Shown: piece after piece, positions 1 to 32,000 of the stretch | How the letters are laid out: the number at the start of each line of letters is the position of its first letter | Numbering within the stretch: position 1 is the stretch's first letter | Origin: an uncultured Candidatus Saccharibacteria bacterium | Lineage (GTDB): Bacteria; Patescibacteriota; UBA1384; XYA2-FULL-43-10; 1-14-0-10-43-13 | Direction: 5' to 3' | Length of the DNA stretch: 32,000 bases | Assembly: GCA_964543385.1 (NCBI GenBank) | Contig: CAZIYE010000001.1 | Coordinates: 300,001-332,000 of the forward strand | The notes under the pieces: model-generated | What the model was told of the DNA's origin: nothing | What the model saw: only the letters and a program-made list of their open reading frames with translations | Databases searched by the model: none | Program-made: the position numbers and the translations under genes

Positions 1-877
1 CATCTTGGTATTTCTTATCAAGCTCGAGAGATAAATTCTTTTTGATAGCCTCTATTAGTTCATCAGCATTCTTTTGGCCAAAATCAGCAGCAAATGTATC
101 ATCAATAGGTGGTAATTTTACTTCCTTTAGATTGATAATATCAACTGAAAATTCAGCCTCTTTGCCAGCGTACTCCTTAGCATGATAATCTTTTGGAAAC
201 TTTATTTTAAATGTCTTTTTCTCACCCTTTTTCATTCCAACTATTTGCTCCTCAAAGCCAGGGATAAGGGATTTTTCACCGAGTATCAAGGGATGATTTT
301 TTGAACACATGGAATCAATCTTGACTCCCTTTAGACTTCCTTCAAAGGACACTTCTACCCAATCACCGTCTTTGGCCTCACGATCTATTTCGACGAAAGA
401 AGCTTTTTGTTTTTGAAGATTATCTAATATCTTCTTTATGTCTTCCTCTTTTACCTCTTCTTTTTTTGGTTTTTCGATTTTGATTTTTGAATAATCAGCA
501 AGAGTTACTTCGGGAAAAACCATAATCTCCATCTCAAACTCAAGTGGATTAGCTATTTCTTCCTCTGTTTCGCCATAATTTGGATACTTATTGATTTTTA
601 TAGAAGGAGAAGACATCGAGCTCAAATTATTTTCTTTGAGCGCCTTAAGATAACCTTCACTTATCGCCTGATCCAATCCTTCACCTAAAATCCGAGATAC
701 ACCAATAGTGCTTTCAATAAGTTTTCTAGGAGCTTTGCCAGGACGAAATCCAGGAAGTTTTGCTGTAGGTGCGACATGTTCATAAGCATGGTTAAAATGC
801 TTAATCATTTCCTTTGGCTCGAGAGTTATAACAAGCTTTACTTTGCTCTGTTTCAATCTTTCAACTTTTATTTCCAT
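1..877 (-). CDS. tig: Trigger factor, N-terminal ~292 codons (gene runs off the left edge)
   Basis: My own reverse-strand translation from ATG 877-875 gives MEIKVERLKQSKVKLVITLEPKEMIKHFNHAYEHVAPTAKLPGFRPGKAPRKLIE... It contains the GFRxGxxP ribosome-docking signature. The frame stays open to base 2. It is absent from the ORF track because no stop lies in the window. An AAAGG lies just upstream of the ATG. Confidence 0.85.
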   Translation of the reverse strand, partial: MEIKVERLKQSKVKLVITLEPKEMIKHFNHAYEHVAPTAKLPGFRPGKAPRKLIESTIGVSRILGEGLDQAISEGYLKALKENNLSSMSSPSIKINKYPNYGETEEEIANPLEFEMEIMVFPEVTLADYSKIKIEKPKKEEVKEEDIKKILDNLQKQKASFVEIDREAKDGDWVEVSFEGSLKGVKIDSMCSKNHPLILGEKSLIPGFEEQIVGMKKGEKKTFKIKFPKDYHAKEYAGKEAEFSVDIINLKEVKLPPIDDTFAADFGQKNADELIEAIKKNLSLELDKKYQD

Positions 878-1009
878 AAAACCTTTCAACTTATTATTCC
901 GGAATCTTGTCTTAACCCAAGCCAAGACCAATAATCAGGAATCTATTTGATATATTTAATATTAGATAAATCTAGGGTGACACTTTATTATCGAAGTAAC
1001 CATAACATA

Positions 1010-1038
1010 TTGTTTTCACCTTTTAAAGGTGAAAACAA
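1010..1038. repeat. Perfect palindrome with 14-nt arms (TTGTTTTCACCTTT T AAAGGTGAAAACAA)
   Basis: Read directly from the sequence. The arms are exact reverse complements. It abuts the hairpin at 1039-1071. Confidence 0.7.
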
Positions 1039-1071
1039 CTGTTGCCGCCTCCGAGGTGGGAGCGGCAACAG
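1031..1071 (-). terminator. Probable intrinsic terminator of the upstream minus-strand operon
   Basis: A 10-bp GC-rich stem CTGTTGCCGC/GCGGCAACAG (1039-1048 / 1062-1071) has a 13-nt loop. On the minus strand it is followed by UUGUUUU. Confidence 0.55.
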
Positions 1072-1084
1072 GTACAAGTGGCAA

Positions 1085-1351
1085 CTATTTTTCCTCCTTG
1101 AGAGGACATTTAGATTTGCCACAAGGATAGACTAATAGCCCATCCTGTTCAGACTCTTCGATGGACTGCTGAAAATCATGTTCCGCGCTGGAATCATCAG
1201 TCAACAGACCATGCCCATCACAGGGACATTGACGGCATTGCTGCTTACGTCGTCGATCTACTCTCACCGCTAGCCTCCTGACACCCAAGCGCAGTTGAAT
1301 TGCGTTGATAGTGCTGAAAACACAGTACAACAAAAGCACTAGATTGTCCAT
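1085..1351 (-). CDS. Hypothetical small protein: N-terminal hydrophobic helix, Arg-rich stretch, CxxCxC...CxxxxC
   Basis: The ORF-track entry is 1085..1354; the ATG is the second codon, at 1351. The region is locally GC-enriched (31/60 in block 1201-1260). No Shine-Dalgarno sequence is visible and no family was recognised. Confidence 0.35.
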   Translation of the reverse strand: MDNLVLLLYCVFSTINAIQLRLGVRRLAVRVDRRRKQQCRQCPCDGHGLLTDDSSAEHDFQQSIEESEQDGLLVYPCGKSKCPLKEEK

Positions 1352-1382
1352 CAATTAAAAGAAAAAGCCAACTAAATATTAA

Positions 1383-2000
1383 TTAGAACGAAATCGTAAT
1401 ATTGTAGTAGTAAAACAAAAACACGATAATAACAACTACTGCAAGTATAATTGATACAACCCATGGCCAAGTTTTACCCTTTGGCTTTTCTTCCTCGCCC
1501 GCAAAGGAAACTTGCTGATCAGTCTCGGCTACAGCAAGCTTAGACGGATCCGATTGAGGCAAAGACGAAACATTTATATTTCCATTATTTGGCAAGCTAA
1601 ATGGCGCACTATTATTCATAGAAGCATCAATTTCTTCAATATTCGGTGGTATAGGAGCACTAGCTTGATCGAAGGAAGGGGACTGCGACACTGCTGAAGC
1701 GGCGACTGAGGCAGCATTTTTGCTCAAATCAACGAGCTCTTTATTATCGATCAGGGGAGTCCCTTGCTCAACGTTTACCGGCGTTGGATTACTAGAAATC
1801 ATAGGAGCAGGTGGCTGAACTTCACTAGCAACAGGGGCAACTTGATCCGCTGTTCCAGGGACCTGGCTTTCCGGCATAAATTCATTGAGTCCGCCAACGA
1901 CTTGCTGAGTATTCGGCAAGACTTCTGGAATAGGAGGCTCGACGATCTGATTTGGCAAATTAGTTTGAGGATTCTGTGGATTTTGAGTATTTTGATCCAT
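1383..2000 (-). CDS. Hypothetical Pro/Gln/Asn-rich low-complexity protein with a C-terminal transmembrane anchor
   Basis: 205-aa ORF with GGAGA upstream of the ATG. The C-terminal WPWVVSIILAVVVIIVFLFYYY segment is hydrophobic. No family was recognised. Confidence 0.6.
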   Translation of the reverse strand: MDQNTQNPQNPQTNLPNQIVEPPIPEVLPNTQQVVGGLNEFMPESQVPGTADQVAPVASEVQPPAPMISSNPTPVNVEQGTPLIDNKELVDLSKNAASVAASAVSQSPSFDQASAPIPPNIEEIDASMNNSAPFSLPNNGNINVSSLPQSDPSKLAVAETDQQVSFAGEEEKPKGKTWPWVVSIILAVVVIIVFLFYYYNITISF

Positions 2001-2018
2001 TATTTCTCCAATTTTATT

Positions 2019-2978
2019 TTAATCAATATTTTTTAGTAAACCTTTTTGCGCACCGATATTCTGTATGACGGAAACTGAGTTTTCTATCCCCCACCTCAAA
2101 GCATCTTTGACCGATTCCTGAGGTATATCTGTTTTCCAATCTTCCTTCAGAAGTCTCCCGAGAAAACCAATAGCAAACGCATCTCCAGCGCCAGTAGAAT
2201 CAGTTACTTGTACAGGACGAGAATTGACGTTATAGAATTCTTTGCCGTCATACGCCTTTGCGCCCTCTTTACCATTTGTCACTACGACTATCTTGGGCCC
2301 ATATGAATATAATTTCATCATTAGCTCTTCAATCTGCGGTCGAACTGGGAAATCAACAAATTTCACCGCCTCCTCTTTATTCAAAAACAGTATCGAAGTG
2401 CATTTCAGAAGATGGCGAAAATGGCTAGCACCTTTTGCAATCTGAATTGAGCCAGGATTCCAAGCAATAAACGAGCCGTTTTCGGCCACATCTTTTACCA
2501 TTCTTTTCTCGATTTCCTCAGTATTATCCCCCATTGGTGCCACAAAATACCATTTCGAATTCAAACCCTTCTTTATCTTCAGACTCTGGTAATCCCTAAC
2601 AGCATGATATGTAAAGATTGTTCTCTCTCCATTTATATTAAAAATTACTGAGAAACCTGTTTGCGATTTATTATCTACAATTATATTGTAGCGATCGACG
2701 CCCTCTTCATCCAGTCGATCTAAAACCCTATTCATCGGTGTATCATCACCAAGCAAAGTGACTATACTAGCCTTATATCCTAATCGAGAAAAACCAACCG
2801 CTGCGTTGCAAGCAGAACCACCAATCTCATAATTAACACTTTTCAATGGTATCTTTTCGCCAAACTCAAAAGTAATGCCCCTGCCGGAGCCCAAAGTTCT
2901 TTCAGAATGCACCTTCAAATCAGGAGAAACAAATACATCCTCGAAAGCATCACCAATTGTTGTAATATCAAATTTCAT
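2019..2978 (-). CDS. PfkB-family (ribokinase-like) sugar or sugar-phosphate kinase
   Basis: 319 aa with the C-terminal TGAGDAF signature typical of PfkB kinases and a GG dipeptide region (EIGGSACN). Its start overlaps the fba stop by 11 nt. Confidence 0.85.
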   Translation of the reverse strand: MKFDITTIGDAFEDVFVSPDLKVHSERTLGSGRGITFEFGEKIPLKSVNYEIGGSACNAAVGFSRLGYKASIVTLLGDDTPMNRVLDRLDEEGVDRYNIIVDNKSQTGFSVIFNINGERTIFTYHAVRDYQSLKIKKGLNSKWYFVAPMGDNTEEIEKRMVKDVAENGSFIAWNPGSIQIAKGASHFRHLLKCTSILFLNKEEAVKFVDFPVRPQIEELMMKLYSYGPKIVVVTNGKEGAKAYDGKEFYNVNSRPVQVTDSTGAGDAFAIGFLGRLLKEDWKTDIPQESVKDALRWGIENSVSVIQNIGAQKGLLKNID

Positions 2979-3789
2979 GATGAGAAAATAATTTAATATA
3001 TTTTTCGACTACCCTTTTTACTTCTTCCATGCCATCTTTTATCGCTTCTCTATAATCTTGTTCCTCAGAGTGCTCAATTGAATTTGTAAAAGCTTTTCTT
3101 ATATTTGTATCAATATTAAATTTCGATACCCCTATATGTATTGCCTCTCGAATATCACCAACAGAAAGCCCTGAAGCGCCATGCATAACAAGTGGAATCT
3201 CTACAACTTCAGCTATTTTCTTCAATAACTTTAGATCTACCTTTTCACCTTTTGGAGCACCGTGCTCATTGCCAACAGAAACAGCTATAGAGTCAACACC
3301 TGTAAGCTCTATAAATTTTCTTACCTCATCGGGCGCACTATAAACCGCCTTGTGTGATAAATGACCGCCTTCTTCACGAGCGATCACTCCTACTTCAGCT
3401 TCAACCGAAACACCATATTTATGGGCAAAATTCACCACTTTTGATGTCAACGTCACATTTTCATCAAAAGAATATTTTGACCCGTCAAACATTATCGATT
3501 TATATCCAACTCTGACCGCTTCGGCAACAACATGAAAATCCTTAGCATGATCAAGATGGATCGCTGCTTTTATGCCTGTTTCTTTTATTTCATTTGTAAC
3601 AATATCAAATATCTGTGATAGTCCCGCATACTCGATTGCACTAGGCGTCGTCTGAATCAATATCGGCACATCAAAATCAGAGGCAGCAGCACAAATTGCT
3701 TTTGTCACTTCTAAATTATTGGTATTAAAAGCCCCGATGGCATAGCCACCCTCTCGAGCTTTCCTTAATTCTTCAGCAACGTTTATCAT
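2968..3789 (-). CDS. fba: Class II fructose/ketose-1,6-bisphosphate aldolase
   Basis: 273 aa. The N-terminus AREGGYAIGAFNTNNLE plus the HLDH and MHGASG motifs are characteristic of class II aldolases. Confidence 0.9.
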   Translation of the reverse strand: MINVAEELRKAREGGYAIGAFNTNNLEVTKAICAAASDFDVPILIQTTPSAIEYAGLSQIFDIVTNEIKETGIKAAIHLDHAKDFHVVAEAVRVGYKSIMFDGSKYSFDENVTLTSKVVNFAHKYGVSVEAEVGVIAREEGGHLSHKAVYSAPDEVRKFIELTGVDSIAVSVGNEHGAPKGEKVDLKLLKKIAEVVEIPLVMHGASGLSVGDIREAIHIGVSKFNIDTNIRKAFTNSIEHSEEQDYREAIKDGMEEVKRVVEKYIKLFSHHEI

Positions 3790-3832
3790 TTTTTGTTCTA
3801 CTTTATAATTTTATAAACTTTTCACCTTTTAA

Positions 3833-3880
3833 CTATTTCAGTGCTTCTATCACTGGTAATTTTTCGCCAGCTAAAAAGTC
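3833..3880 (-). pseudogene. Orphan relic of a pgk 3' end (15 codons plus stop)
   Basis: The reverse strand reads DFLAGEKLPVIEALK-TAG. The intact pgk C-terminus reads EFLAGEKLPGIQALN-TAA. A 21-nt identical run sits at 3853-3873 and 5254-5274, at the same offset from each stop. An in-frame stop lies just upstream, so it is not part of a live gene. Confidence 0.55.
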
Positions 3881-4023
3881 ATTCCGTGAAATCCCACGCG
3901 GGTGGCGTCGGCATTGCGACTACCACTTGGCCTATTTATCGAAATCAGGCCACCAACACTAAAAAAAACTAAAGATAACCCCGATAATGGCCAAGATCTA
4001 ACCGACTATTTTCATTTTTTCTC

Positions 4024-5217
4024 CTAATTCTCAAAATAAGTTAATGATTTTGCCATCTTATCTAATACCAAAATATCTTGATTCGTTAAATTTTGACGAT
4101 CCCTGTTATAGAGAAAAAAGAGATATTCGCCGGTACCTGGAATAGTAAAAGAAATAGAGTAATATGGCTGGTTTTTGCTTTTTGGGATAATTAGATCAAG
4201 CCCTTGAAATGCAACAGTCTTGTAGCTAGCCAACAATTCATTTCTAGTTTTCAAATTCATTCCTCCGACCTGTATAAGCTCATCCTCTTGATCATTCTTG
4301 TTAAGATAATCCCATAGTGGCGCACTCATTACGTACTTTAGACTGTCAATATACCTAGGGTAATAGGTGTTTGGGTTTATTGCACTTCTCCAGAGGTGAT
4401 AGTAGTAGCTTTGAGAACTTTCCTTGTAGTCCTCTGGCGCATGAATCACCCAGAGATCTTTATTGTCCCAAGAAAAGACATCGCCAAAAGCAGAGAGATA
4501 ATCGCAGCCCAAGTTGTATAGATTGCGCTCTTTGTTATAAGTTGCAAGACTAAAATCTTGCGGGATTTCAATTGAATATTCACTACCCTTCCACTTATAA
4601 ACTCCTGTCTCTGATATGAAGTGGTCGCGAGCCTCTTTATTAAGTTCTTTTGTCGTTTGGTCAAGACCCTCTTGGTATTGCCTGGTAGAAATATTCGTCC
4701 CAATCAAAAAAGTTGCAAGAATCACCAATCCAACTATCCCTAGAATCATCGATTTACGATCATAATTAGTCGGTTCTGTCAGTACGGGAGCCATCGCTAT
4801 TTTAGCAATCATGCGTTTATGTCCCCAGAAAGAGCAAGCCAGAAGGGCAATAATGGCAATAGGGACACTTGCAACAATTTCTGGATAAGCTCGATAGATA
4901 GAAGAGACATCAAGAAGTTGTGTCAGTTTGTACCCTTCACTTGTATCAGCTAGAAATAGCAACGGATACACATAGATGATAAAGGACATATACCAAAAAT
5001 CGTAATAGACATAGCCATAAAAAAATCCGGTGGCTAAAACTATCACTATCATGGAGATGGCAACCACAGATCCAATGCCAGCTAAGGCGCCTCCGCCAGC
5101 GAAGCTAGCTAGCATTCCCAGCACTCCTACCAGCAAAAACAGTAAGCTTGCCACGGCAGCGCATATTACTGCAAATCCCAGAGCCCCAAACAGTCGTATA
5201 AACTTGCATCGGTTCAT
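4024..5217 (-). CDS. Hypothetical polytopic membrane protein (~5 N-terminal TM helices plus a ~220-aa Tyr/Asn-rich C-terminal domain)
   Basis: 397-aa ORF with GGAGAGG upstream of the ATG, 16 nt after the pgk stop. No family was recognised. Confidence 0.7.
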   Translation of the reverse strand: MNRCKFIRLFGALGFAVICAAVASLLFLLVGVLGMLASFAGGGALAGIGSVVAISMIVIVLATGFFYGYVYYDFWYMSFIIYVYPLLFLADTSEGYKLTQLLDVSSIYRAYPEIVASVPIAIIALLACSFWGHKRMIAKIAMAPVLTEPTNYDRKSMILGIVGLVILATFLIGTNISTRQYQEGLDQTTKELNKEARDHFISETGVYKWKGSEYSIEIPQDFSLATYNKERNLYNLGCDYLSAFGDVFSWDNKDLWVIHAPEDYKESSQSYYYHLWRSAINPNTYYPRYIDSLKYVMSAPLWDYLNKNDQEDELIQVGGMNLKTRNELLASYKTVAFQGLDLIIPKSKNQPYYSISFTIPGTGEYLFFLYNRDRQNLTNQDILVLDKMAKSLTYFEN

Positions 5218-5233
5218 AATCCCTCTCCAATTT

Positions 5234-6346
5234 TTAATTTAGCGCTTGTATTCCTGGTAATTTTTCGCCAGCTAGAAACTCTAGTGCGGCACCACCACCT
5301 GTTGATATAAACGATATATTCTTATCAAATCCACCTTTTTTGACCACCCCTACAGTATTGCCGCCAGCAATAATAGTAGTCGCTTTTGATTCATTCATCG
5401 CCTTTGCGATCGATTCTGTCCCTGTACAAGAATTCACACTCTCGCTATAACCAAGATTGCCATTCCAAAAAACCGTTTTTGCCTTTTTTATTTCACCAAT
5501 AAATTCCTCTACTGTCTTGGGGCCAATATCTACAATTTTAAACCCGCAATCTACATCATCTGTTACATAATCAGAAGGCAATATTACCTTATTCTTATAT
5601 TTCTTGAGCATCTTTTCGCATAAATTAACCATGCTCTCACTAAACAAGGATTTACTAATATCCATGCCTTGAGCTTTCAAAAAAGTATTAGCTACTTCTC
5701 CGCCAATCAGAATTTTATTAGCCATAGGTGCCAGTTTATTTAGCATATTAGCCTTATCTTCTACCTTTGCACCGCCTATAATCAGAACAAAAGGATTTTG
5801 AGGTTTTTTGACCTTGCTTAAATTTTCGATTTCAGACTGCAAAAGAAACCCTGCATAGCTGGGCAGATAATGAGCAATCGCCTCTACACTTGAATTTGCA
5901 CGATGTGATACAGCGAAAGCATCGTTGACATATATGTCTGCCAAACTAGCTAATTCCTGAGCAAAAAGAGTGTCATTGTCTTCTTCTCGCTTATCCCAGC
6001 GAAGGTTTTCGAGCACCAATATACCTCCTGGCTGGAGAGCATCAGCAATCTTTTTTACACTCTCTCCATTCACACCTGGTGCCATTGTAACTTTTAGATT
6101 CAATAATCTCTGGAGTTCTTTTGCAATTGGAGCTATCGAGGTATCTGGGCTCGATTTACCATCTGGACGGCCACAGTGAGTACCTATAATAATTTTTGCC
6201 TTTTCACCAACAAGATATTTTATCGTGGGTATTACAGACCTGATTCTATTATTATCACTTATAATCCCATCTTTTATGGGAACATTAAAATCGACTCGTA
6301 AAAATACTTTTTTATAATTTAAATTAGCTTCCTGTAATAATTTCAT
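5234..6346 (-). CDS. pgk: Phosphoglycerate kinase
   Basis: 370 aa. The N-terminus KKVFLRVDFNVP, the C-terminal STGGGAALEFLAG and the GGAKV motif are all present. GGAGG lies upstream. Confidence 0.95.
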   Translation of the reverse strand: MKLLQEANLNYKKVFLRVDFNVPIKDGIISDNNRIRSVIPTIKYLVGEKAKIIIGTHCGRPDGKSSPDTSIAPIAKELQRLLNLKVTMAPGVNGESVKKIADALQPGGILVLENLRWDKREEDNDTLFAQELASLADIYVNDAFAVSHRANSSVEAIAHYLPSYAGFLLQSEIENLSKVKKPQNPFVLIIGGAKVEDKANMLNKLAPMANKILIGGEVANTFLKAQGMDISKSLFSESMVNLCEKMLKKYKNKVILPSDYVTDDVDCGFKIVDIGPKTVEEFIGEIKKAKTVFWNGNLGYSESVNSCTGTESIAKAMNESKATTIIAGGNTVGVVKKGGFDKNISFISTGGGAALEFLAGEKLPGIQALN

Positions 6347-6384
6347 AAACCTCCAAATAGTTTCTCTAAAGTTATTCTACCATT

Positions 6385-6418
6385 TAAGAAAATTGGGAGC
6401 AAACCTATGGCTGCTCCC
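6385..6418 (-). terminator. Intrinsic terminator of the small-ORF pair; the stop codon lies in the loop
   Basis: A 7-bp stem GGGAGCA/TGCTCCC (6395-6401 / 6412-6418) is followed on the minus strand by AAUUUUCUU. Confidence 0.5.
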
Positions 6419-6665
6419 AATCTGACTTCCTAATCGGAACTCCAGCTTGCTCGAGTATTTCGAGTTCGGTGGCTTCGCAATCGACAGTCAGTAATCCGTA
6501 GATCATGGCTGTGATTGAGATAACCGCAATAACTGGTCCGATATCATGATAGCGGTAGATAGTCCACAAAAGTGCAACACTACCGCAGACTAGTACACGC
6601 CTCCTGGCACGTTTTGACCTCCTCTTGAGGTCAGCGATGCACATCAACACATATGCATGTGTCAT
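6405..6665 (-). CDS. Hypothetical small membrane protein (two predicted TM helices, KRRSKRARRR stretch)
   Basis: 86-aa ORF. Its ATG overlaps the upstream TAA by 1 nt (TAATG), suggesting translational coupling. The region is locally GC-enriched. Confidence 0.5.
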   Translation of the reverse strand: MTHAYVLMCIADLKRRSKRARRRVLVCGSVALLWTIYRYHDIGPVIAVISITAMIYGLLTVDCEATELEILEQAGVPIRKSDWEQP

Positions 6666-6856
6666 TATCCGCTCCTCCTCAAGAGTTTCATTCTCTGGTT
6701 ATAGCACAAGGTATCTATCTCCACAAAAACGTAGATGAAGGAAATAGTCCCAAAGATAAACCCAAGGAAGGTGCCAATGGTTATCACAAACGATAGCCAA
6801 AAGGCGGTAATGATGATGCAGATGAGCCGATGGCAATACAGAAGGATCTTTGCCAT
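6665..6856 (-). CDS. Hypothetical small membrane protein (two TM helices, basic C-terminus)
   Basis: 63-aa ORF with a strong GGAGGTG 5 nt upstream of the ATG and an extended -10 TGTTATAAT at 6877-6885 on the minus strand. Confidence 0.5.
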   Translation of the reverse strand: MAKILLYCHRLICIIITAFWLSFVITIGTFLGFIFGTISFIYVFVEIDTLCYNQRMKLLRRSG

Positions 6857-6876
6857 ATCAGCACCTCCGTTTCTTT

Positions 6877-6885
6877 ATTATAACA
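6877..6885 (-). promoter_or_regulatory. Extended -10 promoter element (TGTTATAAT) for the small-ORF pair
   Basis: Read directly from the sequence. It lies ~8 nt upstream of the SD GGAGGTG. Confidence 0.4.
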
Positions 6886-6909
6886 CTTTTTTATATTTTT
6901 ACCAGTATG

Positions 6910-6939
6910 TTGAGATCCTAGTAAGAAAAAGGTTAAAAT
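6910..6939 (+). promoter_or_regulatory. Candidate sigma70-type promoter for the hydrogenase operon (TTGAGA-N18-TAAAAT)
   Basis: Hexamers at 6910-6915 and 6934-6939. GGAGGG precedes the hydB ATG at 6955. Confidence 0.3.
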
Positions 6940-6954
6940 GTAATTGGAGGGTAA

Positions 6955-7905
6955 ATGCAATCTTTTATAAACAAACACCAGCTAGATCAGATACTCAGTT
7001 ATATTTCGAAGGAATATAAAACATTTGCTACTCAAAAAATTGATAGCAAGGTTGTTTTTGCCGAGTACAGAAAATCCCCCGTACTAATTCCAACGCCAAA
7101 AACAGTAATGTCATTTAAGAAATACCTATGGCCAGATGGCCAATCTCTAGACTCTCCATCATCCTCAAAATTAGCCTTCATAGGTATCACGAACTGCGAC
7201 GCTATTGCCCTGAACAAATTTTTAAGTGAATTTTCCCACACTAACCTATTGCCGAAAAGAGAAGATATCTTGGTTGTATCAACAGAGTGTCAAAAGGATG
7301 AATTTTGTTTTTGTGGTGCTTTTGGCCATGGCAAAATACAATTCTTCGATCTTCATATACAGGAAGAGAAAACCGGCTATTCTATCTTCTCAGGGTCAAG
7401 AATCGGAGAAAAAATTTTAAGAGAAAATGGGGTAAAAAACCATATTAAGAAGCCAAAGTTGAAAAACATCGACCTGGGCGCACAAACAATCTTTGATAAG
7501 AAAGAACTCTCTAAAGCAATTGATGATTTGCCCCACTTTGAGAATTTCTGGCAGAAAATTGCCAATAATTGCTTTGGTTGCGGATCCTGTAGTGCTGTCT
7601 GCCCTCTATGCTTCTGCACAAGACATGAACAAGATAATAAAGATGATGGTTCATGCAGCTCGTGCCTATCGTGGGATTCATGTTTCGCAAAAAATTTCTC
7701 TGAAGTTCAAAACCATCACGACCTACGGCCTGAGCGGATCAACCGTCTATACAATTGGTATCATCATAAATTTGCAAGAGCGTATTTAGATAAAAAAGAT
7801 TTTCTTTGCACTGGCTGTGGACGCTGTATAAAAGCATGCCCAGCTCACCTAAATCAATATAAAATACTTTCTTCGATAGAAAGTCAGGAAGAGAAAATTA
7901 AATGA
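6955..7905 (+). CDS. hydB: Group-3b-type (sulf)hydrogenase beta-like subunit, AsrA-like 4Fe-4S protein
   Basis: 316 aa with two ferredoxin-type motifs, CFGCGSCSAVCP and CTGCGRCIKACP. It is first in a four-gene overlapping operon with gamma, delta and alpha homologues. Confidence 0.8.
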   Translation: MQSFINKHQLDQILSYISKEYKTFATQKIDSKVVFAEYRKSPVLIPTPKTVMSFKKYLWPDGQSLDSPSSSKLAFIGITNCDAIALNKFLSEFSHTNLLPKREDILVVSTECQKDEFCFCGAFGHGKIQFFDLHIQEEKTGYSIFSGSRIGEKILRENGVKNHIKKPKLKNIDLGAQTIFDKKELSKAIDDLPHFENFWQKIANNCFGCGSCSAVCPLCFCTRHEQDNKDDGSCSSCLSWDSCFAKNFSEVQNHHDLRPERINRLYNWYHHKFARAYLDKKDFLCTGCGRCIKACPAHLNQYKILSSIESQEEKIK

Positions 7906-8696
7906 ATAACTTCGATTACAAGGAATATGAAATTCTAACAAAAGAAGAAGCTGCTCCCTCTATATTTACCTTCAAAATATCCGGAAAACTCCAATTTAAG
8001 CCGGGTCAATTTGTCCAAGCAGCAATTCCTCACATCGGCGAATCTACTTTCGCCCCCTGCTCTAATCCATCTCAAAAAGATTCTTTTGAGCTTTGCATTA
8101 GAGGGTGTGGCTCGACGACAAGCGCGATGGCAAAGCTCTTGCCAGGAGACAATCTTCGGGTCAGAGGGCCTTACGGCAATGGTTGGCCGACAGAAAAGTT
8201 GAAGGGCAAAGACATAATCATGGTAGCTGGCGGTATGGGCATAATCCCCCTCCGACCCCTTATTAAGGAAATAATTGCTCATCGTGGCAGCTATGGCAAG
8301 ATTCACCTGATCGGCGGTTTCCGAACTGTAGACCACATTCTATTTAAAGATGAAATAAAAAAATGGAAAAAATATATTTCTATCAATCTCTATATTGAGA
8401 ACATTGCAAACGACCCAGCATACAAAAAAGGCTTAATTACCGAGCCTCTACAACATGAAAAGTTTAATATTAACTCGTCGATTGTCTTGATTTGCGGACC
8501 GGAAATTATGGTACCATTTTGCATAAACACTTTGCTTGATCGAGGTTTTAAAGAAAACCAAATATATATCTCGTATGAACGACGTATGGAATGTGGGATT
8601 GGCGTTTGCCAACACTGTAATATCGGCCAGTATCTGACCTGCAAGGATGGACCCGTCTTTCGATATGATCAAATTAAAACAGAACTTTCCAAATGA
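7902..8696 (+). CDS. hydG: Hydrogenase gamma-like subunit: FAD/NAD(P)-binding oxidoreductase with a C-terminal 2Fe-2S motif (PyrK/AsrB-like)
   Basis: 264 aa with RGPYGNGW, MVAGGMGIIPLRP and the C-terminal CGIGVCQHCN...C motif. ATGA overlap with hydB. Confidence 0.85.
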   Translation: MNNFDYKEYEILTKEEAAPSIFTFKISGKLQFKPGQFVQAAIPHIGESTFAPCSNPSQKDSFELCIRGCGSTTSAMAKLLPGDNLRVRGPYGNGWPTEKLKGKDIIMVAGGMGIIPLRPLIKEIIAHRGSYGKIHLIGGFRTVDHILFKDEIKKWKKYISINLYIENIANDPAYKKGLITEPLQHEKFNINSSIVLICGPEIMVPFCINTLLDRGFKENQIYISYERRMECGIGVCQHCNIGQYLTCKDGPVFRYDQIKTELSK

Positions 8697-9400
8697 GAAA
8701 AGCACTAACATTTTATTCACTTGTCTGCTGCAATGGTTGTAAACAAGAAGCCTTAAATCATTTTGATGATTTTCAAAAAATTCTCAATTTTTATGAAGTT
8801 ACCGAGTTTAATAGCGAAGATGGCGAGATGATTAAGCCATCAGAAGTAGCAATCATCGAAGGAAATCCTGGGGACAAAGATCAAGAAAATTTGCTACGTA
8901 GAATCAGAAAACACTCCAAAATAGTTATTGCTATTGGCGCTTGTGCAAATACGGGAGGATTTCAATCAATCAGAAACAATTTGCCTAAGAAATTAATAAA
9001 TCACGAACCAGTAAAAATTATAGGAGACGTTATAAAGGTTGATTATCAAATACCTGGCTGTCCTATAAATTTCCATGAGCTTTATAGCTGTCTTATTGAC
9101 ATCTATTGGGGGAAAACATTTGTTTTACCACAGCTTCCAGTCTGTTTTGAATGTCGAAAAAATGAAAATGAATGTTTGATAAAGAACAAAAAGGCTTGTC
9201 TCGGGCCCATTACTAGAGCAGGATGCAATAGCGTATGTATAAACAGCGGCGGGTCTTGCCTTGGTTGCCGTGGCACCATCACACAACCCAATATCCCCAA
9301 AATAAGAGAAATCCTGGAGCCAATGATTGGTCAGGAGCAGCTTGAAAAAATTTTGATAATCTATGGCGACAATGGTAAACAAAACTTAAAAATAAAATAA
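8693..9400 (+). CDS. hydD: [NiFe]-hydrogenase small (delta) subunit homologue
   Basis: 235 aa with the N-terminal LVCCNGC, plus GACANTGG and PGCP (proximal-cluster-type motifs). Cys-rich distal region: CFECRKNENEC...CLGPITRAGC...CLGCRG. ATGA overlap with hydG. Confidence 0.85.
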   Translation: MRKALTFYSLVCCNGCKQEALNHFDDFQKILNFYEVTEFNSEDGEMIKPSEVAIIEGNPGDKDQENLLRRIRKHSKIVIAIGACANTGGFQSIRNNLPKKLINHEPVKIIGDVIKVDYQIPGCPINFHELYSCLIDIYWGKTFVLPQLPVCFECRKNENECLIKNKKACLGPITRAGCNSVCINSGGSCLGCRGTITQPNIPKIREILEPMIGQEQLEKILIIYGDNGKQNLKIK

Positions 9401-10584
9401 TGACAGAATCTACTCCAAAATTTATATCTAACGATTATCAAAGATTTTTTGAGAAAATTGTTTTCAACCAAAGATATTCGGAAGTACCAATAATTACCTC
9501 TCGTATTTGTGGAGCTAACTCAGTCGCAAACAACATTACATCGACAAGAGCTATCGAAATTGCATGCGGCATAAACCCAAGCTCTCAGACAGAAAAACTT
9601 CGAGACATGCTGCTGTATGCACAAATAATACAAAGCCATACCCTGTATCTCTATCTCGAAATTTTGCCCTATTTTACCGGCGTTAATTCGCTCTCAGAAT
9701 TGCAAAAAGATCATCAGGAAATATTTAAAAATGCGGTCTGTCTAAAAAATTTTGCCGATAATATAATCAAATCGATCGGCGGAAGATCAATTCACCCCAT
9801 ATCTAATGTACCTGGAGGATTTACAGCCTACCCAACCGTAAAAAGATTAAAAAGTGTTATTGACGAAAGCGCTAATGCAATCCATAGTGCCAAAAATACG
9901 CTGTCTATTTTCGCTAGCTTCGATTATCCAATATTAGAATTAAAAAATGTTATGGGGGCAATTCACCGACCAGGAGAATATATAGTTTCCGGAAATGGCA
10001 TATGGACAAGTGAAGATAAGCACTTTGTGGTCGAAAAGTACAAAGAGCATTTATTGGAAGAACTACAGCCTCATAGTACTGTTAAGTATGGCAGAATAGA
10101 TGGCAAAGAAATAATGGCAGGCCCACTCGCAAGACTAGCTTTGAATAAGTTAGATGATAAAGATGTGGCTGATTTTGTTAAAAGCCTGAATCTTAACCCA
10201 GATTATAATAATCCATTTAACAATATAATAGCTTCTGCAATTGAACTTTATTATTTTACAAAAAAAGCCATAAAGTCTACCAATAATCTGTTAGATAAAG
10301 GCATCTCCATCGAACCTCTAAAGCTGCCAAAAAAATTTAGTATCGGCACGGCTTGTTGCGAATCACCCGATGGAACATTGATTCATTCATATAAATTAAA
10401 CGACGAAGGCAACATTATAAACTGTGATATTGTGACTCCATCAGTATTTAATCTGCCATTATGTGAATCAAACTTAAAGTTATTGAATGATGTCATTAAA
10501 AATTATGATCCAGTTGAAAAAGATAAAATTACAAAGTTGTTATTTAGATCATACCGCCTCTGCAAAAACTGTGGATCGCATTAA
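9400..10584 (+). CDS. hydA: [NiFe]-hydrogenase large (alpha) subunit homologue with degenerate active-site motifs
   Basis: 394 aa with clear family blocks (QSHTLYLYLEILP, SIHPISNVPGGF, ESPDGTLIH, IVTPSVFNL, and a C-terminal CKNCGSH). However, the L1 motif reads RICGANSVAN and the invariant Arg is Asp. TAATG overlap with hydD. Confidence 0.8.
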   Translation: MTESTPKFISNDYQRFFEKIVFNQRYSEVPIITSRICGANSVANNITSTRAIEIACGINPSSQTEKLRDMLLYAQIIQSHTLYLYLEILPYFTGVNSLSELQKDHQEIFKNAVCLKNFADNIIKSIGGRSIHPISNVPGGFTAYPTVKRLKSVIDESANAIHSAKNTLSIFASFDYPILELKNVMGAIHRPGEYIVSGNGIWTSEDKHFVVEKYKEHLLEELQPHSTVKYGRIDGKEIMAGPLARLALNKLDDKDVADFVKSLNLNPDYNNPFNNIIASAIELYYFTKKAIKSTNNLLDKGISIEPLKLPKKFSIGTACCESPDGTLIHSYKLNDEGNIINCDIVTPSVFNLPLCESNLKLLNDVIKNYDPVEKDKITKLLFRSYRLCKNCGSH

Positions 10585-10589
10585 TAATT

Positions 10590-11144
10590 ATGATAAAAAT
10601 CTTTCAAACACCAACAGCATTAGACTTCAGGATTCTCGAAGCTATAAACGGCTTTCATAACCCATTTTTCGACCAGATAATGGTATTTGCAAGCAATATT
10701 GGCGAGTACGCAATAATTTGGCTTGTTATTGGCTTATGTTTTTCAATATTTGACAAAAAGCATGGCAGGCATATGTTTGCTATATTGATCATGGCTTTAA
10801 TCATCGAAGTTATCATCAATGACGGTCTGTTAAAAAACATATTTTATCGTGAACGCCCATTTTTATTATTTCCAGCTCTTCACCATTTGGGTCCAGATGC
10901 TATCAATAGTGCCTTCGTCTCTGGTCATACAGCTTCGAGCACTGCAATCTTCTTAGTTTTAATAAAGTTTTATAAAAAAGCGACCTCTCCCCTGTTGGCG
11001 CTTGTTATATTAATGATTTGGACAAGATTCTATCTGGGCATGCACTATCCAAGTGATATCATCGGTGGAATAGCAACCGGTATAGTATCGTCGTGGCTCG
11101 CTTTTCTAATTGGTAAAAAAGTACTAAGATACAATCATAATTGA
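10590..11144 (+). CDS. PAP2-family phosphatase (undecaprenyl-diphosphate / lipid phosphate phosphatase-like)
   Basis: 184 aa, polytopic. The three PAP2 motifs are present: YRERPF, SGHT and TRFYLGMHYPSD. Confidence 0.85.
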   Translation: MIKIFQTPTALDFRILEAINGFHNPFFDQIMVFASNIGEYAIIWLVIGLCFSIFDKKHGRHMFAILIMALIIEVIINDGLLKNIFYRERPFLLFPALHHLGPDAINSAFVSGHTASSTAIFLVLIKFYKKATSPLLALVILMIWTRFYLGMHYPSDIIGGIATGIVSSWLAFLIGKKVLRYNHN

Positions 11145-11186
11145 AATATATAAGAACTTATTATTCTTAATCAAAAGGATTATCTA

Positions 11187-11690
11187 ATGGTTTCAGAAGC
11201 GCCAAGACCACAATTAGCAGAACAAGAAACCGATCTAACATTGCCACAGTTGTCCCAAATCACCAAAGTAGACGATCCCACTCTTGTAATTGAACCATCT
11301 ATTAAAGAAGATATCGAAGATGTGATAAAAACCGGCGACAGTGACCAATTGCCTCCCGCAGAGACTGTTAGAGCAGCTAGAGAAAGCCGACCCTACCACC
11401 CAAGAATCAAGGAAACAAGGGATGAGAAAATGATGAGACTTACAAAAGAAATATCATACCTGCAAGACCAACTAATGGCTATAAAGACTGTTTCTATGAA
11501 AACCGGTATGTCAGAAATTTACGAGGAAGCTATACTCAAGTTAGAAGAGTCATTATCATTCAAGCAATTGGAGCAAGCAGTAAACCTGAAGAATCATGAC
11601 TATGCCAAAATTGAAGAACTAAAGTCAAAAATAGCAGTAGTAAAAAAAATGTTGACAGAACATAAGATGAAACAAAAGAGAGCGATTTAG
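11187..11690 (+). CDS. Hypothetical acidic/coiled-coil protein
   Basis: 167-aa ORF with AAAAGGA upstream. No family was recognised. It converges on gap with only a 10-nt gap. Confidence 0.5.
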   Translation: MVSEAPRPQLAEQETDLTLPQLSQITKVDDPTLVIEPSIKEDIEDVIKTGDSDQLPPAETVRAARESRPYHPRIKETRDEKMMRLTKEISYLQDQLMAIKTVSMKTGMSEIYEEAILKLEESLSFKQLEQAVNLKNHDYAKIEELKSKIAVVKKMLTEHKMKQKRAI

Positions 11691-11700
11691 GCTAATATAT

Positions 11701-12696
11701 CTAGGCGCTTTTTGAAATGTGATTTGCTAAGTCGACTAAACGTTCGCTATATCCCCACTCGTTATCATACCAAGCAATTACTTTTACCAAATCGCCATCG
11801 ACAACCTGAGTCAATGATAGATCAACTGTCGTCGAGTTTTTCATGCCTATCAAATCAGACGAAACAATTTCTTCATTAGTAGTTGCTAAGATTCCTTTCA
11901 TTTCTCCATCTTCAGCTTTTTCAAAAGCCTTGTTGATTTCCTCGATATCTGTCTTTTTCTTTAGAACCACAGTAATATCTGAGAGCGATACAACTGGCGT
12001 CGGTACCCTTACAGCCAAACCATCAAATTTTCCTTTTAGTGTTGGGATAGTTTTAAAAGCAGCTTTTGCAGCGCCAGTTGATGTGGGCACTATATTAACT
12101 CCTGCAGCCCTTGCTCTGCGCAAATCTTTGTGAGGACCATCAATAAGATTTTGATCAGCAGTATAAGAATGGATTGTTGTCATCAGCGATTTTTCAATTC
12201 CAAAATTGTCTTCCAGAACTTTCATAACTGGAGTAATGCAATTAGTAGTGCAAGAAGCGTTTGAAACAATAATTTCTCCTTTGTACTGATCAGCATTCAC
12301 TCCCATAACATACATCGCTGTTTCATCGTCTTTAGCCGGCGCGGACATCACAACTTTTTTTGCCCCAGCGTTGATATGCACCTGACAATCTACCTGAGTA
12401 AGGAAATGACCGGTGCACTCTAGTACTATATCAATCTCCAGCTCTTTCCAGGGAAGGTTTGAGGGATCTTTTTCTGCATAAGAATGAACTATTTTTTTAT
12501 CAATAATCAAATCTCCATCATCAAACCCAACTTCATGGTCCCAAATACGATAACAACTATCATATTTAAGCAAATGAGCTAGAGTTTTGACATCTGTTAG
12601 ATCATTTATAGCGACAAGTTCCATACCTTCGCGCTCTGTAATAATTTTTGCTGCTGCCCGACCAATTCTGCCAAAACCATTTATTGCAACTTTCAT
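11701..12696 (-). CDS. gap: Glyceraldehyde-3-phosphate dehydrogenase
   Basis: 331 aa with MKVAINGFGRIGR, the active-site SNASCTTNC and WYDNEWGYS. Confidence 0.95.
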   Translation of the reverse strand: MKVAINGFGRIGRAAAKIITEREGMELVAINDLTDVKTLAHLLKYDSCYRIWDHEVGFDDGDLIIDKKIVHSYAEKDPSNLPWKELEIDIVLECTGHFLTQVDCQVHINAGAKKVVMSAPAKDDETAMYVMGVNADQYKGEIIVSNASCTTNCITPVMKVLEDNFGIEKSLMTTIHSYTADQNLIDGPHKDLRRARAAGVNIVPTSTGAAKAAFKTIPTLKGKFDGLAVRVPTPVVSLSDITVVLKKKTDIEEINKAFEKAEDGEMKGILATTNEEIVSSDLIGMKNSTTVDLSLTQVVDGDLVKVIAWYDNEWGYSERLVDLANHISKSA

Positions 12697-12721
12697 AAAA
12701 ACTCCGTTATTTGTATAACTT

Positions 12722-13477
12722 TTATTTTTTCAAAATATCTTTTGATTCGCTAAATATTTTACAAATTTTAACAAATTCACCTGCTCGTACACTAGCGCCT
12801 CCGACAAGCACACCATCAATCTCAGGTCTTTCAGCATAACCTTTAGCATTTTTAGAATTTACACTACCGCCATACAAAATTGGAGTTTCAGTATGAACAA
12901 TCTCTCGCAATTTATTGGCAACTTTTGCGACGTATTCAGGACTTGCATTATCACCAACAGTTCCGTTGCTGATCGCCCATATAGGTTCATATGCAACGAC
13001 AATATCCTTATAATATTTTTTAGGGACATGGCTTAATGCTTCGTGAAGCTCTCGGATAGGTTGGACAAGAGTTCCACTTTTCTTGCGCTCACCAACACAA
13101 ATGATTGGCCTTAGTCCTGCCTTCAGACAAGCCAAGACTTTTTCATTAACATCAAAGTTAGTTTCTCCGAAATGTTCTCTTCTCTCGGAATGTCCGACTA
13201 TTGTATACTCTGCAACCTCTTTCATCATAATAGGAGAAATTTCACCAGTATAAGCACCATCAGGCTCATAAAAAACATTTTGGCCGCCCAGAGAGAGCTT
13301 CGTACTTTTACCTATAATTTGAGCTACCTCAGTTAGCCAAATAGATGGAGGGCAAGCAATAATCTTAACTTTATCTATCGAGGCAACGTTATTACGCACA
13401 GTAGTGGCCAGAACATTAGCATCTGCGATGCTAGAAATATACATTTTCCAATTGGCAACAATCAATGACTGATTCAT
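12722..13477 (-). CDS. tpiA: Triosephosphate isomerase
   Basis: 251 aa with VANWKM, GHSERR and AYEPIWAI. GGAGGGG lies upstream. Confidence 0.95.
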   Translation of the reverse strand: MNQSLIVANWKMYISSIADANVLATTVRNNVASIDKVKIIACPPSIWLTEVAQIIGKSTKLSLGGQNVFYEPDGAYTGEISPIMMKEVAEYTIVGHSERREHFGETNFDVNEKVLACLKAGLRPIICVGERKKSGTLVQPIRELHEALSHVPKKYYKDIVVAYEPIWAISNGTVGDNASPEYVAKVANKLREIVHTETPILYGGSVNSKNAKGYAERPEIDGVLVGGASVRAGEFVKICKIFSESKDILKK

Positions 13478-13499
13478 TAACCCCTCCGTTTTCTACCTA

Positions 13500-14522
13500 C
13501 TATTTTCTACACTTATTATACAAATCTATTACTGCTTTTGCTAGCTTGTCTGAATCGTGAAAAAGCGGATTCTTCTCACTTATGACATTGTCTCTAGCTA
13601 TTTTAACGCCCAGAGCCTCTTCGCTTAATGTAGTAATATTATTTATCTCTCCAAGTTTGGTCTCATCCTTGGAACTTCTCAAGATCTTGTTATTGACTAG
13701 ACAATAATCAAAGATTCGTTTTTTAGAATGGCTAATTAGCTTGAAGATATGGTCCTCGATAGTATAACCAGCAGTTTGCGTTCTTTCTGTCGAGCAATTA
13801 GCTATATAAACTCGGGTAGCCTTTTTATTACTATAAACTGCATCCCTAACTCCGGAGATAAGTAAATTTGGGATAATACTACCATAAAGGCTGCCAGGAC
13901 CGAGCAAAATCAAGTCGGCTTCCTCGATTGCCTTCACAGCCTTATCATATGCCCTGACCTTTTTTTTATTTAGAGTAATCTTGTCGATCTTTTTTACTAT
14001 TTCATCTAGATGAGATTCGCCTTCAGCTACAGATCCATCGGCATAATAGATGACTATGCCGGCGTTACCAAGCGTGGCAGGCAAAACTCGACCAGCCGTC
14101 TTAAAAATCTCTGTTGTCGCTTCTAATGCCTTTTCAAACGAATTAAAATACTTTGAAAGTGCCGTAATCCAAATATTGCCAAGAGTGTGGCCGCCGAATG
14201 ATTTCTTGGTTTTAGAGAAACGATACTCCAAAATATTGGAAATTAAATCCTCATCATAAGCCAATGCAGAAATGCATTTTCGGATATCGCCAGGAGGAAG
14301 AATATCAAACTCTTTTCGCAAGACGCCGGATGAAGAGCCATCATCAGTAACAGCAACTATCGCAGTTATCTTGTCTGAATATTTTTTTAAGCCCCGCAGC
14401 ATATTCGCCAAGCCAGTGCCACCACCAATTACAGCAATCTTAATTACACCACCAGCATTGAAACGAGGGTCGCTTGGTTCATAGCGAAGCCACTTCCACC
14501 AACTTTTGATTAAGTCTTTCAT
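13500..14522 (-). CDS. yvcK: YvcK/CofD-like protein (gluconeogenesis factor family, UPF0052)
   Basis: 340 aa with IAVIGGGTGL, VTDDGSSSG and LGPGSLYGSIIPNLL, which are typical of the family. Confidence 0.8.
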   Translation of the reverse strand: MKDLIKSWWKWLRYEPSDPRFNAGGVIKIAVIGGGTGLANMLRGLKKYSDKITAIVAVTDDGSSSGVLRKEFDILPPGDIRKCISALAYDEDLISNILEYRFSKTKKSFGGHTLGNIWITALSKYFNSFEKALEATTEIFKTAGRVLPATLGNAGIVIYYADGSVAEGESHLDEIVKKIDKITLNKKKVRAYDKAVKAIEEADLILLGPGSLYGSIIPNLLISGVRDAVYSNKKATRVYIANCSTERTQTAGYTIEDHIFKLISHSKKRIFDYCLVNNKILRSSKDETKLGEINNITTLSEEALGVKIARDNVISEKNPLFHDSDKLAKAVIDLYNKCRK

Positions 14523-14576
14523 TAATCTAATCTATCACTGATAAGGCCGGGAGTAAACGGCAATTTAGCAATATAT

Positions 14577-15818
14577 CTATTTAAAAAGTTCTTTACCATG
14601 AAGCGTTCTATAATATTTTATGGCAAATCGATGCGATTCGTCTCGAGCAGAAATCGCAATGTTCTCTAGTGACCTATTAGCCATGAAATATTTAGCAATA
14701 TCGGAATTAGAATAATGGAAATCATTTTTATCTCTCTTTACTCCTTTTGAAATAGAAATCGCCGGAATTTTTAGATGTAATTCCTTTAAAACCTCATTAG
14801 CAACTCTCAATTGCATCTCCCCACCGTCAATAATTATCAAATCAGGTTTGGGCCAATCATTTTTGAATCTTCTGGTTAATACTTCTCTCAACCTCTCCAA
14901 ATCGCTTGAAACCTCTTCCTTGATTCGAAACTTCCGATACTCAGCTTTATCAGGCGCTCCCTCGACAAAAACGACCATGGACCCAACCGCGAAACTACTC
15001 ATAATATTGGAAATATCAAAACATTCAATCCGTTTAAAAAGTAGCCTATTTATATCAAATGGTTCATCTTTCAAACCAATTGCTACATTTTTTAAATGGT
15101 TGAGGGCTAAAACTTTATTTCGCAGATTAGCCGCATTTTCGTATTCTTTTTTCTTACTGGCAACTCTCATATCTTTTTCCAGAGAGCCAACAATCGACTT
15201 CTTATTACCCCTCAGGAATTTTTTCAAATACAAGATGTTCTTATTATATTGCTCTGCTTCTAGCGGACTGCAACAAGGACCGCTGCATACATTTATATCT
15301 GCATACATGCATGGTCTAACTTTGCGCTTATATGTTTTGTATTTCGTAACAGAGCAATCTCGAAATGGAAAGATCTTCCTTAAATATCTCAATGACTTTC
15401 TTAATAAATCTCCCGAGGGGTATGGTCCAAAATATTGAGCTTTTTTATCTTTTAAATTAATATTCTTAAACCTTTCAAGCGTCAGGCAAGGAAATTCTTC
15501 TTTGGTTATTTTTATAACTAAAAATGATTTATCGTCCTTAAGTTTAATGTTGAACTTCGGTTTTAATTTATTAATTAATTCTGCCTCCAAGATAACTGCC
15601 TCGATCTCTGAGTCAGTTTCGATAAATCTAACATCGTGCGCAATCTTCACCATTTCCTCTATCCACGGACCTCTGTTCAACTCCTTCTGATAATATTGTT
15701 TGATCCTCTTGTTTAGATTCTTAGCTTTTCCGATATACAAAATAACATCATCAATACTGATGAAACGGTAGACTCCAGGAGAGCTCGGAATATTTTTAAT
15801 AATTTCTTTGAAATTCAT
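14577..15818 (-). CDS. uvrC: Excinuclease ABC subunit C, short form lacking the C-terminal (HhH)2 domain
   Basis: 413 aa. It has a GIY-YIG N-terminus (GVYRF...YIGKAKNLNKR), a UVR-domain-like segment (EYENAANLRNKVLALNHL), and an endonuclease domain (ECFDISN, IIDGGEMQL, RDESHRFAI). The ORF ends right after that. Confidence 0.85.
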   Translation of the reverse strand: MNFKEIIKNIPSSPGVYRFISIDDVILYIGKAKNLNKRIKQYYQKELNRGPWIEEMVKIAHDVRFIETDSEIEAVILEAELINKLKPKFNIKLKDDKSFLVIKITKEEFPCLTLERFKNINLKDKKAQYFGPYPSGDLLRKSLRYLRKIFPFRDCSVTKYKTYKRKVRPCMYADINVCSGPCCSPLEAEQYNKNILYLKKFLRGNKKSIVGSLEKDMRVASKKKEYENAANLRNKVLALNHLKNVAIGLKDEPFDINRLLFKRIECFDISNIMSSFAVGSMVVFVEGAPDKAEYRKFRIKEEVSSDLERLREVLTRRFKNDWPKPDLIIIDGGEMQLRVANEVLKELHLKIPAISISKGVKRDKNDFHYSNSDIAKYFMANRSLENIAISARDESHRFAIKYYRTLHGKELFK

Positions 15819-15824
15819 GGTTTT

Positions 15825-15833
15825 ATTATATCA
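15825..15833 (-). promoter_or_regulatory. Extended -10 element TGATATAAT placed 6 nt from the uvrC ATG (leaderless geometry)
   Basis: Read directly from the sequence. There is no SD between it and the ATG at 15818-15816. Confidence 0.35.
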
Positions 15834-15836
15834 TGG

Positions 15837-15859
15837 GGCGGGGGCGTCATGCCCCCGCC
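15837..15859 (-). terminator. 9-bp all-GC hairpin overlapping the stop codon of the 306-aa ORF
   Basis: GGCGGGGGC (15837-15845) pairs with GCCCCCGCC (15851-15859), with a 5-nt loop containing part of the TGA stop. No U-tract follows, so terminator function is uncertain. Confidence 0.4.
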
Positions 15860-16767
15860 GCCGGATTTTCCTCCCCTTTTTTCTTCGATCGACGGATCTT
15901 GGATAAACGTTTCCGCCGGTCGAATTGGATCGGTCCAAGTGTATGCTGGAAATATCCTGGCATGACGCCCACCGAAACTCCAAACATTACACGTAGAGTA
16001 TAATAGTTGGTGATCATCCCATCACCACTTTCGACTTTGTCCATATCCTTCCGAACAAAGTCTAGCATCTCTTCCAGTACTTTACTCGGGTACTTTTGCC
16101 AGCCCCTAGCTACAAGCTGATACTTCCTCTCAACCACACTCGGTGTTCGAGGGATAGTGCCTGTTTTTTTGGGCTTCAAGGTAGGACTCATCCTTGAAAT
16201 TGGCATTTTTTTGGAGCGATGAACTAAAACTTTCCATTTTTCCAATTCATCGCTCGACAAGCGGTCGTGGATTAGCAGTCGCACTGCCTCACCATTCATC
16301 TGGAACTGCGCACCCAGGTCGCCGCAGGAGAGGATTGGACGATTGACTTTTATCCTTTTACGGATATAAGAAATTACCGACCAACATTTTTCCTTTTCGT
16401 ACTTGTGATAGTCCGATGTCAGCCTCTCAATACGTGATTGCATAATGCGATTTATGCATAATCCACGATCATATGCGTCTCTAATGTCTGCATCGAGACG
16501 TAAAAACGCCTCCTTAACTGTCCAGATAGTAGTCCGGTGAATTCGAGCAAGATGCTCCTTCTCGACATAACGCCTGTAATTCACCTTAACAGTCGGATTG
16601 AGCCTCTTTTGGGCTCTCTCGCTTTGAGTTAATTGAACCCGTCTAGTCACCTCTTCGATAACTTGCACAAGTTTGTCTTCTACCAATCCACTTCGCACCA
16701 TGAAAGCATGGGCTTGCTTCGGATGAAGATCCTTGCTACGACGATGATCGCGATTTTTTCCAGCCAC
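15847..16767 (-). CDS. Orphan basic (Arg/Lys-rich) 306-aa protein with a possible helix-turn-helix
   Basis: The ORF starts at GTG, with AGGGGGA 4 nt upstream. It is GC-enriched relative to its neighbours. The segment SCGDLGAQFQMNGEAVRLLIHDRL resembles a sigma-region-4/LuxR-type HTH. No family was recognised. Confidence 0.6.
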   Translation of the reverse strand: MAGKNRDHRRSKDLHPKQAHAFMVRSGLVEDKLVQVIEEVTRRVQLTQSERAQKRLNPTVKVNYRRYVEKEHLARIHRTTIWTVKEAFLRLDADIRDAYDRGLCINRIMQSRIERLTSDYHKYEKEKCWSVISYIRKRIKVNRPILSCGDLGAQFQMNGEAVRLLIHDRLSSDELEKWKVLVHRSKKMPISRMSPTLKPKKTGTIPRTPSVVERKYQLVARGWQKYPSKVLEEMLDFVRKDMDKVESGDGMITNYYTLRVMFGVSVGVMPGYFQHTLGPIQFDRRKRLSKIRRSKKKGEENPAAGA

Positions 16768-16801
16768 GCTTCCCCCTATATCGCGTAGATACGCCTACCA
16801 T

Positions 16802-16859
16802 GATTGGTAAGCCCTACAATATATAACAAACTGTATTCGAGGTCAATCGGTTACCAATC
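16802..16859 (-). promoter_or_regulatory. Candidate promoter (TTGACC-N17-TATATT) bracketed by a 9-bp inverted repeat
   Basis: The -35 is at 16846-16841 and the -10 at 16823-16818 (minus strand). GATTGGTAA at 16859-16851 has its inverse at 16810-16802. An extra CGATTG direct repeat overlaps the -35. Confidence 0.4.
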
Positions 16860-16874
16860 GCCTGTAAACGCTAT

Positions 16875-16910
16875 AAAAAAGCGTCAGGATTTTCATCATG
16901 ACGCTTTTTT
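16875..16910 (-). terminator. Intrinsic (bidirectional-looking) terminator downstream of proS
   Basis: AAAAAA-GCGTCA...TGACGC-TTTTTT, starting 21 nt after the proS stop. Confidence 0.7.
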
Positions 16911-16930
16911 ATAGCAATAAGTCCATGCTT

Positions 16931-18133
16931 CTAAATAATTTTTGATTCACCATTATTCATATCAATAGATTCTGCCCCACCCTGTTCCAATGACTTTCTA
17001 GAGACAACTAGTCTATTAGGACAGCCGACTAAATCAGCTTCGGCAAACTTTTGACCAGCCGAGATATCTCTGTCATCATATAAAACTTCAATGCCCTTCT
17101 TTTTCAAATCAGCGTATATCTTATCAGCTTCTTCATTTTGATTCAGCGAAATTAGATGCACAGCGAATGGAGCAATTTCCTTTGGCCAAACCATTTTATT
17201 TTTGACAACATCGTAATGAACTTCGACAACTGTTGCCAGAGCCCTAGTCAAGCCTATACCATAGCATCCCATAACAAAATATTTTTCCTTGCCATCTTTA
17301 TTAAGAAAAGTTGCCTTCATTGGTTTGGAAAATTTTGTTTTTAATGGGAAAATATTGCCAACTTCGATCCCTCTAGCAACTTGGATTTTGCCGTCACATC
17401 TTGGACACTTATCCCCTTCTTTAACTTCGGCAATTTCTTTGTTTTGAGCAAATTCGCACTTATTACAATAATAAATTGTATCTTCACCAACTGCTGTTAA
17501 AACTTGAAATTCGTGAGAATATTTAGAAAATATTCCGCCTGATGCCTCAACTAACTTAGAGTCTAGCCCGAAACGTTTAAAGATATTAAAATAGGCTGGG
17601 ATTGTCGCTTGATAAAACTTTTCGTGCTGATCATCATCCGTAGCAAAACTATACATGTCCTTCATAATAAACTCCCGACCCCTAAGCAAACCAGATTTTA
17701 CCCTTGGCTCATTGCGAAATTTTGTCTGGATTTGGTAAAGAGCCATCGGCAATTCTTTATACGAACGGATATTCTTTCGCACAATGTCTGTTACTTCCTC
17801 CTCATGAGTTGGTGCTAAATTCAACTCCTTGCCACGGCTATCCTTCATCTTATAGAAGATATCAATAGCAGAATCCCAACGTCCTGTTTCCTCCCAAAGT
17901 TCTTTTGGTTGCAAAACATTCATTAATATTTCTTGGCCACCGATAGCGTCCATTTCTTCTTTGATAATTTTCTCTATCTTTTTGTAGACCCGTAATCCTA
18001 AAGGAAGCAAAGCATATACTCCAGCCATATGTTTATGAACAAAACCAGCCCTCACTAAATAAGATGCATTAATAGAGTCAGCATCAGATGGAACTTCTTT
18101 TCTAGTTTTGAGAAATAACTGTGATTGCTTCAT
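16931..18133 (-). CDS. proS: Prolyl-tRNA synthetase, short bacterial-type form without the INS editing domain
   Basis: 400 aa with the N-terminus LFLKT...ASYLVRAGF, plus FRNEPRVKSGLLRGREF (motif 2) and GCYGIG (motif 3). A CxxC-x16-CxxC segment sits where INS normally lies. Confidence 0.9.
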   Translation of the reverse strand: MKQSQLFLKTRKEVPSDADSINASYLVRAGFVHKHMAGVYALLPLGLRVYKKIEKIIKEEMDAIGGQEILMNVLQPKELWEETGRWDSAIDIFYKMKDSRGKELNLAPTHEEEVTDIVRKNIRSYKELPMALYQIQTKFRNEPRVKSGLLRGREFIMKDMYSFATDDDQHEKFYQATIPAYFNIFKRFGLDSKLVEASGGIFSKYSHEFQVLTAVGEDTIYYCNKCEFAQNKEIAEVKEGDKCPRCDGKIQVARGIEVGNIFPLKTKFSKPMKATFLNKDGKEKYFVMGCYGIGLTRALATVVEVHYDVVKNKMVWPKEIAPFAVHLISLNQNEEADKIYADLKKKGIEVLYDDRDISAGQKFAEADLVGCPNRLVVSRKSLEQGGAESIDMNNGESKII

Positions 18134-18164
18134 GAAAAATTCCTATATTGGTGTTAAATTGCAT

Positions 18165-19250
18165 TTAAGGTTTTATCAACCGAATTATGTCTTTATAAGT
18201 TATAGCTATAATCAATAGTATTAGCAAAGCAAAACCTATAGTATGTATCATATTCTCCACATTTTCCTTCACTATACGCTTGCCAAAAATTTTTTCAAAT
18301 ATAATGAATAGGGCTCGACTACCGTCAAGGGCCGGAAACGGAAGTATGTTGACGAGTCCTAGATTAATTGAAAGCATAATAAGGAGCTGAAGATAGGATA
18401 CCCACCCAGCACGAGCTGCTGCTCCACTTACACTAAAGATTGCAACCGGTCCACCGACTTGGTCAGATATCTTTCCTGTTTGAAAAAGCTGTTGAAAGAA
18501 ATCACCCAAGAAGGAGAACATGGCACCAGTTATCAGGTACATCTCTTTAGCGGCAACATATGGCGCCTTGTAGAAAGGCACTCTAACAACAGCCTGATCT
18601 TGAATCCCCACACCTAGTGGAGCCTCTTTATTCGACGATATTGTGATCTGTTTCTCTATTTTTTCATTCTGTCTTGTAACCTCAATTTTTACCTCACTGC
18701 CAATATTCTTTTGCGTAAAACTACTCACATCACCCACCGATTTAAACTCAACAACTTCTGTTGCTGTAACACCTTTTCTAAGCTCATCTCCAGCTTTAAG
18801 TCCAGCCTTATCAGCGGCAGAATCTTTTTGAATTTCAGCAATAAATATCTGTGATTTTATCTTTTCGCCAGGCACCTGATCTGATGGCGTAGCCATCGGA
18901 GTCATCCCGATAGATAATCCAACAGCTAGCAATAACCAGGCAAGAGCAAAGTTCATAATAACGCCAGCCACGCTGACAAAAAACCTTTTTCCGGGAGTCT
19001 GATTATTAAAGGCCCGAGGATCCTTTGATTCGCTATTCTCACCTAGCATACTTACATAACCACCAAGTGGTAGCAAACCAATAGTATATTTAGTTTCGCC
19101 CCGAGTAAAAGATAGAATTCTTGGGGGGAAACCAATGGAAAATTCCTTAACATTAATCCCTGAAGCCTTAGCAGCCAAAAAATGACCAAGTTCGTGAACG
19201 GTTATCAAGATTCCTATAGCAAATATAAACGCAATAATTGTAAGTAACAT
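18165..19250 (-). CDS. rseP: RIP metalloprotease RseP (M50 site-2 protease with PDZ domain)
   Basis: 361 aa with a HELGH zinc motif in the first TM region, a central PDZ-like segment (AADKAGLKAGD) and a C-terminal NxxPxxxLDG motif (NILPFPALDG). Confidence 0.9.
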   Translation of the reverse strand: MLLTIIAFIFAIGILITVHELGHFLAAKASGINVKEFSIGFPPRILSFTRGETKYTIGLLPLGGYVSMLGENSESKDPRAFNNQTPGKRFFVSVAGVIMNFALAWLLLAVGLSIGMTPMATPSDQVPGEKIKSQIFIAEIQKDSAADKAGLKAGDELRKGVTATEVVEFKSVGDVSSFTQKNIGSEVKIEVTRQNEKIEKQITISSNKEAPLGVGIQDQAVVRVPFYKAPYVAAKEMYLITGAMFSFLGDFFQQLFQTGKISDQVGGPVAIFSVSGAAARAGWVSYLQLLIMLSINLGLVNILPFPALDGSRALFIIFEKIFGKRIVKENVENMIHTIGFALLILLIIAITYKDIIRLIKP

Positions 19251-19259
19251 TTTCCTCCG

Positions 19260-19817
19260 TTAAATTTTCATTATTTCAGTTTCTTTTCCAGCAATAACCT
19301 TATCAATTTCCTTATTCATTTCGTCAATTATTTTATTCAATTCTTCCTCTGCCCAATATTTATCGTCCTCAGTAACTTCTTTATTTTTTAATCCGGTCTG
19401 AACCTTATCCCAAGCATCTTTACGAATGTTACGCAGAGCAATTTTTGCCTCTTCGCCATTTTTCTTAACGATAACCACTATCTCTTTCCTTCTTTGCTCT
19501 GTCATAGCAGGCAAGACTAATCTGACCTGTGTCCCATCATTGATCGGGCTTATACCTATATCAGAATTTCTGATTGCCGCTTCAATCGGTGCTAATGCAT
19601 TTCTGTCCCAGGGCTTGATTGTGATTTGATTTGCTTCAGGCACTGATATTGTTCCTATTTCTTTAATGGGAGTATTTGTGCCATAATACGAAACCATGAT
19701 TCCATCTAAAATAGCCGGATTTGCCCTGCCTGTACGAATACGGGAAAGCTCTGTTCCCAAATTTTCGACCGCGCAACTCATCCTAGGTTTAACTTCTTTG
19801 ATAATTTCGTTGATCAT
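19260..19817 (-). CDS. frr: Ribosome recycling factor
   Basis: 185 aa with typical length and motifs (RTGRANPAILD, PLTEERRKE-like MTEQRRKE), in the conserved position after pyrH. Confidence 0.95.
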   Translation of the reverse strand: MINEIIKEVKPRMSCAVENLGTELSRIRTGRANPAILDGIMVSYYGTNTPIKEIGTISVPEANQITIKPWDRNALAPIEAAIRNSDIGISPINDGTQVRLVLPAMTEQRRKEIVVIVKKNGEEAKIALRNIRKDAWDKVQTGLKNKEVTEDDKYWAEEELNKIIDEMNKEIDKVIAGKETEIMKI

Positions 19818-19842
19818 ACCATTCCTTAAACTTTATGATTTA

Positions 19843-20544
19843 CTATTTAACTATCGTTCCAATTTCCTCTCCGAGAACTGCCTTCTTAATATTCCCCTGT
19901 TTCATAAGCTCGAAAACGTATATCGGCAAATTATTGTCCATACACAACGTAACGGCTGTACTATCCATAACATCATATTTATTATTAATAATATCCAGAT
20001 ATGTTAATTTATCAAATTTCTTGGCATCTTCGAATCTCATTGGATCTTTGTCATATATACCGTCAACTTTTGTGGCTTTAAAAACGATTTCACAATTCAA
20101 CTCACATGCCCTTATCGCTGCAGCAGTATCAGTCGAGAAATATGGGTTACCACTTCCAGCTGAAACTATAACTACTCTGCCTTTTTCCAAATGTCTTATC
20201 GCTTTATCTCTAATATATGATTCACAAACCTTTGGCATATCAAGTGCAGAAGCAACACGGCTTTCTACTCCCATTTTAGATAAAGCACTACGCAAAGCAA
20301 GAGAATTCATTACAGTCGCAAGCATCCCGATATAGTCGCCCGTTGTACGATTCATACCATGTTCCTCGGCTGCTCTTCCTCGAAAAATGTTTCCGCCGCC
20401 CAAAATAACCACTACCTCAACACCAATTTCAGCTAAAGTTTTAATTTCTTTTGCGATAAAGTCGCACATCTGAGGATCAATATTATGATCATTTCCCAAT
20501 AATGTTTCACCTGAAAGTTTCAATAAAATTCGTTTGTATTTCAT
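19843..20544 (-). CDS. pyrH: UMP kinase
   Basis: 233 aa with KRILLKLSGE, GGGNIFRG and SAGSGNPYFSTDTAAA. Confidence 0.95.
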   Translation of the reverse strand: MKYKRILLKLSGETLLGNDHNIDPQMCDFIAKEIKTLAEIGVEVVVILGGGNIFRGRAAEEHGMNRTTGDYIGMLATVMNSLALRSALSKMGVESRVASALDMPKVCESYIRDKAIRHLEKGRVVIVSAGSGNPYFSTDTAAAIRACELNCEIVFKATKVDGIYDKDPMRFEDAKKFDKLTYLDIINNKYDVMDSTAVTLCMDNNLPIYVFELMKQGNIKKAVLGEEIGTIVK

Positions 20545-20550
20545 ACAATC

Positions 20551-20579
20551 ATATTAGCTTAATCTCGTCAGTTTGTCAC
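20551..20579 (-). promoter_or_regulatory. Candidate promoter GTGACA-N17-TAATAT ending 6 nt before the pyrH ATG (leaderless geometry)
   Basis: Hexamers at 20579-20574 and 20556-20551. No SD precedes the ATG at 20544-20542. Confidence 0.4.
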
Positions 20580-20592
20580 CCCTTGTCATTAA

Positions 20593-20622
20593 ATATGGGC
20601 TGCCATTTCTGGCAGCCCATAT
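20593..20622 (-). terminator. Perfect 12-bp hairpin downstream of tsf
   Basis: ATATGGGCTGCC (20593-20604) pairs with GGCAGCCCATAT (20611-20622), with a 6-nt loop. On the minus strand it is followed by UUAAU, a weak U-tract. Confidence 0.5.
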
Positions 20623-20631
20623 TCTCTATCT

Positions 20632-20666
20632 GTTATCTGTAAATCTGTTTAATTCGTAATCTGTAT
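20632..20666 (-). repeat. Copy A of a 35-nt post-stop element; the locus contains four ATCTGT hexamers
   Basis: A gapless alignment to 26123-26157 matches 29 of 35 positions. ATCTGT occurs at 20628, 20635, 20643 and 20659. The element lies 8 nt after the tsf stop. Confidence 0.5.
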
Positions 20667-20674
20667 TGTTTTGG

Positions 20675-21268
20675 TTACTCACCGATTTCAAACCTAACAA
20701 ATCTCTTGATTTCTAGTTTTTCACCGATCTTAGCAATCTTCTCATTTAGAAGCTCTTCGATAGTCTTAGAAGGATCTTTTACGAAAGGCTGACGCAAAAG
20801 CGCACCCTCTTCGGTAAATTTTCTAATCTTGCCTTCAACGATTTTTTCAGCGATTTCAGCCGGTTTACCACTTGCTTTTACCTCTTCGAGATAAATAGCT
20901 TTTTCTTTTGCAACTTCGTCAGGATTTACATCCTCAGGCTTCAGATATCTTGGATTCATCGCAGCGATGTGAAGAGCAACATCATGAGCAAATTCCTTGA
21001 ATTCATCATTTTTAGCAACAAAATCAGTTTCTGAAAGTACCTCTACCAAAACGCCAATTTTGCCATTTGAATGAACGTAGGACTCAATAACACCTTCTTT
21101 TGCTTCACGATCAGCTTTTTTTGCAGCCTTAGCCATTCCCTTTTTGCGAAGTACTTCGATTGCCTTTTCAGCATCGCCGTTTGCTTCTTCGAGCGCCTTC
21201 TTGCAATCCATCATTCCAGAACCAGTTCGGGCTCTCAAATCAGCGATATCTTTTGCAGTAATTGCCAT
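20675..21268 (-). CDS. tsf: Elongation factor Ts (short form)
   Basis: 197 aa with the N-terminal UBA-like LRARTGSGMMDCKKAL. It follows rpsB. AAGGAG lies upstream. Confidence 0.9.
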   Translation of the reverse strand: MAITAKDIADLRARTGSGMMDCKKALEEANGDAEKAIEVLRKKGMAKAAKKADREAKEGVIESYVHSNGKIGVLVEVLSETDFVAKNDEFKEFAHDVALHIAAMNPRYLKPEDVNPDEVAKEKAIYLEEVKASGKPAEIAEKIVEGKIRKFTEEGALLRQPFVKDPSKTIEELLNEKIAKIGEKLEIKRFVRFEIGE

Positions 21269-21334
21269 ATTAGCTCCTTTTGTTCATTTTAATTTATTAT
21301 CCAGAAAGAGTTCGGGATATATTAAGAACGTCTG

Positions 21335-22042
21335 TTATTTCTTCTCAACAATTTTTGCAGTCTTTTCTCTTGCTGCTTTGATTGTCTTAGCAAATAATTC
21401 AGCAAAAAGTTTCACTGATTTAGTTGCATCATCATTAGCCGGAATAGGAAATTCAACATTGTTTGGATTTGCATTTGTATCAACAATTGCAATCACAGGG
21501 ATCTTACCGTTTTTAGCTTCTTTAAGAGCGATTACCTCATCATGAGAACCAAAAAGAATCAATGCATCAGGTTTTCGATCAAGATTGACTAGACCACCCA
21601 AGAACTTCTCGCCACGAGCAACTTCTTTTCGAAGCTTTGAAAGCTCACTCTTGTTCAAAGATGATTTCTCTTCGTTCTCAATCTCTTCTTTTTGTTTCTT
21701 GAATTTCTTGGCTGCACTTCTGATAGCTTCAAAATTGGTGATTGTTCCACCAAGCCAACGAGAACTTACATATGGCATATCAGCAGAAATTGCTGCTTCT
21801 TTGATAATATCGCCGGACTGTTTCTTTGTTCCAACGAATACAAAAGTTTTACCAGTCGATGCTTCTCTTTCGATAAAATTCAAAGCTTCTTTCAATTTCT
21901 CAACTGTTTTCTCTAAATTGATAACATGAACTCCTGACTTTGAGATAAAGATATAGGGAGCCATTTTTGGGTGCCATCGGCTAGTTTTATGACCGAAGTG
22001 CACGCCAGCATCAAGCATCTCGCGAAGTGATGGTAATTCCAT
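21335..22042 (-). CDS. rpsB: 30S ribosomal protein S2
   Basis: The conserved N-terminus MELPSLREMLDAGVHFGHKTSRW begins at the internal ATG 22042-22040, with AAAGGA 8-9 nt upstream. The 32-codon extension in the ORF track has no S2 counterpart. Confidence 0.9.
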   Translation of the reverse strand: MELPSLREMLDAGVHFGHKTSRWHPKMAPYIFISKSGVHVINLEKTVEKLKEALNFIEREASTGKTFVFVGTKKQSGDIIKEAAISADMPYVSSRWLGGTITNFEAIRSAAKKFKKQKEEIENEEKSSLNKSELSKLRKEVARGEKFLGGLVNLDRKPDALILFGSHDEVIALKEAKNGKIPVIAIVDTNANPNNVEFPIPANDDATKSVKLFAELFAKTIKAAREKTAKIVEKK

Positions 22043-22206
22043 TACAAAATTCCTTTCTTGGAATAAATTTCTTTTAAAATAATTATCTTCTTTAAGTTTC
22101 TTTTTAATCCCATCCGCCCAACATGACTCCGGTAGCACCGGAGAGAAACTTTGAGGTGAGCGTGTAGATTTCCCCTTTACAAATCTTTACTGAGACTACC
22201 ATAATA

Positions 22207-22235
22207 TTGACTTGGAATCAAGAGTATGATAAAGT
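22207..22235 (+). promoter_or_regulatory. Candidate promoter for rpmE (TTGACT-N17-TAAAGT with a TG extended -10)
   Basis: Hexamers at 22207-22212 and 22230-22235, with TG at 22227-22228. Confidence 0.35.
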
Positions 22236-22265
22236 TGAGCTTGTAAAAAAATTAAAAACAACCCA

Positions 22266-22550
22266 ATGAAAAAAGACATCCACCCAAAATACAATGAAAT
22301 TGCTAATATCAAGTGCGCTTGTGGCGCTACTTTTGCTGCTGGTTCAACACAGGAAAGTATTTCAGTTGAAATCTGTTCTCAATGCCACCCATTCTTTACA
22401 GGAAAACAAAAACTTGTTGATACTGCAGGTAGGGTAGATAAGTTCAAAGCAAAAATGGAAGCTTCAAAGAAAATTCAAGCTGAGACAGCCAAGAAAGCAG
22501 CCGAAAAAGTAGTACCCGCTAAAAAAGAAGAGCAAAAAGAAGAGAAATAA
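22266..22550 (+). CDS. rpmE: 50S ribosomal protein L31 (Zn-ribbon type) with a Lys/Glu/Ala-rich C-terminal tail
   Basis: 94 aa with MKKDIHPKY, CxC...CxxC cysteines (CACG...[10 protein letters not shown]) and a ~30-aa charged extension. Confidence 0.9.
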
Positions 22551-22569
22551 CTTGGTCTCATATATTAAA

Positions 22570-22615
22570 ATCGACCGAAATCTTTTATAATTATAAGAGA
22601 TAAGGTCGATTTTTT
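22570..22615 (+). terminator. Intrinsic terminator after rpmE
   Basis: A long hairpin with outer stem ATCGACC/GGTCGAT, plus near-perfect inner pairing, is followed by TTTTT. Confidence 0.7.
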
Positions 22616-22646
22616 ATACTAATAAAAACCTTATTCAAAGGAAAAT

Positions 22647-23714
22647 GTGAACACAGAAAAGCTTAAAAAAATATTAGACCACTATGACAATCTTGTGCGT
22701 CAGCTTCAAAGTCCTGAGACGATATCAAATCAGTCAGAATTCACTAAACTAGCCCGTGAAAAATCAAGTTTGCAAGATTTAGCCGATTTGATCAGGCACT
22801 ATTTTGATATAAAAAAGAATATAGAAGAAAGCAACGAGCTGTTAGAAACCGCTGACGAAGACCTCAGGGAAATGGCAAAAGAGGAAATAAATCACCTTGC
22901 AATAGAAGAGGAAAAAATTCAGAAAGAATTGCAAATTGCCCTGCTTCCTAAGGACCCGAATGATGACAAAAATGTAATTATTGAAATCCGGCCAGGCGCA
23001 GGTGGCGATGAATCAGAGCTCTTTGCGGGTGAGATGTTTCGCATGTATACTAGATATGCAGAACGACAGAATTGGAAGGCAAATATTTTAGAATCACAAG
23101 CTACCGCTATTGGCGGCATGAAATACGTTACCTTTGAAATAAGCGGGGACAAGGTTTATTCAAAAATGAAATATGAGTCTGGTGTCCACCGTGTCCAAAG
23201 GGTTCCAGAGACTGAGAAACAGGGCCGGGTCCATACATCTACAATCACAGTAGCGGTCATGCCAGAGGCAGAAGAAGCAGATGTTGAAATCAAAACAGAA
23301 GATCTAAGAATTGATACTTTTTGTTCCGGCGGAGCTGGCGGCCAATCAGTAAATACTACATATTCGGCTGTTCGTATTACCCATATACCAACAAACACCG
23401 TTGTTCAGTGCCAAGATGAAAGAAGTCAATTAAAGAATAAAGAAAAGGCTATGAGTATACTGCGCTCCAGAATATTAGCCAATCTCGAAGAAAAATTGCA
23501 CAATGAGCGCAAAGACCTAAGAAGTTCTCAGGTCGGAACAGGTGACAGATCAGAAAAAATTAGAACATACAATTTTCCTCAAGACCGTTTGACAGATCAT
23601 CGAATCAATCAATCATGGCATTCGCTGCCCAACATTATGGACGGAGATCTTGGCTCTATTTTCGAATCTCTCATGAATGAGGATCAGGCGCGCAAACTCG
23701 CTATGCAATCCTAA
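22647..23714 (+). CDS. prfA: Peptide chain release factor 1
   Basis: 355 aa with a GTG start and AAAGGAAAA upstream. It has the GGQ motif ([12 protein letters not shown]) and an RF1-type PxT tripeptide (VPETE). Confidence 0.9.
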
Positions 23715-23720
23715 ATTTTG

Positions 23721-24668
23721 ATGAATATTTCTCATTTTTATAAAAAAATAGTCTCAGAATTTGCTAGCGCTGGCTCTCCATCGCCGGAACTTGATGCAAA
23801 TGTCCTTATTGAAAATGTTATAGGAAAAGATAGAACGTTCCTATTCTCCCATCCGTTAGAGCCACTTACAAACGCGCAATATTACAAACTTAGACGGTTT
23901 GTAAACAGACGAAAAAAAGGCGAACCTATCGCCTACATTACGGGCCATAAAGAATTTTACGGACTCGATTTTGCTGTAAACAAAAATGTCCTTATCCCCC
24001 GCCCTGAAACTGAATTCCTAGTTGCTAAAGCATTGGAATTTCTCAAAAGAAAAAGTGATGAATTAAAAAATAGGAAAATTAATATTCTAGACATAGGCAC
24101 CGGCTCCGGCTGTATAATTATTTCGATAATAAAATCATTTTCCGCGCTCGCATTTCCTCCTTATGCTAGATTCTTTGCTGCCGATATATCCAGAAAGGCA
24201 CTTATAATCGCTAAAAAAAATACCAAGCGATTATTGTTCGATGTCGGAGACCAAAATCTAAGCTCTAGCTACCGTTCGAATAATAAAATAAAGTTCATTG
24301 ACTCAGATCTATTTTCTAATCGCCTTCTTCGCAAAAAACCTGCCTCGCCGGCAGGCGGGTTTGATATAATAATTGCCAATCTCCCCTATGTACCAGACCA
24401 AACAGAAAATAGAAGATTGAAGTTTGAAAATATTTATTTTGAGCCACCATCTGCAATCTTTGCCCCTGACAACGGCGCTAGAACTATTAAAAGATTTATA
24501 GACCAATCCAAAAGTTACATAAACAAGAATAGTCTCATTTTAATTGAATTAGATCCAAGGAATGCAGTTGGGCTTGAAAAATACGCCCGAAAGACATACC
24601 GTGAGGCAAAAATAGAACTAAAAAAAGATTTAGCTGGCTTGGATCGTTATCTGATAATCGAGAATTAA
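23721..24668 (+). CDS. prmC: Release-factor glutamine N5-methyltransferase (PrmC/HemK family)
   Basis: ~315 aa, immediately after prfA. It has a GTGSGCI SAM-binding motif, and the catalytic tetrapeptide reads NLPY instead of NPPY. The track start at 23718 is TTG; the ATG at 23721 is preferred. Confidence 0.85.
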
Positions 24669-26008
24669 ATTCTTTTTTCGAGTTGTTCTCTAAGCTCTTC
24701 ATACCCTGGCTTACCAAGAAGAGCGTACATATTATTTTTATAAGCTTCCACGCCTGGTTGATTGAAAGGATTTACACCTAAAATATAAGCGCTGATAGCA
24801 CAAGATTTTTCAAAGAAATAAATCAATTTGCCCAGATAAAAAGGCGTTAATTCTGGGATACCGATCAAAATATTAGGAACTCCTCCATCAGAGTGTGCTG
24901 CTGCAGTGGCAGCCATCGCCTTTTTATTGACGAAATTGAGAGTCTTACCTGCAATAAATTCAAAACCATCAACGTTGTTGTCAGACTCTGGAATCGTTAA
25001 ATCTTTACCTGCCTGGTCGACAAATAGAATTGTCTCAAAAATTGTTCTCTCCCCTTCTTGGATATATTGCCCAAGGGAATGAAGATCTGTCGAAAAATCA
25101 ACTGCTGCCGGAAATATTCCCTTACGATCCTTACCTTCGCTTTCTCCAAATAGCTGTTTTAACCATTCAGAAAAGTAATGCATTTTGGGCTCATAATTTA
25201 CAAAAAGTTCTATTTTTTTACCATTTTTATAAAGAATGTTTCTGGCGACAGCATACTTATTCGCAATATTATCTAGCCTATCTGTAGAATATTTTTCCTC
25301 ACCATCTATTGCGCCATTTAACAGTTCTTTTACATTAATTCCGGCAACTGCAATTGGTAAAAGTCCAACCGCCGTCAATACCGAAAAACGGCCTCCGATA
25401 TTATCAGGAACAACAAAAGTTTCATATCCCTCTTTTTCTGCAAGATCTTTTAACGCTCCTTTATCTGCATCTGTCGTAGCAAATATTCTTTCTCTAGCTC
25501 CTTCTTTACCATATTTTTCTTCTAAAATATTCTTGAAAATTCGGAATGCCAAAGCTGGTTCAGTAGTCGTTCCGGACTTAGATATCACATTGATAGAGAT
25601 GTCTTTGTCTTTAACAAGATCCAGAAGGTCAGACAGATAAGAGCCACTCATATTTTGGCCCGCAAAGTATATCTCCGGGCAATGCCTCGTATCCTTATTT
25701 AGATTATTATAGAAGTTAGGTTGCAATGCCTCGATGACTGCCCTAGCCCCAAGATACGAACCACCTATGCCGATTACTACAAAAACATCTGAATTTTTAC
25801 GAATTTTCTCTGCGGCTTTTTGTATTCTAGCAAATTCACTTTTATCATAATTTGATGGTAAATTAACAAAGCCAAGCATGCCATTACCTTCACCATTTTT
25901 CTCTACAATTTTCCGATTAGCCTCTGCAACATCACCCTCCATCAGATTCATTTCATCAACGCTCACAGACTGATCAATATTACCACAATCCAGTATAATA
26001 TTATTCAT
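24665..26008 (-). CDS. pgi: Glucose-6-phosphate isomerase
   Basis: 447 aa with [20 protein letters not shown] and the C-terminal NPFNQPGVE. Its stop shares the palindrome TTAA with the prmC stop. Confidence 0.9.
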
Positions 26009-26059
26009 TTTAGCCGATCAATTAATTATTTATTTATATGATACCAAAAATACACTACA

Positions 26060-26083
26060 AGAAAACCCACCTTTAAGGCGGGC
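26060..26083 (-). terminator. Probable intrinsic terminator after htrA
   Basis: On the minus strand, CCCGCC-UUAAA-GGUGGG (6-bp stem with one G-U pair) is followed by UUUUCUU. Confidence 0.5.
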
Positions 26084-26122
26084 TCTCTCATGTCTGTTTT
26101 CTATACGTAAATTGGAATGATC

Positions 26123-26157
26123 GTTATCTGTATATTCGTCTAATTCGTCATCTTTAT
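26123..26157 (-). repeat. Copy B of the 35-nt post-stop element
   Basis: It matches 20632-20666 at 29 of 35 positions without gaps. It lies 6 nt after the htrA stop and upstream of a terminator hairpin. Confidence 0.5.
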
Positions 26158-26163
26158 TAGATA

Positions 26164-27384
26164 TTATTTACCCTCTTCGAGTTTCACCTTTGTTTCTTTT
26201 TCCTGACCCTTAGACAAGAACTTTATTTTAATCTCTTCGCCCACCTGATACTTCTGCACCAAGTCAATCAAAGTATGCGTCTCATCTATTTTCTCACCAT
26301 TAACCTCAGTGATGATGTCATTTTCTACCAAACCCGCCTTATCGGCTGGCGATCCAGGCACGACAGCAAAACTAGTCAATCCTTTTCCGCGTTGTATCAG
26401 AGCACCATATTCGACCGAAAGGTTATTTTCCTTAGCGATAGTAGGAGTAATTTCGAAATATCTTACACCCAGATATGGCCTGATGATACGGCCTGTTTTT
26501 TTAATACTATCTATAGCAGATTTAGCAGAGTTTACTGGTATGGCAAAACCTATTCCTTGTGCATTAGCAGCTACTGCAGTGTTTATGCCTATAACTTGTC
26601 CGGCTAGATTGACAAGCGGACCACCAGAATTTCCTTGGTTTATTGCTGTATCCGTCTGCAACAAGTTGCTAAGTGTCTCTTGACCCTGTCCACCTTGGTC
26701 AGATGCCTCGATTCTACGATCTTTTGCCGAAATAACACCAGCAGTCACTGTATTTTGGAATTGGCCAAGTGCATTGCCGATTGCTACAACCCACTGTCCT
26801 ACTTGGAGTTGATCAGAATCGCCAAGCTCTACTACAGGCAAATTCCTAGCCTCAATTTTTATAACTGCTAGATCATTTATTGGATCGAGTGATTTCACTG
26901 CTGCATCATAAGTTTTCCCGTCTTTCATCACAACAGCATATTTGGCGGTCACATCACTAACAACATGTTTGTTTGTCAGAATTAAGCCATCACTTGTAAT
27001 AACAAAGCCGGAGCCGGAACCTTCCGACTGATAAACTTGACCAAAAATATCAGTAACGGTCTTTTTCAGTGTTATAGATACAACCGCCTCTGACACTTTA
27101 TTGGTAGCATCAATTATAGCATTAGACTCTTCTACAACAATTTTTTGGGTACTTGTCGTTGGGATAGTCAGATTCTTAAAATTAATCCCTAGCTTTTGTG
27201 CAAATTCACCATTATTTGCAGAAAAGAACAAAACGCCGCCAACGCCGCCAACGCCGCCAGCAATAAAAACTAATATAACTATCATGATCACAAATATTAG
27301 CTGGGCCGTTTTGTTTTTTACTGATGATTTGCTCGAAGCAACATATTTATTCATAGATAAATCTTGAAATTCAACTTTCGGCAT
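26164..27384 (-). CDS. htrA: HtrA/DegP-family serine protease with an N-terminal membrane anchor and one PDZ domain
   Basis: 406 aa with the catalytic-triad context TNKHV, DLAVIK and GNSGGPL, plus a C-terminal PDZ (GSPADKAGL). Confidence 0.9.
   Translation of the reverse strand: MPKVEFQDLSMNKYVASSKSSVKNKTAQLIFVIMIVILVFIAGGVGGVGGVLFFSANNGEFAQKLGINFKNLTIPTTSTQKIVVEESNAIIDATNKVSEAVVSITLKKTVTDIFGQVYQSEGSGSGFVITSDGLILTNKHVVSDVTAKYAVVMKDGKTYDAAVKSLDPINDLAVIKIEARNLPVVELGDSDQLQVGQWVVAIGNALGQFQNTVTAGVISAKDRRIEASDQGGQGQETLSNLLQTDTAINQGNSGGPLVNLAGQVIGINTAVAANAQGIGFAIPVNSAKSAIDSIKKTGRIIRPYLGVRYFEITPTIAKENNLSVEYGALIQRGKGLTSFAVVPGSPADKAGLVENDIITEVNGEKIDETHTLIDLVQKYQVGEEIKIKFLSKGQEKETKVKLEEGK
27233..27259. 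repeat. Perfect 3 x 9-nt tandem repeat (ACGCCGCCA) inside htrA
   Basis: Read directly from the sequence. It encodes GGVGGVGGV in the N-terminal membrane anchor. Confidence 0.8.
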
Positions 27385-27392
27385 ATTTTTCC

Positions 27393-27629
27393 TTATTTAT
27401 CCATTTTTTTAGATATCTCGTCTGCGGCTTCCTTGACTTTCTCTCGAGCAGTTTCCTTGCCTTTCTCTAGCATTTCCTTACCCTTTTCTGTATATTCTTT
27501 TGCCTTATCGCCAATGATCTTTCGAGTCTCTTTGCCACTCTTTGGAGCAAAAAGTACACCAGCAACTGCACCCGCCGCTGCTCCTATCAACGCACCAAGT
27601 AGAAACTTTTTGTTATCTTCAGCCATCAT
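27393..27629 (-). CDS. YtxH-domain protein (general-stress-like small membrane protein)
   Basis: 78 aa. LGALIGAAAGAVAGVLFAPKSGKETR is the typical YtxH N-terminus. The rest is Lys/Glu-rich. Confidence 0.75.
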   Translation of the reverse strand: MMAEDNKKFLLGALIGAAAGAVAGVLFAPKSGKETRKIIGDKAKEYTEKGKEMLEKGKETAREKVKEAADEISKKMDK

Positions 27630-27895
27630 TCTCCTTTATTATCTATTGAATTTCTAATTTTTTTAATAAATTCTAAAGAATAAATAAAACTCTTGACGCC
27701 TTCCAGCAATCCCATAAATGTGTATTTTGCCTTTGTAATAGACTCATCAATCTCCTGTACTCTTTTCAATATTATAAATGTGGTTTCTTTGAAATTGCTG
27801 AGAATTTCAAAAGTTCTCCACAAAACCGCTATTAAAAAAATAGTAGCGATAATCAGAACTCCATATAAGATCTGAAGCAATAATTCTGTATCCAT
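27626..27895 (-). CDS. DUF948-like small membrane/coiled-coil protein
   Basis: 89 aa with one N-terminal TM helix followed by a helical region. A 4-nt overlap with the YtxH gene gives the usual DUF948-YtxH pairing. AAGGGAGA lies upstream. Confidence 0.5.
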   Translation of the reverse strand: MDTELLLQILYGVLIIATIFLIAVLWRTFEILSNFKETTFIILKRVQEIDESITKAKYTFMGLLEGVKSFIYSLEFIKKIRNSIDNKGE

Positions 27896-27918
27896 TGTCT
27901 CCCTTCTATAACTATAAA

Positions 27919-27937
27919 AATTAGATCAGATCTAATT
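27919..27937 (-). terminator. AT-rich perfect palindrome (9-nt arms) after the MscS-like gene; weak terminator candidate
   Basis: AATTAGATC-A-GATCTAATT is followed on the minus strand by UUUUAUAG. Confidence 0.35.
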
Positions 27938-27980
27938 ATATGCCAAAACCAGAGCTATAACAACGGCATAAAGACCAAAT

Positions 27981-28511
27981 TTAGCTTTTAGGATTACGAT
28001 CTAGGACAGACCAACCATTTATATTATCTACCTTAGAATTTGGAATAATGTGGATCGAGCCCTTATCGTCCTTTATTCTTATTTTCCGGACATCTATTTT
28101 CTCAACAACCCCTTCAATGTCGCCAACTTTTATTTTATATCCACATTCAAAATCTTTATCCCTAGCAAGAGATAACCCAGCAATTATATCAGCGGCCATT
28201 GCTGAAGCACCATTTGCAATTGCAAAGCCAAGTGCAAAAACTGAGCTTGATATCGTGATTGCCAAATTAGCCAAACCTGCCTGACGAGCCATTTCAGCAA
28301 TCAACATAACCCAAAAGACTATACTTGCAAGAGAAGAGACAAGATCGCGAAGAGATTTACTCAGACGGAAAATTCTCAATGTTCTTGATAGTAGAAATAA
28401 AGCAGCCTTGATGGCAAGGAAACCAATCGCTAGCGTCAATATTAGTCCTGGCAATTTTGGAACCAAGTTCTCAATCAGTCGCAAGATTTTTTCCGAAAAA
28501 TCAACAATCAT
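27981..28511 (-). CDS. Small MscS-family mechanosensitive channel-like protein
   Basis: 176 aa with three N-terminal TM helices followed by the MscS beta-domain pattern (IKVGDIEGVVEKIDVRKIRIKDDKGSIHIIPNSKV). It lacks the usual C-terminal alpha-beta domain. 1-nt overlap with gatB. Confidence 0.7.
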   Translation of the reverse strand: MIVDFSEKILRLIENLVPKLPGLILTLAIGFLAIKAALFLLSRTLRIFRLSKSLRDLVSSLASIVFWVMLIAEMARQAGLANLAITISSSVFALGFAIANGASAMAADIIAGLSLARDKDFECGYKIKVGDIEGVVEKIDVRKIRIKDDKGSIHIIPNSKVDNINGWSVLDRNPKS

Positions 28512-29905
28512 TATCCCTCCAATTTTTCTCTTAAGATTTTAGTTACTTCTTGTGGATTAACTTTACCACCTGTTGTTTTCATAATTTGTCCGACAAAGAA
28601 ACCAAAAAGCTGCTTCTCTCCTGATTTATAGCGATTAACCTCGTTCGGCCACAATTTTATAGCATTACAAACGATCATTTCGACATCGGAACTTCCGTTA
28701 TTAAAATCTTCTATGAAAGATTCGAAGTTACGTTCCTCCTTATGCATTCCCAAGGCTAATTCAGAAAATTGACTCTTAGACAACTTGCCATCCGATAATG
28801 CTGAGACCGCCTTTGCGTAATCACCGCTAATTGCAAAGTCGTTTTCGGTCAAATCAAAACTATAATATTTTTGCACGATTGTTTTAGCTAAAAGACTTAA
28901 TTTTTCTTCTTCTAGATGCTCTCCTATTGATTCAAAGAATTTTGATTTAACCTTATCAGCAACCAGAACCTTTGCATCAGACTCGACTATTCCTAGTTTT
29001 GTTAAAGCTTTTATCTTTTCTTCTTCATCCTGGCTAATTTCAGCTCTCAATAGATCTAAATCAAATTCTGTTGTATCGAAAGGAGGTAAATCCGGTTCTG
29101 GAAAATACCGATAATCAGCAGCCTCTTCCTTCCGTCTCTGCAGATAGACCTTATTGTTTTCACTATCATAACCCCAAGTTTCTTTTGACCCTTTTATAGG
29201 CCACTGAGCATATTCATCATTTAATTTTATTTCGACTAAAGCCAAGGCCTTCTCAACAAACTTGAAAGAGTTAAGATTCTTTAGCTCTATTATCTGAGAC
29301 ATTTTATCGCCATCATTTACCGAAATATTAGCATCACAACGCATATGTCCCTTTTCCATACTGGCTTCTGATACTCCTACAACGTCACGTACAATTTTTT
29401 GCAGCTTACGCAAAAATTCTCCAGCTTCTTTAGGCGAAACGATATCTGGCTCAGTTACAATTTCCATCAACGGAGTCCCAGCACGATTTAAGTCTACATA
29501 ACTTTTATTACCACGATGAATAAGTTTGCCGGCATCTTCTTCGAGATGTATTCTGTTTAATCTTATTTTGCGACCATCTACTTCTACATATCCACCAACA
29601 CAGAAAGGCTCATCATATTGGCTAATTTGATAACCCTTTGGAAGATCAGGGTAAAAATAGTGTTTTCGATCAAACTTTGCAATCTTTGGTATATCGCAAT
29701 TTAAGGCAAGCCCAGTCTTTATTGTCCATAAGATTGCCTGCTTATTTGCAACGGGCAAAGCCCCTGGCAAAGCCAAGCAGACAGGGCAAACTACGCTATT
29801 TGGCGCCTTTTTCTCTGCATTATTATCACAACCACAAAACATCTTGCTTTTCGTTTTGAGCTGAACATGAATTTCTAAACCAATTTTTGTTTGTAAATTT
29901 GCCAT
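28511..29905 (-). CDS. gatB: Asp/Glu-tRNA(Asn/Gln) amidotransferase subunit B
   Basis: 464 aa with the N-terminus KIGLEIHVQLKTKSKMFCGC, plus RCDANISV and a C-terminal YqeY-like tail (FGFFVGQIMK). Confidence 0.95.
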   Translation of the reverse strand: MANLQTKIGLEIHVQLKTKSKMFCGCDNNAEKKAPNSVVCPVCLALPGALPVANKQAILWTIKTGLALNCDIPKIAKFDRKHYFYPDLPKGYQISQYDEPFCVGGYVEVDGRKIRLNRIHLEEDAGKLIHRGNKSYVDLNRAGTPLMEIVTEPDIVSPKEAGEFLRKLQKIVRDVVGVSEASMEKGHMRCDANISVNDGDKMSQIIELKNLNSFKFVEKALALVEIKLNDEYAQWPIKGSKETWGYDSENNKVYLQRRKEEAADYRYFPEPDLPPFDTTEFDLDLLRAEISQDEEEKIKALTKLGIVESDAKVLVADKVKSKFFESIGEHLEEEKLSLLAKTIVQKYYSFDLTENDFAISGDYAKAVSALSDGKLSKSQFSELALGMHKEERNFESFIEDFNNGSSDVEMIVCNAIKLWPNEVNRYKSGEKQLFGFFVGQIMKTTGGKVNPQEVTKILREKLEG

Positions 29906-29909
29906 AATA

Positions 29910-30374
29910 TTAATCTATTTTTTCCTCTGGAAATAATGTCCCTAGTGTTTGTTGATCCCAACGTATTTCCCCATCAACCCCATTTTTATAATGAAGCCTC
30001 TTGTATAACTCCTTAACTTTCGGAACAAACTCCCGTAAAAATATTATATCGGCCATAACTCTATCTGTTCTACTCCGTATATCCATATAGGCAATGCCGT
30101 CTTCCGCCCTTAAAGCAACTTTAGCCATCTCTTCACGAAGATCTAACGAAAAATCACTCAATTTTTTATGGATCTCTCTAAAGCTTTGGCTGGCTTTATC
30201 TTCTCCGTTTAAAAGGTCAGGATCAGATTCTATCATAGTCAATGTACAATGCCGTCCATATGCTATCATGGGCTTTAAATTATTATAAAGAGTGATCTCG
30301 TCTAGCAATCTTTTAACTTCGGCCGAAATCTCTTCTGGACTAAGATATTCTTCTCCATTCTCTATTTCTGACAT
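29910..30374 (-). CDS. Hypothetical acidic 154-aa protein
   Basis: The ORF overlaps the upstream gene by 1 nt (TGATG) and ends 4 nt before the gatB ATG. No family was recognised. Confidence 0.55.
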   Translation of the reverse strand: MSEIENGEEYLSPEEISAEVKRLLDEITLYNNLKPMIAYGRHCTLTMIESDPDLLNGEDKASQSFREIHKKLSDFSLDLREEMAKVALRAEDGIAYMDIRSRTDRVMADIIFLREFVPKVKELYKRLHYKNGVDGEIRWDQQTLGTLFPEEKID

Positions 30375-30922
30375 CAGATTGCCTTTGTATATTCTAATAA
30401 CTTGTTAGCTGCTGCTGACAATTCAATATTTGATATTTGATACTCATTTTCATGGGCTATTTGGTTCCTGACCTTGTGCCCCTGCCATATTTCATTATAC
30501 AAATTTTGGTTGACCGATGACTGAGCCTCCCTCAACCTATCTGCAAAAGTTTCCCCACTATAGCCTTGTGCTTTTAGCACATAGTCGACCAATTTATCAG
30601 CTTCTATCACTAAATGTTTCAACTCTATTTCACTATTCGTATTTAGCATTGATTCAATCTGGTGTCTCTTCGTAACTACATAGTTTCGATCTTCCAGGCT
30701 CATACCGACCTTATTGACACCAAATTTAATGCCTTTAAAAGGTAAGGAAACGAGCCACCATAAAGCCTTGAATAGACCAATAACTATTATCTCCAGAATG
30801 GTCTGCTGATTCTGATTCCTCTTACCTTTATAATTTTGATTATAAGACATATTCTGACTTTTCTCGTTACTGTCATCTCGAGCTTGTGCGAGAGATCCCA
30901 TGTGCTCCATGAAATTTCTCAC
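30374..30922 (-). CDS. Membrane-anchored protein with a C-terminal DUF4145/HEPN-like domain
   Basis: 182 aa (GTG at 30922; an alternative ATG at 30910 has AAGGTGA 9 nt upstream). It has an N-terminal Asn/Gln-rich region and one TM helix (ILEIIVIGLFKALWWLVSLPF). The C-terminal helical domain carries an Rx4H motif (HKVRNQIAHE). Confidence 0.55.
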   Translation of the reverse strand: MRNFMEHMGSLAQARDDSNEKSQNMSYNQNYKGKRNQNQQTILEIIVIGLFKALWWLVSLPFKGIKFGVNKVGMSLEDRNYVVTKRHQIESMLNTNSEIELKHLVIEADKLVDYVLKAQGYSGETFADRLREAQSSVNQNLYNEIWQGHKVRNQIAHENEYQISNIELSAAANKLLEYTKAI

Positions 30923-30968
30923 CTTTGGTTCGAAATGACAATCAATTAATAACTAAATTATAATAAAA

Positions 30969-31706
30969 TTATTTAATCTCAATTGAATTAATCAAAACTG
31001 GGTTAAGCGGTTTATCCTGATCATCTGCTGGAACCTCAGAAATCGCTTTCACGATATCAAGACCTTTGGTCACTTTCCCGAAAACCGTATGTTTGCCATC
31101 GAGATGAGGCTGTGCTTTCTCTGTCACAATGAAAAACTGGCTTCCATTAGTATCTGGTCCAGAATTAGCCATTGCTAGTGATCCTACTTCCATCTTGTGC
31201 GAGCTTAATTTCCTATCATAATTGTATCCAGTCTTCTCAAGATCCAGTACCTGACTTTCAGATAAACCTAAACTCTCAGGATTTATCTCATCCGCAAAAT
31301 AACCACCAAAAGCACTCTCGCCTCCAGTACCATCTCCGCTAGGATCACCACCCTGAATCATAAAGCCTTTAATAACTCTGTGCCAAGTTAGTTTGTCGTA
31401 GTAGCCTCTTTGAGACAGTTTGCTAAAATTATCAACTGTTTGCGGTGCATCATTATTATATAATTCTACCTCTACATCCCCCATCGATGTATGTATGATT
31501 GCTTGATCTCCCATGACTATTTCATCCTTTCTTATAAATGGAAAAGCTATTATTAGCAAAAGACAGATTGTGTACACCCAGACATCAATTTTCTTCCAAA
31601 AATTTGCAAATGGATTTTTTTCTACCTCAATTCTTCTGACAAAATCCTTCCGCTCTTTTTCAACCATGTCTCTTTTTTCTCTTTTGACCTTTGCTCTTTT
31701 TCCCAT
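30969..31706 (-). CDS. Cyclophilin-type peptidyl-prolyl cis-trans isomerase with an N-terminal membrane anchor
   Basis: 245 aa with WHRVIKGFMIQGGDP and GSQFFIV. Confidence 0.9.
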   Translation of the reverse strand: MGKRAKVKREKRDMVEKERKDFVRRIEVEKNPFANFWKKIDVWVYTICLLLIIAFPFIRKDEIVMGDQAIIHTSMGDVEVELYNNDAPQTVDNFSKLSQRGYYDKLTWHRVIKGFMIQGGDPSGDGTGGESAFGGYFADEINPESLGLSESQVLDLEKTGYNYDRKLSSHKMEVGSLAMANSGPDTNGSQFFIVTEKAQPHLDGKHTVFGKVTKGLDIVKAISEVPADDQDKPLNPVLINSIEIK

Positions 31707-31731
31707 ATCTAACCTTATATTTATAAAATAA

Positions 31732-32000
31732 TTAGTTTATCTTTGGTTTCTTTAGATGATGATTAGTTGACTTTTGAAATGCATAACCGATATTAAACAA
31801 AGTCTGCTCCCCCCACATTGGACCGATCAGCTGCATACCGACAGGCAAATCCTTTCCTTCTCTCTGTACGAAGCCCGCAGGGATACTCATCGCCGGTAAT
31901 CCTGCTGGATTTGCAGGCACGGTCAATATATCTGATAAATACATGCTCAAAGGATCATTTGTCTTTTCGCCAACTTTGAAAGCTGGAACTGGCGATACAG
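31732..32000 (-). CDS. gatA: Glu-tRNA(Gln) amidotransferase subunit A, C-terminal ~89 codons (gene continues past the right edge)
   Basis: My own translation shows the frame open beyond the track's TTG: ...[43 protein letters not shown]...[22 protein letters not shown]. This is the typical GatA C-terminus. Confidence 0.85.

Follow-up and report, generated by a model that had tools for sequence, protein, structure and literature searches.

An operon homologous to group 3b [NiFe]-hydrogenases in a Candidatus Saccharibacteria bacterium, with an alpha subunit that has probably lost its NiFe site

The closest described relatives of the operon studied here are the group 3b sulfhydrogenases (P. furiosus SHI, T. 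kodakarensis Hyh), which consist of the same four genes and ranked first in the sequence and structure comparisons. Its genomic position, as well as an alpha subunit that ends at a terminal His, is shared with the CPR 'hyd1' clade (Jaffe et al. 2020, PMC7304191). Several features of these enzymes are relevant for the comparison. In P. furiosus SH1 (Pf SH1), the E17Q variant keeps 20-30% of the activity, and R355K retains about 2% of H2 oxidation (PMC8163435). The Fe(CN)2CO group is delivered by HypC, the second Cys of the N-terminal motif of HycE is the probable first ligand of this group, and the N-terminal peptide of T. kodakarensis HyhL docks the Ni chaperone HypA (PMC12134894). The operon analyzed here is located in a stretch of 32,000 nucleotides (the window; positions 300,001 to 332,000 of contig CAZIYE010000001.1, assembly GCA_964543385.1) of an uncultured Candidatus Saccharibacteria bacterium. 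Unlike group 3b and hyd1 enzymes, its alpha subunit lacks the second Cys of the N-terminal ligand motif (L1), the active-site Arg, the Asp-Pro of the C-terminal ligand motif (L2) and the Glu strand; furthermore, the locus contains no hypC, and the constraint on alpha and delta is relaxed.

Loss of the NiFe-binding Cys residues, combined with a small-subunit homologue that keeps an FeS cluster, is also found in Ehr, Mbx and NuoD of complex I, which are derived from group 4. The Ehr proteins of CPR lack the NiFe-binding Cys residues as well, and it is for Ehr only that Jaffe et al. report Cys loss (PMC7304191). In contrast to these membrane-bound group 4 systems, the complex described here is a soluble group 3b derivative without membrane subunits. 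The nearest neighbors of its alpha subunit were 3b proteins in every search; the first group 4 protein, FHL subunit 5, had an E-value of 1.8e-4. In the literature searched, no Cys-less group 3b enzyme was found. Alpha also resembles the large-subunit-like maturation scaffolds HupK and HoxV, which are similar to the [NiFe] large subunit and have no enzyme activity (PMC12134894). HoxV and HupK act together with HypC-type chaperones to mature a true hydrogenase encoded alongside, whereas the window contains neither hypC nor a second large subunit, and alpha occupies the position of a structural gene. The domain make-up of beta (Fer4_22) and gamma is like that of the anaerobic sulfite reductase AsrAB, and this make-up has been noted as a link between sulfhydrogenase and AsrAB (PMC7304191). 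Unlike in the AsrAB system, the beta-gamma module is still tied to delta and alpha homologues, and a Pfam search of the window detected no AsrC-like sirohaem catalytic subunit.

Operon architecture and partner subunits

The four genes are arranged in the order beta, gamma, delta, alpha on the forward strand (6955-10584) and, by position, are orthologous to the group 3b [NiFe]-hydrogenase operon of the CPR 'hyd1' clade. The beta subunit (6955..7905, +), an AsrA-like FeS protein (Pfam Fer4_22, 6.5e-22), overlaps by 4 nt with gamma (7902..8696, +), which binds FAD and NAD(P)H and carries a [2Fe-2S] cluster (Pfam FAD_binding_6, NAD_binding_1, DHODB_Fe-S_bind). Delta (8693..9400, +) is the hydrogenase small subunit (Pfam Oxidored_q6, 5e-21). 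Its stop codon overlaps with the start codon of alpha as TAATG (9398-9402), and alpha (9400..10584, +) comprises 394 residues. Directly 5' of beta, the best match to a sigma-70-like promoter is TTGAGA-18-TAAAAT (6910..6939, +; 10/12 matches), which is a candidate only, because promoter-like sites are no more common here than in shuffled sequences.

The sequence-only reading of this locus had described the partner subunits as intact, and this holds. As in group 3b enzymes, the four-subunit operon contains intact FeS, FAD and NAD(P) partners. Alignment with canonical relatives showed that beta, gamma and delta have conserved every FeS Cys column, including the C-terminal Cys cluster of gamma and the CxxC, GAC and PGCP motifs plus eight more Cys residues of delta. 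Every cluster ligand of delta is thus retained, and the Pfam domains of the three subunits are intact.

Related loci share the gene order PfkB-FBA-PGK, beta-gamma-delta-alpha, GAPDH-TIM-CofD-UvrC. The upstream anchor PGK (5234..6346, -) has the same position in the gene tables of all related loci; GAPDH (11701..12696, -) is the downstream anchor and was also used as a yardstick for evolutionary rates. Alpha is directly followed by a gene for a PAP2-family membrane phosphatase (10590..11144, +; Pfam PAP2, 2.8e-19), the only gene for a membrane protein in the operon. PAP2 orthologues lie 3' of alpha in the related loci L003, L004 and L013 and overlap with the 3' end of alpha in L004 and L013. 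PAP2 is absent from canonical loci, and its occurrence is restricted to a subclade of the degenerate loci described below. An ORF of 167 aa (11187..11690, +) occupies the slot in which relatives have an ABC transporter and hypC. It belongs to no known family by Pfam, and tblastn with HypC, ABC ATPase and ABC permease yielded nothing there.

Altered active-site motifs of alpha

Alpha is a full-length homologue of the group 3b large subunit. It scored 63.5 bits against Pfam PF00374 (NiFeSe_Hases; cutoff 25.8), and a phmmer search of the PDB placed group 3b alpha chains on top (T. kodakarensis HyhL, 5yxy_A, 4e-49; P. furiosus SHI, 6e-47). An AF2 model is confidently folded (pLDDT 92.9, pTM 0.93), and its best structural match by Foldseek is the alpha chain of P. 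furiosus SHI (9nf0_H, TM 0.91); alpha is thus predicted to retain the large-subunit fold. These matches bear out the initial assignment of alpha to the [NiFe] large subunits within a group-3b-type operon.

The suspected changes in the metal-binding motifs were located by means of MAFFT alignments with 26 to 150 homologues, which put the altered residues in the same columns, and by residue-by-residue alignment with solved 3b structures. The L1 motif reads RICsfCsaAH in solved 3b alpha chains and R35-I-C37-G-A-N40-S-V-A-N44 here (RICGANSVAN, 9502..9531, +): R35 and C37 are kept, whereas Asn replaces Cys at position 40 and His at position 44, as the sequence-only reading had stated. Its second claim, an Asp in place of the Arg of EAPRG, was upheld in the same alignments; the motif reads ESPDG (10360..10374, +), and Asp324 (codon GAT, 10369-10371) corresponds to R355 of Pf SH1. 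At the C-terminus, DPCISCSVH of the solved chains corresponds to RLCKNCGSH followed by the stop codon (10555..10584, +), so that CxxC and His are present and Asp-Pro is gone. Here, the earlier description is correct with respect to the change from DPC to RLC and the terminal His. It had also listed the absent C-terminal extension as a deviation, and this part has to be rejected: all 66 close canonical CPR hyd1-type alphas, plus many other 3b sequences, end at this His, and several active hydrogenase groups naturally have no extension (PMC7294309). Being the norm for the clade, the missing extension is no evidence of degeneracy.

The N-terminus had been described as short and without the RxEGH strand, and it is. 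Compared to the solved chains, about 28 residues are missing from the start of alpha; the offset to its nearest canonical relatives, whose P-K-I-E-G-H strand it lacks, is 19-21 residues. Alpha thus does not have the RxEGH strand of functional group 3b enzymes, which carries the proton-relay Glu (E17 in Pf SH1). An in-frame TAA upstream of the start codon (9376..9378, +) rules out a longer N-terminus. A split gene was rejected as well: the related locus L004 has an extra ORF of 104 aa in the gap between delta and alpha, but it belongs to no known family, and tblastn did not reveal a canonical alpha N-terminus in it. A sequence error does not account for the altered motifs: the window has 0 mismatches to two independent Logan assemblies, of the runs SRR12261226 and SRR12261225, over 20.6 kb and 17.1 kb, which excludes an assembly error as their source.

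The defects of alpha are common to at least ten related proteins, termed degenerate here, whose alphas are 35-61% identical to this one; the nearest locus among the GTDB representatives, L013, has 62% alpha identity. The substitutions are therefore not private to one assembly, and their presence in diverged relatives implies that alpha is not a lone pseudogene. The sequence-only reading would have been refuted by canonical motifs in close relatives and a deviation of this assembly alone, which is not the case. The second, bridging L1 Cys occurs in 82/82 canonical hyd1 alphas and in 0/10 degenerate ones, in which its position is taken by N, S, D, L or H. Likewise, no degenerate alpha has the L2 Asp-Pro pair, and just one of the ten retains the Arg of EAPRG. 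C37 is kept in nine of the ten, C388 and C391 in eight. In the 82 canonical alphas, 127 columns show a conservation of at least 97%; of these, the ten degenerate sequences have lost 36 and kept 38. The lost columns lie in the N-terminal P-x-I-E-G-H strand, at the second L1 Cys, at the Arg and at the Asp-Pro before the C-terminal CxxC. The only clade-specific residues are S41 and I76. P0128, P0134 and P0338 have lost further Cys residues beyond the second L1 Cys. P0300 has kept all four Cys residues, has lost the Arg and the Glu strand, and has no hypC nearby.

Five degenerate loci lie between the glycolysis genes, in the same position as those of 13 canonical relatives. A neighbor-joining tree of alpha alone groups the degenerate sequences together, to which long-branch attraction may contribute. 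In the gamma tree, there is support for the main degenerate clade having arisen once; the GAPDH tree does not resolve the placement of L010 and L005. In full-length degenerate lineages, the alpha ORFs are intact (379-402 aa), and the stop/start coupling to delta is kept.

hypC and evolutionary rates in the degenerate clade

A hypC gene is located 0.4-4.3 kb 3' of alpha in 13/13 canonical loci and in 0/5 degenerate loci (Fisher p about 1e-4, a value that probably counts non-independent loci, since the five degenerate loci without hypC probably go back to one evolutionary event). In the 32-kb window, neither tblastn nor Pfam detected HypC, and no other hyp gene was detected by Pfam; remnants of hypC were not found by tblastn at E below 0.1 in the window, L003 and L004. 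Among the 120 matches listed of 201, no HypC was encoded on a contig of 671,273 bp (the recorded length of the longest one with this alpha) or on other degenerate contigs, and at least 27 contigs with a canonical alpha had one among the matches listed. The hyp gene searches covered the 32-kb window of the genome, and hypABDEF or a second hypC may be encoded elsewhere.

Evolutionary rates were expressed as ratios of p-distances of a gene to those of GAPDH, for which pairs are non-independent and distances are saturated. The median alpha/GAPDH ratio was 2.98 (2.73-3.98, n=10) for degenerate pairs, compared to 1.39 (0.85-2.29, n=39) for canonical pairs, and the delta/GAPDH ratios were 2.35 and 1.38, respectively. 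Relative to GAPDH, alpha is therefore accelerated about 2.1-fold and delta about 1.7-fold in the degenerate clade. In contrast, the values for gamma (1.86 versus 1.70) and beta (2.21 versus 2.02) are unchanged, and those for PGK are 1.59 and 1.62. Among the compared genes, alpha moves from near the slowest in canonical loci to the fastest in degenerate ones. Only alpha and delta show a relaxation of constraint, and beta and gamma are spared. For degenerate alphas, the Nei-Gojobori method yielded dN values of 0.31-0.33 and a saturated dS of at least 2.4. Because of saturated or undefined dS values in most pairs, the method gives no more than bounds, and GAPDH-relative rates were used instead. 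Alpha remains under purifying selection.

Function of the complex

The best reading of these results, which we consider likely, is that the complex is inactive towards H2, its NiFe site having been lost, and that its beta-gamma module still works with NAD(P)H and FeS clusters. An ex-hydrogenase kept as an NAD(P)H/FeS module had been proposed from the initial reading, and this proposal is supported by the shared substitutions, the loss of hypC, the relaxation of alpha and delta only, the intact alpha ORF and its predicted fold. Having lost the bridging L1 Cys, the Arg above the active site, the Asp-Pro before CxxC and the proton-relay Glu strand, and with the operon-flanking hypC of canonical relatives gone, alpha of the degenerate lineage would be unable to receive or hold the NiFe(CN)2CO cofactor. 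The complex would then neither make nor consume H2. Alpha, with purifying selection weakened, would persist as a folded protein that partners the FeS-bearing delta and has a structural role or serves as a dead-end electron store. The working core would be the unchanged, AsrAB-like beta-gamma module with FAD, NAD(P)H, [2Fe-2S] and [4Fe-4S], which presumably couples NAD(P)H oxidation, or NAD(P)+ reduction, to a non-proton acceptor. The place between PGK and GAPDH suggests that the operon may re-oxidize glycolytic reducing equivalents. As a guess, polysulfide or S0 is the most obvious candidate acceptor, its reduction being a known side activity of sulfhydrogenase. Whether alpha is metal-free or remodelled, and which residual activity the complex may have, we infer from sequence.

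Most degenerate sequences (8-9 of 10) have kept C37, C388, C391 and the delta ligands of the proximal cluster, and these residues could form a surviving metal or thiol site instead of an empty pocket. Alpha might thus have been repurposed, an alternative that we regard as rather unlikely: the three Cys residues beside the proximal [4Fe-4S] cluster of delta would constitute a new site, either a mononuclear metal center or a redox-active CxxC thiol or persulfide, at which a sulfur compound or disulfide is reduced by electrons from NAD(P)H via gamma, beta and delta. The retention of C37 in 9/10 and of C388/C391 in 8/10 degenerate alphas despite low overall identity is in agreement with such a site, as are the purifying selection on alpha, its intact predicted fold and the complete set of delta cluster ligands, due to which the electron wire still ends at alpha. 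However, the pocket contains no newly conserved residue, S41 and I76 being the only clade-specific ones, the position of the second L1 Cys is variable, and P0128, P0134 and P0338 have lost more Cys residues. Moreover, with 3/3 of the remaining columns for ligands retained, the excess over the background of about 30-40% is weak, and the shift of alpha from the slowest group to the fastest gene is expected for a relaxed rather than a re-optimized site. It seems doubtful to us that the emptied NiFe pocket has turned into a new site of catalysis, at which the proximal [4Fe-4S] cluster feeds the three Cys residues and NAD(P)H drives the reduction of polysulfide, persulfide or disulfide. If true, it would be a soluble parallel to complex I and Mbx, which turned a hydrogenase active site to a different substrate, and P0300 and the at least ten three-Cys forms would be stages of this transition in living lineages.

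A working hydrogenase in which three Cys residues (plus Asn) provide an unusual coordination, and for which hyp genes elsewhere in the genome serve in maturation, would be compatible with the conserved fold, three ligands, a terminal His and a complete electron-transfer chain, and with hyp searches that were confined to the window. Such an enzyme is nevertheless very improbable, because several losses coincide: alpha has neither the bridging Cys nor the Arg, its N-terminus with the Glu strand and the docking site for HypA is missing, and so is the syntenic hypC. In Pf SH1, E17Q or R355K alone is crippling, although each is a conservative change (PMC8163435), and a relaxed alpha is the opposite of the catalytic subunit of the 13 canonical relatives. 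Many catalytic residues are gone and substitution is fast, which would also fit an assembly or sequencing error or a functionless recent pseudogene in terminal decay. The 0 mismatches to two independent assemblies make an error hardly credible, and decay is hardly compatible with lineages that share the same defects and have saturated synonymous sites, yet whose full-length alphas are open (379-402 aa). The kept stop/start coupling of alpha and delta, a dN well below dS and the complete, confident fold predicted by AF2 likewise speak against decay.

The preferred reading, an H2-inactive complex with a working beta-gamma module, has consequences for annotation. The alpha proteins of this clade are labelled 'sulfhydrogenase subunit alpha' by JGI/IMG and also pass the Pfam cutoff. 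Homology-based classification is blind to the ligand residues, and a group 3b call is therefore likely for these alphas. In surveys, H2 production or sulfhydrogenase activity would then be attributed to CPR lineages that most likely lack it, and a small clade of ultra-small CPR/Patescibacteria genomes is probably mis-scored as hydrogen-metabolizing. A simple check of four columns together with hypC would correct the annotation.

The operon appears to be the first group 3b case of a hydrogenase-derived non-hydrogenase. To our knowledge, comparable transitions have so far come only from the membrane-bound group 4 enzymes (Ehr, Mbx, complex I). The operon lies amid the glycolysis genes of a minimal fermenter, and the acceptor reaction of beta-gamma is probably central to its redox balance. 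The clade can be regarded as a natural experiment on a multi-subunit metalloenzyme after abandonment of its cofactor: relaxation is seen in the hydrogenase half (alpha and delta) but not in the diaphorase half (beta and gamma), and the presumably dead subunit is still retained.

Active-site motifs of the large subunit

The genes for beta, gamma, delta and alpha form a tightly packed operon on the forward strand (6955-10584). The overlaps are 4 nt for beta/gamma, 4 nt for gamma/delta and 1 nt for delta/alpha (TAATG). Their Pfam domains match a group 3b "sulfhydrogenase" operon: Fer4_22 in beta, FAD_binding_6, NAD_binding_1 and DHODB_Fe-S_bind in gamma, Oxidored_q6 in delta, and NiFeSe_Hases (63.5 bits) in alpha. 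Alpha (9400-10584) was compared with all PDB chains by means of phmmer. The best matches were T. kodakarensis HyhL (5yxy_A, 4e-49) and the alpha subunit of P. furiosus soluble hydrogenase I (SHI or Pf SH1; 6e-47); Mvh, Frh and NAD-reducing enzymes rank far below the 3b chains. The partner subunits are intact, as a sequence-only reading had proposed: every Cys column that supplies an FeS ligand is kept in beta, gamma and delta, and delta retains the proximal-cluster set CxxC, GxC and PGCP.

In HMMER alignments of alpha with the solved 3b chains, RICsfCsaAH is replaced by RICGANSVAN, which places N40 at the second Cys and N44 at the His. EAPRG is replaced by ESPDG, where D324 corresponds to R355 of Pf SH1, and DPCISCSVH by RLCKNCGSH. 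The match begins only at chain residue 42, so that alpha lacks the initial strand of a large subunit, and an in-frame TAA at 9376-9378 excludes a longer start. MAFFT alignments with 60, 29, 153 and 92 homologues gave the same column assignments. The three substitutions and the shortened N-terminus named in the sequence-only reading are thus borne out, and its codon positions proved correct on direct reading.

A further deviation named there, the absence of a C-terminal extension, does not set alpha apart. All 66 close canonical relatives, which belong to the CPR group 3b clade hyd1 and possess intact motifs, end exactly at the His of DPCxxCxxH. Because every canonical member ends there, maturation in the whole hyd1 clade presumably involves no cleavage by a C-terminal endopeptidase, an unusual trait within group 3. 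Several active hydrogenase groups naturally lack the extension (PMC7294309).

Distribution of the degenerate form and loss of hypC

Two Logan contigs, assembled independently from separate sequencing runs, match the window with 0 mismatches along 20.6 kb and 17.1 kb, which rules out an assembly or sequencing error. A private mutation is likewise ruled out, as relatives share the substitutions. A search of 5.8 billion proteins yielded P0002 and P0003 (61% and 56% identity), in which the same pattern recurs as RICG[AS]NS[VI]ANN, E[SG]P[DG]G and xLCxxCGxH. After them come the patescibacterial P0004-P0021 (39-46% identity), which are all fully canonical. An exhaustive phmmer search of 1.84 billion cluster representatives found further degenerate forms among the very best matches (P0124, P0125, P0127, P0128, P0129, P0134 and P0163), and a profile search added P0338.

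The second Cys of the N-terminal motif is missing in 10/10 aligned degenerate sequences, with N, S, D, L or H in its place. The Arg is present in one of the ten, and Asp-Pro before the C-terminal CxxC in none. The protein P0300 (locus L012, 10001-11236) is an intermediate form that was seen on 12 contigs: it keeps the four Cys ligands, but the EGH strand, Arg (EAPQG) and Asp-Pro are gone; hypC was not found in the 6.3 kb downstream of its gene. Since L012 clusters with the canonical locus L005 in the gamma and PGK trees, P0300 suggests an independent, earlier stage of decay. In other subclades, too, there are 3b-like large subunits whose Cys or Arg motifs are partly lost (P0176, P0205, P0231, P0234 and P0261); soluble 3b hydrogenases may have degenerated on several occasions. 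All these forms are rare, mostly single clusters on short contigs, and stand against over 80 clusters of canonical hyd1.

A single conserved neighbourhood emerged from the gene tables of alpha-carrying contigs, and further loci were added by a scan of GTDB representative genomes. To the left, trigger factor is followed by PfkB, FBP aldolase and PGK, then by beta, gamma, delta and alpha; to the right lie an ABC ATPase, an ABC permease, hypC (minus strand), GAPDH, TIM, CofD and UvrC. By tblastn, HypC was found 0.4-4.3 kb downstream of alpha in 13/13 distinct canonical loci with enough flank (L005, L007, L008, L014, L015, L017, L018, L020, L022 and L024-L027) and in none of the five degenerate loci (window, L004, L010, L011 and L013). 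At face value this corresponds to a Fisher p of about 1e-4, but the five degenerate loci probably go back to one event. A crude HypC profile search, with contigs paired by equal length in bp, found HypC on at least 27 canonical alpha contigs and on no degenerate contig among the 120 of 201 matches listed; the degenerate contigs checked include one of 671,273 bp, the longest recorded with the window alpha. The 32-kb window contains no hyp gene at all. In the gamma tree (like the other trees, neighbour-joining on p-distance-derived distances), the degenerate lineages form one clade, sister to L005/L012. The honest reading of this topology is that hypC and the active site would have been lost together in one ancestral event.

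Each of these losses is serious in the light of established knowledge. The apo-large subunit receives its Fe(CN)2CO group from HypC, and in HycE the first residue to ligate this group is probably the second of the two N-terminal Cys (PMC12134894). In Pf SH1, the closest solved relative, E17Q keeps 20-30% of the activity; with R355K, H2 oxidation falls to about 2% and H+ reduction to 16% (PMC8163435). The Glu strand, the Arg and the bridging Cys are all missing in the window alpha. As these elements and hypC are absent together, hydrogenase activity has very likely been lost.

Evolutionary rates, fold and proposed role

Rates were related to the flanking GAPDH, using the median ratio of p-distances for pairs with a GAPDH p-distance of 0.08-0.30. 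For alpha the ratio is 2.98 in degenerate pairs (2.73-3.98, n=10) and 1.39 in canonical pairs (0.85-2.29, n=39), and the ranges do not overlap. The corresponding values are 2.35 and 1.38 for delta, 1.86 and 1.70 for gamma, 2.21 and 2.02 for beta, 1.59 and 1.62 for PGK, and 1.64 and 1.38 for TIM. Canonical alpha ranks with the slowest genes at this locus (L007-L008: alpha 87%, GAPDH 85% identity), whereas degenerate alpha is the fastest (window-L004: 56% and 87%; L010-L011: 35% and 76%). Nevertheless, degenerate alpha does not drift without constraint: dN stays at 0.31-0.33 and dS is saturated (at least 2.4), all full-length members have an open frame of 379-402 aa, and AlphaFold2 predicts, with high confidence, a complete large-subunit fold (pLDDT 92.9, pTM 0.93; TM 0.91 to P. 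furiosus SHI alpha).

The complex probably survives because its beta-gamma NAD(P)H/FAD/FeS module remains useful in redox metabolism. Given the fixed place of the operon between PGK and GAPDH, this role would probably be the balancing of glycolytic reducing equivalents. The obvious candidate for its activity is the reduction of polysulfide or S0, in view of the sulfhydrogenase analogy and of the AsrAB-like beta-gamma pair (PMC7304191); these assignments of beta-gamma are predictions from homology. Alpha itself would be retained mainly as a folding and assembly partner of delta. The main rival explanation is a new site made up of the three surviving Cys of alpha, with electrons supplied by the intact proximal cluster. 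It is kept alive by the retention of C37 in 9/10 and of C388/C391 in 8/10 degenerate sequences, but no newly conserved pocket residue accompanies them: among the 127 columns with at least 97% conservation across 82 canonical hyd1 alphas, the ten degenerate alphas keep 38, have lost 36 and are mixed in 53, and the only residues newly fixed in their clade are S41 and I76. The strong rate acceleration of alpha also speaks against a new site.

H2-inactive homologues of hydrogenases are well known from group 4 ancestry, namely NuoD, Ehr and Mbx. HydDB expressly excludes Nuo, Ehr, NARF and HmdII (PMC5037454), and HoxV/HupK are large-subunit-like maturation scaffolds (PMC12134894). Jaffe et al., who introduced the CPR 3b clades hyd1 and hyd2, mention lost Cys in the CPR Ehr proteins alone and not in 3b (PMC7304191). 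In a later paper, CPR 3b operons count as hydrogenases or sulfhydrogenases, with no word on lost motifs (PMC10811913). In the open-access literature searched, we came across no report of a group 3b derivative deficient in Cys ligands, which is absence of evidence only. The complex of the window would be a soluble "ex-hydrogenase" derived from group 3b.

Gene content around the operon

Glycolysis genes flank the operon at 2019-6346 (PfkB, FBP aldolase, PGK) and 11701-13477 (GAPDH, TIM), and PGI lies at 24665-26008. The layout is common to L004-L027, in canonical and degenerate CPR genomes alike. Sizeable ORFs without a Pfam match are located at 4024-5217, 1383-2000, 15847-16767 and 29910-30922 (397, 205, 306, 154 and 182 aa), the 397-aa ORF between FBP aldolase and PGK. 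ARAGORN detected no tRNA gene in the 32 kb.

A gene for a PAP2-family membrane phosphatase directly follows alpha in the window (10590-11144), L003 (2992-3540), L004 (9177-9767) and L013 (9603-10169), overlapping the 3' end of alpha in the latter two; it is confined to the window's subclade and occurs in no canonical locus. A 167-aa ORF without Pfam family (11187-11690) occupies the slot that holds the ABC ATPase and ABC-2 permease genes in relatives, plus hypC if canonical; the ABC transporter has also been lost, in the window lineage alone. In L012, a truncated ABC gene and then an rve-family transposase gene lie downstream of alpha. The operon appears to be an insertion hotspot, with small unrelated genes inside it in L005 (7878-8249), L007 (9576-9956), L008 (9538-9960), L010 (1569-2303) and L012 (8454-9191). 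The inserts of canonical loci are 23S_rRNA_IVP (PF05635) or PDDEXK_3 genes between gamma and delta or delta and alpha; in L010 and L012 a short-chain dehydrogenase gene lies between gamma and delta.
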